In this document: in pieces, positions 1 to 64,000 of the stretch
Layout of the letters: every line of letters starts with the position of its first letter
Numbering within the stretch: position 1 is the stretch's first letter
IMG/VR virus record: IMGVR_UViG_3300017913_002030
Span: 19,939-83,938 of that record
DNA from: a virus
Lineage: Duplodnaviria; Caudoviricetes
Direction: 5' to 3' (one strand)
Length of the DNA stretch: 64,000 bases
The notes under the pieces: model-generated
Told to the model about the DNA's origin: nothing
Database searches by the model: none
The model's input: only the letters and a program-made list of their open reading frames with translations
Program-made: the position numbers and the translations under genes

Positions 1-39
1 CGCGAAACGTTTTATTTGTAAAATCAGTCATCGTATATC

Positions 40-1398
40 CTATATTGTAATAACGACCTTAATGTCTTCTTGTTGTTCTGCGTCTCTTCGAATGCGAGAA
101 CGATTCTCGACATAAAGAACTTGACCACTGTGTCTATCTATTTCGACTTTATCTGTTAATCCGTCAATGTCATGACTCTTACCAGTACCTACTTGATTGA
201 CATTATCATCAATCTTAAATTCTTTATAACCAGTACTGTCATTTTGATGATAGTAAACAATATTACCAACACATTCATTAACGTATGCTTCTGCACCGTC
301 CTCGCCTACTCGAATTCTACTACCTTGATCAAATGTGGCGTCGGCGTCTAAATGAAGAGCAGGCAGAACCTTAGCAGACACCTCAGTGAATGCTTCTCCG
401 TCTGGTGTCAATGGGTCTTCAATAACACCAATTTGACGGAATTCATTTTCAACAATGAATGTATTGCCTTCAGTGCCGTCTGGTTTAATATTCAACATGA
501 CAGAGCTTGTTTTTAAATCAACTACAGGATCGTTACCTAAGTGAGGAACTATTACTGGTCTCAGAACGCATGGAGTATCAGTTGTTGCGCCACTAAGAAC
601 AAACTCTGCGCGAGTGTAACCCGAACCGTAATTTGTCATAGTGACTTTTGTTACCTTACCATCAACAACAGTTGCGATTGCTGCGGCATTTTCACCATCA
701 CCTTGAACTTCTACAGTAACATCACCTGCATACGCAGCGCCAGCATCAACAACTTCACATCTAATGATTTGACCTTTAGTTGCAGAGTTGATAACATTCA
801 TTTGCAGATCTTCGATCGCTGAGTTATCACAGTTAGATACAGGACCCGTCATGGCTACAGGGACGTGATTACTCGAAAGAAATTGATAGATCTGTTGAGG
901 TGTTAACTTGAATAGAAACTTCCAAACATAACCATCACTTGTTCTAAATGGTTTAGTGTAGTCAACATTGAGTTCGCAGTAACTAGGTTTTACAGTAGAC
1001 GGCAAAAGAACGCCTTGCGCGTCTCTACCTGTCTCTAAACACACATAAACTTCTTTCGCGTTATTCATAACATAAAAGAACGTATCGTGTACAGTCTCTT
1101 TCGTATCAGACCACTCTGAATAGATTGTATCCTTTACCCAGTTATTACGCTTGATAGCGAATACAGCACCTTCTACTTTCTTAATAGATTGTAGACTGTT
1201 TCTAAATTCGCTCTCTTCTAAATTAGAGTCTGCTGGCAGATAAGGATAATCAATTTTTTCTTCACCGTCAACGACAGCTGTCGGAAAAATATCTGATTTT
1301 CCAATTCCAATATAGTGTTGTTTTTCTGAACCGAGAACGTCTGCAAGAAACTGTCTTGCGAGATTTATATTTAACGATTGTCTTACTGTAGCCGGCAT
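40..1398 (-). CDS. gp8: Baseplate wedge subunit gp8
   Basis: 452 aa; FYVMN...VYVCL, DGYVWKFLF and FRQIGVIEDP motifs and the C-terminal EDIKVVITI are typical of T4-like gp8; lies in the baseplate cluster. Confidence 0.85.
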   Translation of the reverse strand: MPATVRQSLNINLARQFLADVLGSEKQHYIGIGKSDIFPTAVVDGEEKIDYPYLPADSNLEESEFRNSLQSIKKVEGAVFAIKRNNWVKDTIYSEWSDTKETVHDTFFYVMNNAKEVYVCLETGRDAQGVLLPSTVKPSYCELNVDYTKPFRTSDGYVWKFLFKLTPQQIYQFLSSNHVPVAMTGPVSNCDNSAIEDLQMNVINSATKGQIIRCEVVDAGAAYAGDVTVEVQGDGENAAAIATVVDGKVTKVTMTNYGSGYTRAEFVLSGATTDTPCVLRPVIVPHLGNDPVVDLKTSSVMLNIKPDGTEGNTFIVENEFRQIGVIEDPLTPDGEAFTEVSAKVLPALHLDADATFDQGSRIRVGEDGAEAYVNECVGNIVYYHQNDSTGYKEFKIDDNVNQVGTGKSHDIDGLTDKVEIDRHSGQVLYVENRSRIRRDAEQQEDIKVVITI

Positions 1399-1404
1399 TT
1401 CATT

Positions 1405-1444
1405 TTCCTGTAAAAAACCCTTAACTTATATATAGGGCTTTTGT
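1405..1444 (-). terminator. Putative intrinsic terminator after the fibre gene
   Basis: Minus strand reads GCCCT-ATATATAAGTTA-AGGGT-TTTTT; large loop, so weak. Confidence 0.35.
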
Positions 1445-1455
1445 TAAAATATTAA

Positions 1456-4400
1456 TTATAATAAACCTAATTTTACTCGAAGTGCAGATCCATCATAGAT
1501 CTTAATACCATCGTCTGTGATTTCTGTTCTTGCGCCTGTTTGCCCGACACCAACGTTTAGGTTTCCTGTTACTTGTGTATTAGTTAATGTTACTGTATTT
1601 CCTGATACAGCAAATGGTGTCTTGGTTCCACCTGTAGTCTTGATCTTAAAGTCGTCTGACTGAACAATGAATGAGTTTCTGTCAGTACCGTTGACAATAT
1701 TGAATCCAGTGAACGTACCATTATTGTCTAGACCGACTGTGTATTCTTGTTCGATCGTTGATAATCCACCTTCAACGTTAGTGACGCGTTGTGACAATGT
1801 ATTGGTCGCAGTCGCAACCTTTCCATCTACTTCACTCTCTAGAACGTAACCAGCATTCTGAATAGTAGAGATGCTACCTTCCGTCGCATCAATTCTTCCT
1901 GATAACGTATTTGTTGTAGATATCGTCGCGTAAGTATTGCCTAAGTCTAACTCGGACTCAAATGTTGTTATCTCAGAATTAACGATCGTTGTGATTTCTG
2001 CATCGGTACGAATTTCGCCACGCAACTCTGACTTAGCACTGTTAACTGCACTAGTCAATTGACTACCCGTAACTCTATCTAAGTTCTGGTCGAATGTGGT
2101 GATCTTGGCATCTACTAGACTATTGATTTCACCGTCAGTGCGTATCTCAGAACGTAACTCATCTTTGGCATCACTTACTAAGGTCGCAGCGACCCCAGCA
2201 GTCTCGTAATTAAGACTATTTGAGAACTCCTCAATTTTCGTATTGATGATCGCAGTTGCTTCAGAGTCATTTAATAGTTCACCACGAAGCTCAGATTTAA
2301 CCGAGTTTGTTGCTGATGTTAACTGGGAAGCAGTAACTCTATCAAGGTTCTGATCAAACGTTGTGATCTTGGCATCTACTAGAGTATTGATCTCGCCATC
2401 TGTTCTGATCTCTGATCTTAGTTCATCTTTGGCATCACTAACCAGTGTGGCTGCAACACCAGCAGTCTCGTAATTAAGACTATTCGAGAACTCCTCAATC
2501 TTCGTGTTAATAATAGCAGTTGCTTCGGAATCATTTAGCAATTCACCACGGAGTTCAGACTTAACTGAGTTTGTGGCAGAAGTTAACTGGGCGGCAGTAA
2601 CTCGATCTAGATTCTGATCAAACGCTGTGACCTTAGTATCAATAAGACTATTGATCTCACCATCGGTTCTAATCTCAGATCGTAATTCGTCCTTCGCGTC
2701 ACTAACCAAAGTTGCTGCAACGCCTGCAGTCTCATAATTAAGACTATTCGAGAACTCATCAATCTTTGTGTTTATGATTGCAGTTGCTTCAGAGTCATTT
2801 AATAGTTCGCCTCGCAACTCGGACTTAACTGAGTTTGTGGCAGAAGTTAACTCGGCCGATGTAACCCTATCTAAGCTCTGGTCGAATGCTGTGACCTTAG
2901 TATCAATTAAAGAATTAATTTCACCGTCAGTGCGTATCTCTGACCTTAGTTCATCTTTAGCATCACTAACCAAAGTTGCAGCGACCCCAGCAGTTTCATA
3001 ATTGAGGCTGTTGGAGAACTCATCGATCTTTGTGTTGATGATTGCTGTCGCCTCAGAGTCATTTAATAATTCACCACGGAGTTCAGACTTAACTGAGTTT
3101 GTTGCGCTGGTCAACTCACTCGCTGTAACTCGATCTAGAGATTGATCAAACGTTGTGATCTTAGTGTCAATAAGACTATTGATCTCACCATCGGTTCTAA
3201 TCTCTGATCTTAACTCTTCTTTGGCGTCACTAACTAAAGTTGCGGCAACACCAGCAGTTTCATAATTGAGGTCGCCAGAGAACTCTGTAATCTTGGCATT
3301 AATTAGTGCGGTTGTTTCAGAGTCATCTAGCAGTTCGGCTCTCATTTCATCTTTGGCACTATTAACTGCTGTTGTTAACTCACCCGCTGTAACTCGATCA
3401 AGACTCTGATCGAACGATGTGATCTTAGTATCGATAAGCGCATTGACTTCGGAATCAGTACGTATCTCTGATCTTAACTCATCCTTAGCATCACTAACTA
3501 AAGTTGCTGCAACGCCTGCAGTCTCATAATTAAGACTATTCGAGAACTCTGTAATCTTTGTATTAACAATGGTTGTCGCTTCGTCTGAATTAAGAAGTTC
3601 ACCCCTCAACTCATCTCTAACTGAGTTTGTTGCGCTGGTTAACTCACCTGCTGTAACCCGATCAAGACTCTGGTCGAACGTCGTTATCTTAGTATCGATA
3701 AGACTATTGATCTCGCCATCTGTTCTGATCTCTGATCGAAGTTCTTCTTTTGCATCGCTCACTAATGTCGCGGCAACACCGGCAGTCTCGTAGTTAAGAT
3801 CGCCAGAGAATTCGGTGATCTTTGCGTTAATCAGCGCTGTTGTCTCCGAGTCATCCAATAACTCAGATCTCATTTCATCTTTGGCACTATTAACTGCTGT
3901 TGTTAATTGTGCTGCAGTAACTCGATCTAGAGATTGATCAAACGTTGTGATCTTTGTATCGATAAGGGCGTTTACTTCGGAGTCTGTTCTAATTTCAGAT
4001 CGCAGTTCTTCTTTAGCGTCACTAACTAATGTCGCAGCGACACCAGCAGTTTCATAGTTAAGCGTGCCGGAGAATTCTGTAATCTTAGTATTAACAATCG
4101 TAGTTGCTTCGCCAGAATCTAATAGCTCTGAACGTAATGCATCTGACGCAGAGTTTACCGCACTCGTGATATCTGAATCTGTAACTAAATCTAGAGATTG
4201 ATTAAATGTCGTAATCTTACTGTCGATTAGAGCATTGACTTCGGAGTCTGTTCGAATTTCAGATCGAAGTTCGTCTTTGGCATCACTGACCAAAGTTGCA
4301 GCGACCCCAGCAGTTTCATAATTGAGGGTCCCAGAAAATTCTGTGATCTTAGTGTTAACAATCGTAGTTGCTTCATCTGAATTTAGCAGTTCTGCCCTTA

Positions 4401-6834
4401 ATTCATCTTTAGCACTATTGATCGCATTTGTGATGCCCGATTCAGAAACAGTGCCTAAAGATTGATCAAACTCAGTAATTTTAACATCAATCAATGCATT
4501 GACTTCTGAATCAGTCCTTATCTCAGATCTTAACTCATCTTTCGCATCGCTTACTAATGTCGCAGCAACACCTTGCTGTTCATAAGTGAGTGTTCCTGAA
4601 AACTCAGTGATCTTAGTGTTGACTATTGTGGTTGCTTCGGCGGAATCAATTAACTGGGCAAGTAACTCATCTCTAACGGAGTTTGTTGCGCTTGTGATAT
4701 CTGAATCTGTGATAAGATCTAGTGACTGATCGAATGCTGTGATTTTACTGTCGATTAGAGCATTGACTTCTGAGTCTGTTCGAATCTCAGAACGTAACTC
4801 ATCTTTAGCATCACTTACTAGCGTAGCGGCAACCCCTGCTGTTTCGTAATTAAGCGTTCCTGAGAATTCTGTAATCTTTGTATTAACGATAGTTGTTGCT
4901 TCGTCTGAATTCAATAACTCAGATCGTAGTGTATCTGAAGCACTATTAACGGCAGATGTTATGTCCGAATCTGTAACTAAATCTAATGACTGATTAAATG
5001 CTGTGATCTTAGTATCAATCAGTGCATTAACTTCTGAATCCGTACGTATCTCAGAACGTAACTCATCTTTAGCATCACTAACCAATGTTGCGGCAACGCC
5101 AGCAGTTTCATAGTTAAGTGTGCCAGAGAATTCAGTAATCTTTGTGTTGACTATTGTGGTTGCTTCATCTGAATTAAGAAGTTCGGATCGCAGTGTGTCT
5201 GACGCAGAGTTTACTGCGTTTGTAATATCGGAGTCTGTAACTAGATTCAATGACTGATCGAATGCAGTGATCTTAGTGTCAATAAGTGCGTTTATCTGAC
5301 CATCTGTTCTAATCTCAGATCGCAACTCATCCTTCGCATCACTTACTAAAGTGGCTGCGACACCAGCAGTCTCGTAATTCAGAGTACCTGAGAATTCAGT
5401 GATTTTAGTATTTACAATTGTAGTAATATCTGAATCAGATCGAATCTCTGCACGTAATGCATCTTCAACGCTGTTTGTTGCTGTGATTAAAGTCGCAGAG
5501 TCAACCTTATTTGTTAGATCTTGTTCTACTGTAGTGATGCGTCCACCGAGAGAGTATATTTCATCGCTGTTTTGACCAACCAAAGAATACAGTTCGTCAG
5601 TAGTGGTAGAAAGAATCGCAACTACTAAATCAGAATCAATACCTTCTTGTAATGCCGCGTCTAGTTCTTGAACTCTAGACGAAATAACTTGTAAGTCACT
5701 ATCGGTCGAAATGATTTGCGCCGACATGCTATCAAGTGCGGATGCGTTAGCCTGAATACCTGCACGTAAATCACTATCGTTGATCAGATCAAGATCAACT
5801 CTCAATTCTGTTACGTCTGACGATAGTAATGCTAATGCCGCACTATCTTGATCGATGCGAGTAACCAGATCATTTCGCGCAACTGTCTCTGCGTCAATAC
5901 GTGCACCTAAATCTGAATCTACTTGATTGAGTGTTGTTGTCAGATCGGTGACAGACTGCGAGACGATAGAAAGCGAATCGCTATCTTGATCGATTCTTGC
6001 TAATAAGTCGTTACGCGCAGCCGCTTCGGCGGATAATTGACTTGCAGTGTCCGATTCAAGTGCATTTAAATTGGCAGTTAGATCCGTAACTGATTGTGTT
6101 ACAATAGATAATCCCGATTCGTTTGCCTGAGCAAGTGTTGTCAATGCTTGTATTGCTTGGGCATTTGCCGATATAACGGCACCATTATCTAGAATATCTT
6201 GTAATAGATCACTATCAACACCTTCTAGAGACGATGTTAGATTGGTAACTGATTCTGTAAGTGATACAAGCTCGCCATCAGACGAATCGACTCGCAGAAT
6301 TAAAGCACTTAGGGCGGCTGCTTCGGCGTCAATACGGCCGTTTAAATCATTATTGACAACAGATAGAGCGGAGACATCAACATAGTTTCTTGAGTTAATC
6401 TCTTGTATCGATAGAGAAAGTGCTGAAATATCTGAATCTACATAGGCGGCGATATCAGATGAATCCAACAACTGTAGTGCATCGATTACTGCCTGAGTAA
6501 TATATCCTTGAGATGTGACAAAGTCAGAATCGACACCGCCTAATCCATCCAAGAAATTAGAATCAACATAACCATCAATAATTGCTCGAATCTCTGAAGA
6601 ATCTAAACCCGCATTCTCAAAGTCAGTAATAGACTTTACGAAATCTGAATCGATTATCTCAAGTAATAGGCTCTCAATAAAATCAGAGTCAATTGCATCT
6701 CCGTCAGAGTCTCCTGTAATGACAAGATTATATAACTCTTCGAAGTTTTCATTGATCTTCTGTCCGGCGCTTCGTAGAGTATCACCTGTGCCGTCATTCG
6801 CACCAGCGCCGATATTTAATTTTTGTTGAGTCAT
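1456..6834 (-). CDS. Long tail fibre / baseplate-attached coiled-coil fibre protein
   Basis: N-terminus LNIGAGANDGTGDTLRSAGQKINENFEELY is the gp9/gp10-type baseplate attachment motif; long helical repeat body; beta-rich C-terminal domain (FTGFNIVNG...FIVQSDDFKI). Confidence 0.8.
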   Translation of the reverse strand: MTQQKLNIGAGANDGTGDTLRSAGQKINENFEELYNLVITGDSDGDAIDSDFIESLLLEIIDSDFVKSITDFENAGLDSSEIRAIIDGYVDSNFLDGLGGVDSDFVTSQGYITQAVIDALQLLDSSDIAAYVDSDISALSLSIQEINSRNYVDVSALSVVNNDLNGRIDAEAAALSALILRVDSSDGELVSLTESVTNLTSSLEGVDSDLLQDILDNGAVISANAQAIQALTTLAQANESGLSIVTQSVTDLTANLNALESDTASQLSAEAAARNDLLARIDQDSDSLSIVSQSVTDLTTTLNQVDSDLGARIDAETVARNDLVTRIDQDSAALALLSSDVTELRVDLDLINDSDLRAGIQANASALDSMSAQIISTDSDLQVISSRVQELDAALQEGIDSDLVVAILSTTTDELYSLVGQNSDEIYSLGGRITTVEQDLTNKVDSATLITATNSVEDALRAEIRSDSDITTIVNTKITEFSGTLNYETAGVAATLVSDAKDELRSEIRTDGQINALIDTKITAFDQSLNLVTDSDITNAVNSASDTLRSELLNSDEATTIVNTKITEFSGTLNYETAGVAATLVSDAKDELRSEIRTDSEVNALIDTKITAFNQSLDLVTDSDITSAVNSASDTLRSELLNSDEATTIVNTKITEFSGTLNYETAGVAATLVSDAKDELRSEIRTDSEVNALIDSKITAFDQSLDLITDSDITSATNSVRDELLAQLIDSAEATTIVNTKITEFSGTLTYEQQGVAATLVSDAKDELRSEIRTDSEVNALIDVKITEFDQSLGTVSESGITNAINSAKDELRAELLNSDEATTIVNTKITEFSGTLNYETAGVAATLVSDAKDELRSEIRTDSEVNALIDSKITTFNQSLDLVTDSDITSAVNSASDALRSELLDSGEATTIVNTKITEFSGTLNYETAGVAATLVSDAKEELRSEIRTDSEVNALIDTKITTFDQSLDRVTAAQLTTAVNSAKDEMRSELLDDSETTALINAKITEFSGDLNYETAGVAATLVSDAKEELRSEIRTDGEINSLIDTKITTFDQSLDRVTAGELTSATNSVRDELRGELLNSDEATTIVNTKITEFSNSLNYETAGVAATLVSDAKDELRSEIRTDSEVNALIDTKITSFDQSLDRVTAGELTTAVNSAKDEMRAELLDDSETTALINAKITEFSGDLNYETAGVAATLVSDAKEELRSEIRTDGEINSLIDTKITTFDQSLDRVTASELTSATNSVKSELRGELLNDSEATAIINTKIDEFSNSLNYETAGVAATLVSDAKDELRSEIRTDGEINSLIDTKVTAFDQSLDRVTSAELTSATNSVKSELRGELLNDSEATAIINTKIDEFSNSLNYETAGVAATLVSDAKDELRSEIRTDGEINSLIDTKVTAFDQNLDRVTAAQLTSATNSVKSELRGELLNDSEATAIINTKIEEFSNSLNYETAGVAATLVSDAKDELRSEIRTDGEINTLVDAKITTFDQNLDRVTASQLTSATNSVKSELRGELLNDSEATAIINTKIEEFSNSLNYETAGVAATLVSDAKDELRSEIRTDGEINSLVDAKITTFDQNLDRVTGSQLTSAVNSAKSELRGEIRTDAEITTIVNSEITTFESELDLGNTYATISTTNTLSGRIDATEGSISTIQNAGYVLESEVDGKVATATNTLSQRVTNVEGGLSTIEQEYTVGLDNNGTFTGFNIVNGTDRNSFIVQSDDFKIKTTGGTKTPFAVSGNTVTLTNTQVTGNLNVGVGQTGARTEITDDGIKIYDGSALRVKLGLL
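1957..5388 (-). repeat. 13 tandem 264-nt (88-aa) coding repeats, each made of two ~44-aa subrepeats
   Basis: NYETAGVAATLVSDAK occurs 13 times (one variant copy); anchor AGCAGT at 5365, 5101 and 2197 gives a span of 3168 = 12 x 264. Confidence 0.95.
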
Positions 6835-6848
6835 TGATATGCCCTAAC

Positions 6849-7979
6849 TTATTCTGTTGTTGGATCTGCGACGATTAATCTATCCATATTTGATGGATGC
6901 CATGACTTATCTGAAACATAAGGAAAACTATCAATTGTATTAGGATCATTTAAATCAGAAATTCTGAAATTATACCCATATAACTTTTGATCGTATATCT
7001 TTCCGTTGTGTTCTAAATTCACGTATGCTGGGCGAGCAGACCACCCAGTAGGATCTTGATAATCCCAAATCTCTGATTTAATACCATCGGTAACAATAAT
7101 CATATCATCACCCACACTCAGCATTGGTCGCCATCTGTCAGACGAACTCGTGATTGATTTATGGTGTCTAAATGTTTCAGGTTTTGTATCTGGAGCTCCA
7201 TGATCTAAATTAAATATGACGTCATTGCCCTGACCATAGAACTGAGATCCTTCTTCATATTGATCAAATGTTTTTGTTGAGCCATCGCCCACGAATACAA
7301 GAAGTTCTTCCATTGTATATTCAATAAATGCTGTACCTGCAGTAACGCCAGCCTGAATCATATCATCAACATCGATAACGTACACCGCAGGTTCAAATCT
7401 ATCTACACCAGAGCCCGAGTCAATGTCGCTTGCCCAAACGCAAGTGGCAATCTTCTTTTTATTACCTGCAGTAAACAATTGAGGATATCGAACTCTATCA
7501 CCATTGTCATCGCGACCATCAGCAGATAACCTGCAGACGAAAGACCAATCGACCATATCATAATCTGTGTCGTTGTATGTAAATGTATACTTTAAAGAAT
7601 TTAAGTTCTGTAAATCAACAACTCCATAAGCAGGAATACGTGTAGAACCTTCTCGAATATTATTCGTTCGCATTACCAGCCATCGATTATCGTGTATGAA
7701 AAATTCACCAGAGCTCTGACCACGATCACCATAATACGCATCACCACCTGACAGCCCGTTGAACTTACCATCGGACTGTGTATTAGGCTTAACGTAGATA
7801 ATCTCGACAAGCTTTAAATTTGCGTCATAGATTGCGAATTTAGATGCCCAATTGTGTCCTGCCGAAACTAATGCGTCGTTATCAAAATACCCATCATAAC
7901 CATATGAAACAATGACATAGTCTTTTGACGTGGCAATGTCATTTGCAAAACTTACCTGTGCGTATTGTCCTGTAGGCAT
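6849..7979 (-). CDS. Hypothetical protein, probably virion/tail-associated, beta-rich
   Basis: 376-aa ORF tightly packed between gp7 and the fibre gene. Confidence 0.6.
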   Translation of the reverse strand: MPTGQYAQVSFANDIATSKDYVIVSYGYDGYFDNDALVSAGHNWASKFAIYDANLKLVEIIYVKPNTQSDGKFNGLSGGDAYYGDRGQSSGEFFIHDNRWLVMRTNNIREGSTRIPAYGVVDLQNLNSLKYTFTYNDTDYDMVDWSFVCRLSADGRDDNGDRVRYPQLFTAGNKKKIATCVWASDIDSGSGVDRFEPAVYVIDVDDMIQAGVTAGTAFIEYTMEELLVFVGDGSTKTFDQYEEGSQFYGQGNDVIFNLDHGAPDTKPETFRHHKSITSSSDRWRPMLSVGDDMIIVTDGIKSEIWDYQDPTGWSARPAYVNLEHNGKIYDQKLYGYNFRISDLNDPNTIDSFPYVSDKSWHPSNMDRLIVADPTTE

Positions 7980-7981
7980 TT

Positions 7982-8965
7982 TTATTCTCCATCCCTAATT
8001 ATGGCATAGTATTTAGAATCATTTGCGTAAGATCCTACTTCTGAACCTCTTGTATATGATCTCTGATCTGTGAGCCCTAGTACGGTTATAGGAATTGTAG
8101 ACCCAATTGGAATTGACAGACTTCTAACTATTTCATTATTCCATACAAGCAATACAGACACGACTCCTGCATCTGCGTCTACGTATTCAGACCACTCATA
8201 TCTAGGCTCTGCACCAGACCAATGTTCTTGATCATCAGGTAAATCTTCATAAGTAATTACTTCTACATCAGTGCGGAAAGAACCGACCGATAGGCGTTCA
8301 GGCGCTAACAGAAGATTTGCCGTTAGAGTTCTTTTATTGCCGATATACATCCCTTGAATCAAACCATCCCAAGGGCCCGGATTATAAAATCCCTCTGACT
8401 TCAAAAGGTCATTCAATTCAGTGTGATTCATCTGATAAACATTCAGATCTCGAACTCTTTGAATGTTTTCCCAAGAGTACACATAGAGAGCACCATACTG
8501 CCCATTTGTTTGCTCGACAGGAGAGGATATTAATAAAAACTTATCTGTGTATTCAATTGTCTGACCAAATTCTCTTTTTATGAATCTATATGTACTACTT
8601 CCGAAGTTAACATCACCTGTCGCAAGTGCAGTTTCAAATACTTTGGGATTAGTGATTACTAAGTTTTCTGAGAATGAATCATCTCCTGCTGTATCAAACG
8701 AAAGAGTGTCGCCAGAAATAAGAGTTCGTGCATCTAAAAGTGAATTAGGCGTAGGTATTGGCTGAGGTGGGTCGACATCATCAACTACAGTGCCATCAGA
8801 ATCTGGCTCAGGTTCTGGATCTGGGTCCGGACTTATGATTGTACCATCAGGTTGTCTGACAAAGTAAAGAGTATTCGCATCTTTAGACGCTAATGCCTCG
8901 TGTTCTGTCTGACTACCAATCCATATTAAGATAGTCTCGCCTGAGTTTTGATTTATAATACTCAT
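7982..8965 (-). CDS. Tail-associated protein with an N-terminal WxG(S/T)xxEyeAL...dantLYFv module
   Basis: IWIGSQTEHEALASKDANTLYFV followed by a Pro/Asp linker; motif seen in phage minor tail proteins. Confidence 0.6.
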   Translation of the reverse strand: MSIINQNSGETILIWIGSQTEHEALASKDANTLYFVRQPDGTIISPDPDPEPEPDSDGTVVDDVDPPQPIPTPNSLLDARTLISGDTLSFDTAGDDSFSENLVITNPKVFETALATGDVNFGSSTYRFIKREFGQTIEYTDKFLLISSPVEQTNGQYGALYVYSWENIQRVRDLNVYQMNHTELNDLLKSEGFYNPGPWDGLIQGMYIGNKRTLTANLLLAPERLSVGSFRTDVEVITYEDLPDDQEHWSGAEPRYEWSEYVDADAGVVSVLLVWNNEIVRSLSIPIGSTIPITVLGLTDQRSYTRGSEVGSYANDSKYYAIIRDGE

Positions 8966-8966
8966 T

Positions 8967-10058
8967 TTAATTTCCTACGATTACGTTATCGTCGCCTATA
9001 TTAATTTCTATTATATCTGAATTACCAAAAAAGACATCGTATGTTGATTCAGTAATTTCTTTCTGTTCTATTACATCTGGTTGCGGTAATGGTTGATATC
9101 TATATTCTGTACGAAACAATTCGACCATTTCCATGTCAACTGTTTTTTCGCTAAAGTCTGCGTCTAGTGTCTCAAAATCATCATTTACGTATACATCTAC
9201 ATCACTCAATAGAATAGAGCCCACTGCTTGCCAGTCCGCCAATGTGCCGTAGATTTCTAAGATACGATTAAGAGACATTGTATTGTAATGTTTTAGTTTT
9301 CCTTCTGAACTCAGAATAAACGTCTGATCTACTAAATCAGTCTCTCTCATCGTCATCAAAGAGAACTGAGACGTGACCGACGCGTGAGTCTCTTCTTCTA
9401 AAAACACATATGGCGTCTCTAAAGGATCTGTTCCTTCTCCTTGAGACTCGATGCTACCCACACCTTTAGTCGCAACTTCTGACGCTAGGTAAAAGCCCGC
9501 AGGATGTACAAATTTCTTATAGAGAGCATCATAGTCAATAGAAGACAAACCTGTTTTCAAAAGAACTGAAAAGATTTGAAATCTTCGATCATCTGTGATA
9601 AACTTAACCGATTCAGGACCGATTAATGAGTTGCCCGGTTTATCATTCAGATAGAATATGTTATTTTTTGGATAAAGAACCTCAACGTCTTCGTTGAAGA
9701 ACATCTTGAAGAATTGTTCTGCTGAGTTTTGAGTACCTTTCTTTCTATAGAAGTTTGCAAGAAGTCTTGCAGAAAGTTTTGCACGTTCTTCTTGACCTTC
9801 TTCTGGAAATATTGTAGTATCTACACCATTACCTATCTCTCTTAAAAGATAGTTTAGTGCGTCTAGTTCTATCGACGTTATCTCTCGAATATCAAACAGT
9901 TCTTTAATCTTTGCCTCATACGAAATCGTATCATCTTCTTTCGTATATGCATAATATCTCTCAAGGAATTTGACCAAGAGAGGATAATCAGACACAAAGA
10001 ATTCAGGCAGTAACTCTTCTACCTGACTAGTATACAGATTGAGATTCGATCTACTCAT
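8967..10058 (-). CDS. gp7: Baseplate wedge initiator gp7 (short form)
   Basis: LPEF...DYPLLVKFLERYY, FYRKKGT..S...FFKMFFNEDVEVLYPK and KKFVHPAGF motifs; directly follows gp6. Confidence 0.75.
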   Translation of the reverse strand: MSRSNLNLYTSQVEELLPEFFVSDYPLLVKFLERYYAYTKEDDTISYEAKIKELFDIREITSIELDALNYLLREIGNGVDTTIFPEEGQEERAKLSARLLANFYRKKGTQNSAEQFFKMFFNEDVEVLYPKNNIFYLNDKPGNSLIGPESVKFITDDRRFQIFSVLLKTGLSSIDYDALYKKFVHPAGFYLASEVATKGVGSIESQGEGTDPLETPYVFLEEETHASVTSQFSLMTMRETDLVDQTFILSSEGKLKHYNTMSLNRILEIYGTLADWQAVGSILLSDVDVYVNDDFETLDADFSEKTVDMEMVELFRTEYRYQPLPQPDVIEQKEITESTYDVFFGNSDIIEINIGDDNVIVGN

Positions 10059-11893
10059 TACAATAGAACCTTAGTTCCGTCTGCTTCGACATTGACCAAT
10101 ACGATAGAATCTGAATCAAGTTCAAACAGGTAGTTTCTTAGTGGTTTGATCGTGCTCTGATTTGCAGGCATAACATTTACTTTAACTGTAGATCCGCTAG
10201 ATCGATCAAATGGAAAGCCTTTAAAGTTGACAGTTCCTTGTGCAGGGTTGTAATCACCTATGTTTGCGACCAAGACATTACCCACAGCGTCAACGATCTG
10301 TAGTGTATACGAGCCTAACTTATTTCTAACTAATGCAGTTTTGTTAAAGTACTTGAACGCCGAAGTAGAGACAACATAATCATCATTGTCTGGTGTCGCC
10401 ATCAAGAACGGGAAGTTAACACTCACATCTCGCTCGATGACTTCTGGCGATTCTCTTAGATTAATCGCATTGTATTGATCTACTTCATCGAACAACGCAT
10501 CCACATTAATCTCTCTTTGAGCCATTACACTCATCTTAGAGTTTAGAATTGCCGGACTATAATCATCTACTTTAGCAAGTAAATTAGATCTACGGAACGT
10601 AGAATTGAATGTAGACATATTCTCTCGAAAATGTCTTGAGATAAGATCGCGTATCTGTTGGCGATAAGACTCAGAGCTTGTGGTTGCGAGAGTTGCGTCT
10701 AAATTGAATGATGTAACTAATTTCAATTTCACAACTTCAGGATCAACAAATTCTGTATCAATTGACATGATAGATCTGTAGTCAGTCAGATTTTCTTTGA
10801 TCAGTTTCTTAATTTCATTCTTGACTGAATCTGTATACCCATCTAGGAAGTTGATTGAAACAAAGACAGAACCGAACTTTGGTGGAACGTTATCATTACC
10901 ACCCCAAGATGTTACATCTTTTAGATATTGCCCGTACAGACTTTTAATTGTCGATGTATAGTCTTCTGCTGTAACCAGTCGCTGTTGAGTCGCAAATGCG
11001 CGTGGTGCGTTAACTTTAATCTCTTCGACTGATTCTTTTTCTGATCCGCCAGATGCTGGTGATACAGTTACGACTCTCTTATCATATCCATCAAACGCAT
11101 CTACTGCGAACTTGGCAGCGCCATTCGCATCTGCGCCAGACGTTGCAATGTAACTTACTTGAATAACATTACCTGCAGAAGGGCGAATCCCCAGCAACTC
11201 ACCGTCGCCGAAATACATTTCATACTCACCAGCCGGAGTTTCTCTCAACATATAGACACGAGAATCGTTTGTGATTGCAGGAGCAGTCAGAATGTTTTTA
11301 TAACGTATTGATACATTCGACGTGGAGTTTTCATATACGTCAACGATCATTGTTGTTGTATCGATATCACTGTCAGGAATAACAAAGACAGTTTCGATAT
11401 CAGCATCAGCAAAGAATGTCTTTGTACGCTCTTTACCTTCGTAGACATCGACGCCAGAAAAAACAAACTCATCGTCACTATTTCTACTTGCAACATACTC
11501 TTGATTCGTGTAAAATACAAATGCCGCGTCATCTACAGAGGCAGGGAATCGTGTACGAGCTGGGATGAGTTCTTCGTTAGATGAACCTAGAGGATCTGAT
11601 ACTACAATATCGACTGTTGCCGTTGCAGATGATTTTGATCTAGGTGTGTAACCTAAAGACTCTGCGTGACCTAACACAGAGGATCTTAACTGAGATGTAG
11701 ATAGGAATGATTCATTGATAGCCATATTTGCGATCAATGCATTTACGTGTGTGTTGTATGCTAACACGTCCAAGATGCTTGACAAACCACTTGCGTCAAA
11801 ATCATAATCTTTAAACTCCGAAGAGTTTTTAAAATAAGTCTTTAACTTACTTTTAATATTAACAAAATCTAGATCACTTGTATTGACCGTCAT
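10058..11893 (-). CDS. gp6: Baseplate wedge subunit gp6
   Basis: LDFVNIKSKLKTYF, FKDYDFDASGLSSILDVLAYNTH and QQRLVTAEDY motifs. Confidence 0.93.
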   Translation of the reverse strand: MTVNTSDLDFVNIKSKLKTYFKNSSEFKDYDFDASGLSSILDVLAYNTHVNALIANMAINESFLSTSQLRSSVLGHAESLGYTPRSKSSATATVDIVVSDPLGSSNEELIPARTRFPASVDDAAFVFYTNQEYVASRNSDDEFVFSGVDVYEGKERTKTFFADADIETVFVIPDSDIDTTTMIVDVYENSTSNVSIRYKNILTAPAITNDSRVYMLRETPAGEYEMYFGDGELLGIRPSAGNVIQVSYIATSGADANGAAKFAVDAFDGYDKRVVTVSPASGGSEKESVEEIKVNAPRAFATQQRLVTAEDYTSTIKSLYGQYLKDVTSWGGNDNVPPKFGSVFVSINFLDGYTDSVKNEIKKLIKENLTDYRSIMSIDTEFVDPEVVKLKLVTSFNLDATLATTSSESYRQQIRDLISRHFRENMSTFNSTFRRSNLLAKVDDYSPAILNSKMSVMAQREINVDALFDEVDQYNAINLRESPEVIERDVSVNFPFLMATPDNDDYVVSTSAFKYFNKTALVRNKLGSYTLQIVDAVGNVLVANIGDYNPAQGTVNFKGFPFDRSSGSTVKVNVMPANQSTIKPLRNYLFELDSDSIVLVNVEADGTKVLL

Positions 11894-12337
11894 TTATCTC
11901 ACCCTTGATATTGCCAGTTCCATTGTTACGACTTCACGTGTGTTCACAACTCTGAAGATAATAGTAATAGATACTGAATTGTAGTCTGGTTTAACCTTGC
12001 AACGTACCTGTTTTAATATTGCTCTAGGTTCGAATAATCTTATTTGAGTCTTTATGGCCTCTTCGACATCGTAAGAATCTATCTCTGTGTCCAGTTTAAA
12101 CAAAAATGATTCTAAGTCACCGCCATAGGCTGGTTTAAACGGAACTGATCCCTTCTTGGTCAACAATAGATTCTTAATAGCTTGACGAACTGCTTGAGCC
12201 TCTGTCTTTTTATAGACATCGTTCGTATATGTATTTCTTTCGAATGCACAATCTATATCAGAATTCGTGCGCTTGACCGAAGTGATCAAGGGCGCTTTAC
12301 CTAGATTACCATCCTGTATCGAAAATGCCTTGGCCAT
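11894..12337 (-). CDS. gp25: Baseplate wedge subunit gp25 (gpW/gp25 family)
   Basis: AVRQAIKNLLLTKKGSVPFKPAYG and IRLFEPRA motifs; upstream of gp6. Confidence 0.9.
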   Translation of the reverse strand: MAKAFSIQDGNLGKAPLITSVKRTNSDIDCAFERNTYTNDVYKKTEAQAVRQAIKNLLLTKKGSVPFKPAYGGDLESFLFKLDTEIDSYDVEEAIKTQIRLFEPRAILKQVRCKVKPDYNSVSITIIFRVVNTREVVTMELAISRVR

Positions 12338-12358
12338 ACCATGAAACTCTTTTCTTTG

Positions 12359-12366
12359 TATTTATA
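12359..12366 (-). promoter_or_regulatory. T4-type late promoter TATAAATA (gp25-gp6-gp7)
   Basis: Exact consensus 22 nt upstream of the gp25 start. Confidence 0.8.
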
Positions 12367-12381
12367 CGTGTATCGGTATAT

Positions 12382-14196
12382 TTATGCGACTTCAAATGAT
12401 GTAGGTATGCCAATCAATGGTAAAACGTCACATAATGTTAGCGTCAATAGGTCTAAAAGTTTTCCTAGGCCAATTGCGTCTAGGAATGCTTTAATTTTTT
12501 TGATCCATATATTGAGTAATTCTTTTTCCCAGTTCGCAGCAAAGTCACGTGCAGCCTTGATCAGATTGTCGATGTCTTTCTCCGCCATCTTGACATTCTC
12601 TTCGATCTCACCACCGATAACATCAAGCAAAGACATACCGAACAACTGAACTCCTTCGAGTTTCTTAATCAGATAGTTGAACACCTCCTCTTCGACATCA
12701 AACTCTTCGATCTTCTTTTGTATCTCTTCTGCTTTTGCTTCTAGATCTTTCTTGACTTTTTCGATCTCTTCGTCTATCCTATCGGGTGCGTTTTCTATAT
12801 CTTCTTTTATTCGATCTATTTCTTCTGCCAACTTTTCTGGGGCATTCTCTATATCTTTTTTAACTTGATCGATTTCACCTACTATCTTTTCGCCTTCGGC
12901 AATAAGTTCTTCTTTGTATTCTTCTGCCTTCTGTTTTGCTTCGTCAATAAGTGACTTAATGAATGCCTCGACATCAAAATTCAAAGGGATAGGTAGATCA
13001 GGTAGACCAAGTGCATCCCAAATCTCTTTGAACTTACCGATCAACGCATCGAAAGCAGCGAACAATGCGTTTGTACACCACTTAACAATCTCTGTCTTGA
13101 TGTATTGCCACGTGAGTTTTGCTTTCCATTCGTTACACGTAATACCCCATTGACCATTGTATTGCTGATACTCTGGTGGCATAAGAGAGAAAAACTTATC
13201 GATGATCGCCGTCTTCTCTTCATCTAACATACCCATTGCAGAGTCGTACGCGTCTTGTTCTAACTTACCACTCTCAAAGTCTGCCTGTAACTGTTCTGCC
13301 TTGGCGATGTACTCTTCTGTCATACCCGACAGTTCAGCAACAATGCGCTCTTGTTCTTCGGCTTCAAGAACCTTGAGAACATTAATTTGTATGCCAAGAA
13401 TAGGCACTTCGAAGTTTATTGGTATGATCTTCGAGATCATCTCTAACATCTTGGTTGGAATGAATATATGATACTCTTGAATTAATTCGTTCCATGCGTC
13501 GTCTGCCTCTTTCTGCCAGTTGCGCACCTTACCCTTTTTCCAGTAAGGTGAGAGTATCTCTGCGATTAGATCCATCACCTCTTCTATCTGATCGATGATG
13601 CCCTGTATCTGTTCGATTACATCTCCAAACTCAGATTCTATCTCAGAGAGTATCGCATCTTCTATCTCACCCTCTATGTTTTCAGCACGTGCTTGAAGTT
13701 CTTCACCCTTTGCCTTGGCCTCTACCTCTAGTCGTGTTTTTTCTGCCTTCAGTTTTTCCTCAACGTCAGGCAGACTATCAATCCATACCTGCAACTTGCT
13801 TGGCATTTGTGCAAGTTTATTGAATTCGTTTACAATATCAGCACGTGTAGGCAGAGTATTCCCATCACATGGTATCTCTATACCTGAAAGTAAAGGCAGT
13901 GCCGGAAGAGCGAGTGCAGGTAACGCAAAGTCATCTAATGCGTCGAATGAAAGACCGCCCGAGTTAATCTTATCTAACAGGGCAAGATCTTTCTTTTTGA
14001 ATGCTGGTAAAGTTGTAGTAGGGCTAGGTCGCAGACTTAAATTCGGTAATGCGATTTCTACAATTTCACCCGCAGGTGTACCCGCAGGTGGTTCTGCGAC
14101 CAGCGGCCACAATAACTGATCACCAAGACGTACTTCCGTGACAGCAGTGCTGCCTAGAAATAACGTTTGATTACCTGAGTCGTTGATAATAGGCAT
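12382..14196 (-). CDS. Acidic coiled-coil protein between gp5 and gp25, probably baseplate/tail-associated
   Basis: 604 aa; N-terminal LFLGSTAVTEVRLGDQLLWP minor-tail-type motif; helical E/K-rich body. Confidence 0.65.
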   Translation of the reverse strand: MPIINDSGNQTLFLGSTAVTEVRLGDQLLWPLVAEPPAGTPAGEIVEIALPNLSLRPSPTTTLPAFKKKDLALLDKINSGGLSFDALDDFALPALALPALPLLSGIEIPCDGNTLPTRADIVNEFNKLAQMPSKLQVWIDSLPDVEEKLKAEKTRLEVEAKAKGEELQARAENIEGEIEDAILSEIESEFGDVIEQIQGIIDQIEEVMDLIAEILSPYWKKGKVRNWQKEADDAWNELIQEYHIFIPTKMLEMISKIIPINFEVPILGIQINVLKVLEAEEQERIVAELSGMTEEYIAKAEQLQADFESGKLEQDAYDSAMGMLDEEKTAIIDKFFSLMPPEYQQYNGQWGITCNEWKAKLTWQYIKTEIVKWCTNALFAAFDALIGKFKEIWDALGLPDLPIPLNFDVEAFIKSLIDEAKQKAEEYKEELIAEGEKIVGEIDQVKKDIENAPEKLAEEIDRIKEDIENAPDRIDEEIEKVKKDLEAKAEEIQKKIEEFDVEEEVFNYLIKKLEGVQLFGMSLLDVIGGEIEENVKMAEKDIDNLIKAARDFAANWEKELLNIWIKKIKAFLDAIGLGKLLDLLTLTLCDVLPLIGIPTSFEVA

Positions 14197-14205
14197 GACT
14201 ACCTA

Positions 14206-14436
14206 TCACCCCGTAATAAAGTACAGCGTATCTGGATCTGGTGTGAGTGCGTCGTATTCTGTACGTGTACCCGTCCATATCTTAACGGGTTGACCCGAAC
14301 CATTTTGATTCATCAATGCGGCGAAGTTTTGATTAATCTTACTGAATGCCGAGTCCATAGGCTCTAACACAGTACCATCGATGCGAGTGACGTTTAATCC
14401 ATCATCTGAATCAAGCTGTTGCATTATGTCTGTCAT
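14206..14436 (-). CDS. 76-aa mini tail protein
   Basis: DSAFSKINQNFAAL (gp9-like N-terminal motif) plus KIWTGTRTEYDALTPDPDTLYFITG. Confidence 0.6.
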   Translation of the reverse strand: MTDIMQQLDSDDGLNVTRIDGTVLEPMDSAFSKINQNFAALMNQNGSGQPVKIWTGTRTEYDALTPDPDTLYFITG

Positions 14437-14443
14437 ACTTTAC

Positions 14444-15133
14444 CTATGAGTTCAGTTTAATTTCGCCGTTTAATTTAATTGATGGTGCCGATAGATCAAT
14501 AGAGGTTGCTGATTTTATCTTAGCCTCTTGCGTGACTTCGACTGAGGCATTGCCAGAGACAACGATCTTAACATCTCCTGTTACATTCAATGTGTCATTA
14601 CCGGTGACTACTGTGTACTTGTCTCTGGCCACTACTAGAGTCTCGTCCTTCGTTACGAATGTAGTTCGAGTACCGTCGTTCTGAATCTCGTAGTTAGTTC
14701 CTGTTCTGTGTTGTTCTTTAATACGACCTTCTTCGGAATCATCATACTCTCGATAGTGGCCCGTCTCTGTCTTGTATACCTTGTTTTTTGGATACTCACC
14801 GACGCCTTCGACACGATTATTTTGATCTTCTTCTTTCGGAATTGCACCCATAATCAAAGGCAACTGCGAACTAGGACCATCTAGAAACATACCGAATACG
14901 TGAGTACCCACTAACAAACCAAGATACTGTCCATTACCTTCGTGTACCCCTTGTGTAACAGGTACTATAATCTGGGCCCAAGGGAGATCTTCGGGTGCGA
15001 TATCGTCATATACACCAAAAATGCGCACTTGTGCTCGACCTAATCTAAGAGGATCATCTTTTACATTGATCACTTCACCAAGAAACCATCTTGTCTGGTC
15101 GCCATAGAAGTCAATAAAACTTTTAGGTATCAT
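14444..15133 (-). CDS. gp5: Baseplate hub/spike gp5 (OB-fold plus short beta-helix; no lysozyme domain)
   Basis: WFLGEVINVKDDPLRLGRAQVRIFG...LPWA, VFGMFLDG and YPKNKVYKTETGH motifs. Confidence 0.88.
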   Translation of the reverse strand: MIPKSFIDFYGDQTRWFLGEVINVKDDPLRLGRAQVRIFGVYDDIAPEDLPWAQIIVPVTQGVHEGNGQYLGLLVGTHVFGMFLDGPSSQLPLIMGAIPKEEDQNNRVEGVGEYPKNKVYKTETGHYREYDDSEEGRIKEQHRTGTNYEIQNDGTRTTFVTKDETLVVARDKYTVVTGNDTLNVTGDVKIVVSGNASVEVTQEAKIKSATSIDLSAPSIKLNGEIKLNS

Positions 15134-16488
15134 TGTGCTTCGATCTCCGGCATATCATGATTTACTTTTACTGCCGACATTGATATAGTATATGATTCTT
15201 GACTGAAAGAGTGTTTACATCCTAGTATTAGAAAATCGCCTGATTTCTTTTTATCAAACGCAGTGTCAGAAGCAGCATCTGCCTTTTCTTCAGGCGTTTG
15301 GTTTGTTAGAAAGAAAATTCTTAATTTACATCCTATAGATGTGTTTTCTATACCGTCAAGAAAGTCATAACCATTCACAGTAATATCAATAGAATTTTTA
15401 GTGATGATATTAGCCATCGCATTCGAAACAACTCTTTGTTTATACTGTGCCTTATCATCACACTCCGAGTATGATTTATAACCAACATAAGGACTTGTAC
15501 CACCTACTTGAGTTATCTTTTTTGAAACAACTCCTTCAGCATTATACCAATCATATTTGAACATCTCAAGTGTTGGTGTCTTATCGATCAATTTAGATTT
15601 TTTGAACGCACTAATAACGTCATCGTCAGCATTCAGTTCAATGTGCTGACGCTGTTCATCTTTTTTCTTGGTGACATCAATATACTCGTATGCCGAACCA
15701 ATCACCCCGTCGTCTAACAATTTAAACACATTGTCTGTATTTCTACCTTTGTAGGATAGTATAACACGCCTTTGAATCGAACCCATAGGTCGAGAATGTG
15801 ATACTGAACTATCGGCAAATATATAAGGCACGTCAGCGTTTAAAACTGGTTGTGTTAAAAGATGTTGAAGATCAGATAGATGTAGACTGTCTTCTACTAG
15901 AGAAGAGAACAGATAGTATGGATATCCATCGTCTGTAACTAATCGATTTTTAATCCAACACATGGCATCGATAGGATTCATATTAGGCACAATGACTTTC
16001 ATCTTTGTACTTTCAGTAGCGATACCTTCTACACTAATTTCTTTTTCATCGAGATACTCTTTTGAAATATTAGAGATGATATCTGATCCAGATCCACTAT
16101 ATGATTTGTTAATGTTTTTAGTTACACCAAGAAAACCTATATCTTCGATCAAGTGAAACACATAGAACTCTTGATCGCTCTGTATCTTTTCGCTACTAAC
16201 TATTCGATCGATGTAGAATACCTTGTTCACTTCTTCGGCAAGAGGATGTGTACTCTTAATCTTAACAATGACTTTCTCACCACCTGAGATCTGCATAACT
16301 TCAAACACATTATCATAATCTGCAAATCCCGCCATCGCAGTTAGATATGGTTTGTCGATGTGTTCGAACACATCTAGATCTATAATCGCAGGCGCGATCT
16401 CGAACTGCGCACCCCAACTCTCGATAGCAAACGATTCTATAGTCGCGGCGGTTTTATGCTCATTAGTTGTAGTGGTGATATCAGACAT
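15130..16488 (-). CDS. Putative baseplate hub protein (gp27-like)
   Basis: 452 aa, between gp53 and gp5; C-terminal SGDFLILGCKHSF resembles phage hub proteins. Confidence 0.55.
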   Translation of the reverse strand: MSDITTTTNEHKTAATIESFAIESWGAQFEIAPAIIDLDVFEHIDKPYLTAMAGFADYDNVFEVMQISGGEKVIVKIKSTHPLAEEVNKVFYIDRIVSSEKIQSDQEFYVFHLIEDIGFLGVTKNINKSYSGSGSDIISNISKEYLDEKEISVEGIATESTKMKVIVPNMNPIDAMCWIKNRLVTDDGYPYYLFSSLVEDSLHLSDLQHLLTQPVLNADVPYIFADSSVSHSRPMGSIQRRVILSYKGRNTDNVFKLLDDGVIGSAYEYIDVTKKKDEQRQHIELNADDDVISAFKKSKLIDKTPTLEMFKYDWYNAEGVVSKKITQVGGTSPYVGYKSYSECDDKAQYKQRVVSNAMANIITKNSIDITVNGYDFLDGIENTSIGCKLRIFFLTNQTPEEKADAASDTAFDKKKSGDFLILGCKHSFSQESYTISMSAVKVNHDMPEIEAQ

Positions 16489-17192
16489 TATGATTGAATC
16501 GCTTTATTAAACATACCAACAACTGCTGTAATAGACCTTGGTTGAATTACTCTGATTTGTCTTAAAGATTCATTTTCTTTTGTGTAATGATCTATATGAG
16601 TAACAGGATATCCTGTCGTATTCCAACCATCTTTAGTTCGATAGTCGATTTTTTCTCCATCCGAGTTCTTATAAAAACGCGTAGACAAATATTCAGCTTC
16701 GACTGATAACACAGTTACATTTTGAGATCCATTGCTTACAGTATCATCTGTTGAAAATTTACCTTCTAGTACGTCAATGACGATTTGACCCAGACCAGTG
16801 TCGATTCTCACTACACGACCTTTTGCACCCGAAGAACTCTCTACAATAGAATCTTTTAAAAACGTGTCGATGTCGTCACGCGTATTCAAAGTTGTATTGG
16901 GATGATCCTCTATAGCCTTCTTTACGATAGACTCTCGCGTCAACGGCCAACCCTTTTCTCGAATCGAATCGTTCATGATAAAGAACGTCCAGTGTAACTG
17001 TGGATTCTCGTAAAGAGCGTATGCCACGTTATCTGGTCGATCTCCGTCGCGAATATAATAGTCAATGTAGAATGCTGAGTTTTCCTTGACTTGATCGATG
17101 ATGTCAACGTACGCTGATAGATTTTGCATGACGGCACGATTGCCGTTCGCAAACTGATAAAGTTGTGTTGGAAATTTTCTAAAATATGACAT
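16488..17192 (-). CDS. gp53: Baseplate wedge subunit gp53
   Basis: MSYFRKFP, YYIRDGDRPDNVAYALYENPQLHWTFFIMND (LysM-like) and NESLRQIRVI motifs. Confidence 0.9.
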   Translation of the reverse strand: MSYFRKFPTQLYQFANGNRAVMQNLSAYVDIIDQVKENSAFYIDYYIRDGDRPDNVAYALYENPQLHWTFFIMNDSIREKGWPLTRESIVKKAIEDHPNTTLNTRDDIDTFLKDSIVESSSGAKGRVVRIDTGLGQIVIDVLEGKFSTDDTVSNGSQNVTVLSVEAEYLSTRFYKNSDGEKIDYRTKDGWNTTGYPVTHIDHYTKENESLRQIRVIQPRSITAVVGMFNKAIQS

Positions 17193-18394
17193 TAGTATCC
17201 AGCCTCTACATCCTGTCGATCGATCGTAACTTCTTCAACGAAACTAAGTGTTAGGTCAATCTCAACAGGCTGACCATCAGTATGAAACGCCATAACACTT
17301 GGATTGTATGTTGTGTTCACGCTTCTAAGATAACAGTGTTTTAGTTTATTACCGATACGTTTTCTCTTTGTGAATTTTTCGACTTTTTCATTACCCTCTT
17401 CATCGAATGTTAAAATTTCATCATCTTGCTCATAGTACACAGAAATGTCAAATAGATTAGGGAATTTATAACCGGCAGATACAGGACCTACAGGTATTGA
17501 TTCAGGATAAGCGGCGAGTCTAAATGTTTTGATGATCTTTTCAACTTCTCGGGCTTCTTTACTTGACGATGCGATGAATTTAAATGAGAATGAATACTCT
17601 CTTAGATTAGTTCCCTTGAATGTACTTCTCAAGTTAGGATTGACGGTGACTGCCGTAGCGATCTTAAACGCTTCATTTGCCTCGGATGGAAGAATTTTAG
17701 CAGTAAATCTTTGTGACGCCAGAGTTGCCTGCGCCCCAGTAAGATTGCCAGTTACTAGATCGAATACACTTTTAGCGCCTTGACTAAAGGCATCTATGAA
17801 TCCACTTGCGAGACCTTTACCGCTAGACATAGTTTCAAACGCAGCGGCACCTAATGGGCCCAGTTCCGTGCCTGATATAGTAAGTGCGTCTGCCTGATTG
17901 AATGCCACAGGTAGATAGAGTTTGACAGCCTTTTCGGTCCACTCGACTGTTCTGTCAGAATATTCGGCGTCTTTAAAGAACTCTTTCACTGCCTGATCGT
18001 TTTCTTCATTTCTCTTATTAAGGGCAACCTGATAGGCCTCTTCGTTTTCGGCCATTGCTTCATCGCCACCCTCTTTCTTATATTGTTCTGGATCATTTCT
18101 TTTTAAGTTATTTAAATAACGCGCATTCTGTTGTCGTGCCTTCATTTCACCTGAGGCCGAGAACTGAAAAGATGCCTTTGTCTCACCACCCTTCGCAGTC
18201 GGAGGAATGATCTTCATGACTTTAAAATCGATGTACGCCCCGTAACGATTGTTATCGTCGATAGGATAAACCAATCTTTTTATTTCGGCATTTCTTTCTT
18301 GGAAAGACTTTTCTTCTTCGTCTTCTGCCCCAGGCTTATACTTATCTTCTTCTGCTATCTCGATAGTCTCACTGAATTCGTATTTTATAGGCAT
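17192..18394 (-). CDS. gp48: Baseplate tail-tube cap gp48
   Basis: VNPNLRSTFKGTNLREYSFSF and GQPVEIDLTLSFVEEVTI motifs. Confidence 0.85.
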   Translation of the reverse strand: MPIKYEFSETIEIAEEDKYKPGAEDEEEKSFQERNAEIKRLVYPIDDNNRYGAYIDFKVMKIIPPTAKGGETKASFQFSASGEMKARQQNARYLNNLKRNDPEQYKKEGGDEAMAENEEAYQVALNKRNEENDQAVKEFFKDAEYSDRTVEWTEKAVKLYLPVAFNQADALTISGTELGPLGAAAFETMSSGKGLASGFIDAFSQGAKSVFDLVTGNLTGAQATLASQRFTAKILPSEANEAFKIATAVTVNPNLRSTFKGTNLREYSFSFKFIASSSKEAREVEKIIKTFRLAAYPESIPVGPVSAGYKFPNLFDISVYYEQDDEILTFDEEGNEKVEKFTKRKRIGNKLKHCYLRSVNTTYNPSVMAFHTDGQPVEIDLTLSFVEEVTIDRQDVEAGY

Positions 18395-18414
18395 GAGAAT
18401 AATTGTCCATGTTT

Positions 18415-18422
18415 TATAAATA
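18415..18422 (+). promoter_or_regulatory. Late promoter TATAAATA for gp4
   Basis: Exact consensus 30 nt upstream of ATG 18452. Confidence 0.75.
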
Positions 18423-18431
18423 TGATGGAAC

Positions 18432-18439
18432 TATTTATA
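18432..18439 (-). promoter_or_regulatory. Late promoter TATAAATA for the gp48-gp53-gp5 operon
   Basis: Exact consensus upstream of the gp48 start at 18394. Confidence 0.8.
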
Positions 18440-18451
18440 CGTGATATTAGA

Positions 18452-18961
18452 ATGAAGACTTACAAAGGTCGATACAAACCAAGCAACCCTAAAAAGTATG
18501 TGGGTGATGTCGATAACGTCGTGTATCGTTCTATGTGGGAGCGTCACGTCATGAAATGGTGTGATACAAGTTCAGATGTTGTGCAGTGGATGTCTGAAGA
18601 GTTGGTTGTACCTTATATCTGTGAAACTGATAACAAACCACACCGATACTTTGTTGACTTTGTTATACAGTATAAATCAGGTCGCGTATTACTTATAGAA
18701 GTAAAACCATACAAAGAAACACAACGTCCAGAACGCAGACAAGGGAAATCCCGTCAGACGTTGTTGAATGAAGGTATGACGTATATTAAAAATCAGTCTA
18801 AGTGGAAGGCAGCAAAGAAATATGCCGACGACCGTGGGTATCACTTTGAGATCTGGACTGAAAAAGAACTTACCGCTATGGGTATCATGCCCAAACCTCT
18901 ACGCACTAAAAAACCAATCAAGAAGTTGCCTCCGTTTAGAAAGAAGAAAAAACGCGTATAA
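18452..18961 (+). CDS. gp4: Head completion nuclease gp4 (TnsA-like endonuclease fold)
   Basis: MKTYKGRYKPSNPKKYVGD, VYRSMWER and YFVDF...LIEVKP motifs; true start is ATG 18452, not 18299. Confidence 0.92.
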   Translation: MKTYKGRYKPSNPKKYVGDVDNVVYRSMWERHVMKWCDTSSDVVQWMSEELVVPYICETDNKPHRYFVDFVIQYKSGRVLLIEVKPYKETQRPERRQGKSRQTLLNEGMTYIKNQSKWKAAKKYADDRGYHFEIWTEKELTAMGIMPKPLRTKKPIKKLPPFRKKKKRV

Positions 18962-18964
18962 ATA
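18957..18964 (+). promoter_or_regulatory. Late promoter TATAAATA for the gp2-gp54-gp26 operon
   Basis: Exact consensus upstream of gp2 (18993). Confidence 0.8.
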
Positions 18965-18992
18965 GAGATACGAATTTTTTACGGAAGCGCAC

Positions 18993-19583
18993 ATGTCTAA
19001 CATATTTCAGAATCTAGAACTGCAAGCGTTTCGTGCTGGGGTCACTCCTCGTACTAAGGAGTCACGTGAATGGTTCAGAAAAAAGATCAAGAATCTTCGT
19101 AGCATAAAACGCGAAGAGTTGATGAAAGAAGATCCGCTCAAACAGACCAGTCAAGAAGTTGTAGGTAGCATGTACATGTTTTTCTACGATCCTAAACACA
19201 AGAAGACGCTGCCATATTACGATGCGTTCCCTCTTGTTGTTGTAGTGGGTCCTGCTGAAGGTGGATTCTATGGGTTGAATCTTCATTATTTGCCACCTAT
19301 TCTACGTGCGAAAATGTTAGACGCATTGATGGACATTACGACAAATAAAAAGTTCAATGACTCGACTCGATTCAAAATGTCATATGAACTTCTAACTCGT
19401 ACTGCAAAACTGAAATACTTCAAGCCGTGTTTTAAACATTACTTGACTGAACATGTACAGAGTAGACTAGCAATGGTACCTGCACCAGAATGGGAAATTG
19501 CAACGTTCTTACCGACGGCAGACTTCCGTAAGGCGAACTCTAAGAAAGTCTATGCAGACTCACAGAAAATGATAGGCGACTAA
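18993..19583 (+). CDS. gp2: DNA end protector gp2
   Basis: MYMFFYDPKHKKTLPYYDAFPLV and GLNLHYLPP motifs. Confidence 0.93.
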   Translation: MSNIFQNLELQAFRAGVTPRTKESREWFRKKIKNLRSIKREELMKEDPLKQTSQEVVGSMYMFFYDPKHKKTLPYYDAFPLVVVVGPAEGGFYGLNLHYLPPILRAKMLDALMDITTNKKFNDSTRFKMSYELLTRTAKLKYFKPCFKHYLTEHVQSRLAMVPAPEWEIATFLPTADFRKANSKKVYADSQKMIGD

Positions 19584-20218
19584 TGGCTGATATCGAAGAT
19601 TTAAAAAGCAGACTCACAAAGAAGAACGGTATTGCGTCTACTAACCAGTACAAAGTAGTACTCCCTGGCTTCAAAGGTGCGTCGTCGAAAAAGGATCTAG
19701 ACCTTCTCTGTAAAGAAGTAAACATGCCTGGTAAACAAATTCTCACGGCAGACAGACAAATTGGCATTTACAGTGAAAAGATGGTGAATGGATTTGCAGT
19801 AGAAGATGTGTCAATGACATTCTATGTCTTAAATGACTATGGTGTCAAGAAGTGGTTTGACACTTGGCGCGGCCGAATGGTCGGCGATTCAAGATCTGAC
19901 GCAGGTCGCGGTACTGTCGGATACAAAAAAGATTACGTCGAACAGATTGAGATCCACCAACTGAGAAAGCCAGTCGCACGATTTGGGTTCGATCTTGGTC
20001 CACTCGATATTGACTTTGATGTACTTGGTGCATCAATATACAGCGTAAAACTAATCGATGCATTTCCAACAACATTGTCTTCGATACAATTATCGAATGA
20101 TGCTGATGGTTTAGTCGAAGTGAATATACAGTTCTCTTATACGAACTGGGAAGTTATGAAAGATGAAAGAAGTCTACTTGACTTAGATATAAATCTAAAT
20201 CTAGGTGGTTTAATTTAA
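19583..20218 (+). CDS. gp54: Tail-tube initiator gp54 (gp19 tail-tube family)
   Basis: LLCKEVNMPGKQI and YSVKLIDAFPTTLSSIQLS...VNIQFSYTNW motifs. Confidence 0.75.
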   Translation: MADIEDLKSRLTKKNGIASTNQYKVVLPGFKGASSKKDLDLLCKEVNMPGKQILTADRQIGIYSEKMVNGFAVEDVSMTFYVLNDYGVKKWFDTWRGRMVGDSRSDAGRGTVGYKKDYVEQIEIHQLRKPVARFGFDLGPLDIDFDVLGASIYSVKLIDAFPTTLSSIQLSNDADGLVEVNIQFSYTNWEVMKDERSLLDLDINLNLGGLI

Positions 20219-20234
20219 ATTATTAGGATACATT

Positions 20235-20942
20235 ATGGCATTACCAAAACTTAATTCTGCACCTGTTTATGAAATGACTGTACCGTCTACTGGTCAGAGC
20301 GTTACATACAGACCATTTCTGGTGAAAGAACAGAAGAATCTTCTAATCGCATTCGAGGCACAAAACAGACGCGACCTTGTTCGTGCGGTTCAACGTACGA
20401 TCGAGGCGTGTGTAGAAGATCGCATAGACAATAGACTGACAACGTTTGATGTAGACTATATGTTTACCAAGATTCGTGCAAAGTCTGTTGGTGAGACTGC
20501 TGACGTACTCATACCGTGCTCTGAATGCGAGACACAAAACGAAGTAAAGGTCGATCTAGACGATATTTCAGTAGACGCAGAAATGCCTGAGATGACGGTA
20601 GATGTCACCGATAGTGTCTCTGTTCAAATGAAGTTTCCGACGTACGATGACTTTCTATCGAACGATATGTTATTAGATAGTACGACTGTAACAGAGGCTC
20701 TATTACAATTGATTATCACATGTATGGACTCTGTGCTCACAGAAGAAGAGAGATACTCGCTACGTGATGAGTCGCACGAAGAAGTGGTCAACTTTTTAGA
20801 GTCAATGACAGCAGAACAGTTTGAAAAGATCTCGCAATTTGCGAATAATATTCCAAACGTTACTAAAAATATTTCTTTCTCTTGCACGTCATGTGGTCAT
20901 GAGAATGAAAAGACATTGAAAGGACTTGATGATTTTTTTTAA
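20235..20942 (+). CDS. gp26: Baseplate hub assembly chaperone gp26
   Basis: MALPKL..PVYEMTVPSTG..VTYRPFLVKEQKNLLIA, KIRAKSVGE and CxxC pairs; ends ...LKGLDDFF*. Confidence 0.9.
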   Translation: MALPKLNSAPVYEMTVPSTGQSVTYRPFLVKEQKNLLIAFEAQNRRDLVRAVQRTIEACVEDRIDNRLTTFDVDYMFTKIRAKSVGETADVLIPCSECETQNEVKVDLDDISVDAEMPEMTVDVTDSVSVQMKFPTYDDFLSNDMLLDSTTVTEALLQLIITCMDSVLTEEERYSLRDESHEEVVNFLESMTAEQFEKISQFANNIPNVTKNISFSCTSCGHENEKTLKGLDDFF

Positions 20943-21121
20943 TAAATCTCTCTCATGATAGTTTGACCAATTATTATCAAGTCAATTTTCAACTAATGAA
21001 TAACTTTAATTACTCATTAGATGAGGTCGAAGGGATGATGCCTTGGGAGAGAGAAATCTACTTAACACTATTAGTTGATGATATAAAAGAAAAGAATCAA
21101 CGGGCGAAACAACAAGGATAA
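20933..21121 (+). CDS. gp51: gp51-like hub assembly catalyst ORF in the -1 frame relative to gp26 (first ATG only at 20996)
   Basis: Frame open from 20933: FFLINLSHDSLTNYYQVNFQLMNNFNYSLDEVEGMMPWEREIYLTLLVDDIKEKNQRAKQQG*; MPWEREIY is characteristic of T4-like gp51. Confidence 0.8.
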   Translation, partial: FFLINLSHDSLTNYYQVNFQLMNNFNYSLDEVEGMMPWEREIYLTLLVDDIKEKNQRAKQQG

Positions 21122-21124
21122 AAA

Positions 21125-22813
21125 ATGAGCCTTAGAGCCGTATCAGAAAAACTAGGTCAACAGACTGATCTTCTAGTGGAGATCGGTAATGATATCTATG
21201 ATTACTTAGATACGGTAATCGAACGTAGTGTGTTGACTGGCGCAAGTCTAGACAGTCTAAACTCGACCAACATGCAAATACTGCAAACGATCGAGGCAGC
21301 GCAACAACCAACAGGTGACGAATTAGAAGAGAAACGTGATCGTCAAGCATTCGATAATAGAATGTTGACCCTAATGCAAGAGATCGCAACTAACACCAAA
21401 GGCGGCAAAGAAAAGAGTGGCGGTGGTTCTAATATAGGATTTTTTGCTGGTGCCTTAGCAGGAGCGGCAAGGGGTGTGGGTGCTGGTGCTGGTTTCGCCG
21501 CATTAGGTTTGGGCATCGGCGCATTCTTTGCAGGTCTTGTTGCTGCGGATGCTGCAGGCAGTTATCTCAGAGTAGATGGTTCAGCACTTAAAAATCAAAT
21601 AATCAATCTAAGTGAAGCCCTATCTGCCGCACCTAAAGATGGACTTTTAATACTCGGCGGTCTCATTGCGGGTGGCGGTATCTTAGGTGCGCTTGCCGGA
21701 ACTCGTGCGTCTGGTAGAGGCGCAGGTGGTATGGCTGCTCTAGGTCTTGGGCTAGGTGGGTTCTTTGCAGGTCTTGCTGTAGGCGATAAGGCAATGTCTT
21801 GGATGAATGTTGACGGATCTAAACTAAAAGCAATGATGGTGAATCTTGCCGAAGGTTTGAGTGCATTCAGTGGTGGTCAGTTAGCAGGTATTGGTGCACT
21901 TCTGGCAGTGGGCGGAATATTTGGCGCATTACCGGGAGGCGCAGGTCTCAAAGCGTTAGGTAAGGCCGCTGTTGGCATGACTGCAATTGGTGCAGGTATA
22001 GGTGGATTCTTTGCGGGTCTTGCACTGGGTGACAAGGCGATGGACTGGATGAACGTCGATGGATCCAATCTACGCGATATGATGATTAACTTAGGTGATG
22101 GTCTGACAGGACTCACTCAACCTGACTACGGAAAACTTTTACTATTTCCAGGCGCTGCTGCGGCCGCAGCATTAGGTATTGCCGTATTAACAGGCGCTAA
22201 GGCAGTAGATGGGGTTTCAAATTTTATAGGTTCTATAGGCGATTTTATCACTGGCGATTCATCAACAATGTATGATCGTATCACCGAAGGTCTTAAAAAG
22301 CTTGAGACCGTAGACACAGAAAAATTGAAGCAATTTGATCCAGCAGCGATTGCGATAGGTAATATGGCGTCAGCATTGAATGCCATGGGCGATGTCAATA
22401 TGGGAGATGTTCAAAAATCTGTAGAAGGTCTTGCTGACACGCTTGCATTCACTATACCTATGCTGCATGAAGCGTCTATTGGTGGAACATTTAAATATGA
22501 CGGTGGTATATTTAAAGGCGATGTCGAACGAGATTTCTCGCCTGGACTAAACAGTATACCTAAATCAACTTTCGATAAAATCAATTCGATCGTTTCTGTG
22601 AACACGGCGTCTCAACAAAACGCGCCAACATCTTCTAATAACATGTCTACACTGATTCGTGAGAGTAATGAGACTAAGAATAATGCGCCTGTAGTCGTAA
22701 TGGATAACAGCACATCTAACGTCAACGGAGGCGGAGGTGGCGGCGGACCTATCATAGAGTCGAGCGTTTCTTATAACGATACATTAGACCCATACATCGT
22801 TACCCGCAAATAA
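21125..22813 (+). CDS. Tape measure-like protein (gp29 position)
   Basis: 562 aa, helical N-terminus, Gly/Ala-rich repeated hydrophobic segments, C-terminal APVVVMDNS motif; follows gp26/gp51. Confidence 0.65.
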   Translation: MSLRAVSEKLGQQTDLLVEIGNDIYDYLDTVIERSVLTGASLDSLNSTNMQILQTIEAAQQPTGDELEEKRDRQAFDNRMLTLMQEIATNTKGGKEKSGGGSNIGFFAGALAGAARGVGAGAGFAALGLGIGAFFAGLVAADAAGSYLRVDGSALKNQIINLSEALSAAPKDGLLILGGLIAGGGILGALAGTRASGRGAGGMAALGLGLGGFFAGLAVGDKAMSWMNVDGSKLKAMMVNLAEGLSAFSGGQLAGIGALLAVGGIFGALPGGAGLKALGKAAVGMTAIGAGIGGFFAGLALGDKAMDWMNVDGSNLRDMMINLGDGLTGLTQPDYGKLLLFPGAAAAAALGIAVLTGAKAVDGVSNFIGSIGDFITGDSSTMYDRITEGLKKLETVDTEKLKQFDPAAIAIGNMASALNAMGDVNMGDVQKSVEGLADTLAFTIPMLHEASIGGTFKYDGGIFKGDVERDFSPGLNSIPKSTFDKINSIVSVNTASQQNAPTSSNNMSTLIRESNETKNNAPVVVMDNSTSNVNGGGGGGGPIIESSVSYNDTLDPYIVTRK

Positions 22814-22844
22814 AAAAAAGAGGACTTAATGTCCTCTTACTTTT
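22811..22844. terminator. Intrinsic terminator between convergent genes
   Basis: AAGAGGAC-TTAAT-GTCCTCTT hairpin flanked by an A8 tract (minus-strand U tract) and ACTTTT. Confidence 0.8.
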
Positions 22845-23106
22845 AGTGATTGAGAATTGCTTCAATCATTCGTGCTTTAGTCCAAGATGGTCTGAGTTCT
22901 GGTCTCACTCCGATAGTATTACCAATAGTGATTAACTCCGCCTTAGTCAACGCATTTAGTTCTTCCTCAGTATAAGAAGGCGTTGGTTGTTCAGGCTCGA
23001 CAACATCTTTTACAGGTTTGGTGGGTTTGCTAGAAGCAGTTCTCCACATTACCGCAAAAACAACTACCGCTAAGATAATTGCTAGTACTGCATACTCCTG
23101 TGACAT
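22843..23106 (-). CDS. Small membrane-anchored protein with a C-terminal Rho-N/SAP-like helix pair
   Basis: MSQEYAVLAIILAVVVFAVMW TM segment; LNALTKAELITIG...WTKARMIEAIL; start reassigned to 23106. Confidence 0.6.
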   Translation of the reverse strand: MSQEYAVLAIILAVVVFAVMWRTASSKPTKPVKDVVEPEQPTPSYTEEELNALTKAELITIGNTIGVRPELRPSWTKARMIEAILNH

Positions 23107-23110
23107 TTGA

Positions 23111-24058
23111 TTAGTCCTCCGCTGCCATCTGTGCAAAGTACGACAGAGTGTCGTCCTCTTCGGTCGCGACCGCTGCAGTGGCAGGAACAGGAGCGGCTAC
23201 GATTGTTGGTTCAGATGCTTCTGCGATAGGCGCAGAGTCAGCGGTTTGAGCGAGAGCTTCGTTTTTCAACGTCGCACCAGCACCTGTGGCCAAACCTAGT
23301 ACAGTCTCTAACTTAGCCTTGAGGTCGTCATACGACTTGAACCAGTTCGAATCGTGTGCGTTAGGGTAGTTAGGGACTACAAACTCATTTAGATCATACA
23401 GAGTATTGTAGATCGCCTCGAGTTGTGTCTCATCAGCACCAGCAAGTGGGGCAGGAGTCTTGAAGTCAGACTTGTCATAGTTGCGATAACCCGCGACATT
23501 GCGGATCTTCAACTCAAAGTCGGCACCTGTCCAAAAGTCAAACGGATTGACTGGCTCCTCGCCTGGAAATTCTGGTTGCATCATATCCATGATCTTATCA
23601 AAGATCTTCTTACCGAACTCATAGATGAACACTTTGCCGTTGTTCGCTGGATTCGCAGGATCGTTAATAACTTGGATGTTTGTGACATAGTGTAGACGAC
23701 GCTTCTGGCGACGTGCTGTCTCTTTGTCTTCTTCGATGCCTGAGTTCCACAGACGTGAGTTCAACTCACCCACAGGGTCATTCTGACCTAGTGTAGTCAA
23801 TGAGCGTTCGATATACCACTGTCCGGTTGGACCTTTGAACGCGTGATCCCAGTAGCGAACCCAAGGGAGATCTTGACCTTCGGTCGCAGGAAGAAAACGA
23901 ATAACAGCGTAGCCGTTGCCCTGTTCATCAACAGTTGGCTTCCACTTTCGGTCGTCTTGATACTTGTTGGTGTTGGTGGTCTGACCCGCCGCTTCTGTCG
24001 CAGCGCTGACCAACTTAGAGATGTCCATAGATCTGGACTTAAGATTTGCAAAAGACAT
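23111..24058 (-). CDS. gp32: Single-stranded DNA-binding protein gp32
   Basis: GNGYAVIRFLP, WYIERSLTTLGQNDPV, YEFGKKIFDKI, NPFDFWTGADFELKI and YRNYDKSDF motifs; acidic tail. Confidence 0.96.
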   Translation of the reverse strand: MSFANLKSRSMDISKLVSAATEAAGQTTNTNKYQDDRKWKPTVDEQGNGYAVIRFLPATEGQDLPWVRYWDHAFKGPTGQWYIERSLTTLGQNDPVGELNSRLWNSGIEEDKETARRQKRRLHYVTNIQVINDPANPANNGKVFIYEFGKKIFDKIMDMMQPEFPGEEPVNPFDFWTGADFELKIRNVAGYRNYDKSDFKTPAPLAGADETQLEAIYNTLYDLNEFVVPNYPNAHDSNWFKSYDDLKAKLETVLGLATGAGATLKNEALAQTADSAPIAEASEPTIVAAPVPATAAVATEEDDTLSYFAQMAAED

Positions 24059-24120
24059 AATATGTACCTTGTATAAACTTAAATATAAACTAAAATATGA
24101 AATCGCCTCAAGGGCATAGC

Positions 24121-24128
24121 TATTTATA
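24121..24128 (-). promoter_or_regulatory. Late promoter TATAAATA upstream of gp32
   Basis: Exact consensus 63 nt before the gp32 start. Confidence 0.7.
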
Positions 24129-24369
24129 CGTCTAACGTGTTCTGCTTGGGTAAGAAATGTAACTGTCTCGCCTCGGCCTCAAGATGCTCAACTATAGTCG
24201 GTGATAGATATTTTTTGATATCTTCCAACTCTAGTCCGTTCTCTTCACATAGGTGTACAATAGTATCCATGTACGACATTTTGTTGTGGTATACGAAATT
24301 CTCAATCATTTGAGAAAATGACTTCTTTGTCAAGAAGTTTTCTTCTACCACCTTGCTATCTTCAAGCAT
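24124..24369 (-). CDS. gp33: Late transcription coactivator gp33
   Basis: FSQMIE...SYMDTIVHLCEENGLELEDIKKYLSPTIVEHLEAEA..LHFLPK; start reassigned to 24369. Confidence 0.88.
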   Translation of the reverse strand: MLEDSKVVEENFLTKKSFSQMIENFVYHNKMSYMDTIVHLCEENGLELEDIKKYLSPTIVEHLEAEARQLHFLPKQNTLDV

Positions 24370-24625
24370 TGATAATCTCAAAGTTTGTGACATTTTCCAC
24401 GCGAAACGATCTCCACGCTTGTTTGTCAATAGCATATGCACGTACAACAGATTTATTAACAGAATGCTTATCGATATCTGTTACTGACTCAGGAGTTTGA
24501 GAAGGCATATACTCAGTCAACAGCGTACATGGCATGACCCGTGTATCGCCGTTGACTTTGGTAAATGTAACTTCGCAAACATTAGACCGGAGCTCTTTAA
24601 CGATAGTATCATACAATTCTATCAT
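24362..24625 (-). CDS. Standalone WYL-like (SH3-type, DUF2693-like) small protein
   Basis: VCEVTFTKVNGDTRVMPCTL...YAIDKQAWRSFRVENV; RBS TAAGGAG before ATG 24625. Confidence 0.75.
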   Translation of the reverse strand: MIELYDTIVKELRSNVCEVTFTKVNGDTRVMPCTLLTEYMPSQTPESVTDIDKHSVNKSVVRAYAIDKQAWRSFRVENVTNFEIINA

Positions 24626-24635
24626 TTCAGTCTCC

Positions 24636-24920
24636 TTAGAATCGCTCAAATTCTTCGTCCTGAGATTCTTCCCCGCTATCCGCATGTACGGCTTCGAGAA
24701 ACTCTTCACTCTGATCGAGTACTGCAATAGTATGCTCGAAGGCTTCGAGTGTTGTGATGACGTTCTTACGCGTTTCATCATCTTCAGACAAATCAGCGTA
24801 CTCTTTTACGAATACGTCGAGAGTGTCCAAGTATGCAATGCGCATGTACTCACGTGCGATGAGTTCAACGTCATTGCGTGGATATTGACCGAGGTCAATA
24901 AGATTATCTGGTAGGGACAT
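24636..24920 (-). CDS. Hypothetical acidic protein
   Basis: ORF with RBS GAGGAG; fits the operon. Confidence 0.7.
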   Translation of the reverse strand: MSLPDNLIDLGQYPRNDVELIAREYMRIAYLDTLDVFVKEYADLSEDDETRKNVITTLEAFEHTIAVLDQSEEFLEAVHADSGEESQDEEFERF

Positions 24921-25156
24921 TAATTCCACTCCTCACTTTTGTTTGCTTGATATACATCTGAAAAATGCGAATCGACGAATCGAGACTCATCACCCCAGCG
25001 TACATCTGACTTGTAGTCTTGACGATCAAGACGTTCCACTTCAACAGCGAGACGCTTGGACGCCTCACTGATTTTGTTACGTTTTTGAATCTTAAGTGCT
25101 GCCGCACGAATCATAGCGTAACGTTCTTCTTTTGAAACAGGCATATTATAACTCAT
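24920..25156 (-). CDS. Hypothetical protein
   Basis: ORF in the same-strand series. Confidence 0.6.
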   Translation of the reverse strand: MSYNMPVSKEERYAMIRAAALKIQKRNKISEASKRLAVEVERLDRQDYKSDVRWGDESRFVDSHFSDVYQANKSEEWN

Positions 25157-25177
25157 ATATAGTCGTTTGTCAAGTGG

Positions 25178-25330
25178 TTAAAAACCGTTCTTAGGATACA
25201 ACAGGTCTTCGGGATAACCTTTCTTCTTGGTCTCCTTCTTCCTATCGATGTGGGTAGAGGCGCGATTGAATCGCCCCGCATACTTTGCGACCGGATTTGA
25301 TCGCTTCGTAGACTTCTTTTTCGTACTCAT
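25178..25330 (-). CDS. Small basic hypothetical protein (MSTKKKSTKRSNPVAKYAGRFNRA)
   Basis: NPVAK...FNRA motif recurs in T4-like phage small proteins; start reassigned. Confidence 0.55.
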   Translation of the reverse strand: MSTKKKSTKRSNPVAKYAGRFNRASTHIDRKKETKKKGYPEDLLYPKNGF

Positions 25331-25730
25331 AAGCTTCATTCTCCCATGGCTGGTCGCTGTAAATGAGATTTTGGTATTCTTTACCATCAAAGATCCACTT
25401 GTAAGACATGATGCCGTCTTGCAAGCAAAGACCCGAATGGATCAGTCTACCCGTTAAAATTTGCACTGCGTGAATCATCTCGTGTGCAATGTTGATTTTG
25501 ATCTGCATGTCATCGATACGCTCACCGTTGAAAGTCTCTGCGATCGAGATATCCACTTGATCTTCATCACCATCAACTAGTCCTGCAAATCGACCTAGAT
25601 CTTCAACAATCTCTATTTCGACATAACCAGGAAGACTAGAGATTCCTAAAAATCTGCCCACCTTATGAATGTACTTGTACAGCTCAGGCGGACAATTTTC
25701 TGATATCTCTATGTTTTCAGCGTATTGCAT
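25242..25730 (-). CDS. SprT-like HEXXH zinc metalloprotease
   Basis: NIAHEMIHAVQ and YSDQPWENEAY motifs. Confidence 0.8.
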   Translation of the reverse strand: MQYAENIEISENCPPELYKYIHKVGRFLGISSLPGYVEIEIVEDLGRFAGLVDGDEDQVDISIAETFNGERIDDMQIKINIAHEMIHAVQILTGRLIHSGLCLQDGIMSYKWIFDGKEYQNLIYSDQPWENEAYEYEKEVYEAIKSGRKVCGAIQSRLYPHR

Positions 25731-25954
25731 TACTTAGGCTCAACAACTTTGTTGTTACTGAATTCAACACCCTCGGGCCCTTTCAACTTACCGAGCAACC
25801 ACCAGTCTTCTGCCTGCAATTTAGCAACAGAGTTCTCACCCTCGTACTCGGAACCAAGTTCGTTATATTGATTCAGGTACTTGACTGCATCCATAAGGTT
25901 GTCAAAAGTCTGGGTGTCTTGATGATTATTTAACTTAGGCTTTGCGGTAAACAT
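25730..25954 (-). CDS. Hypothetical protein
   Basis: 74-aa ORF with a GAGAGAG leader. Confidence 0.65.
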   Translation of the reverse strand: MFTAKPKLNNHQDTQTFDNLMDAVKYLNQYNELGSEYEGENSVAKLQAEDWWLLGKLKGPEGVEFSNNKVVEPK

Positions 25955-26092
25955 TTTGATACTCTCTCTTTAACCAATACTTGTAAATTGAAAAATACAT
26001 CTGTGAAGTATATTTGGGACGAGAACCCGTGTACTGCTCGATCTCGTCACAATGTTCATACCACTTCTGACAACACCAATGACGGAAACTCA

Positions 26093-26641
26093 TTACGCGT
26101 ACCAACTTCGGTAGAATTCTTTGCCTTCTTCGGCAGGACCAGCACTTCGAACATCGTCGATGTTGATGTACTTACCAGTGATTCGCTTCTTGAACTCTTC
26201 ACCGATGAAGGCATCTTTGACTGGAACAACGCGGTCACTCATGAAACCCTCAGAACCCTCGACAGAGGCAACCGCGATCTCACGCAGAGTAACAGTCGCA
26301 CCCTTCTTGGCGACAACTTGGTAGGCATCAATGTTGGTCTGTTCCCAACCCCAAGAAGCAACGTAGATGTCACCCTCTTTGACACCCTCAAGAGCGGCAG
26401 CCTTCGCAGCGGCACGAGCGATCTTTCGCTCCTCTTTCCACTTGTCGGCACGTTCGAGACCCGCAAGGAACTCTTCAACGTGTTCGATCATGCGAGCGAC
26501 ACTACCGTAACGGTAGTTGAACTCAATCTTGTAACCAAGACGAGCACGCTTACTAGGGCGTACACACTTGGCAACGATTCGTGCTTCATCGATCTCCAAC
26601 TGGAGACCACGCGCTTCGTACTTCTCAATCAAACTCAACAT
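26093..26641 (-). CDS. Hypothetical early protein
   Basis: VKEGDIYVASWGWEQTNIDAYQVV motif; directly behind a sigma70 promoter. Confidence 0.75.
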   Translation of the reverse strand: MLSLIEKYEARGLQLEIDEARIVAKCVRPSKRARLGYKIEFNYRYGSVARMIEHVEEFLAGLERADKWKEERKIARAAAKAAALEGVKEGDIYVASWGWEQTNIDAYQVVAKKGATVTLREIAVASVEGSEGFMSDRVVPVKDAFIGEEFKKRITGKYINIDDVRSAGPAEEGKEFYRSWYA

Positions 26642-26676
26642 AACAATCTCTCTCTATCAACTCAACTTACATAGTA

Positions 26677-26740
26677 ATTGTATCAAATCCACATGGATTG
26701 TCAACACTTTTCGAAAACTTTTTTATGTTAATTTTTCACA
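26677..26740 (-). promoter_or_regulatory. Early sigma70 promoter TTGACA-16-TACAAT with upstream palindrome
   Basis: -35 at 26704-26699, -10 at 26682-26677, TGTTA-N5-TCACA at 26726-26740. Confidence 0.75.
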
Positions 26741-26959
26741 ATAAATGGGTTGCACTTTTCTCTCAACAATTTCCATTGCGCAGGGTTCACTAGCGAAAAC
26801 TTTCCAAGTGCCATCGTACTGACTGGCGATAGTGATCTCAAACTCTTCTCCGTAAATATCGTACGCTTCAAACTTGAACTCGTAGAAGATGTTGGGTTCA
26901 CCCAATCGTTCTACTAATCGTTCATAAGACGCGTCGATGTATCCTTGTAACTCACTCAT
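26723..26959 (-). CDS. Hypothetical protein
   Basis: 78-aa ORF. Confidence 0.6.
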   Translation of the reverse strand: MSELQGYIDASYERLVERLGEPNIFYEFKFEAYDIYGEEFEITIASQYDGTWKVFASEPCAMEIVERKVQPIYCEKLT

Positions 26960-26961
26960 CG

Positions 26962-27186
26962 CTAACTGGCTCGCAGGTTGGCTTGTTCACGGGCCCAGAC
27001 ATAACGACGGCCGCGGTTCGCGACAGTCTCAGTGCCGCCGACAAGACCGGCAACCATGTTACGAACGAGACGTGACTCACGGCCGGGAGGACAAACGTGA
27101 ACACGATTCGCAGCGAGATAGGCAGCGACATCGGCATCAAGAGCTACACGACGATCATCAGCAGAAAGGTTGGCAAAACGAGACAT
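26962..27186 (-). CDS. Hypothetical 74-aa protein (MSRFANLSADDRR)
   Basis: Strong RBS TAAGGAG before ATG 27186. Confidence 0.65.
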   Translation of the reverse strand: MSRFANLSADDRRVALDADVAAYLAANRVHVCPPGRESRLVRNMVAGLVGGTETVANRGRRYVWAREQANLRAS

Positions 27187-27208
27187 AACTAACTCCTTAA
27201 AAGAAAAG

Positions 27209-27275
27209 AAACGAGGCGAGAAGCAGTGGACCCCTGAGGTCCCTAGCGAATCAATCGCGCCAGATCTCACCAACT
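27209..27275 (-). ncRNA. Candidate structured 5' leader RNA (three-way junction)
   Basis: P1 GGUGAGA/UCUCGCC encloses hairpins CUGGCG/CGCUAG and GGACCU/GGGUCC, followed by a U-rich tract. Confidence 0.4.
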
Positions 27276-27285
27276 CACAATACAT

Positions 27286-27313
27286 ATTATACTCGTTTTG
27301 AAAATAAAGTCAA
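27286..27313 (-). promoter_or_regulatory. Early sigma70 promoter TTGACT-16-TATAAT
   Basis: Hexamers at 27313-27308 and 27291-27286. Confidence 0.75.
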
Positions 27314-27326
27314 TAGTTTTTTTAGA

Positions 27327-27926
27327 TTAATTTGCTATATGCATATTACTTAATGGGGCACGACTCGCGGCGTTCAACCATGATTGAGGATCTTTAGGTT
27401 TTGCGGGGGTCACTCGCAACCCCTGCTCTTTGAAGTTCGCTTTGAGAATCGACGCGGTCTCTCGACCAAGGAATCTCGACACCAACTTCAATAGAGTCTC
27501 TCGAAAAGTCACGTGGTGATGACTGAATCCTGCACTGTGTGCCAGTTCGTGTAGGACGATGTACTTGTTGAAGTCAAACGCGGGCGAGATCTCGATCCAC
27601 GATCCGTGTGACCTACCCATGTAGGCGGCGCGACTCCCCATGTTACGTGACTGGACGACGCGTACCTTACCGTGATAGCGAGACACCTTTTCCCACGTCT
27701 TGGACTTTGTCACTTGTTTTACAAATCTTTCTACCTCTTCGAAGTCATTGAGAGGACCAATCAGTTCAGGATGTTCAGTTTCAAGTTTCCACTCTGCACT
27801 GTACGTTCTACTCTTTTCGCTATCGCGTTTCGGTAAGACTGTCTTGCGACGATAGTACTCTGAATACTTGCGGGCCTGAGACGTGCTCAGACCAGCATCT
27901 AATGCCTTGCGATATGCAGTCTTCAT
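27327..27926 (-). CDS. SprT-like HEXXH metallopeptidase
   Basis: YIVLHELAHSAGFSHHHVTFRETLLKLV motif. Confidence 0.75.
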   Translation of the reverse strand: MKTAYRKALDAGLSTSQARKYSEYYRRKTVLPKRDSEKSRTYSAEWKLETEHPELIGPLNDFEEVERFVKQVTKSKTWEKVSRYHGKVRVVQSRNMGSRAAYMGRSHGSWIEISPAFDFNKYIVLHELAHSAGFSHHHVTFRETLLKLVSRFLGRETASILKANFKEQGLRVTPAKPKDPQSWLNAASRAPLSNMHIAN

Positions 27927-28240
27927 TACTTTTTCTTCCTGGCAGTTTTCTTAACGGGAGACTTCTTCGCGGCCACTTTCTTTTTTGCAGTGACCTTTCT
28001 TTTTGTCGGGGCCTTCTTCTTAGGCGGGACCCACTTCTCAGATAAGAACTCTTCTACTGTCAAACCACACTCTCGAAGAGCCTTGTGGAAGCGTTTTACG
28101 TCTGCCATCTCCCACGTGTTATTAATGAACGACCCGAAATGGTTGGTCACTTTTTCACCCAACTGAATATTTTCTTCAGTCTCTTTGTCGAAGATGTAGC
28201 GCACCTTCTTGGTGAAATTTAACTTGATGACTTTAGGCAT
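27926..28240 (-). CDS. Hypothetical protein with a Lys/Ala-rich histone-H1-like tail
   Basis: KKKAPTKRKVTAKKKVAAKKSPVKKTARKKK. Confidence 0.7.
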   Translation of the reverse strand: MPKVIKLNFTKKVRYIFDKETEENIQLGEKVTNHFGSFINNTWEMADVKRFHKALRECGLTVEEFLSEKWVPPKKKAPTKRKVTAKKKVAAKKSPVKKTARKKK

Positions 28241-28248
28241 AGGACTCC

Positions 28249-28434
28249 TTACGCAATACCGTGAATGATACCGATTCGTTTCTGTTTGTTGACGATGACC
28301 GTCACAGTCGAACCAACAGGACGTTCGGGTTCACCGACCACATCCAGATAGGTCAGCTCTTCGAACACTCGCTTACCGTACTTGGTGAACTCGACCAAGT
28401 AGGTACGCCAGATGTACTCTGGAAGTTTAAACAT
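28249..28434 (-). CDS. Hypothetical protein
   Basis: Coupled to the upstream ORF (TAATG overlap). Confidence 0.55.
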   Translation of the reverse strand: MFKLPEYIWRTYLVEFTKYGKRVFEELTYLDVVGEPERPVGSTVTVIVNKQKRIGIIHGIA

Positions 28435-28679
28435 TACGCACACTCCTCTATAATTGGTTTCGCGATCAGATAGACACCGACCGCACTAGGAACATCGCAG
28501 AAGGCATACTCACTGCAAAGCAGTCGATACTTGGCGAAGTATTTCACCCCAGCATCAGCAGGACTATCAATAGGCGGGAAGTAAACAGCGACCTGTTCAC
28601 CGCGGTCATCAATGACCTCACCAAGACTCTGCATCGCGCCAGAATTGATCTGGACCACACGACCTTTCAGATTTTCCAT
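28434..28679 (-). CDS. Hypothetical early protein
   Basis: GAGAGAG leader after a sigma70 promoter. Confidence 0.65.
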   Translation of the reverse strand: MENLKGRVVQINSGAMQSLGEVIDDRGEQVAVYFPPIDSPADAGVKYFAKYRLLCSEYAFCDVPSAVGVYLIAKPIIEECA

Positions 28680-28706
28680 AACTCTCTCCACTCATTCAAC
28701 ACAGAC

Positions 28707-28760
28707 ATTATAGTACATGTTTCAAAAATATGCAAGAATTATTTTTGTGAAATAGTTACA
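28707..28760 (-). promoter_or_regulatory. Early sigma70 promoter TTGCAT-17-TATAAT with upstream palindrome
   Basis: -10 at 28712-28707; TGTGA-N5-TTACA at 28746-28760. Confidence 0.65.
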
Positions 28761-28764
28761 ATTG

Positions 28765-28826
28765 TAAAAATAGGGGAGCGATCCACATACCTGTCAGTCG
28801 GAATCTTCGCAAGACCGACTCCCCTC
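28765..28826 (-). terminator. Terminator-like stem with a large internal structured insert
   Basis: AGGGGAG...CTCCCCT-ATTTTT enclosing AGTCGG/CCGACT and TCTT/AAGA hairpins. Confidence 0.5.
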
Positions 28827-28831
28827 TTAAC

Positions 28832-28906
28832 TCAATCATCGAGGTCGATGCACAACCAGACACCGCCGATGATCAGAAACGCTAGAACAAGTCCAAGCTC
28901 GCTCAT
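28832..28906 (-). CDS. 24-aa hydrophobic peptide MSELGLVLAFLIIGGVWLCIDLDD
   Basis: ATGA overlap with the upstream stop; single TM segment; below the ORF-track cutoff. Confidence 0.5.
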   Translation of the reverse strand: MSELGLVLAFLIIGGVWLCIDLDD

Positions 28907-29400
28907 TGGATGATGTATCCTCGACCACCACAGATATCACAGTCGTCGTCATACTCATCGTCAGTGCCCCAATCGTAGGTGACGACACCCGACCCTTCGC
29001 ACTCACCACACTCCAACTCCTCGTTGTCCCAATCGAAGGGATCTTCGTAGTCGAACATGTCTTCGGTGTTCTCCATCGTCATCAACTGAGGGTTATAGGT
29101 GACCATCTTGGTGGTCATCTCGACAATGCGATCGATCGCAATGTGAAACAGATCGTTCTCGTATTTGCCTTGATAGACTCGACCCGTGGTGTAGGGTAGG
29201 ACGTACTCGAATAATTCACGATCGATCGCGCTCTTCTCGCGTAGGAACTTTAGTGCACCAGAGGTGTTGTTGCCCATACCGTTGTTGTAGAAGTCGTGAC
29301 GCAGACGACCTGCGGCGCGAACCATCTCACCTGCAACAGTTTCACACTTACCGGAGGGCGGTACCAACTCCGCAAAGATTCGTTCAAATGTAGCACTCAT
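28903..29400 (-). CDS. Hypothetical protein with a C-terminal CxxC...CxxC zinc finger (DnaJ-like CGECEGSG / CDICGGRG)
   Basis: RBS TAAGGAG before ATG 29400; LVPPSGKCETVAGEMVRA..R...DFYNNG motif. Confidence 0.75.
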   Translation of the reverse strand: MSATFERIFAELVPPSGKCETVAGEMVRAAGRLRHDFYNNGMGNNTSGALKFLREKSAIDRELFEYVLPYTTGRVYQGKYENDLFHIAIDRIVEMTTKMVTYNPQLMTMENTEDMFDYEDPFDWDNEELECGECEGSGVVTYDWGTDDEYDDDCDICGGRGYIIQ

Positions 29401-29410
29401 AATAATCTCC

Positions 29411-29533
29411 TTAGTAGACGTAAGGTTCGACTGGGTGACCAGCGGCGAGTTGCAATGCAGTGTAAACGAACATCCAAAGAACTGCTTGACCGAAGACCAC
29501 TTCGGCAATTCGCTGGGGATTTGCAGGCTTCAC
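29411..29533 (-). CDS. 40-aa membrane peptide MKPANPQRIAEVVFGQAVLWMFVYTALQLAAGHPVEPYVY
   Basis: GTG start with RBS GAGGTG; hydrophobic core. Confidence 0.5.
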   Translation of the reverse strand: MKPANPQRIAEVVFGQAVLWMFVYTALQLAAGHPVEPYVY

Positions 29534-29543
29534 TTTAATCACC

Positions 29544-29846
29544 TCAGATTACCTCCACACGGTTATCAAATTCACTCGGTCCACTAATCTCAAAGGGAAC
29601 ATACAGAATACAGCCAAGACGCTCTACATCATGTTCGAACGAACCTGTCTGAGACTCAGTAACACGAACAGTATACCCGTCGCACATATAGATCTCGCGA
29701 TCGGCATCAGGATGGGGTTTTGCGAAAATTGAACCTTTGTCAATTACCTCACCGATAAGATATGAATCGGGACGATCAGGTGCAGGTCGAAAGTCATACG
29801 CACGAATAGTGTCGCCGACGTTCGCAGTGTTTTCAAATTTCATCAT
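29544..29846 (-). CDS. Hypothetical early protein
   Basis: MKFENTANVGDTIRAYDF; behind a sigma70 promoter. Confidence 0.7.
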   Translation of the reverse strand: MMKFENTANVGDTIRAYDFRPAPDRPDSYLIGEVIDKGSIFAKPHPDADREIYMCDGYTVRVTESQTGSFEHDVERLGCILYVPFEISGPSEFDNRVEVI

Positions 29847-29875
29847 AATCAACTCTCTCATCACTTTATGTAGCC

Positions 29876-29939
29876 ATTATATCAAAGCTGACACAGATGT
29901 CAACATATTTTGAAAACTTTTTTATGTTAATTTTTCACA
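29876..29939 (-). promoter_or_regulatory. Early sigma70 promoter TTGACA-16-TATAAT with upstream palindrome
   Basis: Hexamers at 29903-29898 and 29881-29876; palindrome 29925-29939; upstream ~35 bp nearly identical to 26706-26741. Confidence 0.8.
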
Positions 29940-29941
29940 AA

Positions 29942-30103
29942 TTATTCTTTTGGTCTATAGATTTCATAAAGACGTTCGTACATTTCTTTATCGAACTCCA
30001 TATTTTTAAGTCGATACTTGAGATCTTCAATGTAAAACCAAATCGCTAGAAATACAAACCCTAGTCCTAGAATACCAAAAAACCCAATTAATTCAATCGA
30101 CAT
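29942..30103 (-). CDS. Small membrane protein
   Basis: N-terminal TM segment LIGFFGILGLGFVFLAIWFY. Confidence 0.55.
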   Translation of the reverse strand: MSIELIGFFGILGLGFVFLAIWFYIEDLKYRLKNMEFDKEMYERLYEIYRPKE

Positions 30104-30104
30104 G

Positions 30105-30398
30105 TCATCTCCGCATAGACGCAAGGTCTTTCATCTGTTGTTCGTCGATTACCGGAACGGCGTTCGACTTGTGCATTGTGCCGATACCCTTTACGAGAGT
30201 CCCAGTGTAAGACAGTTTATCAGGCTTGGCAGTTGCACACCCGCCGCTGTCAGCAGAAGGATAGTGAACGTCATCACCGCGATAACTAAATGTATTCCTA
30301 AGTGGTTTAAACTCCACTGGTTTGCTCTTCTTAGTAGTCCATGCATTGTAAGTCTTTCTCCTCCCCGATGGGGTGTGTCTCATTGAACCGTGTATCAT
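30105..30398 (-). CDS. Conserved T4-like phage hypothetical protein
   Basis: YTGTLVKGIGTMHKSNAVPV motif. Confidence 0.75.
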   Translation of the reverse strand: MIHGSMRHTPSGRRKTYNAWTTKKSKPVEFKPLRNTFSYRGDDVHYPSADSGGCATAKPDKLSYTGTLVKGIGTMHKSNAVPVIDEQQMKDLASMRR

Positions 30399-30697
30399 GA
30401 GTCTCTCTCTATAAAAACTTTAAGGGTATGACCGTCGTCTTGAACCGATAGATTGACGGACTGATCTTCTTTCAGATAGTTGGTGTAACTTCTGCCATTT
30501 TCATCAATCACCTCTACGCGATTAATGTCGGACAACTCCTTCTCCATACGACGTAGTATCTGTTGCATCGCACCCAACTCCGCAGTTAGGAAATGCAACT
30601 TAGTATTAGGCTCGGTGTTGTTGATGGGCAGACTTCGAATCTGACTCATCTTATCATCGATCTCTTCCTTGACAATCTTAAGCACTTGCTCTTTCAT
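30395..30697 (-). CDS. Hypothetical protein
   Basis: 100-aa ORF overlapping its neighbours. Confidence 0.6.
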   Translation of the reverse strand: MKEQVLKIVKEEIDDKMSQIRSLPINNTEPNTKLHFLTAELGAMQQILRRMEKELSDINRVEVIDENGRSYTNYLKEDQSVNLSVQDDGHTLKVFIERDS

Positions 30698-31244
30698 TCT
30701 TTACCTTAAACCATTCTGGTACAGGACGATTAGTCCATGACATAACAAACCGATCTTGTTTGGTCTGATAGAATGCACGATAAGACTCTACTGGACATTC
30801 TAACATACACTCAGGATTAGAACCCATAGCCAACTTGAACGGCGTACGCTCGACACGTGGTATACGCGCCGGCGGAGTGAGTAATATATCACGTAGAAGA
30901 GTGTCTGTCAAGTGCCTCTTACCATATCGATACATATACTCATCACATAGGGCAATGAAATGTTTGTAGTGCCAGATGTAGTTACATATGGATTCCATCG
31001 TCCAGACCGTGCATGGATGATAATGATGTACTGCCTTGTATAGGGTATCATCTAAAGTAGGATGATCATAATATTTGATCATAGTTTTGCCGGACTTTGA
31101 CGGTCTACGGTATACTTCACCGTCTAACATACGATGTGCAGTTGATAACATCTGTGCAGATTCGACAATCATTTTAACAACATGTTTGTCACACTGCTCT
31201 TGTGCAGCAATTATTGGATCTTCACTGAGTACAAAAATGTTCAT
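30678..31244 (-). CDS. Pyrimidine-dimer DNA glycosylase/endonuclease V-like family protein
   Basis: MNIF.L..DP..AA...CDKHVVKMIVESAQMLSTAHR and YKAVH..HPCTVW motifs. Confidence 0.8.
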   Translation of the reverse strand: MNIFVLSEDPIIAAQEQCDKHVVKMIVESAQMLSTAHRMLDGEVYRRPSKSGKTMIKYYDHPTLDDTLYKAVHHYHPCTVWTMESICNYIWHYKHFIALCDEYMYRYGKRHLTDTLLRDILLTPPARIPRVERTPFKLAMGSNPECMLECPVESYRAFYQTKQDRFVMSWTNRPVPEWFKVKNERASA

Positions 31245-31272
31245 ATACTATTATCCCCCATTAGTTGAACAT

Positions 31273-31300
31273 ATTGTATCACGACTTTTTTAATCTGTCA
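31273..31300 (-). promoter_or_regulatory. sigma70 promoter TTGACA-16-TACAAT
   Basis: Hexamers at 31300-31295 and 31278-31273, upstream of 31244. Confidence 0.6.
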
Positions 31301-31712
31301 AATTTTTTTTCAGCAAAGATACTGTCATTTTATATACGACTTCTATAGGTATGTAATGCCAGTAGAATTTTTTATGACCAATCTCTTCCATCTTAGACCA
31401 CGGTACAAACTCACGAGTCCAGTTGTCAGCATATAGATCACCTATTTTCAAAATAACGTGGCCATTCCCGTTCTTCGTGATAACTCTCTGTATCTTGGCC
31501 CTACCCAAGAAAAGATTTTTCCAGAAGTTCCACATAGATTTTTCGCTTAGAAGCCAAAGTAGTGTTAGTGCATAGTCTTCACAGTCACCCAGATAAGGTT
31601 CTTCTTTCATTATGCGCCACTTATCGAAACCGTATACTTTAGTGTCATATACATACATGTAAGTGCTGTTTAATCTTTTTATATGTTTTTCTTTGTTTTC
31701 GAGGTCTAACAT
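31290..31712 (-). CDS. Transglutaminase-like cysteine peptidase (BTLCP/LapG-like)
   Basis: GDCEDYAL (Cys), NGHVIL (His), ADN (Asp) triad; RBS AGGAG before ATG 31712. Confidence 0.75.
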   Translation of the reverse strand: MLDLENKEKHIKRLNSTYMYVYDTKVYGFDKWRIMKEEPYLGDCEDYALTLLWLLSEKSMWNFWKNLFLGRAKIQRVITKNGNGHVILKIGDLYADNWTREFVPWSKMEEIGHKKFYWHYIPIEVVYKMTVSLLKKNLTD

Positions 31713-31752
31713 AAATTTCTCCTGTCTAAACGTATTTAGAATCCTCAACTGG

Positions 31753-31760
31753 TATAAATA
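31753..31760 (+). promoter_or_regulatory. Late promoter TATAAATA
   Basis: Exact consensus just upstream of ORF 31766. Confidence 0.7.
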
Positions 31761-31765
31761 AAACT

Positions 31766-32020
31766 ATGTCTAACGAATTATTTGATTTTGGTTTCACTGC
31801 TGTAGATGAGTCTGAACTAGAGGCTTTTCAACAACTTGAAGCGACGACTGAGATTGCAGATGATGCTCAAGAGCGTCTAGATAATCTATACAATGCAATT
31901 CAACCTTTGTTGACCAATCTAAAGATGAATCCTGAAAAAGAATACATCTTATGGCCTAATCGTCTTGAGAAAATCGAACAATTCGAGACATTCATTCAAA
32001 ACATCTATAAGGGATCCTAA
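31766..32020 (+). CDS. Conserved T4-like phage hypothetical protein
   Basis: FDFGFTAVDESEL...PLL.NLK.NPEKEYILWPNR motif. Confidence 0.8.
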   Translation: MSNELFDFGFTAVDESELEAFQQLEATTEIADDAQERLDNLYNAIQPLLTNLKMNPEKEYILWPNRLEKIEQFETFIQNIYKGS

Positions 32021-32023
32021 CCA

Positions 32024-32875
32024 ATGTTTTTTAACGATAAAGATGAAACTATTCTAAAGGGCGCCGGCACAGAATTTTTTATTTCTGGTGAAGAAAAAAT
32101 AGGCCTGTCTAGACATTTAAATTCTGTAGCTAAAGGCGCTACTGTCAAAAAAGGTAAGTATCTACGTTACAAGAGTGAAGAACTAAACGTTATTGAGGAG
32201 GCATTAAATCGTGCTCCTATGTTCTGCAATGCACTTGTGTCTCGTGGATATAAAAACATTCTATTTGTTGGTCACTACAATGATCATCAAACACATTGGA
32301 TGTTAGACAAGTTTGCTGGTCGTATGATTGATGTTCTGCCAGAAGAACGTGAAGATATGCAAACCTTTCCTGATCTAAACATTGTATCTCAGTTCATTCC
32401 GCTTGTTTTAAGAATGATGCGATATGATGTATCTTTTGTCATTCCACGACCACCAGAATCAAAGCATAAGGGTGCCATGCATACTTTGTATGAGTCGGTA
32501 GGAATGATTGAGAACTCAATCGCTTGTTCTCAGCAGTATAAGCACGGTCAAGATTCATGGTCACTAAACGGTGATCACGAACTATTTGATGCTGTGGTTT
32601 TCTTAGGCGTGCCTATGGTAGACAAGGGCGTAGGTTTCGAGGAAGATCAAGTACGTGAAATCTTTGCGCCTATGTGTACAGAAGATTTTGAGATGGTTGA
32701 CATTTACTATGGTCTACCATCTTCAGTGAAGTGGTTTAATGGAGAAGAAAAAGACTCTACAACTATGGTAGATGTTGCGTTCTCTATTCGTTCAGAATGG
32801 GATGATGATGTTAAAACCGGCGGTGGCCGTCCAGAAGAATACGAGATCATGAAAAAGATGATCAAAGTATTCTAG
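32024..32875 (+). CDS. Hypothetical protein, late-expressed
   Basis: 283-aa ORF followed by a terminator. Confidence 0.75.
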   Translation: MFFNDKDETILKGAGTEFFISGEEKIGLSRHLNSVAKGATVKKGKYLRYKSEELNVIEEALNRAPMFCNALVSRGYKNILFVGHYNDHQTHWMLDKFAGRMIDVLPEEREDMQTFPDLNIVSQFIPLVLRMMRYDVSFVIPRPPESKHKGAMHTLYESVGMIENSIACSQQYKHGQDSWSLNGDHELFDAVVFLGVPMVDKGVGFEEDQVREIFAPMCTEDFEMVDIYYGLPSSVKWFNGEEKDSTTMVDVAFSIRSEWDDDVKTGGGRPEEYEIMKKMIKVF

Positions 32876-32902
32876 GAACTTACCCGACAGTAAGAAACAC
32901 GA

Positions 32903-32926
32903 AGGGGGCGTAAGCCCCCTTTTTTA
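32903..32926 (+). terminator. Intrinsic terminator
   Basis: AGGGGGC-GTAA-GCCCCCT-TTTTT (GNRA loop). Confidence 0.85.
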
Positions 32927-33052
32927 TATCCACAATAAAACTGTACCTGCAAGTGCACACCATATTAAAACATTTGGTCGCATTTGCCACACGTACTTAA
33001 AATCATCCCATGTGTACTTGATAAATTTCTTTAGATATTTTATTCGATCCAT
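32924..33052 (-). CDS. 42-aa membrane peptide MDRIKYLKKFIKYTWDDFKYVWQMRPNVLIWCALAGTVLLWI
   Basis: Fills the gap; C-terminal TM segment; overlaps the upstream ORF end. Confidence 0.5.
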   Translation of the reverse strand: MDRIKYLKKFIKYTWDDFKYVWQMRPNVLIWCALAGTVLLWI

Positions 33053-33693
33053 TCTTTTGGTGTCCCCAACTCGATGCGAACATTCTCTGGAAGTTTGATT
33101 TTGATGTCAGAGTGTTCGTGATGTATTATAAATTGTACGTTACTAAACTCTTTAAAAAAGTATCCCCAGATAGGTCTCCAGTTTGACGCCATACGATGAA
33201 CGTTTAGTGGCGATCTATCGCTTTTCAGAAAGGTGTCACTAAAACTATCTAGATTCATATCAAACATTGCATCGAATCCGTATAGATGTACTTCAGTTGC
33301 GTTCATACCTCGACACGCATAGTCTACTGCCATATGACCACACGAATAATTTGATGCGGCCTCTTCTAGTTTCTGGCCAGGAAGTTGTGCGTATGGTGGC
33401 ACGTATGTGTGAAACTTTTTGATGTTTTGAGAATACTTTAGATAAAATGATGCCCGTTTTTCCATCCAACGTCTAGGTCTTTTGCCTAGAACCCAGTCGT
33501 ACATACCTAATTCAACTTCACCTTTATCAAGTGCAATCATCATTTTAAAGTCAACCATACAAGATGCAAACACTTCGTTTGGCATGAACTTGTATGGTGG
33601 CATGTTACAGACAAGAAGATCGCCTGGCGTTCCTCTTTCAAATAAATTGTACCCAGGCCCATTGCCTAATACATTGACTCTTCTAGTTTTCAT
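33040..33693 (-). CDS. GT29/MptE-like (DUF115-type) sugar transferase-like protein
   Basis: VNVLGNGPG, VCN and EVHLYGFD motifs. Confidence 0.6.
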   Translation of the reverse strand: MKTRRVNVLGNGPGYNLFERGTPGDLLVCNMPPYKFMPNEVFASCMVDFKMMIALDKGEVELGMYDWVLGKRPRRWMEKRASFYLKYSQNIKKFHTYVPPYAQLPGQKLEEAASNYSCGHMAVDYACRGMNATEVHLYGFDAMFDMNLDSFSDTFLKSDRSPLNVHRMASNWRPIWGYFFKEFSNVQFIIHHEHSDIKIKLPENVRIELGTPKEWIE

Positions 33694-34049
33694 CTCTCAC
33701 CTTCTTTATGATATGACCCATAAATGCAATGCGCCAGTTCATGTCCCCATGTAGAGAGATCGCTAGTGTCTCTTACGCCACTTGGTTCTACTACGTATAT
33801 ATCACAACGACTAACAACAGTAAGATCATCTTTGGGGTGGGCCCATCTCGCTAGTCCTTCAACCTCAGGTCCGTTATTATACTTCTTTTCTCTTAGAAAC
33901 TTATTCAACTCAGACTGAGTTTTGAATGTTGTCACTTTGATATCGATGTACTGACCAGTAACGTCATGCGTTTTAGTGATGGTTTTTTCAGATATGTCGC
34001 ACGACATAAGACCAAACAGAATTAAGACTGCTAATATTTTATTTTTCAT
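33690..34049 (-). CDS. Putative lipoprotein with an HEXXH motif
   Basis: Signal MKNKILAVLILFGLMS-C; WGHELAHCIYGSYH. Confidence 0.65.
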   Translation of the reverse strand: MKNKILAVLILFGLMSCDISEKTITKTHDVTGQYIDIKVTTFKTQSELNKFLREKKYNNGPEVEGLARWAHPKDDLTVVSRCDIYVVEPSGVRDTSDLSTWGHELAHCIYGSYHKEGER

Positions 34050-34374
34050 ATCTTCGAGCATGACCTTCGTGTGTCAACCAAGAATTGAGATTTTTACCGT
34101 CAATAAAAATTTCGCCTAGCATTCGTCCGTACTTATCGTCTTTATACGTTTTCAGAATAATTTTATCACCAACAGGTGCGACACTTTCCACAAACTCTTT
34201 TGCAGCGAAACCTTTTGCCTTCTCTTCAAGATCTCTTGTTCGCGTTTCGTACGCATCAATACCATACAAACGAATTCTTTGTTTTTTGTAGATAAGACCA
34301 AAACCAAGATCGATATCTACGTCTACTGTATCGCCGTCTACCCAGCGAATAATTGTTGCTTTATATTCGTACAT
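34039..34374 (-). CDS. Thermonuclease (staphylococcal nuclease family)
   Basis: VDGDTVD, RIRLYGIDAYE and DKYGRMLG motifs. Confidence 0.9.
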   Translation of the reverse strand: MYEYKATIIRWVDGDTVDVDIDLGFGLIYKKQRIRLYGIDAYETRTRDLEEKAKGFAAKEFVESVAPVGDKIILKTYKDDKYGRMLGEIFIDGKNLNSWLTHEGHARRYEK

Positions 34375-34590
34375 TTACTCCGAATCAGGAACGATCGAGT
34401 AAGCGACCTCCAAAATATCTGTATATTCGGCGACCTGTTTTAACTCGTGTTCCAATGCCTCCATTACATCCGAGTGTTCCCCGATGCCCGAAGGATTCGT
34501 AAGATACACTTCTACGTTAGCTTTATGCAATGCAATCTTGCCTTTCATATGCTCGATTGTTGCGTTGATCATTCTATTTCTCAAACTCAT
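34375..34590 (-). CDS. Conserved phage hypothetical protein
   Basis: HKANVEVYLTNPSGIGEHSDVMEA motif. Confidence 0.75.
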   Translation of the reverse strand: MSLRNRMINATIEHMKGKIALHKANVEVYLTNPSGIGEHSDVMEALEHELKQVAEYTDILEVAYSIVPDSE

Positions 34591-35051
34591 AAGTTACCTC
34601 TTGCTTTCTCAATTGCACGAGAACCAAACCAAAACGAAATGATTGCAGCAAAAATTGCCTTGGTGTCATCATCCCATAAAATGTTTAACGCTTGCGTTAA
34701 AGACATTCCGCTGGTTATCGCTTCTTGTAATAGTGTAATTTCAATTGCAGCGAACAGTATGAAAAATGCATACGTGATCACCGGTCTTACTGATTTCTGT
34801 AAAGCAGACATAAATCCTGTGCCAGACGAAATCGCAGTATCGTGTTCAAGTAGGGCTTTCTGTTCTTCATGAAGACCCATCTCTTGAAATTTTTTAATTT
34901 CATGGTCGTACCCCTTCATCTGAAGTTCGGCCATCTTTTCCATCTTCTTTAGTTCGAACTCCATTGATCTCTTGGATTTATAGTGTTCTGTAATCGCAGG
35001 TACAACTGAACTGCCAAAACCAAGTATCGAACCAATTAAACCACTTAACAT
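34587..35051 (-). CDS. Putative holin (3TM-type)
   Basis: SVRPVITYAFF...AAIISFWFGSRAIEK motif. Confidence 0.65.
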   Translation of the reverse strand: MLSGLIGSILGFGSSVVPAITEHYKSKRSMEFELKKMEKMAELQMKGYDHEIKKFQEMGLHEEQKALLEHDTAISSGTGFMSALQKSVRPVITYAFFILFAAIEITLLQEAITSGMSLTQALNILWDDDTKAIFAAIISFWFGSRAIEKARGNL

Positions 35052-35052
35052 A

Positions 35053-35733
35053 TCATTTCCTCCAATACTTATTCAACCACTCTTGTGGTTCATAAGTTGC
35101 CATGGGTGTTTTCACTGTTTCAGTCGTTGCTTGATAAACACTTGGTCGACCGTGAAAACAAATAATAGAAGTACCCTTATATTTATCTGGGTATACATCA
35201 TACTTATATGATTTTATCTGTTGCGGAAACACTCGTTGTAACAACACGCGTTTATGTGTGGGCACGACTGTCTCTAGATATTCACCGTCGCCTCGAAATG
35301 CAGATACCGCAAGACCCAGTCTAAAATTAAAATCACCCCAGATCCAATCTGCCTCTGTCGATTCCCATGCCATTACTCCACTTTGCAGTTTACCCTTGAG
35401 ATGTGGTTGATGTGAGTTAACACATCCCAGATCCTCGATACCAGCAAACGGCCCGTCGTATTGGAGTAACCAATCTATATTTCCTACTATCACAGTATCT
35501 AGATCTAAATACACGATGCGCCCCTCTATTCGACCATCGAACAGTTGCATTTTGTTCCACCACCCCTCTAGACCGGGACGAAGAATCAAAGTGTCTACAT
35601 CGTCTAGTACTTGATCAGTCAGACATACAAATTTATGTGGTACGGTTGTATTACGTTCAACTGAAGCTTTCAGATTATAGACGTAATCTTTTGAAAACTT
35701 GTTACCCCAGTACACGCAGGCGACAGTAACCAT
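35053..35733 (-). CDS. GT-A glycosyltransferase (GT8-like)
   Basis: CVYWGNKFSKDYV, GWWNKMQLF, YLDLDTVI (DxD) and ICFHGRP motifs. Confidence 0.8.
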   Translation of the reverse strand: MVTVACVYWGNKFSKDYVYNLKASVERNTTVPHKFVCLTDQVLDDVDTLILRPGLEGWWNKMQLFDGRIEGRIVYLDLDTVIVGNIDWLLQYDGPFAGIEDLGCVNSHQPHLKGKLQSGVMAWESTEADWIWGDFNFRLGLAVSAFRGDGEYLETVVPTHKRVLLQRVFPQQIKSYKYDVYPDKYKGTSIICFHGRPSVYQATTETVKTPMATYEPQEWLNKYWRK

Positions 35734-35747
35734 GATAAAACCTCAGA

Positions 35748-35783
35748 TAAAAAAAAGACGGGTAGGTTTCCCATCCCGTCTTT
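35748..35783 (-). terminator. Intrinsic terminator
   Basis: AAAGACGGG-ATGGGAAACCTA-CCCGTCTTT-TTTTT. Confidence 0.8.
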
Positions 35784-35803
35784 ATATAGTTAGTGTTTAA
35801 ATC

Positions 35804-36505
35804 TTACAGAGACGCGACAAACTCATCAATTTCTTCGATCTGAGAACGATTCAAGAAGTGCTTGTATACGCCTACTGCGTCTAGCAAACCTTTTTCGACA
35901 GCGCCTTCACGTAGATCACGTGCCTTACTTTCTTGCACAACAAGATCAATTTGATCTAGAGAAATTTCTCTTTTAGCCTGACCGAACGAGCCAAGTTGAG
36001 GATTGTCTTGTCGTGGCAACATAAGATCTACCAACTTAGTCAAGAACACCTGAGGCTCTTTCGCCATCTCTTCATAAGAGAATGTATGTGCAAAAGACAT
36101 ATCGGCAATATCATTTTCAAATTCTTCGATTAGACTAAATCCCATAGTGCTTGACTTAAATTCATCCCATGTTAGTTCAGGTGCAAATGTTTGCCAAGTT
36201 TGAACCAGAGAATCACGATGATCGCGAGTCATACGAATGAAGTTAGATGAAGGAACACCAGATAGCGTTTCTGTTGTCAATGACCAGTCATCTGCTGGGG
36301 AATGACCTAAAGACGTTGCAATCAATGGCTTCCAAATATAATTATAGGCCTGAGATGCAATGACAAGATTAGAATCATCTGTCTTTAGATCTTGTGCAAT
36401 ACGAACATACATGCCGTACATATTTTGTGCAAACTCAGCACCTGAACATGACTGACCTACAATGAAATTATCATCTAAAGATACAAGTGAGTGAATCTCT
36501 TCCAT
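35804..36505 (-). CDS. Hypothetical protein, possibly a degenerate sulfotransferase fold
   Basis: RMTRDHRDSLVQ, FSYEEMAKEP...L..L and GVYKHFLNRSQIEEID resemble sulfotransferase C-terminal motifs; no clear PAPS-binding loop. Confidence 0.4.
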   Translation of the reverse strand: MEEIHSLVSLDDNFIVGQSCSGAEFAQNMYGMYVRIAQDLKTDDSNLVIASQAYNYIWKPLIATSLGHSPADDWSLTTETLSGVPSSNFIRMTRDHRDSLVQTWQTFAPELTWDEFKSSTMGFSLIEEFENDIADMSFAHTFSYEEMAKEPQVFLTKLVDLMLPRQDNPQLGSFGQAKREISLDQIDLVVQESKARDLREGAVEKGLLDAVGVYKHFLNRSQIEEIDEFVASL

Positions 36506-36556
36506 TTGTTGTTATTCCTCTATTTTAGACCGCGGTCCAATTTGATTTGATGAAAC

Positions 36557-36564
36557 TATTTATA
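36557..36564 (-). promoter_or_regulatory. Late promoter TATAAATA
   Basis: Exact consensus upstream of 36505. Confidence 0.7.
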
Positions 36565-36582
36565 CTATTTTTTGTTTCAGAA

Positions 36583-37491
36583 TTAACTAACCGACCAAAA
36601 ACTTTTATCAATTTTTTCAGTAAAAGATTTTAACCATAGATCTATATCACCCGCGAACTCTTCGAACGTATTAAGTCTAGAATTTTGCTCGAACCAGTAA
36701 ACCTTCAAATCTTTTGTAATGCCGCCCCCTATAGTTCCCTCATAGTTACCACCAAGAGTTACGATATAGTCTAGCCAAGACTCAGATTTCTCTTTGAATA
36801 CTTCATATTGATCTGAAGTCAAATCTTCTATCCAAGTGCCTTTTCTCCAATCTTGAAGCACTTTGCTATCAATTTCTTTATAAGAATCCACTTCCCCGTG
36901 AAGTCCATGTATCCCAGTAATAGTATAAGAGTTATTGGAGATTCTAAATTTTGTGTATGCTTGAACTTCAAAATCCATTCCTTTCTCGACATATGCGGGA
37001 AAAGATCTTCCTTCGTTTAACGCAATAAACGTTCTATTCTGTTCATCGACATCTCTTTCTGGAGTCACTTTCCACGCCTGACACCAAATATCTTGATATT
37101 TAGACTTTAAAAATGTCGTGTAAGGAAATTTAGGCATTTCATGCATATTACATTCAGCAACTACTTCTGGTAATTCGAACCCACACTCCCACGCTCTTTG
37201 TCGAGTCTCCCACTTACAAAGTTCTAGATTCGCGCTTTCACGTGTGTTCCCAAAATAAGTGTAATTGTCAGAGGAAGGTAATATCAGAGGTGGCATGTTA
37301 TTCACAACAACATCGGGTGAAAACTTGCGTATCTCTTCTACCGACCAATCTATCGCATCCGGACTTCCTTGATATATGTTTTTACCTTTTCGGGATCTAT
37401 TCGTGATTAACTTATATGCGTAACCTTTTTCTTCTAACTCAGGTATAAGAGATTCGTAAGTATCTACTAACGAAAACAATAATATTCTCAA
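36583..37491 (-). CDS. ATP-grasp-like protein (PurD/GARS-like)
   Basis: SANLELCKWETRQRAWECGFELP, VEKGMDFEV and WFEQNSRL (ExNxR) motifs; TTG start. Confidence 0.5.
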   Translation of the reverse strand: MRILLFSLVDTYESLIPELEEKGYAYKLITNRSRKGKNIYQGSPDAIDWSVEEIRKFSPDVVVNNMPPLILPSSDNYTYFGNTRESANLELCKWETRQRAWECGFELPEVVAECNMHEMPKFPYTTFLKSKYQDIWCQAWKVTPERDVDEQNRTFIALNEGRSFPAYVEKGMDFEVQAYTKFRISNNSYTITGIHGLHGEVDSYKEIDSKVLQDWRKGTWIEDLTSDQYEVFKEKSESWLDYIVTLGGNYEGTIGGGITKDLKVYWFEQNSRLNTFEEFAGDIDLWLKSFTEKIDKSFWSVS

Positions 37492-37494
37492 AAC

Positions 37495-38481
37495 TCAATC
37501 TCTATAATCATTGAGTGTAAAGTTTGTTCCATGCATTTTCATCAAATCACGTTCATGATTAGTATAGACCAACACTTCTGGATCATCAATTAGGAAGTCA
37601 CAGTTCTTACAGAAATCTGGATAATCTCCGGTACGATGTTGTTCACGTAGTTTCTCGTATTCTTCACCAAAGAAGATGTCAAGAATATTATCTTCGGAAC
37701 AATGTCCCAGTACGGCTTCTTCGTCACGACCAAGCACTTGACAGCAAGGGTGTACTGCACCTGTTTCGCCTTCTAATCCGCCAGCACGAATCACTACGTC
37801 TGGTGAGAATGGTCGACCACACGTCTTTACTTTGCCCTCACGCGCATTATCACCAATCTCATAAACACCTGACCAGTTGTGCATCTTCCAGATCTCTGTC
37901 TTGACACCCAACTCATCAACGAGCGATTTGTACTTCTCTAGTTCTTCATCAATGTTGTCATTGTCTGTGATCAAGTGGTACGTCGATACAACACAGTCGG
38001 AACCAGACTCGTTTACATAGTCAACCATCTCTTGAATGTTGCGTTTGATCTGCGCGTAGTGCCCACCCACGGCGTTGTACATCCATTTGGTGTAGTCTTG
38101 TTCGTCTGCGCCAATGAATGAAAAACGATAGAAGTCTAGTCCCGCATCGACACAGTCGCGCATGTACTGACCTTCCATCTTAAATCCGTTAGAGAAAATA
38201 AATGCCTTCGCGCCATACTTCTTCACTACCTTAATGTACTCAGGTAGGTTCTTCGCCATCGTCGCTTCACCAGAACCGTCTAAGTTGACAACGTTCAAGC
38301 CATACTGTGCACAGTCAGCGACGTACTTTTCAAACTCATCCAGTTTCATGATACGACGAAACCCTTTGTGGCGGCCGCCTTCTCGTAAATCTTGTGGGCA
38401 CATACTGCACGAGTAGTTACATCCACCCGCGACTTCGATCACTGCACGATCAATTTGAAATGTATCTCTAGTCATTTCCAT
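37495..38481 (-). CDS. Radical SAM enzyme with a C-terminal SPASM/twitch domain
   Basis: CNYSCSMC (CxxxCxxC), GSGEATM, CGRPF...HPCC...CKNC. Confidence 0.92.
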   Translation of the reverse strand: MEMTRDTFQIDRAVIEVAGGCNYSCSMCPQDLREGGRHKGFRRIMKLDEFEKYVADCAQYGLNVVNLDGSGEATMAKNLPEYIKVVKKYGAKAFIFSNGFKMEGQYMRDCVDAGLDFYRFSFIGADEQDYTKWMYNAVGGHYAQIKRNIQEMVDYVNESGSDCVVSTYHLITDNDNIDEELEKYKSLVDELGVKTEIWKMHNWSGVYEIGDNAREGKVKTCGRPFSPDVVIRAGGLEGETGAVHPCCQVLGRDEEAVLGHCSEDNILDIFFGEEYEKLREQHRTGDYPDFCKNCDFLIDDPEVLVYTNHERDLMKMHGTNFTLNDYRD

Positions 38482-39343
38482 AATACTGCTTCATCCTATT
38501 CTCATAGTCAACTGCTTTATTTTTTGTGTGACCCAACAGATCACTTACGTTATCTAACCACCACCAGACGTTTCGATCGTCATAGCCAGACTCAGGATTT
38601 AACCTAAGCGCATTCGGTGTATGGTATTTAGTCACTCCCTCACCAGAGATTACAGCGAGAGGTCGGGCAAAGTTCTTTGCGACGTAGTGCCAAATGCCAT
38701 CGTAGCATATTACGAGACGCGCAGTAGAAATAAGGTACATTGCTTCAGACGCTGGTGTTCGGTACGACAGTTCGTGCATTTCGAATCCTAACGTCTTGAA
38801 GTATAATATCAGTTCTTCCCAGTGATCATTCTCGAATAGTCTCTTCCAAGTGCGTGGCTTTTCTGCGTTCCATGTAGGTCGCCAAAATACGATACGATTA
38901 GGGTTGTAATCCTGAAATGCGTTTTCGCGAAAGATCCAATCGTTATTTGGAACAGGCCCGCCTGGATTGTCATTGTAAGTTCCACTTTCAAACCAGAAAC
39001 GATTCTTGTTTATGTTCTTTGCGGCAACACGATTCACTCCGTTTTCATGCACAACATCGTCCGAATATTTCCAATCACGGTAACGACCGTTCGCATTGAA
39101 GACATGATGTATCTCTACGCGGTCTTGCTGGTGGTAGAAATTGTGAATGTAGTTGCATCGCTCGATGATCGTCTCAGGATCTTCGAAATGGTGAAGGTAA
39201 TCTTCGTCGTGTTCCCAGTGAAACTCTAGATTGATCTTTCTGACGTTATGGTCGGCCGCATATCGATGACACGAATTTAGCGCCCACATAAAATCACCGA
39301 CGCCAGGCGTACCGCGCCAAGTTACGAGTTCAGATGGTTTCAT
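38468..39343 (-). CDS. GT-B glycosyltransferase (GT9/heptosyltransferase-like)
   Basis: GVGDFMWAL and VICYDGIWHYVAKNFARPLAVI motifs. Confidence 0.6.
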   Translation of the reverse strand: MKPSELVTWRGTPGVGDFMWALNSCHRYAADHNVRKINLEFHWEHDEDYLHHFEDPETIIERCNYIHNFYHQQDRVEIHHVFNANGRYRDWKYSDDVVHENGVNRVAAKNINKNRFWFESGTYNDNPGGPVPNNDWIFRENAFQDYNPNRIVFWRPTWNAEKPRTWKRLFENDHWEELILYFKTLGFEMHELSYRTPASEAMYLISTARLVICYDGIWHYVAKNFARPLAVISGEGVTKYHTPNALRLNPESGYDDRNVWWWLDNVSDLLGHTKNKAVDYENRMKQYYGND

Positions 39344-39678
39344 TAGTTCGTCTTAATGCTCTTTACTTTACGCGCAGAACCTGTAGATGTGTACAGACCA
39401 AACCATGCAGCGCCAGCACCAACCACGACAGAGATAAGACCTGCCTGTGCCGTATTGGGGTCTGATAGTGACATAAACCAATGAGTTGTTTGAATAAGTA
39501 GATAAAGATATGTTGCAATGAATGCACGAGGGAAAATACGATAGGCATCGATCACATCTGCAAATTGTAAAAAACCTTCGAATCTATTATATTCTGGTGT
39601 TTTCTGAGTCGTATCTAATTCGATCTCTACTTGCAGTTTCTTTTTCTCTACTACTGGTGCTGCTGCTTCTTCTGTCAT
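39343..39678 (-). CDS. Two-TM membrane protein
   Basis: DAYRIFPRAFI...AQAGLISVVVGAGAAWFGLY. Confidence 0.75.
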   Translation of the reverse strand: MTEEAAAPVVEKKKLQVEIELDTTQKTPEYNRFEGFLQFADVIDAYRIFPRAFIATYLYLLIQTTHWFMSLSDPNTAQAGLISVVVGAGAAWFGLYTSTGSARKVKSIKTN

Positions 39679-39954
39679 TTAACTAAACCTTTTTTGTATC
39701 CATTTAAACACTGCGTATATGGACAAACCATAAAACGCTAAAACACTCATTGGGAGACCGATATAGGCTAGTTCCCAAGGTGCGAGAAACAACAGATCCC
39801 ATGTGAGATCTGCGATCGCTTGCACGTCACTTGTACTTTCTAATGCGACCATCTCAGTCTCATCCCAAGACAGGTCGTATTCTTCTACCATCAAGTCCCA
39901 CGTCTCTTCGTCTATACAGACCAACTCTTCAGGACAGATAAACTCTTCGTTCAT
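39679..39954 (-). CDS. Membrane protein with an acidic N-terminus
   Basis: C-terminal TM segment. Confidence 0.65.
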   Translation of the reverse strand: MNEEFICPEELVCIDEETWDLMVEEYDLSWDETEMVALESTSDVQAIADLTWDLLFLAPWELAYIGLPMSVLAFYGLSIYAVFKWIQKRFS

Positions 39955-40115
39955 TGTTTTACCTTGAAGTCTTTGGGATCACCGTTGATGAGTTCTTTCG
40001 CCTTGGTCTCCCAAATCCATGGGCACAGTCCGTGAACAAAGGACACGAAAGAGATTGTCCAAGCCCTTCTTAGATGTTCGAAGTAACTTAACTCAATCTC
40101 TTTCAGGTGTTTCAT
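39951..40115 (-). CDS. 54-aa hypothetical protein MKHLKEIELSYFEHLRRAWTISFVSFVHGLCPWIWETKAKELINGDPKDFKVKQ
   Basis: Coupled at both ends (TAATG and ATGA overlaps); HL....SYFEH..RA...HG..PW motif. Confidence 0.65.
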   Translation of the reverse strand: MKHLKEIELSYFEHLRRAWTISFVSFVHGLCPWIWETKAKELINGDPKDFKVKQ

Positions 40116-41635
40116 TAGAAGACCTTAACGTCGTATTTTTGTTCCCACAGTTCACGGTCGTGTTCATCGTTGACCATCGGTCTGCCGCGAATGTTTAAAC
40201 TAGTATTTAGTAACATAGGCACTCCAGTACGCTCATAATATTCTTCGATGACCTTACGGAACACCGACTCGCAATCCTTGCGCACAATCTGCACACGCGC
40301 GGAACCATCCACGTGTGTAACAGGTGCGTAGTCATGCTTCGCCCACGAGGTGAACTGCATGTACTCGTTCATCGGTCCGTCGAAGTATTCGTCTGCAAAC
40401 TCTTCGAGAATCGCAGGAGCGAATGGACGGTACTTCTGTCTGCGCTTGATCGTATTGACAGTATCCTGAATGTCGTATCTTACATCAGCAATAAGTGAGC
40501 GGTTGCCAAGAGCTCTAGGGCCGAATTCAGCCCTTCCATTAGCAATACCGCAATAGCGATGTTCGAGCAGATGATCAACGACAGCGCTGGGATTAATAGG
40601 AGTTGTAATATCGTATCCCGCATATGGACTCCAAATAAGTTTATCCTTACCTGTTGCTTTTGCCCATGAGCGTGCCGCAGCACCTAGACCTGAACCAGCG
40701 TCCGTTGGTGATACTGCAATGTGCACTTCGTCGAACAACTCAAATAGACGCGAGTTGATTACGACGTTCTGTGCGCACCCCCCAGAGTAACACAACTTCT
40801 TACCATATTTAGCAGCTTCGCGCATTATACTCATAATTGCATAGTCAGCAAAGTCCTGTACCGCACGTGCGGCGACTGCATCGTCTACTGCTGTAATTTT
40901 TAAACGTAGTTCTTCACGAAATAATCGGCGATCTTTTTCTCTCTGAGATGTCTCAACATCGCCAACTGCAATGCCTTCTGCGAGTTCCGGTGCAATGTCT
41001 TCTAAGTCTTCCCACCATGCGATTAACCAATCAGTGATTGCTTTCGACTCAGGTGATGTTTCGTGATATGCGGATAGACCCATGACCACGTACTCATCTT
41101 CAAGTGGACGCAGACCCAAGAACTTGGTTACCGTAGTATACACTAACCCAACCGACTTAGGATACTGCCACTCTTTGATTAGATTGAAATTGTGATCCAT
41201 AATGGTCGCACACTGCAACTCACCAACACCGTCGATCGATACTAATACAGTATCTTCAGATGAATTCCATGGGCGAGTGTAGAATGCTGATGCACAGTGT
41301 GACTCGTGGTGCATATGATTCACGTCATATGTCATTGAATCGGGAATGACCATACGTGAGAATGTCTCTTTTGCGGTATCTGGTCTATTCTTTAAGTGTT
41401 TTGTATCACCCTTCACGCCATGACCACCTCGCATATCAAACTTGACTGTGTGATCTTCATAAAAAGAAACATGATCATCATTACTAACCATATCCCATAG
41501 TTCTTCGGGAATTAATGGATCATTCTTTTTCTTAGAGTAGCGTTCGCCGTGAGTCGCGAACTCAACAACACCTTCTTCGTTTATGACTGCAAAACCTGAA
41601 TCGTGATAATGTTCACTAAAACCTACGTACTTCAT
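40115..41635 (-). CDS. O-carbamoyltransferase (NodU/CmcH/TobZ family)
   Basis: HDSG, HHESHCASAFY, DGVGE, SGGCAQNVVIN, GRAEFGPRALGNRSLIAD, RPFAP and PMLLNTSLNIRGRP motifs. Confidence 0.95.
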   Translation of the reverse strand: MKYVGFSEHYHDSGFAVINEEGVVEFATHGERYSKKKNDPLIPEELWDMVSNDDHVSFYEDHTVKFDMRGGHGVKGDTKHLKNRPDTAKETFSRMVIPDSMTYDVNHMHHESHCASAFYTRPWNSSEDTVLVSIDGVGELQCATIMDHNFNLIKEWQYPKSVGLVYTTVTKFLGLRPLEDEYVVMGLSAYHETSPESKAITDWLIAWWEDLEDIAPELAEGIAVGDVETSQREKDRRLFREELRLKITAVDDAVAARAVQDFADYAIMSIMREAAKYGKKLCYSGGCAQNVVINSRLFELFDEVHIAVSPTDAGSGLGAAARSWAKATGKDKLIWSPYAGYDITTPINPSAVVDHLLEHRYCGIANGRAEFGPRALGNRSLIADVRYDIQDTVNTIKRRQKYRPFAPAILEEFADEYFDGPMNEYMQFTSWAKHDYAPVTHVDGSARVQIVRKDCESVFRKVIEEYYERTGVPMLLNTSLNIRGRPMVNDEHDRELWEQKYDVKVF

Positions 41636-41662
41636 TGTTCATCCATCGTGAAGTTAAATCTT

Positions 41663-41670
41663 TATTTATA
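41663..41670 (-). promoter_or_regulatory. Late promoter TATAAATA driving the carbamoyltransferase operon
   Basis: Exact consensus 28 nt before ATG 41635, immediately after a terminator. Confidence 0.8.
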
Positions 41671-41674
41671 GAAT

Positions 41675-41700
41675 AAAAAAAGGGGGTCATAAAGACCCCC
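41675..41700 (-). terminator. Intrinsic terminator
   Basis: GGGGGTC-TTTAT-GACCCCC-TTTTTTT. Confidence 0.85.
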
Positions 41701-41723
41701 GACATGCTACCTTGAGCGGGAAC

Positions 41724-42296
41724 TTAGTATCCGTTAATATACTCGTATATATCTTTCCAATTACGCATGAGAGGAAATTCACTGTCTTGGTTGTAACCGT
41801 GTGACATTACTACAGACTCAAGACCTACCTTCGCACCAGCGATGGCATTCTCTACCTTGTCTTCTACCCATAAACACCCAGTACCTCGATAAGCTTCGAG
41901 TTCTTCGTCTTTGTCCGCACCCGTGTCGAGATAGACATACTTCTCGAAGACGGTAGGGCCGAACAGTTCTTGGAGATTCTTTGTGCGCAGGTGTTGCGCG
42001 TATTCGTCGTTACTCAAAGAGGTGATTGCGTGAAATACGTAACCGTGTTCTTCGTGCAACTTCCGAACGTACTTGATTGCGTCACGGAGTGGTGGGATCT
42101 TTCGAACCGTCGCACTCTCGTTGAACATGCGACAGAGTCGTCGCTTCTCGTTGCGTTCCAGACCGTACATGAAACCTACGTCGTACACTTCTGGATTCTT
42201 TATGATGTAACCGTGTCGTTTCATCCACTGTTGGAATGCATACATCCAATCGAGCAATACTCCGTCACAGTCTACTAATATAACCTTATCTCGCAT
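41724..42296 (-). CDS. HAD-family 5'(3')-deoxyribonucleotidase-like phosphatase
   Basis: ILVDCDGVLLDW, AITS and WVEDK motifs. Confidence 0.85.
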   Translation of the reverse strand: MRDKVILVDCDGVLLDWMYAFQQWMKRHGYIIKNPEVYDVGFMYGLERNEKRRLCRMFNESATVRKIPPLRDAIKYVRKLHEEHGYVFHAITSLSNDEYAQHLRTKNLQELFGPTVFEKYVYLDTGADKDEELEAYRGTGCLWVEDKVENAIAGAKVGLESVVMSHGYNQDSEFPLMRNWKDIYEYINGY

Positions 42297-42466
42297 TAAA
42301 ACGCACCATCCCGAACATCTCGCAGAATATTATAAACCTCACCCATTGTGTAACCGTAATCATATAGGGCCACTTGAAGCTCTGCCCAGTTAGGGTTTTG
42401 CTCTTTGTAAATATAATGATTAACTAAATCTTCAATCAAATCACGATTTTTTACTGTGTATTCCAT
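42296..42466 (-). CDS. 56-aa hypothetical protein (MEYTVKNRDLIEDLVNHY)
   Basis: RBS GAGGA; TAATG coupling to the HAD gene. Confidence 0.6.
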   Translation of the reverse strand: MEYTVKNRDLIEDLVNHYIYKEQNPNWAELQVALYDYGYTMGEVYNILRDVRDGAF

Positions 42467-42467
42467 A

Positions 42468-42680
42468 TTATTGTCCTCTCACATATTGAATTGCGCGATC
42501 AACAAATCGATCATAGTTGTCACCGAATGCAATTGAAACAGCTGCACTTGCATCATCATCCATAAACATAAGGCGATATTTGTATTTTGGATTAGGTGAC
42601 TCGACAACGTTGGCAGAAATGCCATACATTTCGTTTCTTACTTCAAACAACTTATCAGTATTGGGTACTTCAAAGAACAT
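42468..42680 (-). CDS. Hypothetical protein
   Basis: RBS GAGGAG; behind a sigma70 promoter. Confidence 0.65.
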   Translation of the reverse strand: MFFEVPNTDKLFEVRNEMYGISANVVESPNPKYKYRLMFMDDDASAAVSIAFGDNYDRFVDRAIQYVRGQ

Positions 42681-42705
42681 GTGTGATCTCCTCACTTAGA
42701 AAACA

Positions 42706-42734
42706 ATTCTAACACAGGGAGCCTAGTCTGTCAA
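42706..42734 (-). promoter_or_regulatory. sigma70 promoter TTGACA-17-TAGAAT
   Basis: Hexamers at 42734-42729 and 42711-42706. Confidence 0.7.
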
Positions 42735-42753
42735 CACTTATTTTGAAAAAAAG

Positions 42754-43311
42754 TTAAATTATTTTTACAAGGGTCATTTTAAGACTGTCGTGCCTACCCT
42801 TGAACTCGCTCAAATAATTGTAGTCTTTTATGTGTTGAGCATGACCATTCGCTTCTAGAAACTGAATTAGTTCGCGAATTCCTGCCCATTCTGCATTGTC
42901 AAATAAAACGTACGGTATGTTGAGTCTGGCGCATAAAAGAAAGTCTGTTAGCGCCCGCTCAGTTTCGTGTGACCCGTCGATAAATGCCAAGTCAAACTCT
43001 TTATGCCCCACCTCTCGATAAACCATAGGTGAAGGTTTAAGATGCACCTGAACATTAGGGTATTTGTTGCAGATTACGCTAGAGTATTTAATCCCTCTAG
43101 GGTGCGCAGGACAGCAACTAGTTATCTCGCTGCCCTCAGGCATGAGTTCTGCCCAGTACGTCGTAGAGTGTCCGGCATAGAAACCGATCTCGAATAAACG
43201 TGTTGCCCCAGAGATTTCAAGCGCATCGCGCATGATGTCGAAGACTTCTTTTGTGGGAGGTAGGTAACCCCACCCGTCTTCTTCCCACATTAAATGATCA
43301 AGATCCATCAC
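42754..43311 (-). CDS. Class I SAM-dependent methyltransferase (Methyltransf_24-like)
   Basis: LFEIGFYAGHST and FDLAFIDGSHE motifs. Confidence 0.85.
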   Translation of the reverse strand: MMDLDHLMWEEDGWGYLPPTKEVFDIMRDALEISGATRLFEIGFYAGHSTTYWAELMPEGSEITSCCPAHPRGIKYSSVICNKYPNVQVHLKPSPMVYREVGHKEFDLAFIDGSHETERALTDFLLCARLNIPYVLFDNAEWAGIRELIQFLEANGHAQHIKDYNYLSEFKGRHDSLKMTLVKII

Positions 43312-44150
43312 GGAAATAGTGCTCGTTTAAATTTTTGTGTCTTGTACTTTTTTTCTTTCCAGTGACGAATCATATCTAACTTCCATTCACCACCAGTGTA
43401 ATGACAGAATTTTGCATTCTCGAAGAACTCTTCTTCAGTTGCATAATGAGGACTGTCATTCCAAGTAGTATCTATCGTTTCTACATCAAAGTCATATTTC
43501 ATTAACTGTGCCGATATGTACGGCTGATCATTCATGATTGACATGTGGAAGTTTCCAGTATAACACCAATCTTCCCAACTGTCAAACATTTCACGTGCGC
43601 GTAGACGCGCCTCTTTCGTCCATAGCACAACGCCAGTATTCATGATCATGATCTTAGATGGTTTATTTGGCGGCATAACAGGGACAATAGGGCAGTCGTG
43701 TAACATAAACTTACGACAGAAATCATGATAAGTGGAATCTTTATAGTCCCATGAATTGTATCCGCCGCCGGATGCAGTAACAAAGTCTGATTCTAAGACA
43801 CCGTAAACGTCGGCACCAGACTCCATTATATCGAATATGTTTTCTTCTGTATTGACTACAATATCTGTGTCCACAAACAGGACATTATCATAGTCGTCGA
43901 AGATAGGATCTAACCAAACACGAGCGCATTCGTGTAATAGGGAAGTGGAACAACCATGTCCTTTTGTGATGACACGTTCGTCTGAGTAAAAGTGCTTTGC
44001 ACTTATCTTTTTTGCGTAGTCTTGAAATGACTCTCGCGAAATGTTAGCAACTTCTTTATATAAATCTGAACGTCTCCAATCTCCAATATCACCCCGTTTA
44101 TCAACTTCGGGTGTGACAATCATATATTGAAAAATCGCGTTGCGGGACAT
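43308..44150 (-). CDS. GT-A glycosyltransferase (GT8/GT34-like)
   Basis: YDNVLFVDTDIVV (DxD), MNTGVVLW, NDQPYI and FCHYTG motifs. Confidence 0.85.
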   Translation of the reverse strand: MSRNAIFQYMIVTPEVDKRGDIGDWRRSDLYKEVANISRESFQDYAKKISAKHFYSDERVITKGHGCSTSLLHECARVWLDPIFDDYDNVLFVDTDIVVNTEENIFDIMESGADVYGVLESDFVTASGGGYNSWDYKDSTYHDFCRKFMLHDCPIVPVMPPNKPSKIMIMNTGVVLWTKEARLRAREMFDSWEDWCYTGNFHMSIMNDQPYISAQLMKYDFDVETIDTTWNDSPHYATEEEFFENAKFCHYTGGEWKLDMIRHWKEKKYKTQKFKRALFP

Positions 44151-44586
44151 TCTCTAACCTCGTCATTAATCGTTCAGCCCGATTGCCTACTTGATTGTAC
44201 CATAGTGAATCGCGGCCCTCAAGTGCCGCATTTTTCCAGTCACCTGTTTCTAGATGACCATTCATTTTCTTAAACTTACTTAGTCTTGGTAGACCAAGAT
44301 TAAACATCATATTAACCAAGATCTCTTGGACCTCACCTGGAAAATCAGACCACCTGAATCCGTATAAGTTATAACATTCTCGCAAGGCGACTCCGAAGTC
44401 ATGTTCGAATGCCTGTTTAACTCTTTCTTCGGATATCGGCGTTCCCACGATGCAGCCGTACTCGGGATCACTCTTTGTGATGAGGTGACCAACGCCGAAC
44501 GTGAGGTAGCCGAGATGGTCTCTGTAAATCTCATAAACTACACCTTCGTCAATCTTTAACTGTTCGAAAACTGAATTGATATTCAT
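44101..44586 (-). CDS. Phage lysozyme (GH24, T4 gpe-like endolysin)
   Basis: DEG...IYRDHLGYLTFGVGH gives E14/D23/T29, the same spacing as T4 lysozyme E11/D20/T26; LVNMMFNLG...SLWYNQVGNRA. Confidence 0.92.
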   Translation of the reverse strand: MNINSVFEQLKIDEGVVYEIYRDHLGYLTFGVGHLITKSDPEYGCIVGTPISEERVKQAFEHDFGVALRECYNLYGFRWSDFPGEVQEILVNMMFNLGLPRLSKFKKMNGHLETGDWKNAALEGRDSLWYNQVGNRAERLMTRLENVPQRDFSIYDCHTRS

Positions 44587-44592
44587 ATTGTA

Positions 44593-44784
44593 TTAGAATT
44601 TGATAACCATTGCGACCAATATTCCTGCAAGTAACACATTGGTCATTAAAAGTTCAAGAGCCAATATTGTATGATACCAGACCCATCGAGTCTTGTAGGC
44701 ATTGTCTACAGAGATATCTTCTGGGTCTGGATCATTATCAACTTTGTTTACTTTACCGTATGTTAACCAGTTAGGTAAACGCAT
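44593..44784 (-). CDS. Small membrane protein
   Basis: C-terminal TM segment. Confidence 0.6.
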   Translation of the reverse strand: MRLPNWLTYGKVNKVDNDPDPEDISVDNAYKTRWVWYHTILALELLMTNVLLAGILVAMVIKF

Positions 44785-44797
44785 AATTATTTCCTAA

Positions 44798-46015
44798 TTA
44801 AAAATTAATATATGAGAAAACGAATCTATGATTAGAACTACTAGTTTCGTCTGCACAACCATAGTGAACAATAGTTGTTTCACTAATCTTTTCGAATGGG
44901 AAGTGAGACATAGGTTTTACGTCTTTACCCCCATCTGATAGGCTAAATGATATACCTGAAGAAGATGCAGGTGAGACGACAGGACGCAGATCAACTATTT
45001 TACCGATGTACATTTTGTAATCATGATTGTCTGTTGTGTTATCATAATTCGATGTCCAAGAGTGACTGTGCCCTGCTATGTAGATGAACGTGTTCGGATC
45101 ATCGTTTCCTGTCTGGTGCCAGTTAGCATAGTAGCCTAGCATTCCATCATTTTGACCAAGAGACGAAATCCATGTTCCTTCAATGGTAGAAGTATGCCCA
45201 GCAAGATTATATTCGTCTCCCGAACTCATTAGATAAATAGTGTCGTTATCCAAAGCCATTCCCGGCGGAGTAGACATTGATTCAGTATGTTGAACAACTG
45301 TCGCCGATGGGTTTGAGCCAAAGACCATTTTAAACACTTGACGGATTGGTCTGTAACTCATTCTTTCAGTGCCATAGTTTTCAGTTCTATAAGACCAAAT
45401 TGCAAACCATCCGCCAACTTTAGATTGTGTAAATGAAAAGTTATATCCGTACTTTGCCTCATTATCAAGCAAACTAGTGCTGGTGTAAATGTTTTCTTTG
45501 CTAAATGTAGTGCCATCCCACAATAATTGGTCAATATATCCGTAACGATCTGAGCCTACATAAGAAAGTCCAACAACCCCATCTTCAATATGAGAAATCC
45601 CTAATTGTGCGTTTGCCAAAATTTCACCGTACATTGCACAGTTAAGTGCTATAGCAGGTGCTACTTGAGACATTGCCTTAGTTGTTGGATCAATGTGGAT
45701 CAAAAACGCGTAAGCCGTAGCTCCAAAAAGACGTGTAATGACTACGTGATCATCATCCATTTTCGCACAGTCGAAAGAAGCATGACCATTGCCGCACTCA
45801 AGACCGACTAGAATTTCAGATCGGATAATTGTTGATACAGGAGTTTCTGTATCTTCGCCCGAAATTGATACCAATGTACCAAACGTATATCCAGGGTTAT
45901 ACTGAGAGTGAACTGTGAAATATACACCAGAGGACATCATACAAACATCACCACTACGAAGATCGCGAATAGACCCACCGTCTACTGGTAAAGGTGAAAG
46001 TGTTACTTCTGCCAT
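44798..46015 (-). CDS. Hypothetical beta-rich protein, possibly virion-associated
   Basis: 405 aa; composition and context next to a fibre-like gene. Confidence 0.65.
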   Translation of the reverse strand: MAEVTLSPLPVDGGSIRDLRSGDVCMMSSGVYFTVHSQYNPGYTFGTLVSISGEDTETPVSTIIRSEILVGLECGNGHASFDCAKMDDDHVVITRLFGATAYAFLIHIDPTTKAMSQVAPAIALNCAMYGEILANAQLGISHIEDGVVGLSYVGSDRYGYIDQLLWDGTTFSKENIYTSTSLLDNEAKYGYNFSFTQSKVGGWFAIWSYRTENYGTERMSYRPIRQVFKMVFGSNPSATVVQHTESMSTPPGMALDNDTIYLMSSGDEYNLAGHTSTIEGTWISSLGQNDGMLGYYANWHQTGNDDPNTFIYIAGHSHSWTSNYDNTTDNHDYKMYIGKIVDLRPVVSPASSSGISFSLSDGGKDVKPMSHFPFEKISETTIVHYGCADETSSSNHRFVFSYINF

Positions 46016-46044
46016 TTTTGTAATTCCTTAAAATTTATTAGTAT

Positions 46045-46554
46045 TTATGGTTGATCGTATTGAACAACCGCTGAGTTAATTGTTACTGTAACTGAAGTTG
46101 TTTCAGTGTTTGACGCACCGAACCATCCGGTATTGTATGCATTATCAGAATCATACTGTGTTGAAGTGACAGTATCAGAGACATTATTCAGTGTAATACT
46201 AGACTTACCAAACCATCCAGTATCATATGCGTTTTCGGCATCATATTGTGCCGAAGTGACTGTCTCAGAGACATTATTCAGTGTAATACTAGACTTACCA
46301 AACCATCCAGTATTGTATGCATTATCAGGATCGTACTGTGCTGAAGTAGCGGATTCAGAAATGCTGCTTAATGCGATACCAGACTTACCAAACCATCCAG
46401 TATTGTATGCATTATCAGAATCATACTGTGTTGAATCAACTTCGAATGATACTGAAGAAACTGCTTTAAAATCTTGGACATCTTTGTCAAACCATCCTAT
46501 GCCATATAGACTTAGTGTGGTTTGAGTTACAGATGTTAAGTGACGTGTACGCAT
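46045..46554 (-). CDS. Ser/Thr-rich tandem-repeat protein (30-aa repeat)
   Basis: QYD[SPA][DE]NAY[ND]TGWFG occurs four times. Confidence 0.75.
   Translation of the reverse strand: MRTRHLTSVTQTTLSLYGIGWFDKDVQDFKAVSSVSFEVDSTQYDSDNAYNTGWFGKSGIALSSISESATSAQYDPDNAYNTGWFGKSSITLNNVSETVTSAQYDAENAYDTGWFGKSSITLNNVSDTVTSTQYDSDNAYNTGWFGASNTETTSVTVTINSAVVQYDQP
46121..46437 (-). repeat. About 3.5 tandem 90-nt coding repeats
   Basis: AACCATCC[AG]GTAT at 46121, 46211, 46301 and 46391. Confidence 0.95.
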
Positions 46555-46575
46555 AACATCTTATCTCCTTTAGTA

Positions 46576-47283
46576 TTATACTACAAGCGCAGTTCCAATG
46601 AACGCAGCGTAACAAGTAGTACCTACTTTCCAGATGTTAACTAGGTGTACGCCGGTCGGGCTCGAAACATCAGGTATTTCACCACCTACCCAAGCAAGAT
46701 TGCTTGGCCAAGTAATTGCAGAGCCCGAACTATTTGTAAGATGTAGAGTTAAAGATTCGCCTGAAGACCAAGAGTTATGCAACTCATATACAGTATCGCC
46801 AGAAACAACGTGATTGACCATGCTTCCTGCTTTAGGATTCAACGATATCTGTTGACCCAGTTCTGTATATACGCCTTCACAATAATTCGGCGCAACGACA
46901 GTATTATTGAAATTCCATCCTGCATTCGCCAATTTACTATTAATGCCATCTTCGATCGCCTGTGCCAGTGCGACTGGATCGATTCCGGTTTCACGTGCGG
47001 TAACATATGCAACATCTACAATCTGTTCAATGATCGTTTCAACCTGATCACTAGTTAGTTGATCTACAGATTGTCTCTGTTGTACAAATTCAGCATCTAC
47101 TACGGTTTCAATTAATGACGTTACTGCCTCTTGTGATAGACCGCCACCGGCACCGCCACCTACATTTGTTAAACCAGAACCGTCGCCAAAGAATGCTGTT
47201 GCGGTAACGGAACCAGACGATACAGTGTCGCCCGAAACTTCCATACCATTAGAGACGATAAATTTTTTATTATCTCCCGCCAT
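46576..47283 (-). CDS. Tail fibre-like protein
   Basis: VTATAFFGDGSGLTNV motif; C-terminal SLTLHLTN...ITWPSNLAWVGGEIP...VNIW domain typical of marine phage fibres. Confidence 0.65.
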   Translation of the reverse strand: MAGDNKKFIVSNGMEVSGDTVSSGSVTATAFFGDGSGLTNVGGGAGGGLSQEAVTSLIETVVDAEFVQQRQSVDQLTSDQVETIIEQIVDVAYVTARETGIDPVALAQAIEDGINSKLANAGWNFNNTVVAPNYCEGVYTELGQQISLNPKAGSMVNHVVSGDTVYELHNSWSSGESLTLHLTNSSGSAITWPSNLAWVGGEIPDVSSPTGVHLVNIWKVGTTCYAAFIGTALVV

Positions 47284-47294
47284 GTGTTAGCTCC

Positions 47295-47537
47295 CTAAAC
47301 GTTGATTGTGTTGTCTTTTCCCGAATTCTTTTTAATTCTGGTCAGATGGTCTTGCCAGTCTCTACCGGCCATTGCCATCGCGTCTTTAGTGCCAGACACA
47401 AGCTTAGGTGCGGAAGATGATGGATAGTATCTTTCCCATTCGGGGTTTTGTTTTTTCCACTCATTGTATTCAGATAACCGGAGAGTCACTTCCATAACTT
47501 CTCCGGTCTCTAAATTTTTAAAATCATACTGTGGCAT
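47295..47537 (-). CDS. FmdB-like small protein lacking the Zn cysteines
   Basis: MPQYDFKNLETGEV...WQDHLTRIKK..G..NTIN. Confidence 0.7.
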   Translation of the reverse strand: MPQYDFKNLETGEVMEVTLRLSEYNEWKKQNPEWERYYPSSSAPKLVSGTKDAMAMAGRDWQDHLTRIKKNSGKDNTINV

Positions 47538-47545
47538 TATTTATA
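47538..47545 (-). promoter_or_regulatory. Late promoter TATAAATA abutting ATG 47537; probably serves the 47283-44798 genes
   Basis: Exact consensus. Confidence 0.65.
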
Positions 47546-47613
47546 CATTCCAAAGCGTTCAATTCATTACGACGGAGATCTCACTTCGTCTCCGAAGAGA
47601 TGATCACCTCCTA

Positions 47614-47778
47614 TTAAGAAGATTTGTTATTGGTTTCAAGCAAAGAACAATAGTATGATAGAGGCTGCTCAGGCCTCTTCATCGTGCTCTGCGAGTATAT
47701 CGCTTGTCTCCTGTTGTTATGAACGAACTTCTGTAGTTCATTGATATCTTGATTTAACTTCTCTTCTAGGATCGACAT
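47614..47778 (-). CDS. 54-aa hypothetical ORF (MSILEEKLNQDINELQKFVH) overlapping a hairpin-rich region
   Basis: RBS AAGGAG; 3' half lies in several hairpins. Confidence 0.45.
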   Translation of the reverse strand: MSILEEKLNQDINELQKFVHNNRRQAIYSQSTMKRPEQPLSYYCSLLETNNKSS

Positions 47779-47818
47779 AGGTACTCCTTTTTTATAGTTT
47801 AATAGTGTCGAAAAGAAC

Positions 47819-48250
47819 TTACTGCTGAATCAAATCTGGGAATGCCTCCTGTACTATTTTTTTGGTGATGTAACGAACGGGTGGTTTCTTTGCCACCATT
47901 TTGAGAACATATTCAGCGTCTTCCGGATGAATACCTTCTAACAACTGAATAAATTTATTTTCTCTTTTGTATGCCGGCAGTTGATCTCCTATACCGCCAT
48001 GCACAAAAAACCCGAACTCACGATGCAACTTTAATAAAGTTCCAGGCGTAGATTCGGGTCGATTTGGTGTGAACGGAGGGCGTCCTTCAGGTAGATTAAA
48101 TACGAGAGACTCATCGAATGCTCCTCGTAGAATATCTTTGAACGCCCACACGTCCGAGTATTTTTTCAAAACATCTAATCTTTCTTCACGAGAGTCCGCT
48201 TTTTTGTACTCCTCGAAGATCTCAAAGACTTCTTTATGAATGGTAAACAT
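47819..48250 (-). CDS. Conserved T4-like phage hypothetical protein
   Basis: ILRGAFDESLVFNLPEGRPPF...RENKFIQLLEGIHPEDAE motif. Confidence 0.8.
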   Translation of the reverse strand: MFTIHKEVFEIFEEYKKADSREERLDVLKKYSDVWAFKDILRGAFDESLVFNLPEGRPPFTPNRPESTPGTLLKLHREFGFFVHGGIGDQLPAYKRENKFIQLLEGIHPEDAEYVLKMVAKKPPVRYITKKIVQEAFPDLIQQ

Positions 48251-48251
48251 A

Positions 48252-48521
48252 TTATGCCTTCTCAATGTGATAACAGACGTATCGCTTCCTCTCTATGAGT
48301 ATTTCTTGTTTTGTTGTGCACTTAAACAAGAATTGTCTTAGTCCGATATCATAACTAATAATTGTATTGCGATCTTGTCCAGTCTTTCGTTCGAGATGAG
48401 CGATGTGTCTGTCTTTTTGATCGATCACTTTTATATATTCATCATGTAACTTCGCTGTACCTGCAAGCCAGAGTAAGGAGCACAGCAAGGCAGTTACGCC
48501 TATGGTATATAAAGTGCGCAT
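48252..48521 (-). CDS. Signal-anchored coiled-coil protein
   Basis: N-terminal TM segment followed by a helix; late promoter at 48544-48551. Confidence 0.6.
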   Translation of the reverse strand: MRTLYTIGVTALLCSLLWLAGTAKLHDEYIKVIDQKDRHIAHLERKTGQDRNTIISYDIGLRQFLFKCTTKQEILIERKRYVCYHIEKA

Positions 48522-48543
48522 TAGACTCTCCTCCGTCTACAAT

Positions 48544-48551
48544 TATTTATA
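48544..48551 (-). promoter_or_regulatory. Late promoter TATAAATA
   Basis: Exact consensus upstream of 48521. Confidence 0.7.
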
Positions 48552-48564
48552 GACGGAAGGGTCT

Positions 48565-48765
48565 TTAATCAGGTAGTTTATCTACTTTTGTTTTAACGAA
48601 TGTGCGTCCCTTCGTACTAAACAAACGCGTCACGAAAGGGATGAAGGGCGCGCCCTCTTCGGTCTGATAACCGTGAAGGTGCGTGTTGCGTTCGGACGTG
48701 TAGTAGATGTAGTTACTCGCACGTCCCTCCCATTCAGTTGTTTCTACCAGTTTATTATAACTCAT
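48565..48765 (-). CDS. Hypothetical protein
   Basis: 66-aa ORF; LVETTEW...NYIYY motif. Confidence 0.65.
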   Translation of the reverse strand: MSYNKLVETTEWEGRASNYIYYTSERNTHLHGYQTEEGAPFIPFVTRLFSTKGRTFVKTKVDKLPD

Positions 48766-48947
48766 TAATAACCTCCGCTGTTAAACCAGCCTTTACCTTT
48801 CAATTGAAACCCATTGCCGCCAGTGATGACTTTTTTGAGTTCTTCTTTTTTACACTTAGGACAAACACGTAGAGGTCCGTCCGAAATCTTTTGCATACGG
48901 TCAAATTCATGACCGCATGACTCACAACGATAACTATACGTCGGCAT
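48765..48947 (-). CDS. FmdB family zinc-ribbon protein
   Basis: MPTYSYRCESCGHEFD...CPKCK...FQLKGKGWF. Confidence 0.9.
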   Translation of the reverse strand: MPTYSYRCESCGHEFDRMQKISDGPLRVCPKCKKEELKKVITGGNGFQLKGKGWFNSGGY

Positions 48948-49143
48948 CTAACATATCTCTAATTAATTCAATTGAATATTGAAGCCCATTGATCTCACCC
49001 TCAAGTAACATCCATGATGTCTTACGATTCTCAATTCTGGTACTAGCAAGAACTTCATCGTGTATTATGTCGATATGAGATTGACGATACTTAACCTCTC
49101 TCAACCTCTCTTCGAGTCTGGCAAGTAGTAACTCAGTATTCAT
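48934..49143 (-). CDS. Hypothetical protein
   Basis: 69-aa ORF. Confidence 0.55.
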   Translation of the reverse strand: MNTELLLARLEERLREVKYRQSHIDIIHDEVLASTRIENRKTSWMLLEGEINGLQYSIELIRDMLDADV

Positions 49144-49601
49144 GCGACTTTTGTATAATCCGAATACGAGTACTTAGCAAATTCACGTAATGCCTCGGAA
49201 GATATATCACACAGATATGATACGGCAGGCTGATCTAGATCGATGCCTAGTCTAGACTTATTGAATGCGCGAAATCTATGCGACTCGAAATCTGGACTTA
49301 CCGTAAAGATCTTACCTCCCGCTTCGTGACTAGGGTCATACTTGGGGGGAATTGAAACGAAATAATTCATACTAACGTTTCTTAATTTACGCTCTTGTTT
49401 TGGATCAACAGCAAAACAATTGCCCATGACATATATCTGCTGTGTTTTGATTTCTACAGAAAGACCGTCTACATAGGCATCTTGTATAGAGTCGTACGGG
49501 TTGACCGAAAGGATCACTTCGTGACCCCTCCGATTTAATTGATTTGCAACCTCGCACTCCCCAATTCGTCCTATGATTATATTCAGTTGCTCTTCGGTCA
49601 T
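49140..49601 (-). CDS. PD-(D/E)xK nuclease-like protein
   Basis: GRIGECEVANQL and QDAYVDGLSVEIKTQ motifs; ATG overlaps the DUF932 stop. Confidence 0.6.
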   Translation of the reverse strand: MTEEQLNIIIGRIGECEVANQLNRRGHEVILSVNPYDSIQDAYVDGLSVEIKTQQIYVMGNCFAVDPKQERKLRNVSMNYFVSIPPKYDPSHEAGGKIFTVSPDFESHRFRAFNKSRLGIDLDQPAVSYLCDISSEALREFAKYSYSDYTKVA

Positions 49602-50557
49602 TATGCTGCCACCGCCATTTCTACTGCGAGTTCCGCAGCCTTCTTCTTCTTGACACCGTTGGCACCGTACCATGCAGAAGTCATACGACCGTCCGCAGAA
49701 CGACCCAACTGGTGGTCAGTCAAGTAGGTCACAGAGTTGAATGCTTGCCACCATGAACCGCGACCGAACTCAGCGCCTGGCTGTGTCTCCAACAACTCGT
49801 ATGCCTTCTTCGCGTTAGGTGCGAGGTCTTTGTACTCACGTACCTCATCCGCAGGAGACTGTGATGGGAACAGAGAGTTGTAGTACTGAATCAACGTCTC
49901 TGACGTGAACTGCTTGGATGACAAGAACTGCGCCATCTCTTTGTACTGGTCAAACTTTTCATGAGCAAGACCCAAGTGTTGCTTGACCATCTGAGGATCG
50001 AAGGCACGACGGTGATTGACCTTGATACCGTTGTTCGCAGAACCCTTGAGAGCGAGAGACAAAGTATTCATACAGGTCACACGGATTGGAGTGAATCGGA
50101 TATCGATCGACTTGCCGTACTCGTGTGGGTTAGAGAACAGAAGGTATGAGTCCACTTGGTCGCCCTTCAGAACGTCGAACGACTCTTTGATCTTCGCGAG
50201 TGCGTAGACGAACTTACCACCCTTGAGTGAACCCGCAGAGTTCATCTCCATGTCACCAGCGGCGCAGTACTCGTTGAAGAACGTAAACGCCTCAAGGTTC
50301 TGACAAGGTTCCCAGTTACCACCCACCTGAGTGAGAACTGCGTTGTCAGAAGAACGCACCAGCGCCTCCATACCCGTAGGGATCAGATCGACGCCCTCTT
50401 TCGCAGCGTAGGTTGGGACTTTTTCTACCGTCCAGTCTACACCCGCTTTTTCCATCATTTGCATCGGAGTCATGTCATTAGACACCTCAGTACCGATACC
50501 CCAAGGACATCCACCAGCAACGGCAGCAGTTTCGATTTGCAAAATATCATTCATCAT
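49601..50557 (-). CDS. DUF932 family protein (TIGR03299-like)
   Basis: PW..GT.V, SAGSLKGGKFV, YLLFSNPH, FTPIRVTCMNTL and SWWQAFNSVTY..DH motifs. Confidence 0.9.
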   Translation of the reverse strand: MMNDILQIETAAVAGGCPWGIGTEVSNDMTPMQMMEKAGVDWTVEKVPTYAAKEGVDLIPTGMEALVRSSDNAVLTQVGGNWEPCQNLEAFTFFNEYCAAGDMEMNSAGSLKGGKFVYALAKIKESFDVLKGDQVDSYLLFSNPHEYGKSIDIRFTPIRVTCMNTLSLALKGSANNGIKVNHRRAFDPQMVKQHLGLAHEKFDQYKEMAQFLSSKQFTSETLIQYYNSLFPSQSPADEVREYKDLAPNAKKAYELLETQPGAEFGRGSWWQAFNSVTYLTDHQLGRSADGRMTSAWYGANGVKKKKAAELAVEMAVAA

Positions 50558-50760
50558 TATATAAACTCCGGTCTGTACTTTTCAAACAATTCTTTAGCTT
50601 GGGCACCGAACCCAGCCTCTTCGAGACGCTCCATCATGACGCGAATCTTATGGGCCTCATCGCGACCCTTGGTGTAGTAGCGATGATCATCGCTGTAGTG
50701 ATAAGTCCAATCATGTTTTTGCAACATGAGTTCAAACAAATCCATTTCTACCTGACTCAT
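50557..50760 (-). CDS. Hypothetical protein
   Basis: LQKHDWTYHYSDDHRYY motif. Confidence 0.75.
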   Translation of the reverse strand: MSQVEMDLFELMLQKHDWTYHYSDDHRYYTKGRDEAHKIRVMMERLEEAGFGAQAKELFEKYRPEFI

Positions 50761-51068
50761 TACGCAGCCTCCTTTCTCTCGCGGGCGTCTAAGATCATAT
50801 CGCGAACATATTCACGGTCAATAGTGTCCCCGTCAAAGTCAACAGAAGGACGATACTTGAATCGATCGATCATACCTTCACAGATCTCAACGATAGTGAA
50901 CTCGTAAGGGTAAATCGCCTCTTCACCGCAGTAGAACATTTGCATGTACTCGATGAAGTCAAGGACTTCGGCAACGGTCAGTTCTGGATCGTTGGGGCGG
51001 AATGCACAGCTGTAATACTCAGTAACAGCATGAATTTCTAAAATGTCACTCACAAAAATATCACTCAT
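50760..51068 (-). CDS. Hypothetical protein
   Basis: MFYC...IYP...FDGDTIDREYVRD motif. Confidence 0.7.
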   Translation of the reverse strand: MSDIFVSDILEIHAVTEYYSCAFRPNDPELTVAEVLDFIEYMQMFYCGEEAIYPYEFTIVEICEGMIDRFKYRPSVDFDGDTIDREYVRDMILDARERKEAA

Positions 51069-51070
51069 AA

Positions 51071-51271
51071 TTAAGACTCCTTAACCAATCGAACACGGGC
51101 CCAATCCCAACCACCTTCAACTTGCTCAATCAAACCCTTTTTCAACAAAGAATCACAAGTTCGACGGTAAAAGGGTTTGAACATACCAAACTCAAAATAG
51201 GCAACTTCATCATACTTGTCGGCTTCTTCGACCCACTGCATGAACTGTTGTTGGATCTTAGTCAATTTCAT
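51071..51271 (-). CDS. Small winged-helix-like hypothetical protein
   Basis: LTKIQQQF...RTCDSLLKKGLIE. Confidence 0.6.
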   Translation of the reverse strand: MKLTKIQQQFMQWVEEADKYDEVAYFEFGMFKPFYRRTCDSLLKKGLIEQVEGGWDWARVRLVKES

Positions 51272-51300
51272 ATCGATCTCTCATCTCAAATTACAAAGTA

Positions 51301-51365
51301 ATTATAACATGATTTTGAAACATGCGTCAACACATTTTGAAAACTTTTTTATGTGAATTTTCACA
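51301..51365 (-). promoter_or_regulatory. Early sigma70 promoter TTGACG-18-TATAAT with upstream palindrome
   Basis: Hexamers at 51330-51325 and 51306-51301; TGTGA-N4-TCACA at 51352-51365. Confidence 0.75.
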
Positions 51366-51366
51366 T

Positions 51367-51999
51367 TCAGACAATAGACCAATATCCATTTTTCACTAGA
51401 TCAATTAATCGATTGTTGGATAGTTTCGAGAAGATGAAATCTGCAAACTTACTAGTCATCTGATAGCGCGTATCAGGGTCGAAGTATAGAATTTCTACGT
51501 TCGCATCTTTAAAATCTAGATAAGACGTTTTAGGACAAGTTTTCGCAGATCCTGTTAGAGCGTTTCTTAACTGATCTGCTAGTCTAGACTCATTAAATCT
51601 GTAACGAAGAACATAAGAACACTTACCAGTTTCAGAGCACCAACCAGAATGATACATGTGAGGATTATTCTTTACATGTTTTTCGATCATCTCTTCATCC
51701 ATTGTCGATGACCAAGATGCCTTACCAGACATAGCGGCGACAGTCTTTACGCCTTGTTGCACTTCTGATTTGATCTCAACAGGCTCTCCAGTTTTACGCA
51801 TGATAGCATCATAACCATGTTTGTGGTCGTCATCTTCTAGTTCACAAAAATTCTCGATGACATAGCTTTCTCGATCGGTGCCACCGGCAGTCGCGAGAAT
51901 ATACTTTTCATGAGGACTTAAATCGTCATCATAATTAAAGGCATTAGCAGTTGTCGATTCTAATACTTCTTGATACCAATCATTTTTTTTAACGCACAT
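51367..51999 (-). CDS. Putative PD-(D/E)xK nuclease
   Basis: GYDAIMRKTGEPVEIKSE motif. Confidence 0.5.
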   Translation of the reverse strand: MCVKKNDWYQEVLESTTANAFNYDDDLSPHEKYILATAGGTDRESYVIENFCELEDDDHKHGYDAIMRKTGEPVEIKSEVQQGVKTVAAMSGKASWSSTMDEEMIEKHVKNNPHMYHSGWCSETGKCSYVLRYRFNESRLADQLRNALTGSAKTCPKTSYLDFKDANVEILYFDPDTRYQMTSKFADFIFSKLSNNRLIDLVKNGYWSIV

Positions 52000-52012
52000 A
52001 ATATTTCTCTCT

Positions 52013-52222
52013 CTAGTGAATTGTTACATTTTCTTTCATCATTAATAGATCACTTTCTTGTCGAGCGATTTCTTCTTTAATGACTTCAATTTGTTCATCG
52101 TGACTGAGACCGAGTTGCGAAAGTTCAATTGCGAACTCGATATCATTAGTGAAACCTTCAAGAAAGGCTTCGATTACCAATTCAAGTTGTTCGGCAACTT
52201 CACCTACTTGATACCACTTCAT
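52013..52222 (-). CDS. Hypothetical protein
   Basis: 69-aa ORF. Confidence 0.6.
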   Translation of the reverse strand: MKWYQVGEVAEQLELVIEAFLEGFTNDIEFAIELSQLGLSHDEQIEVIKEEIARQESDLLMMKENVTIH

Positions 52223-52662
52223 GCGGCCGCCTCATACTCGACATAAGTGAGCGAAAAGTCGTCGCCCTCTTGGAACTGCAACCAAGTGCGCTTGGCGACA
52301 GGGGTAAGATCGAAGAATGACTTCGACTCACGTGTGCAGTGTAGGGCATCGCCCGCCAGCACCGCGTAGGTGGGTTCTTCCCACTCCTGAACGTGGTCCG
52401 ACTCCACGAAGTCGATCGCATCGACAACGGACTCAGAGATGACGTACTCCTTAGAGTACTCAGAAGAGTGCTCGATGATTTTCGTCACCATCTCCCACCA
52501 CTGCGAATCAGCGACTTCCGCCGCAGACGCAGAGACGATATAGGTGTCACCACCCTTTGGCTTCCACCGCTGAGGGCACTCACCCTCACCGTCCCAATCA
52601 TGGGCACCGTAGTTCTCAAGAAACTGAGTTTGAAAAACAACACGAATAGACAGATTAGACAT
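52219..52662 (-). CDS. Conserved phage hypothetical protein
   Basis: TQFLENYGAHDWDGEGECPQRWKPKGGDTY motif. Confidence 0.8.
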   Translation of the reverse strand: MSNLSIRVVFQTQFLENYGAHDWDGEGECPQRWKPKGGDTYIVSASAAEVADSQWWEMVTKIIEHSSEYSKEYVISESVVDAIDFVESDHVQEWEEPTYAVLAGDALHCTRESKSFFDLTPVAKRTWLQFQEGDDFSLTYVEYEAAA

Positions 52663-52674
52663 AACAAAATCCTC

Positions 52675-52815
52675 TTAAGTATAAAGTAGACCGTAACCAA
52701 GCATGAAACCAAGTGCCATTCCCATGGCGATCAGAACACCCCAAGCAACAAACTCAGAGGAACCAACTTCACGCTTCTTTTCGGGGCGCGGACGATAATC
52801 TCTCATTACGCTCAT
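52675..52815 (-). CDS. 46-aa membrane peptide (MSVMRDYRPRPEKKREVGSSEFVAWGVLIAMGMALGFMLGYGLLYT)
   Basis: ATGA coupling; C-terminal TM segment. Confidence 0.55.
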   Translation of the reverse strand: MSVMRDYRPRPEKKREVGSSEFVAWGVLIAMGMALGFMLGYGLLYT

Positions 52816-52985
52816 TGCAGTGGGATCTCCATCTTAGGACCGACAAACTCAGCGAGTCGGCGTTCGACTTCTTGGAACATCAAAGTGTATTTGCGACCCT
52901 CAAGTTGACGAATGCGCATCGGGCACACTTCGTACTTCAGTTTCTCATCGTACATCGCAATCTTTTCTTCGTAGGTCATAATCAT
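52812..52985 (-). CDS. 57-aa hypothetical early protein (MIMTYEEKIAMYDEKLKY)
   Basis: GAGAGA leader behind a promoter. Confidence 0.6.
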   Translation of the reverse strand: MIMTYEEKIAMYDEKLKYEVCPMRIRQLEGRKYTLMFQEVERRLAEFVGPKMEIPLQ

Positions 52986-53008
52986 CTCTCATCTCAACTT
53001 ACACAGTA

Positions 53009-53063
53009 AGTATAGTTGTTTTGAAAATAAAAGTCAACACTTTTTTTGTGTGAATATTTCACA
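53009..53063 (-). promoter_or_regulatory. Early sigma70 promoter TTGACT-17-TATACT with upstream palindrome
   Basis: Hexamers at 53037-53032 and 53014-53009; TGTGA-N5-TCACA at 53049-53063. Confidence 0.75.
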
Positions 53064-53211
53064 CGATCTCCTTTACTTTACAGTACTCTTCTGACATGCG
53101 TTTGATTTCGAGGACCTTACCGCCATCGACCACGATGACAGTTTCGCCGATCTCAAGACCGGCCGAGAAAAAGTTTTGTGAAACACAGTCGTAAGATAAA
53201 GTCATAATCAT
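53059..53211 (-). CDS. 50-aa hypothetical protein (MIMTLSYDCVSQNFFSAGLEIGETV)
   Basis: RBS TAAGGAGG. Confidence 0.55.
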   Translation of the reverse strand: MIMTLSYDCVSQNFFSAGLEIGETVIVVDGGKVLEIKRMSEEYCKVKEIV

Positions 53212-53483
53212 GCCTCCTTAGGCGCAAACAGTTTACCGAAACCTTCGACCAGAAGGTTGTAAGCGTAGACTTCGTATCTCCACTCATGGTCGAAATCGTA
53301 GTCGTCAGTCTCAAGAGCGGCAACTTCCGCAGCAGAATAACGCTTCTCAAAACCTTGAAGAGCGTCAAGGGTATCGTCAGTACCCATAAAATTCTTGATA
53401 ATACGCAGGGCTTGATTAAAGTCGATGCCTGCATCGCGCATCTCTTCAAGTTCGTATTCAGTTTGGTAAATCAATCGTGCCAT
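53208..53483 (-). CDS. Hypothetical early protein
   Basis: MARLIYQTEYE; leader follows a promoter. Confidence 0.7.
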   Translation of the reverse strand: MARLIYQTEYELEEMRDAGIDFNQALRIIKNFMGTDDTLDALQGFEKRYSAAEVAALETDDYDFDHEWRYEVYAYNLLVEGFGKLFAPKEA

Positions 53484-53518
53484 ATCAATTACTCTCTCTA
53501 TCATCAAATTACAGAGTA

Positions 53519-53593
53519 ATTATAGTTGTTTTTGAAACATGTGTCAACACTTATTTTGGAAATAAGTGAACTTTTTTTCGTTAATTTGTCACA
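53519..53593 (-). promoter_or_regulatory. Early sigma70 promoter TTGACA-17-TATAAT (perfect consensus) with upstream palindromes
   Basis: Hexamers at 53547-53542 and 53524-53519; CACTTATTT-TGG-AAATAAGTG at 53548-53568; CGTTA-N5-TCACA at 53579-53593. Confidence 0.85.
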
Positions 53594-54005
53594 TTTCTGG
53601 CAGGTGTTTCGCGTGGATCTTACAACCGATAAAGGCGTTGTAGTAGTCATCACGCAAGAGTACGTCGTACTCGAATTGGAGTTTTGCCTCGTAGTAGGAA
53701 CACTCGCCTTTGGTGCGGCAGAGTTTGAGGACTTCACGTTTGTAGTTGTCTGCGCCGCGGGATGCGACGGCTTCTTTGAGTTCCTGACTCGACCCGTAAT
53801 ATTTGGGCCAGTCGGATTGGACACGAGTCTTCACTTTGCGTTTGCGAGTCTTCGTGACGGGTAGGGTTTTAGGTTTCCAAAAGAACTTCTTACCGATATA
53901 CTTCATACCAGTATCCAGTTCAGTGATTTGGTAGACGAACCCTTGGTAGTCTTCTAGGAAGGTCTCTTCGGGTTCGAATATCTTGTCTTCATACAGCCAT
54001 GTCAT
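53589..54005 (-). CDS. GIY-YIG domain nuclease-like protein
   Basis: GFVYQIT...KYIGKK, W..YYGSS and YYEAK.QF...VL...YYN motifs. Confidence 0.8.
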   Translation of the reverse strand: MTWLYEDKIFEPEETFLEDYQGFVYQITELDTGMKYIGKKFFWKPKTLPVTKTRKRKVKTRVQSDWPKYYGSSQELKEAVASRGADNYKREVLKLCRTKGECSYYEAKLQFEYDVLLRDDYYNAFIGCKIHAKHLPEM

Positions 54006-54009
54006 GCAA

Positions 54010-54540
54010 CTATATAGAGTTGCTGTAAACCTCTATGAAGTGTGGTTCACCGTTTGCTACAGTCTTCGACCATTCCGCAGAGGCATCACCATCTGCTTGA
54101 TCACTGACGTATTTGTAACAACGGAACTCGACACCCATCTTTGCGCAAACCTTGGCGATTGCGTACGCCTCCATGTCTACGAGGTCAGCGGGAATCTCTA
54201 GATTTGGGTCAGAGACAAAGTTGTCTCCGGTACTGCACGTCAGACCGTCACCGTCTCCCAGAACGATACCTTGTTCGAACGGAGTCTGGCCTGGGTCACA
54301 ACCGATACCACCACACACCATGTCGCGTTGCACGAACTGTGTGACTTCGTGAATACCAGAGTCTACAGTAATACCACCCGCAGTACCAAAGTTCCATACC
54401 ACGTTAGGTTGATGTCTCTCAATCAACATCGCGGCAGTCATTGCCGCATTGACCTTACCGACACCAGTAAAGAACACATTGTCCCATCGAGACATGTTAG
54501 GTGTTTCTATCTCTAACGCCACTAGAATGATATCTGACAT
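54010..54540 (-). CDS. mtnN: 5'-methylthioadenosine/S-adenosylhomocysteine nucleosidase
   Basis: GVGKVNAA, NFGTAGG, STGDNFV, DMEAYAIA and KYVSDQAD motifs (PNP_UDP_1 fold). Confidence 0.85.
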   Translation of the reverse strand: MSDIILVALEIETPNMSRWDNVFFTGVGKVNAAMTAAMLIERHQPNVVWNFGTAGGITVDSGIHEVTQFVQRDMVCGGIGCDPGQTPFEQGIVLGDGDGLTCSTGDNFVSDPNLEIPADLVDMEAYAIAKVCAKMGVEFRCYKYVSDQADGDASAEWSKTVANGEPHFIEVYSNSI

Positions 54541-54541
54541 T

Positions 54542-55078
54542 TTATTCATCATAGGTCACTACAGAGTATGTTTTAATCTGTTGACCACGAAGACTTTCGG
54601 TGCCACCTAAGAATGCCAAATCGATAACACAGCCATAAGAGATTTTCGATACATCGAACGTCTGTAATAACTCTGCAATCGCAAGTGCCGTCCCGCCTGT
54701 CGCACTCACGTCATCAATGATGCATACCTGACTGTTCTTATTCAATGGCGCAGTTGTTTTAATTTCAAGCGTACGTGATGCATACTCACACTTATACTTT
54801 CTGGTCTTGACTGGTGGTGGTAATTTTCCTGGTTTACGAACAATATGAAGAGGAATGCCAAGATACAATGCGACGGGCGCGCCCCATAGAAATCCACGAG
54901 CGTCAGGTGCCACGATATCTGTATATCCTTTTCCTTCCATGAAATTCACGAGAGTACGAACACTTTGTTGAAATGCTCTAGGATTCTGTAAGAGACTGGT
55001 CACATCTTGAAAGTTAATTCCTTCTTCTGGCCAGTCTGGGACAGATTGTATTACCTGTTTTAAATTCATGTTACTCAT
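54542..55078 (-). CDS. apt: Adenine phosphoribosyltransferase
   Basis: VPDWPEEGINFQDVT, DARGFLWG, RKPGKLP and CIIDDVSATGGT (PRPP-binding) motifs. Confidence 0.92.
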   Translation of the reverse strand: MSNMNLKQVIQSVPDWPEEGINFQDVTSLLQNPRAFQQSVRTLVNFMEGKGYTDIVAPDARGFLWGAPVALYLGIPLHIVRKPGKLPPPVKTRKYKCEYASRTLEIKTTAPLNKNSQVCIIDDVSATGGTALAIAELLQTFDVSKISYGCVIDLAFLGGTESLRGQQIKTYSVVTYDE

Positions 55079-55208
55079 CTTCTATTGGTTGTGCATCGAC
55101 ATCACCACCGCACATAGGGCAATGACGTGGCAGTTCATCTTCGTAAAGAACACGAACTGCACTCTCGATATCACAAATTGGACACTCTATTGTATACTCT
55201 TTATCCAT
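55071..55208 (-). CDS. 45-aa zinc-ribbon protein (CPIC...CPMC)
   Basis: MDKEYTIECPICDIESAVRVLYEDELPRHCPMCGGDVDAQPIEDE; coupled to the nrdB stop. Confidence 0.7.
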   Translation of the reverse strand: MDKEYTIECPICDIESAVRVLYEDELPRHCPMCGGDVDAQPIEDE

Positions 55209-56182
55209 TACGCGACCTCTAGTTCAATCTCCTCCCAACCAAAGTCTTCGCCTTCCATGCCAACAACAGAATACTCTGTCACTCGTTTTTCAAAGAAGTT
55301 GTCGTGTGATGCTCCGTTGAGCACCCAGTCTAACCATGGTAGTGGATTCTTCTTCTGTTTAAACATAGGTTTAAGACCTAACTGAAGCAGGCGACGATCA
55401 GCGATATGTCTTATATAGTCGCGCACTTCTTTCTTAGTTAGACCCTGTACCTCATTACCTTTAAATGCAAGTTGAATAAACTTCTCTTCTAACTTGACTG
55501 CATTTTCAGCCATTTGATAAATCTTTGACTTGAGTTCGTCGTTCACGATGCGAGGATGTTCCTCACAGAACTCACGAAACAACTTTGAGTTACCTTGTAC
55601 GTGGATGGTCTCATCACGGATGGACCACTCGACGATTGTTGCCATGCCTTTCATTCGACCAAATCTCTGAAAGTTTAGCAACATAACAAACGATGCAAAG
55701 ACAGACATGCCTTCGTTAAACACCGACTGTGCCAATGCGAGCGCCAGTCCAGTGTGAGAGTTCGTTTCACCCTCTTTCATAAAATCAATCTTGTCTGCCA
55801 TTTCTTTATACTCTAGAAACTTGTGAAAGTCTTCGTCCGGCAGACCAAGTGTATCATTAAGAAGCGCATACGCACGTTGGTGTACTGCTTCTCGTGCCGC
55901 AAACGATGATAGCATGTTGCGGACTTCGTTGTTCTTGAACTTTGGAATTAATAGTTCGTGGTAGTTTTCACCTACCTGTACGTCTGACTGCGTGAATAGT
56001 CGCAGTACGTGAGTAATAAATTCTTTTTCAGACTCCGTCAGTTTTGTTTTCCAGTCTTGAACATCTTCTGACAGTTCTGCTTCATCTTCAATCCAGTGTA
56101 TTTCCTCATGTTTCTTTGATAGTTCAACCGCCCAAGGGTACTTGAACGGCTTGTATGTTTCCGATGTTTTTAGTAATGACAT
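55208..56182 (-). CDS. nrdB: Ribonucleotide reductase class Ia beta subunit
   Basis: FTQSDVQV, REAVHQRAY, EGMSVFASF, IRDETIH and NFFEKRVTEY motifs. Confidence 0.96.
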   Translation of the reverse strand: MSLLKTSETYKPFKYPWAVELSKKHEEIHWIEDEAELSEDVQDWKTKLTESEKEFITHVLRLFTQSDVQVGENYHELLIPKFKNNEVRNMLSSFAAREAVHQRAYALLNDTLGLPDEDFHKFLEYKEMADKIDFMKEGETNSHTGLALALAQSVFNEGMSVFASFVMLLNFQRFGRMKGMATIVEWSIRDETIHVQGNSKLFREFCEEHPRIVNDELKSKIYQMAENAVKLEEKFIQLAFKGNEVQGLTKKEVRDYIRHIADRRLLQLGLKPMFKQKKNPLPWLDWVLNGASHDNFFEKRVTEYSVVGMEGEDFGWEEIELEVA

Positions 56183-56207
56183 ACTAATCCTTTATTTGAA
56201 TTGTTTA

Positions 56208-58202
56208 TTAACCCTCGCAGGCTCGACACTCATCGTCACCTTGTGTAGGTTCGTACTCCACTTCACCCTTTAGATGCATCATAAGATCATCATATCCGCC
56301 GACATATTTGCCATTTAGATAAATTTGAGGAACTGTTGTGACTTTTCTTCCTGTAACCTCTGCGGCAGACTTCTTTATCTCCTCAAGGTCAACATAGTCA
56401 TATTCTATGCCGCGTAGTAACAGTTCCTCTGCGGCCATCTTACAATACGGACAATCTTTTTTGCCGTAAAGTATTGAGCGATTATCATCTTGCAATGCAA
56501 CTCGCTCTACTTTGTCTGATACAGTTTCAGCACGAGACTTTGCCTCAGTACGTAAATAGTATAGACCTTTCAATCCTTGTCGCCACGCGTTGAAATGCAC
56601 CTTATTAACATATCGTTTAGGTGCACCCGACGGGAAGAAAAGATTGACCGACTGACCTTGACAGATGTACGGTTGTCTGTCAGCCGCATGTGCCACTACC
56701 CAGTTCTGATCCAGTTCTTGAGCAGTCTTAAAGACTGCCTTCTCACCTTCATTCAAGAACGGCAGGTGTTGAACTGATCCCTTGCGGGTAATGATGCTAG
56801 ACCACGTAGATTCGTTGTCCTGACGCTTCTCTTTAAGAAGCGCTTCAAGATACGAGTTCTTCACCAAAAACGAACCTGCGCGAGTTCTATGCGTATAAGC
56901 ACATGCCTTCAATGGTTCAATCGATGGTGACGTGGATAAGATGACTCCTGACGACGCGTTAGGTGCTATTGCTAATAGATGGGCATTGCGCATCCCTGAA
57001 CCTAAACCGTCTGAGTATTCACCCCGCTCTTTCGCAAGGAGTCTTGATTCTTCTTTTGCTTCGTGATTGATATGCTCAAACACGACCTTATTTATTTCTC
57101 GGGCCTTGTCTGATTCCCAAGCAACAAAGTGTTTCTGTAGGAGTGAGTGGAAACCCATCGCTCCAAGTCCAATGCTTCTTTCTCTCTCTGCCGAATAACG
57201 GGCGCGGGAAATACTATCAGGCGCATTGTCGATGAAGTATTGGAGAACGTTATCCAACATACGAACAAGATCACGCACGATATTAGTGTCTTTCCATTCA
57301 TCATAGTATTCCAAATTCAGTGACGATAAACAGCATACGGCAGTTCTATCTGGTCCCGTAGGCAAGTGTATCTCATTACATAGATTCGACCCGTGAATCT
57401 TAAGTCCCTTCTCCTTCAGAGGCATTGGTAGTGCACGATTCGCCGTGTCAATAAAGTTTAGGTATGGTTCGCCTGTACGGAACCGCACCTCTAGGATTCT
57501 TTCCCACAACTTACGTGCGTTGACCGTGTCTTTGACGATATCGTCTTTCGGGTCGCGCAGATCGAAGTCTGTGTTGTTGATCACCGCCGCCATAAACTCA
57601 TCGGTGATATTGATTGCGTTGTGTAGGTTCAGTGCCTTACGTTGCACGTCACCCGTGGGAATACGAATATTCAGAAACTCAATGATGTCTGGGTGTGAGA
57701 CATCTAGATACGCCGCATAAGACCCTTTACGCGTCTTACCCTGACGATATGCAATCATGTCTGCATCAACCGTGTGTAGAAAAGGAATCGGACCTGGTGC
57801 GATGTCAGAGACAGTACGCACGTCACCCCAGTGACCACCAACTCCGCCACCCATAACAGACAACCAGCGTAATTCACTAGAATGCTCAATCAATCCATCT
57901 AGTGTATCTGGTACGTAGGTTAGAAAGCATGAGATTGGAAGACCACGCGTCTTTGCGCCTTCTTTGGGCGCATTAGATAGTACAGGTGATGCAAACATGA
58001 ACCACTTCTTACTGACATATTCGTAAAGACGTTGCGCCAGATAAGGATCCATCTCATCTTTATATACTGACCATGCCTCTGCTGCTCGGGCGTATGCATC
58101 TTGAGGAGAGTCTTCTCCTTCGATCATATAAAAATCTTTTAACATCCCAACTGCGTAGTCAGTCAGTAGATCGTCGCGATCATAGTTCACTTCAACATTC
58201 AT
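56208..58202 (-). CDS. nrdA: Ribonucleotide reductase class Ia alpha subunit, no ATP cone, glutaredoxin domain inserted before the C-terminal CxxC
   Basis: PISCF, GSNLCNEI, CCLSSLN, APNASS and GLYYLR motifs; then KDCPYC...TVPQIYLNGKYVGGYDDL; ends ECRACEG. Confidence 0.96.
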   Translation of the reverse strand: MNVEVNYDRDDLLTDYAVGMLKDFYMIEGEDSPQDAYARAAEAWSVYKDEMDPYLAQRLYEYVSKKWFMFASPVLSNAPKEGAKTRGLPISCFLTYVPDTLDGLIEHSSELRWLSVMGGGVGGHWGDVRTVSDIAPGPIPFLHTVDADMIAYRQGKTRKGSYAAYLDVSHPDIIEFLNIRIPTGDVQRKALNLHNAINITDEFMAAVINNTDFDLRDPKDDIVKDTVNARKLWERILEVRFRTGEPYLNFIDTANRALPMPLKEKGLKIHGSNLCNEIHLPTGPDRTAVCCLSSLNLEYYDEWKDTNIVRDLVRMLDNVLQYFIDNAPDSISRARYSAERERSIGLGAMGFHSLLQKHFVAWESDKAREINKVVFEHINHEAKEESRLLAKERGEYSDGLGSGMRNAHLLAIAPNASSGVILSTSPSIEPLKACAYTHRTRAGSFLVKNSYLEALLKEKRQDNESTWSSIITRKGSVQHLPFLNEGEKAVFKTAQELDQNWVVAHAADRQPYICQGQSVNLFFPSGAPKRYVNKVHFNAWRQGLKGLYYLRTEAKSRAETVSDKVERVALQDDNRSILYGKKDCPYCKMAAEELLLRGIEYDYVDLEEIKKSAAEVTGRKVTTVPQIYLNGKYVGGYDDLMMHLKGEVEYEPTQGDDECRACEG

Positions 58203-58225
58203 AACTATCCAATTATTTGTATTCT

Positions 58226-58672
58226 CTATAGAGAGAAGTATCCACTCTCAAGTATTTTAGGTGCAATCGCATTATAATGATTTATATCTTTCAAATAGTA
58301 GATATGATCAGCAGCCTTTGCCCACAATCCTGTTTTTGGTTCATTCGAATGAACCTTGTACCATCTTTGTAACCATTCTTCAGGTGAATCTGGATCTCTC
58401 TTGACTGAATGACTCACCCACTTTAAATACTGTTCTTGCGTTACAATAGAAACATCAAGATGAACGCCTTTATCTACACATTGTGTCTTCGCACGTTTCC
58501 ATCTACTACCCATTGTAGTATCTATAGTTTCTGAGACTATTATTAGGTAAACTGTGTCATCTCTAACTGAACAATACCGAACAGTATACTCTTCAAATAG
58601 TGATTTGTCAAGACACATGATCACATCATACGCGATAGAGTTGCCCTTTAAGTTGTTCAGTACCGCGACCAT
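58226..58672 (-). CDS. Hypothetical protein
   Basis: 148-aa ORF. Confidence 0.6.
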   Translation of the reverse strand: MVAVLNNLKGNSIAYDVIMCLDKSLFEEYTVRYCSVRDDTVYLIIVSETIDTTMGSRWKRAKTQCVDKGVHLDVSIVTQEQYLKWVSHSVKRDPDSPEEWLQRWYKVHSNEPKTGLWAKAADHIYYLKDINHYNAIAPKILESGYFSL

Positions 58673-58674
58673 AT

Positions 58675-59010
58675 TTACTTTGAATAATCGTAAAAGGGTT
58701 CATCTTCTTTGTACTCATAACTTTCTATGAGCATCTGTTTACCAGTTTCCCAAAACTTTTTGCAGCAGGCCTCGATATACTCTTCTCTTTCTTCAGAGTC
58801 AAAGAGGCCCTCCCACAACATATGGTTATGGAATGAATCTTTGGGATTTGTAACTAGAAATCTATCGGCCGACAGATCAGTGCCTTCGTATCCTTTTAGA
58901 GCCACATAGATTAGATCCGACTCTGTATACGATGATGTTATCGATGAAGTGTCTTCATTAGTTGTTTCTAAAACAACAATTTTGTACTCTACAAAGTCTA
59001 CGATCTTCAT
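58675..59010 (-). CDS. Hypothetical protein
   Basis: FHNHMLWEGLFDSEEREEYI...FWE motif; TTTACA-17-TATAAT promoter candidate at 59066-59038. Confidence 0.7.
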   Translation of the reverse strand: MKIVDFVEYKIVVLETTNEDTSSITSSYTESDLIYVALKGYEGTDLSADRFLVTNPKDSFHNHMLWEGLFDSEEREEYIEACCKKFWETGKQMLIESYEYKEDEPFYDYSK

Positions 59011-59074
59011 GGTAAGAAACTCTTATTTGAACGTAGAATTATATAGTATTATAGAGATTTTGTAAATGGGTATT

Positions 59075-59242
59075 TTAAGAGTTTTTTGGTAAAATTCTTC
59101 TTAAAATCTTGACAGCATCTTTGCGTTTATTTTTGCGGTCATATTTCTTACGAACTATAACTGTATTCTGAATACCAGTGCTACTTGTATTGTTTGCAAT
59201 CTCTTCGTCAAACTGTCGCATGAACTCTTTATATGTTTTCAT
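59075..59242 (-). CDS. 55-aa basic protein with a capsid-targeting-like N-terminus (MKTYKEFMRQFDEE)
   Basis: ATGA coupling; N-terminus resembles T4 internal-protein targeting peptides. Confidence 0.65.
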   Translation of the reverse strand: MKTYKEFMRQFDEEIANNTSSTGIQNTVIVRKKYDRKNKRKDAVKILRRILPKNS

Positions 59243-59832
59243 TTTTTGATCTCATTTGCAGAAAACAATACTCTTTTTCCCGAACGTACGTGGGTGCCTT
59301 CGTACACAGAAATGCCTAAAATGTCATGACAAAAATTTTTCTCAAAAACACGAATTTGATCGTCTGCGCGAATAATATCATCACCAGTGTCGGTGATAGA
59401 ATCGTATCTCATTCGGTACGTGCCTTCACCTAATTCGCCATTATCAAGAACATACCACTTAGAATTTTCCATCAATACATCTAAGATATCGACACCAGTA
59501 TTCTCATGAATTTTTTGTAAATTCTTATCAGTTAGATTTCCGTGTTCTTTGATAAGTGCCAGTGCAGCACCATAACGAGCAACAATAGAAGTGCCGCCAG
59601 GGGCCTTGGCCATGAGTTTCTTTAAATTGAACACGAGGCGATGAAACGCTGTATAATGAGATCGATATGCATCTCTATTATCCATAGTGTCCATAGAGAA
59701 ATCTTTTCGTTTCTTACCATCTTCGTCGATAATGCCTGCCTTAAATGCCTCAGTATCTTCGAACGGAGTGACGAGCAGTTTCAAGAACCGAATTGTATAA
59801 ACGACATCTGCTGCCGACTTTAAGATTCCCAT
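59239..59832 (-). CDS. Conserved T4-like phage hypothetical protein
   Basis: AADVVYTIRFLKLLVTPFEDTEAFKAGIIDEDG...YTAFHRLVFNLKKL. Confidence 0.85.
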   Translation of the reverse strand: MGILKSAADVVYTIRFLKLLVTPFEDTEAFKAGIIDEDGKKRKDFSMDTMDNRDAYRSHYTAFHRLVFNLKKLMAKAPGGTSIVARYGAALALIKEHGNLTDKNLQKIHENTGVDILDVLMENSKWYVLDNGELGEGTYRMRYDSITDTGDDIIRADDQIRVFEKNFCHDILGISVYEGTHVRSGKRVLFSANEIKK

Positions 59833-60188
59833 CTGAGTTCTCTCAATTTACTTACTACGTATTTATCCATTTGTATGCCAGTGATATCATCATTTGATAT
59901 TGCCCGAAGAAAAATCAAAAACGGTTTAAGAGTAGGCCACTGTTCAAGTGGTATCTTGAACGCTAACATTTCCACTCCCGCCTCATGACCGAAGACATTA
60001 AAAATTACTATGAGATGATTTAATATCAATCTCTCTGCAAGTTCGCCTTTTTCATGATAGCGATTAATCAGACGTTTGACGTACTTAAATCTCTTGAGAT
60101 CGTCGAAGAATTCTTCGCCATCTATGTGCTTGGGATTGTAGTAATTTTTAGCAGCGTATACAATCAAATTATTTTTGTTTAACTTCAT
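59820..60188 (-). CDS. Conserved T4-like phage hypothetical protein
   Basis: YAAKNYYNP...EFFDDLKRFKYVKRL...RLILNHLIVIFNVFG. Confidence 0.85.
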   Translation of the reverse strand: MKLNKNNLIVYAAKNYYNPKHIDGEEFFDDLKRFKYVKRLINRYHEKGELAERLILNHLIVIFNVFGHEAGVEMLAFKIPLEQWPTLKPFLIFLRAISNDDITGIQMDKYVVSKLRELRWES

Positions 60189-60224
60189 AATATTCTACCA
60201 ACAAGTTGATTTTATTTAGTTAAA

Positions 60225-60255
60225 CAAAAAAGCCCGTAGATGACTACAGGCCTTT
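60225..60255 (-). terminator. Intrinsic terminator
   Basis: AAAGGCCTGTAG-TCAT-CTACGGGCTTT-TTTG. Confidence 0.75.
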
Positions 60256-60277
60256 ATATGAATTACAGTAAAGATAA

Positions 60278-61126
60278 TTACTTCTTGACTGGATTTATGA
60301 CGTTCTTGTCACCGTTTGACAAATTGTCAGCACCACTACGAGCAGGTGCCTGTTTCATGTCTTTTCCACCAGCCTTGAACGTTTTAGTGTGACCATCTTC
60401 TTCGTTGTCTTCAATTTTCTTATCAGACTTCTTGTGTTGAGCAATAACTTTCTTGTCATGCTCAGATGAATGATCGTCATACTTTTCTGGAGCAGTCGCG
60501 CCCTTTTTAGGGTCCATTGCCTCAGCCATTTCTGACCACATCTTCTCAAAGTCCGAACGAAGATCTAAACTCTCAATCTTAGAAATTTCAGATTTCTTGC
60601 CGGCAGTTTTTGGATTTTTCTTGATAGGATCTTCACCATCTTTTGCGTCGATCGCATCGTCCGTTGCCGCACGACGCTTGTGTAAGTATTCGTCAGAAGA
60701 ATCTACATCACCGTCATTGTCGATGTCCTTATCCTTACGATCTTTGAACTTCTTATCATTCTCTTTATCGTCTACTGGGTCAAGTTTCTTTTCTGATACT
60801 TCATGATAACCTTTGTTATCACAGTGATCACAGCCTTCACCTTCGCACTTAGAACACTCTTCTTGACCTTCCTTGTAGTGCTTCTTGCCACATGCTTCGT
60901 CTAGTTCTTCTTCGACTTCTTCATTGACAGTGCCGCTCTTTCTCAAGAAGGCTGTTACCCCAATCGCCTTGGCACCTTTGATACCGTTCGCAGCGAGTGC
61001 CTTCTTAATAGTGCCCATACTATATGGACCCATATTACCGATTTTCTTTTCTTCTAGATTTTCCTCTGACTGAGGCTCGGAGACCATTCCCAAATATGCC
61101 TCCATAATTTTATTGATATCTGACAT
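60278..61126 (-). CDS. Charged low-complexity head/internal protein with a DxDxDG motif
   Basis: DKDIDNDGDVDSSDEYLHKRRAA; multiple x-x-E junctions. Confidence 0.7.
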   Translation of the reverse strand: MSDINKIMEAYLGMVSEPQSEENLEEKKIGNMGPYSMGTIKKALAANGIKGAKAIGVTAFLRKSGTVNEEVEEELDEACGKKHYKEGQEECSKCEGEGCDHCDNKGYHEVSEKKLDPVDDKENDKKFKDRKDKDIDNDGDVDSSDEYLHKRRAATDDAIDAKDGEDPIKKNPKTAGKKSEISKIESLDLRSDFEKMWSEMAEAMDPKKGATAPEKYDDHSSEHDKKVIAQHKKSDKKIEDNEEDGHTKTFKAGGKDMKQAPARSGADNLSNGDKNVINPVKK

Positions 61127-61145
61127 CATAGTCTCCGTTAATTAA

Positions 61146-61454
61146 TTACGCATCAAAAAACATTTTGATGAATACACCAGCAAAGACTGTCGCAGATAAT
61201 GTAATGATGTATTGCATTACTTTCACAGTCTTACCTTGCTCCTGAACGTTATCCTCGATTTCGTCCATTCTTTGAGAGAAACGATTCATACGTTCGAAAT
61301 GTTGTTGATTTGCCTTTTCAATGTTTATAAGCTTTTCTTCTGCCCTTGCAAGATCAATCATTGCATCGGAAAGCTTGTCTATTTTGTCCTCAATTCTTGC
61401 GAGGCGTTGCTCTTCACGTTGCACATGCTCTTGTAGGATATCTTTGTCTGCCAT
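61146..61454 (-). CDS. Coiled-coil protein with a C-terminal TM segment (haemolysin XhlA/holin-like architecture)
   Basis: RLARIEDKIDKLSDAMIDLARAEE...YIITLSATVFAGVFI. Confidence 0.7.
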   Translation of the reverse strand: MADKDILQEHVQREEQRLARIEDKIDKLSDAMIDLARAEEKLINIEKANQQHFERMNRFSQRMDEIEDNVQEQGKTVKVMQYIITLSATVFAGVFIKMFFDA

Positions 61455-61548
61455 GTTCGATCAGCCCATTAGTATTGATTATATAAGTCATACGAAAAAT
61501 TATATTATGTTAATGTAATTATTCTGACTTATGGTTAAGGTTTGTGTT

Positions 61549-61556
61549 TATTTATA
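61549..61556 (-). promoter_or_regulatory. Late promoter TATAAATA
   Basis: Exact consensus upstream of 61454. Confidence 0.65.
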
Positions 61557-61564
61557 ACAATCAA

Positions 61565-61882
61565 TTACCAATTCCTGCACGACCAATAGCGCGCTTTCCA
61601 CTTCGGTCCAGGATTATCACAGTTGTGACGAGCCCGGAAATTCTTTCGACGACCTGGGTCATCTCGCTTAATCTCCATGTTCGGATCACCGAATGAGACT
61701 TTCACGATATTACCCTTATCGTTTTTCGTATAGACATAGAACTTCTTAGAGCCACCACGTACAGGTTTATTCAGAGTCACTTTGCGGCCCTGATATTCTG
61801 CCTCTACTAGTTCTAACTCTTCGTCGAGTGACGCACAATCGTCACAACAACGCTCTTCTATGTACTGCTTAAACTTTTTCAT
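61565..61882 (-). CDS. Conserved phage protein (EAEYQGRKVTLNKP...RKNFRARHNC...KARYWSC)
   Basis: Motif-rich basic domain after an acidic MKKFKQYIEE leader. Confidence 0.8.
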   Translation of the reverse strand: MKKFKQYIEERCCDDCASLDEELELVEAEYQGRKVTLNKPVRGGSKKFYVYTKNDKGNIVKVSFGDPNMEIKRDDPGRRKNFRARHNCDNPGPKWKARYWSCRNW

Positions 61883-62259
61883 GACATCACATTCTTGGCA
61901 ATCGATGTCACAGTTGCCTTTGTTGGTTTTGGATGACTACCAAGGTCTACAGTCTTACCGCTCTTAGTCTTTAGAGACAGAGAGTAACCGTCTTGCTTGC
62001 CACGCATACCCTTGGTGTTTCTCTTAGTAGCAGTAACAGTACCATGAGGTGTCTGGAATGCTAACGCAGTATCACCAACTGCTTCTTTTTTGAGACCGCC
62101 CATCGCATTACCGTACATCTTCTTCTTGATATTCTTATATCTTGCAGAAGAATCTGAACCTTTGTTACCCGAAGCTCGACGTTCTTTTCTCTTATCAGCA
62201 TCGATCTCTGCTTGAGTTGGTTTACGATATGCTTCTCTCAATTCAAAAAAATCTTTCAC
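61879..62259 (-). CDS. Basic putative internal head protein (GTG start, MKDFFELREA)
   Basis: RBS GAGGA before GTG 62259. Confidence 0.65.
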   Translation of the reverse strand: MKDFFELREAYRKPTQAEIDADKRKERRASGNKGSDSSARYKNIKKKMYGNAMGGLKKEAVGDTALAFQTPHGTVTATKRNTKGMRGKQDGYSLSLKTKSGKTVDLGSHPKPTKATVTSIAKNVMS

Positions 62260-62260
62260 T

Positions 62261-62440
62261 TTAACTTCCTCTTGATGCGCCTCGAAATACCTTCGTTCCC
62301 GCAACTGGATTGACTGATTTAACTTTGTTATTTATAGGGTTAAAATTCAGTCCCCCGTAGTTGTTGTCGGATGCCTGCTGTAGTTTTTGTTTCTTCGCAG
62401 CAGACATTTTCTTGTTACGTGGTTTCTTCGATTTGCTCAT
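62261..62440 (-). CDS. Small basic protein (MSKSKKPRNKK)
   Basis: RBS AGGA. Confidence 0.55.
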   Translation of the reverse strand: MSKSKKPRNKKMSAAKKQKLQQASDNNYGGLNFNPINNKVKSVNPVAGTKVFRGASRGS

Positions 62441-62447
62441 AACTGTC

Positions 62448-63356
62448 CTATGTGATATACGTGTTGAGTTCGTACTTGCCGCCGCCCATACCATACACTT
62501 GGACAGCAAGCATCTTCTTAGGGTTGTCTTTGAGTTTCAATGTGAAACTATTGGTACGACCCTCACTTGGTTTCTTAGGACCAGACGCAACCTTCGAATC
62601 GATGTCGTCTGGATCTACTATGTGACCTTGTTTCTTTGCCCATGCGTATGCGTGTTGTAACGCACCTGAGTAGGACTTGTGGTAAAGGTCATAACCGGAA
62701 CCTGATTTGGAACCCATCTTTGGTGGTTCCTGTTTCTTTGGTGTTGCCCTACGTTGACCACGGTAGTATGCTTCGTCTACGGAGTTGAAAATCAATCCGT
62801 TGAATGTGCGATCAAGTCCGTGTTTAGAGAGAATCTTTTTGATCTCTCTTCCTTCTGGAGTAGCGCCACCTTTACCATACATCGTCTTGTTGATGATGTT
62901 GTTGATTCGGACTTCCTGTTGAGAAATGATCTTCTCAAACTTGGCAGCACCTTGTCCGGTCTTACTCATACTCAACGATCTCACCATCGTCGCGATCGTA
63001 GATAGTGCATCTGAGATTGACTGAAAGTTGATGTCCTTGTTCTTAGCAAAATCCTTTGCGGCAGATTTAAATATGTCAATACTCTTGACGTTGATGTCTT
63101 CGTTGACTACCTTGTTCGCCTTCTTGGCAATAGCGATCGCCGCCTGTTGTTCAGGCGACGATGCTTCAACCGCATACCCCATCTTCTTCAGTTCGTCCTT
63201 AGAAAAAGATGGTGGCGGTTTACTGAAAAAGTCAGACGCCTTCTTAATCTTGTCCAGTCTCTTCTGCGAACCAAGACCATGTTTCGACGCACGTGCGGAA
63301 AGACGGTCTTGTGCAGACCGCCTTGCTTCTCTTATTTCAGTAAACTTTTTCATCAT
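62448..63356 (-). CDS. Multi-segment putative internal head protein (MKKFTEIREA)
   Basis: Segments separated by VEA/NED/DEA; C-terminal YHKSYSGALQHA...VQVYGMGGGKYELNTYI domain. Confidence 0.7.
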   Translation of the reverse strand: MMKKFTEIREARRSAQDRLSARASKHGLGSQKRLDKIKKASDFFSKPPPSFSKDELKKMGYAVEASSPEQQAAIAIAKKANKVVNEDINVKSIDIFKSAAKDFAKNKDINFQSISDALSTIATMVRSLSMSKTGQGAAKFEKIISQQEVRINNIINKTMYGKGGATPEGREIKKILSKHGLDRTFNGLIFNSVDEAYYRGQRRATPKKQEPPKMGSKSGSGYDLYHKSYSGALQHAYAWAKKQGHIVDPDDIDSKVASGPKKPSEGRTNSFTLKLKDNPKKMLAVQVYGMGGGKYELNTYIT

Positions 63357-64000
63357 TAGTCGTCCGAACTACTAATACCGCCTGGGAAGTTTGGTCTAGG
63401 CAATGTCCAAGAATCACATCCCCTATCAAACTGACCGTGTTCTTGAGATTGCGCAACAACCCATGAAGATAGATCTTGGTTGAACGACTCTGCGTTTTCA
63501 AACATTTCTCCAAAGTCAGTCACGTTTGAAACATTCCAACCGCTAATGTCTTGGTTGAACGCAGTCGCATCTTGGAACATTTCATCCATACTAGTAGCAC
63601 CCGAAGTATTCCAGTCACCGATATATTGGTTGAAACTTGAGTTCTCCTCAAACATCTCGTCGAAATACTTAACGTTGGAAACATTCCAATTACCAATTTG
63701 CCCATTGAAGTTGGCATAAGAGAACATACTTCTCATGTCACGCGCCTGAGAAGTATTCCAAGAATTGAGATCTTGGTTGAACGAGATTGCTTCTCTAAAC
63801 ATTTGTTGTAATTGAGTCGCATTGCTCATATTCCAATTATCGATAGGTTGGTTGAAACTTTCGGCGTCTTTGAACATATTATAGAAATCTCTTCCGTTTG
63901 AAGTGTTCCAATTATTGATTGACGCAGAACCGCCATTGTTAAACCCTTTGGCATCATCAAACATCTGATCAAAACAGAATACCTGAGACACGTCCCAAGA
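63356..64000 (-). CDS. DUF285/BspA-family repeat surface protein (5' end beyond the window)
   Basis: About 25-aa repeats WN(T/V)SNV..(F/M)..MF..A.SFNQ.I..; frame stays open to the window edge. Confidence 0.9.
   Translation of the reverse strand, partial: SWDVSQVFCFDQMFDDAKGFNNGGSASINNWNTSNGRDFYNMFKDAESFNQPIDNWNMSNATQLQQMFREAISFNQDLNSWNTSQARDMRSMFSYANFNGQIGNWNVSNVKYFDEMFEENSSFNQYIGDWNTSGATSMDEMFQDATAFNQDISGWNVSNVTDFGEMFENAESFNQDLSSWVVAQSQEHGQFDRGCDSWTLPRPNFPGGISSSDD

Follow-up and report, generated by a model that had tools for sequence, protein, structure and literature searches.

The window, as we call the whole 64,000-nucleotide stretch of DNA analysed here, belongs to an uncultured marine T4-like phage, and its source record is an 84-kb metagenomic fragment estimated to be about 50% complete and carrying one PF12322 copy. 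On the plus strand, a gp2-like gene, a tail-tube-like gene, gp26, a stretch in the −1 frame and a 562-aa open reading frame (ORF) follow each other in this order (Table 1), and the region is flanked by gp48 and gp32 on the minus strand. The records of Mosig and Aeromonas P19 label the syntenic counterpart of the tail-tube-like gene 'baseplate tail tube initiator'. The gp26 product matched PF12322 (T4_baseplate) over its full length and above the gathering score (205 bits, E = 1.5e-60, model positions 2–218 of 219), and phrog_150 at 2.4e-61, indicating that it is a member of the T4 gp26/gp51 family.

The 3′ end of gp26 reads GAT TTT TTT TAA TAA, and the protein ends with ...GLDDFF. The slippery heptamer lies within a run of eight T residues (T8) at 20933–20940. 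In the −1 frame, a TGA at 20930–20932 is followed by 62 sense codons, which are FF plus 60 others, and by a TAA at 21119–21121. An earlier note on this DNA had proposed a programmed −1 frameshift that fuses gp26 to gp51 directly upstream of the tape measure gene. The elements on which it relied, namely the heptamer immediately before the stop, the −1 frame open from the TGA for 62 codons and the AAGGA located 8 nt before the heptamer, were all found in the sequence. T8 runs per se are not enriched in the window, being 5 in number against 7.8 expected from shuffles. Such a run is not exceptional by itself, and it is significant solely through its placement, conserved and in frame, among relatives.

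Table 1. Features around the gp26–gp51 junction (window coordinates)
Feature	Position	Strand	Remark
gp2-like DNA end protector	18993..19583	+	
Tail-tube-like gene (gp54/gp19-like, 211 aa)	19583..20218	+	phrog_45 'tail tube' 2.6e-30; directly 5′ of gp26
gp26 ORF, zero frame, predicted short product of 235 aa	20235..20942	+	TAA stop at 20940–20942
SD-like AAGGA, putative stimulator	20920..20924	+	8 nt 5′ of the heptamer
Slippery heptamer T_TTT_TTT	20933..20939	+	In phase with gp26; spans the invariant FF codons
−1 frame extension, 60 codons (LINLSHDSL...) plus TAA	20939..21121	+	Homologous to gp51; predicted C-terminal module of the long form (295 aa)
562-aa ORF, tape-measure candidate by position	21125..22813	+	Begins 3 nt past the gp51 stop

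The translation of the −1 ORF (62 residues) matched phrog_634, the 'baseplate hub assembly catalyst' gp51, at 3.8e-24 over profile positions 59–115 of 121, and it also matched the C-terminal positions 235–282 of phrog_150, the gp26 family. A tblastn search with the same ORF detected 574 phage records, and in most of the matches listed the aligned part begins within the FF pair (query residue 1 or 2). Codon-position entropy was determined in the −1 frame for 37 distinct sequences of the clade to which the window belongs. Between the heptamer and the ATG of the window, the values were 0.21, 0.08 and 1.03 bits for the three codon positions, and the same pattern was observed 3′ of the ATG (0.29, 0.19 and 1.14 bits). 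Among these 37 sequences, 14 of 19 residues in the stretch before the ATG were invariant, and the other two frames contained on average 1.8–2.6 stops. The coding-type entropy before the ATG indicates that the 21 pre-ATG codons are translated, as the earlier note had supposed from their coding appearance.

If gp51 were instead a separate gene, a free protein of 41–52 aa would be made from TTG 20963 or ATG 20996. The majority of GenBank records for relatives follow this view, with short CDSs in C48C1, S-PM2, Mosig, D486 and phiM7, and in some lineages an ATG is located 6–12 nt past the heptamer, within 2–3 codons in S-PM2 and Vibrio D486, where separate initiation is possible. No start is conserved, however. 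When all lineages are considered, the −1 frame has its first ATG +6 to +99 nt after the heptamer in most loci and upstream of the heptamer in a few. In the window clade, it stands at +57 or +96, some members being without any start codon before it, and initiation at these positions would lose 19–32 conserved residues. Many relatives have CTA or CTG in place of the TTG, which encodes Leu. Neither ATG 20996 nor TTG 20963 is preceded by a purine-rich motif or SD, unlike the ATGs of gp26 and the 562-aa ORF, which have AGGA or AAGGA 6–11 nt upstream; the lack of a ribosome-binding site at ATG 20996, one of the points of the earlier note, was thus reproduced. Both constraint and homology begin at FF itself, and in T4 the module is carried by gp51 in fusion with a gp26-like domain (see below). 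In five GenBank records, the region carries no annotation, since ORF callers detect no start there. Taken from the sequence comparisons, the conclusion that translation does not start within the small 'gp51' ORF itself is strongly supported, and we regard expression as two separate genes as very unlikely. A −1 ORF without conserved start or ribosome-binding site, and under coding selection from the shift site onward, is one mark of the G/GT type of frameshifted gene.

Another mark, a heptamer conserved close to the 3′ end of the upstream ORF and in its reading phase, was sought among relatives. The set included 244 loci, comprising the window, 11 isolate phages (among them C48C1, S-WAM1, S-PM2, Mosig, Vibrio D486, Sinorhizobium phiM7, Aeromonas P19 and ACG-2014d) and about 230 IMG/VR contigs, which formed 28 clusters of less than 60% identity. 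Loci were counted when gp26 and the gp51 domain were both present on one strand. The IMG/VR contigs were retrieved with three different gp26 queries; a search for related loci with gp26 of Vibrio D486 as the query gave no matches. In all 244 loci, the gp51 part was in the −1 frame relative to gp26, behind an in-frame T_TTT_TTY. Within the window clade (81 loci, gp26 identity 53–88%), the sequence was always GAT TTT TTT T followed by AA, AG or GA, and the three resulting zero-frame stops are synonymous Leu codons (TTA or TTG) in the −1 frame. Most other clades carry NNT TTT TTC and terminate the zero frame one codon later, and the distance between the heptamer and the zero-frame stop ranged from 0 to 8 codons over all loci. 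The alignment of junctions across relatives, proposed in the earlier note as a check, thus revealed conservation of the slippery heptamer and FF and, in the window clade, of the pre-ATG coding stretch.

This survey bears also on the quality of the sequence. Homopolymer length errors are common and the window derives from a metagenomic contig, so that the true run might be T9 and gp26–gp51 a plain ORF of 295 aa. The run was T8, however, in all 81 independently assembled loci of the window clade. In the other clades, where it is T6C or T7, the −1 relation is unchanged and a zero-frame stop is close by, and among these are finished isolate genomes obtained by different sequencing methods (S-PM2, P-SSM2, phiM7, Mosig and D486). 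The probability of an assembly artefact is therefore negligible.

The codon immediately 5′ of the first Phe ended with T in every locus, though it codes for D, S, N, A, T or H, and the first Phe codon was TTT throughout. At other positions of the same genes, the usage of TTT is 0.60 and that of T-ending codons 0.49, giving a joint P of 1.2e-15 for the 28 clusters. The FF pair itself was invariant in 85 gp26 sequences of the frameshift type, and the equivalent site in T4-type gp26 and gp51 is variable (FF, FL, FV, VF, LF or IF). As judged from this codon usage, the constraint on the heptamer is one that acts on the RNA, beyond the protein alone, because TTT and the T-ending codon are fixed while the amino acid varies, and because FF is variable where no frameshift takes place.

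The same fusion protein would be produced by transcriptional slippage, in which RNA polymerase adds one U on the T8 run and yields an in-frame mRNA. The invariance of T8 in the window clade (81 of 81 loci) is in line with such slippage, and E. coli genes avoid runs of at least seven A or T whatever the frame, in part because of such slippage (PMC4066793). In about 20 of the 28 clusters, however, the run consists of six T followed by C (T_TTT_TTC), which is too short for efficient polymerase slippage, and the heptamer keeps strictly to the codon phase of gp26, a property relevant to the ribosome and not to the polymerase. Since most clades have six T yet maintain the codon phase, transcriptional slippage is not the general mechanism. 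We consider it improbable as the explanation of the fusion, although it may add to the fusion yield in the window clade.

We consider it highly probable that a −1 slip of the ribosome on the conserved T run yields both the 235-aa gp26 and a 295-aa gp26–gp51 fusion from one gene. Most ribosomes would terminate at the UAA at 20940 and release the 235-aa gp26. Some would slip by −1 on U_UUU_UUU (20933–20939), where the tRNA-Phe molecules in the P and A sites could re-pair with UUU and UUU, and would continue in the −1 frame to make the 295-aa fusion ...GLDDFF-LINLSHDSL.... Alternatively, the P-site tRNA alone might slip, with the neighbouring stop codon in the A site still undecoded; since the stop follows directly after the heptamer in the window clade, this P-site slippage would provide a second route to the same product. 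The rate of slipping would set the ratio of short to long form. Motifs of the type H_HH.U_UU.Y, to which U_UU.U_UU.Y belongs, rank with the most efficient −1 motifs of E. coli, and IS elements employ U_UU.U_UU.C (PMC4066793).

Possible stimulators of this ribosomal slip were examined on both sides of the heptamer. No conserved downstream RNA structure was detected in the window clade by RNAalifold analysis of 37 distinct sequences (−0.15 kcal/mol, no supported helix), and the folding z of the downstream sequence of the window was −0.25 to −1.7. A pseudoknot-like pairing of 5+5 bp at 20956–20985, noticed by eye, was dropped as it required a one-base loop across a 5-bp stem. Strong hairpins are located 4–10 nt 3′ of the heptamer in other lineages, such as S-WAM1 (z −6.9), S-PM2 (−4.4), phiM7 (−4.3) and D486 (−3.6). 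On the upstream side, a purine-rich xAGG or xGGG was found at the spacing of AAGGA in most of the 28 cluster representatives, being weak or absent in three of them (L204, L209 and L228). This spot encodes a conserved E, K or R followed by G, which is present also in T4-type gp26 without frameshift. The SD-like element is thus inseparable from the protein motif, because any codon pair for E/K/R-Gly gives an SD-like 4-mer. By analogy with the spacing in dnaX, AAGGA is a possible stimulator of the frameshift.

The relationship to T4 was then considered. In the T4 genome (NC_000866), gene 26 (complement 115802..116428, 208 aa) and gene 51 (116479..117228, 249 aa) are divergently transcribed neighbours. 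T4 gp26 matched the whole of PF12322 at 8.8e-64, and so did residues 1–201 of T4 gp51 at 3.9e-52; gp26 and gp51 of KIT01, RB49 and Abraxas likewise both match the whole family model. The remaining part of T4 gp51, residues 200–247, was similar to residues 2–50 of the −1 ORF of the window (35% identity, E = 8e-8). By sequence comparison, T4 gp51 is a second full gp26-like gene product with an extension of about 48 aa, and not the small ORF. The statement of the earlier note that g26 and g51 are separate genes in T4 holds as to the number of genes, and needs correction as to the nature of gene 51, which corresponds to a full gp26-like gene plus extension.

Colinearity was observed over the whole length of the long form. 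In a multiple alignment, T4-type gp51 proteins were colinear across the junction with the trans-frame fusions of eight frameshift-type phages, and T4-type gp26 extends 3–4 residues beyond the site equivalent to FF. The profile built from four T4-type gp51 proteins aligned with residues 24–286 of the window fusion in a single stretch (E = 1.6e-17, Z = 1e6). Among complete genomes, C48C1, S-PM2, Mosig and Vibrio D486 contain one PF12322 gene each, and the T4-type KIT01 contains two. Since T4 gp51 consists of a gp26-like domain plus extension, T4 has the same short/long pair, and these alignments strongly support the interpretation that the two forms come from two paralogous genes in T4 and from one gene with a frameshift in other lineages. 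The short and long forms of the window would then correspond to T4 gp26 (208 aa) and gp51 (249 aa), needed for assembly of the baseplate hub and the tail. Together with the heptamer in all 244 loci, its constraint and the coding nature of the pre-ATG stretch, the colinearity with T4 gp51 bears out the programmed −1 frameshift proposed in the earlier note. The tree of the PF12322 domain consists of three well-separated clades (T4 gp26, T4 gp51 and the frameshift type) with long branches on which no root can be placed, and it does not give the order of frameshift and duplication.

The 562-aa ORF is rich in Gly (16%) and Ala (13%), contains several (about six) hydrophobic stretches within residues 117–364, and is preceded by AAGGA 5′ of its ATG; clade relatives measure 492 to 672 aa. 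Searches against Pfam, PHROG and NCBIfam gave no match. Neither the 562-aa ORF nor the syntenic ORFs of D486, P19, Mosig, phiM7 and C48C1 matched PF25671 (T4_Tape_measure, T4 gp29), the threshold for the former being E ≤ 0.1 and the positive control, gp29 of KIT01, scoring 5.9e-87. Nor did a 42-member profile and all-against-all BLASTP detect homology between the 562-aa ORF and T4 gp29, or between it and its syntenic counterparts in other lineages. In the Atlas, the T4_Tape_measure cluster appeared only at rank 13 (0.92). From its position, size and composition, it is a reasonable guess that the 562-aa ORF encodes the tape measure. The earlier note placed the junction directly upstream of the tape measure; what adjoins it is an ORF of suitable size and composition in which homology to T4 gp29 (PF25671) was not detectable. 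The gp26–gp51 gene has the phrog_45 tail-tube-like gene on its 5′ side and, on its 3′ side, a candidate tape measure gene that fits in place, size and composition, with no family match.

The structure of window gp26 was predicted by AlphaFold (AF2) with an alignment of 85 sequences (pLDDT 89.5, pTM 0.84) and compared with 48,161 PDB representatives. For residues 1–90 of the model, the top three matches were 3fgx (Z 7.8, 84 aa, rmsd 3.9), 2ob9, the HK97 tail assembly chaperone gp13 (Z 7.3, 82 aa, rmsd 3.8), and 3klu, YqbN (Z 6.9), all with Z below 8, and the next matches reached only 4.9 and 3.9. These three entries, 3FGX (Rbstp2171), 2OB9 and 3KLU, are exactly the three solved tail assembly chaperones (PMC9603447). 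By Foldseek against PDB, 2ob9 was found with a probability of 0.77 but an E-value of 1.1, and nothing was significant; a sequence search of PDB with gp26 detected no relative. A natural T4-type gp51 from IMG/VR was also modelled (pLDDT 87.2). Two of the same chaperone chains were matched at only Z 4.0 (ranks 16–17), and the extension, residues 205–249, was predicted with lower confidence as a small three-helix module.

In the model, the tail assembly chaperone fold is thus the best match of the N-terminal 90 residues of gp26. This match and the gene order, in which a tube-like gene, the chaperone, the −1 ORF and a long ORF follow one another, support by analogy the suggestion that the gp26/gp26–gp51 pair works like lambda G/GT. 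The shared N-terminal domain with the chaperone fold would hold the tail-length or hub protein encoded just downstream, and a partner from the tube or hub would be recruited through the 60-aa three-helix extension. Distant homology between gp26/gp51 and the lambda-type tail assembly chaperones is plausible from the predicted structure. To the fuller proposal, that the two are truly homologous, that the ancestor used a G/GT frameshift, and that the T-evens later duplicated the gene so that gp26 corresponds to G and gp51 to GT, we give somewhat less than an even chance. In the GenBank record of the Acinetobacter phage Abraxas, gp26, gp51 and gp28 are labelled 'tape measure protein assembly chaperone'.

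What gp26 and gp51 do in hub assembly has been uncertain ever since the 1970s. The present analysis offers a concrete and testable role for both. If the homology with lambda-type chaperones is true, T4 would obey the general rule of long-tailed phages, and the targets of T4 gp26 and gp51 would be the tape measure gp29 and the tube or hub, in place of a role as an undefined 'catalyst'. Both proteins have been listed as hub assembly chaperones, gp51 being absent from the virion (Leiman et al. 2010, PMC3004832). The frameshift in tail chaperone genes has been deemed nearly universal in long-tailed phages 'except T4' (2016 review, PMC5009743). No report of a gp26–gp51 frameshift or of the paralogue interpretation was found in the open-access PMC and bioRxiv literature, and none of the GenBank records inspected joins the gp26 and gp51 ORFs. 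As far as this literature and these records go, the −1 frameshift of the tail chaperone type had not been reported for the gp26/gp51 family and the T4-like phage group. With it, most of the T4 exception would be removed: the non-T-even members of the T4 superfamily, including cyanophages, pelagiphages, KVP40-like vibriophages, some Aeromonas phages and rhizobiophages, would use the frameshift, and T4 encodes the same pair as two genes. The annotation of hundreds of genomes, in which gp51 was called as a truncated mini-ORF or missed, could be corrected, and the family offers a natural comparison of two ways to set a protein ratio, recoding and gene duplication.

The gp26–gp51 locus may finally be compared with known systems. 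With T4 it shares the family PF12322 and the plan of short and long forms. T4 differs in having two diverged genes that need no recoding, whereas the window has one gene with a frameshift, and also in that genes 27 and 28 lie between genes 51 and 29, whereas the 562-aa ORF follows at once in the window. With the gamma/tau system of E. coli dnaX, the window shares a −1 slip, probable in its case, on a homopolymeric heptamer and an SD-like sequence about 8–10 nt upstream as a possible stimulator; dnaX differs in that it needs a strong downstream hairpin, none being conserved in the window clade, and in that its frameshift product is the shorter one, while that of the window would be the longer.

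The closest parallel in gene organization is lambda. According to the account given in PMC5009743 (citing Levin 1993; Xu, Hendrix, Duda 2004, 2013, 2014), lambda gpG/gpGT represent a conserved −1 frameshift in the chaperone genes of long-tailed phages. In both cases, a tail-tube-like gene, a chaperone ORF, a −1 ORF without start and a long downstream gene are arranged in this order, a conserved heptamer is located at the end of the first ORF, and the short and C-extended products, predicted ones in the window, share the N-terminal part. The two differ in that there is no sequence similarity between them, in the heptamer, which is U_UUU_UUY here and G_GGA_AAG in lambda, and in the size of gp26, which is about twice as long owing to an added middle domain and a CxxC...CxxC zinc-ribbon-like part. 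By analogy with lambda G/GT, the two products of the window phage might bind the tape measure and tube and be made in a set ratio. The E/E+E′ pair of P2 is a further comparable frameshift system.

Strong hairpins were found to start 4-10 nt past the heptamer, the proposed −1 frameshift site, in S-WAM1, S-PM2, Vibrio D486 and phiM7, with MFE values of −17 to −27 kcal/mol and z-scores of −3.6 to −6.9. In the window's clade, no such hairpin was detected after the heptamer. The stimulators of frameshifting seem to differ from lineage to lineage. In 32 of the relative loci, an additional pattern of the X_XXY_YYZ type, G_GGT_TTA/G or A_AAT_TTT, was observed a few codons 5' of T_TTT_TTC (for instance near position 2990 of the ACG-2014d locus, L092). 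The pattern falls within the E-G-L codons and probably arises as their by-product.

The gp51 region, roughly 180 nt between gp26 and the next gene, carries no annotation in five GenBank records (S-WAM1, Aeromonas P19, ACG-2014d, S-MbCM6 and S-CAM1), and in other records it is given as mini-ORFs truncated to 34-57 aa. The gp51 reading frame of a 167-kb T4-like genome from IMG/VR (L269) ends after 120 codons, which may reflect either a misassembly or a disrupted gene.

The ORF that follows gp51 in the window encodes a Gly/Ala-rich product of 562 aa in which residues 117-364 contain about six hydrophobic stretches. Its relatives within the clade range from 492 to 672 aa in length. Searches of Pfam, PHROGs and NCBIfam gave no family match, and no sequence relatedness to T4 gp29 was detected. 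Judging from its position, size and composition, the product is probably the tail-length protein. The stop codon of this ORF ends within an A8 run, which reads as T8 on the minus strand and sits in the short spacer ahead of a convergent ORF.

Coordinates of features in the window and in relative loci
Feature	Locus	Position	Strand	Remark
562-aa ORF	window	21125-22813	+	ATG 3 nt after gp51 stop
A8 run	window	22812-22819	+	
Convergent ORF	window	22843-23136	−	
Hairpin	L002 (S-WAM1)	about 2512-2575		
gp51 reading frame	L269	901-1260		
Product 26'	L257 (T4)	3803-4090		NP_813811.1

When the AlphaFold model of gp26 was compared with BFVD, fold matches at E-values of 1e-6 to 1e-10 were obtained in proteins of large myoviruses beyond the T4 group, namely Bacillus SP-15 and BCD7, Ralstonia phiRSL1, Campylobacter CP220, Tenacibaculum PTm1 and Ackermannviridae. 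The family of chaperones may extend far beyond what PF12322 implies. In the T4 record, an internal in-frame product, 26', is annotated inside gene 26, and therefore T4 may make a third form of the gp26/gp51 chaperone family.
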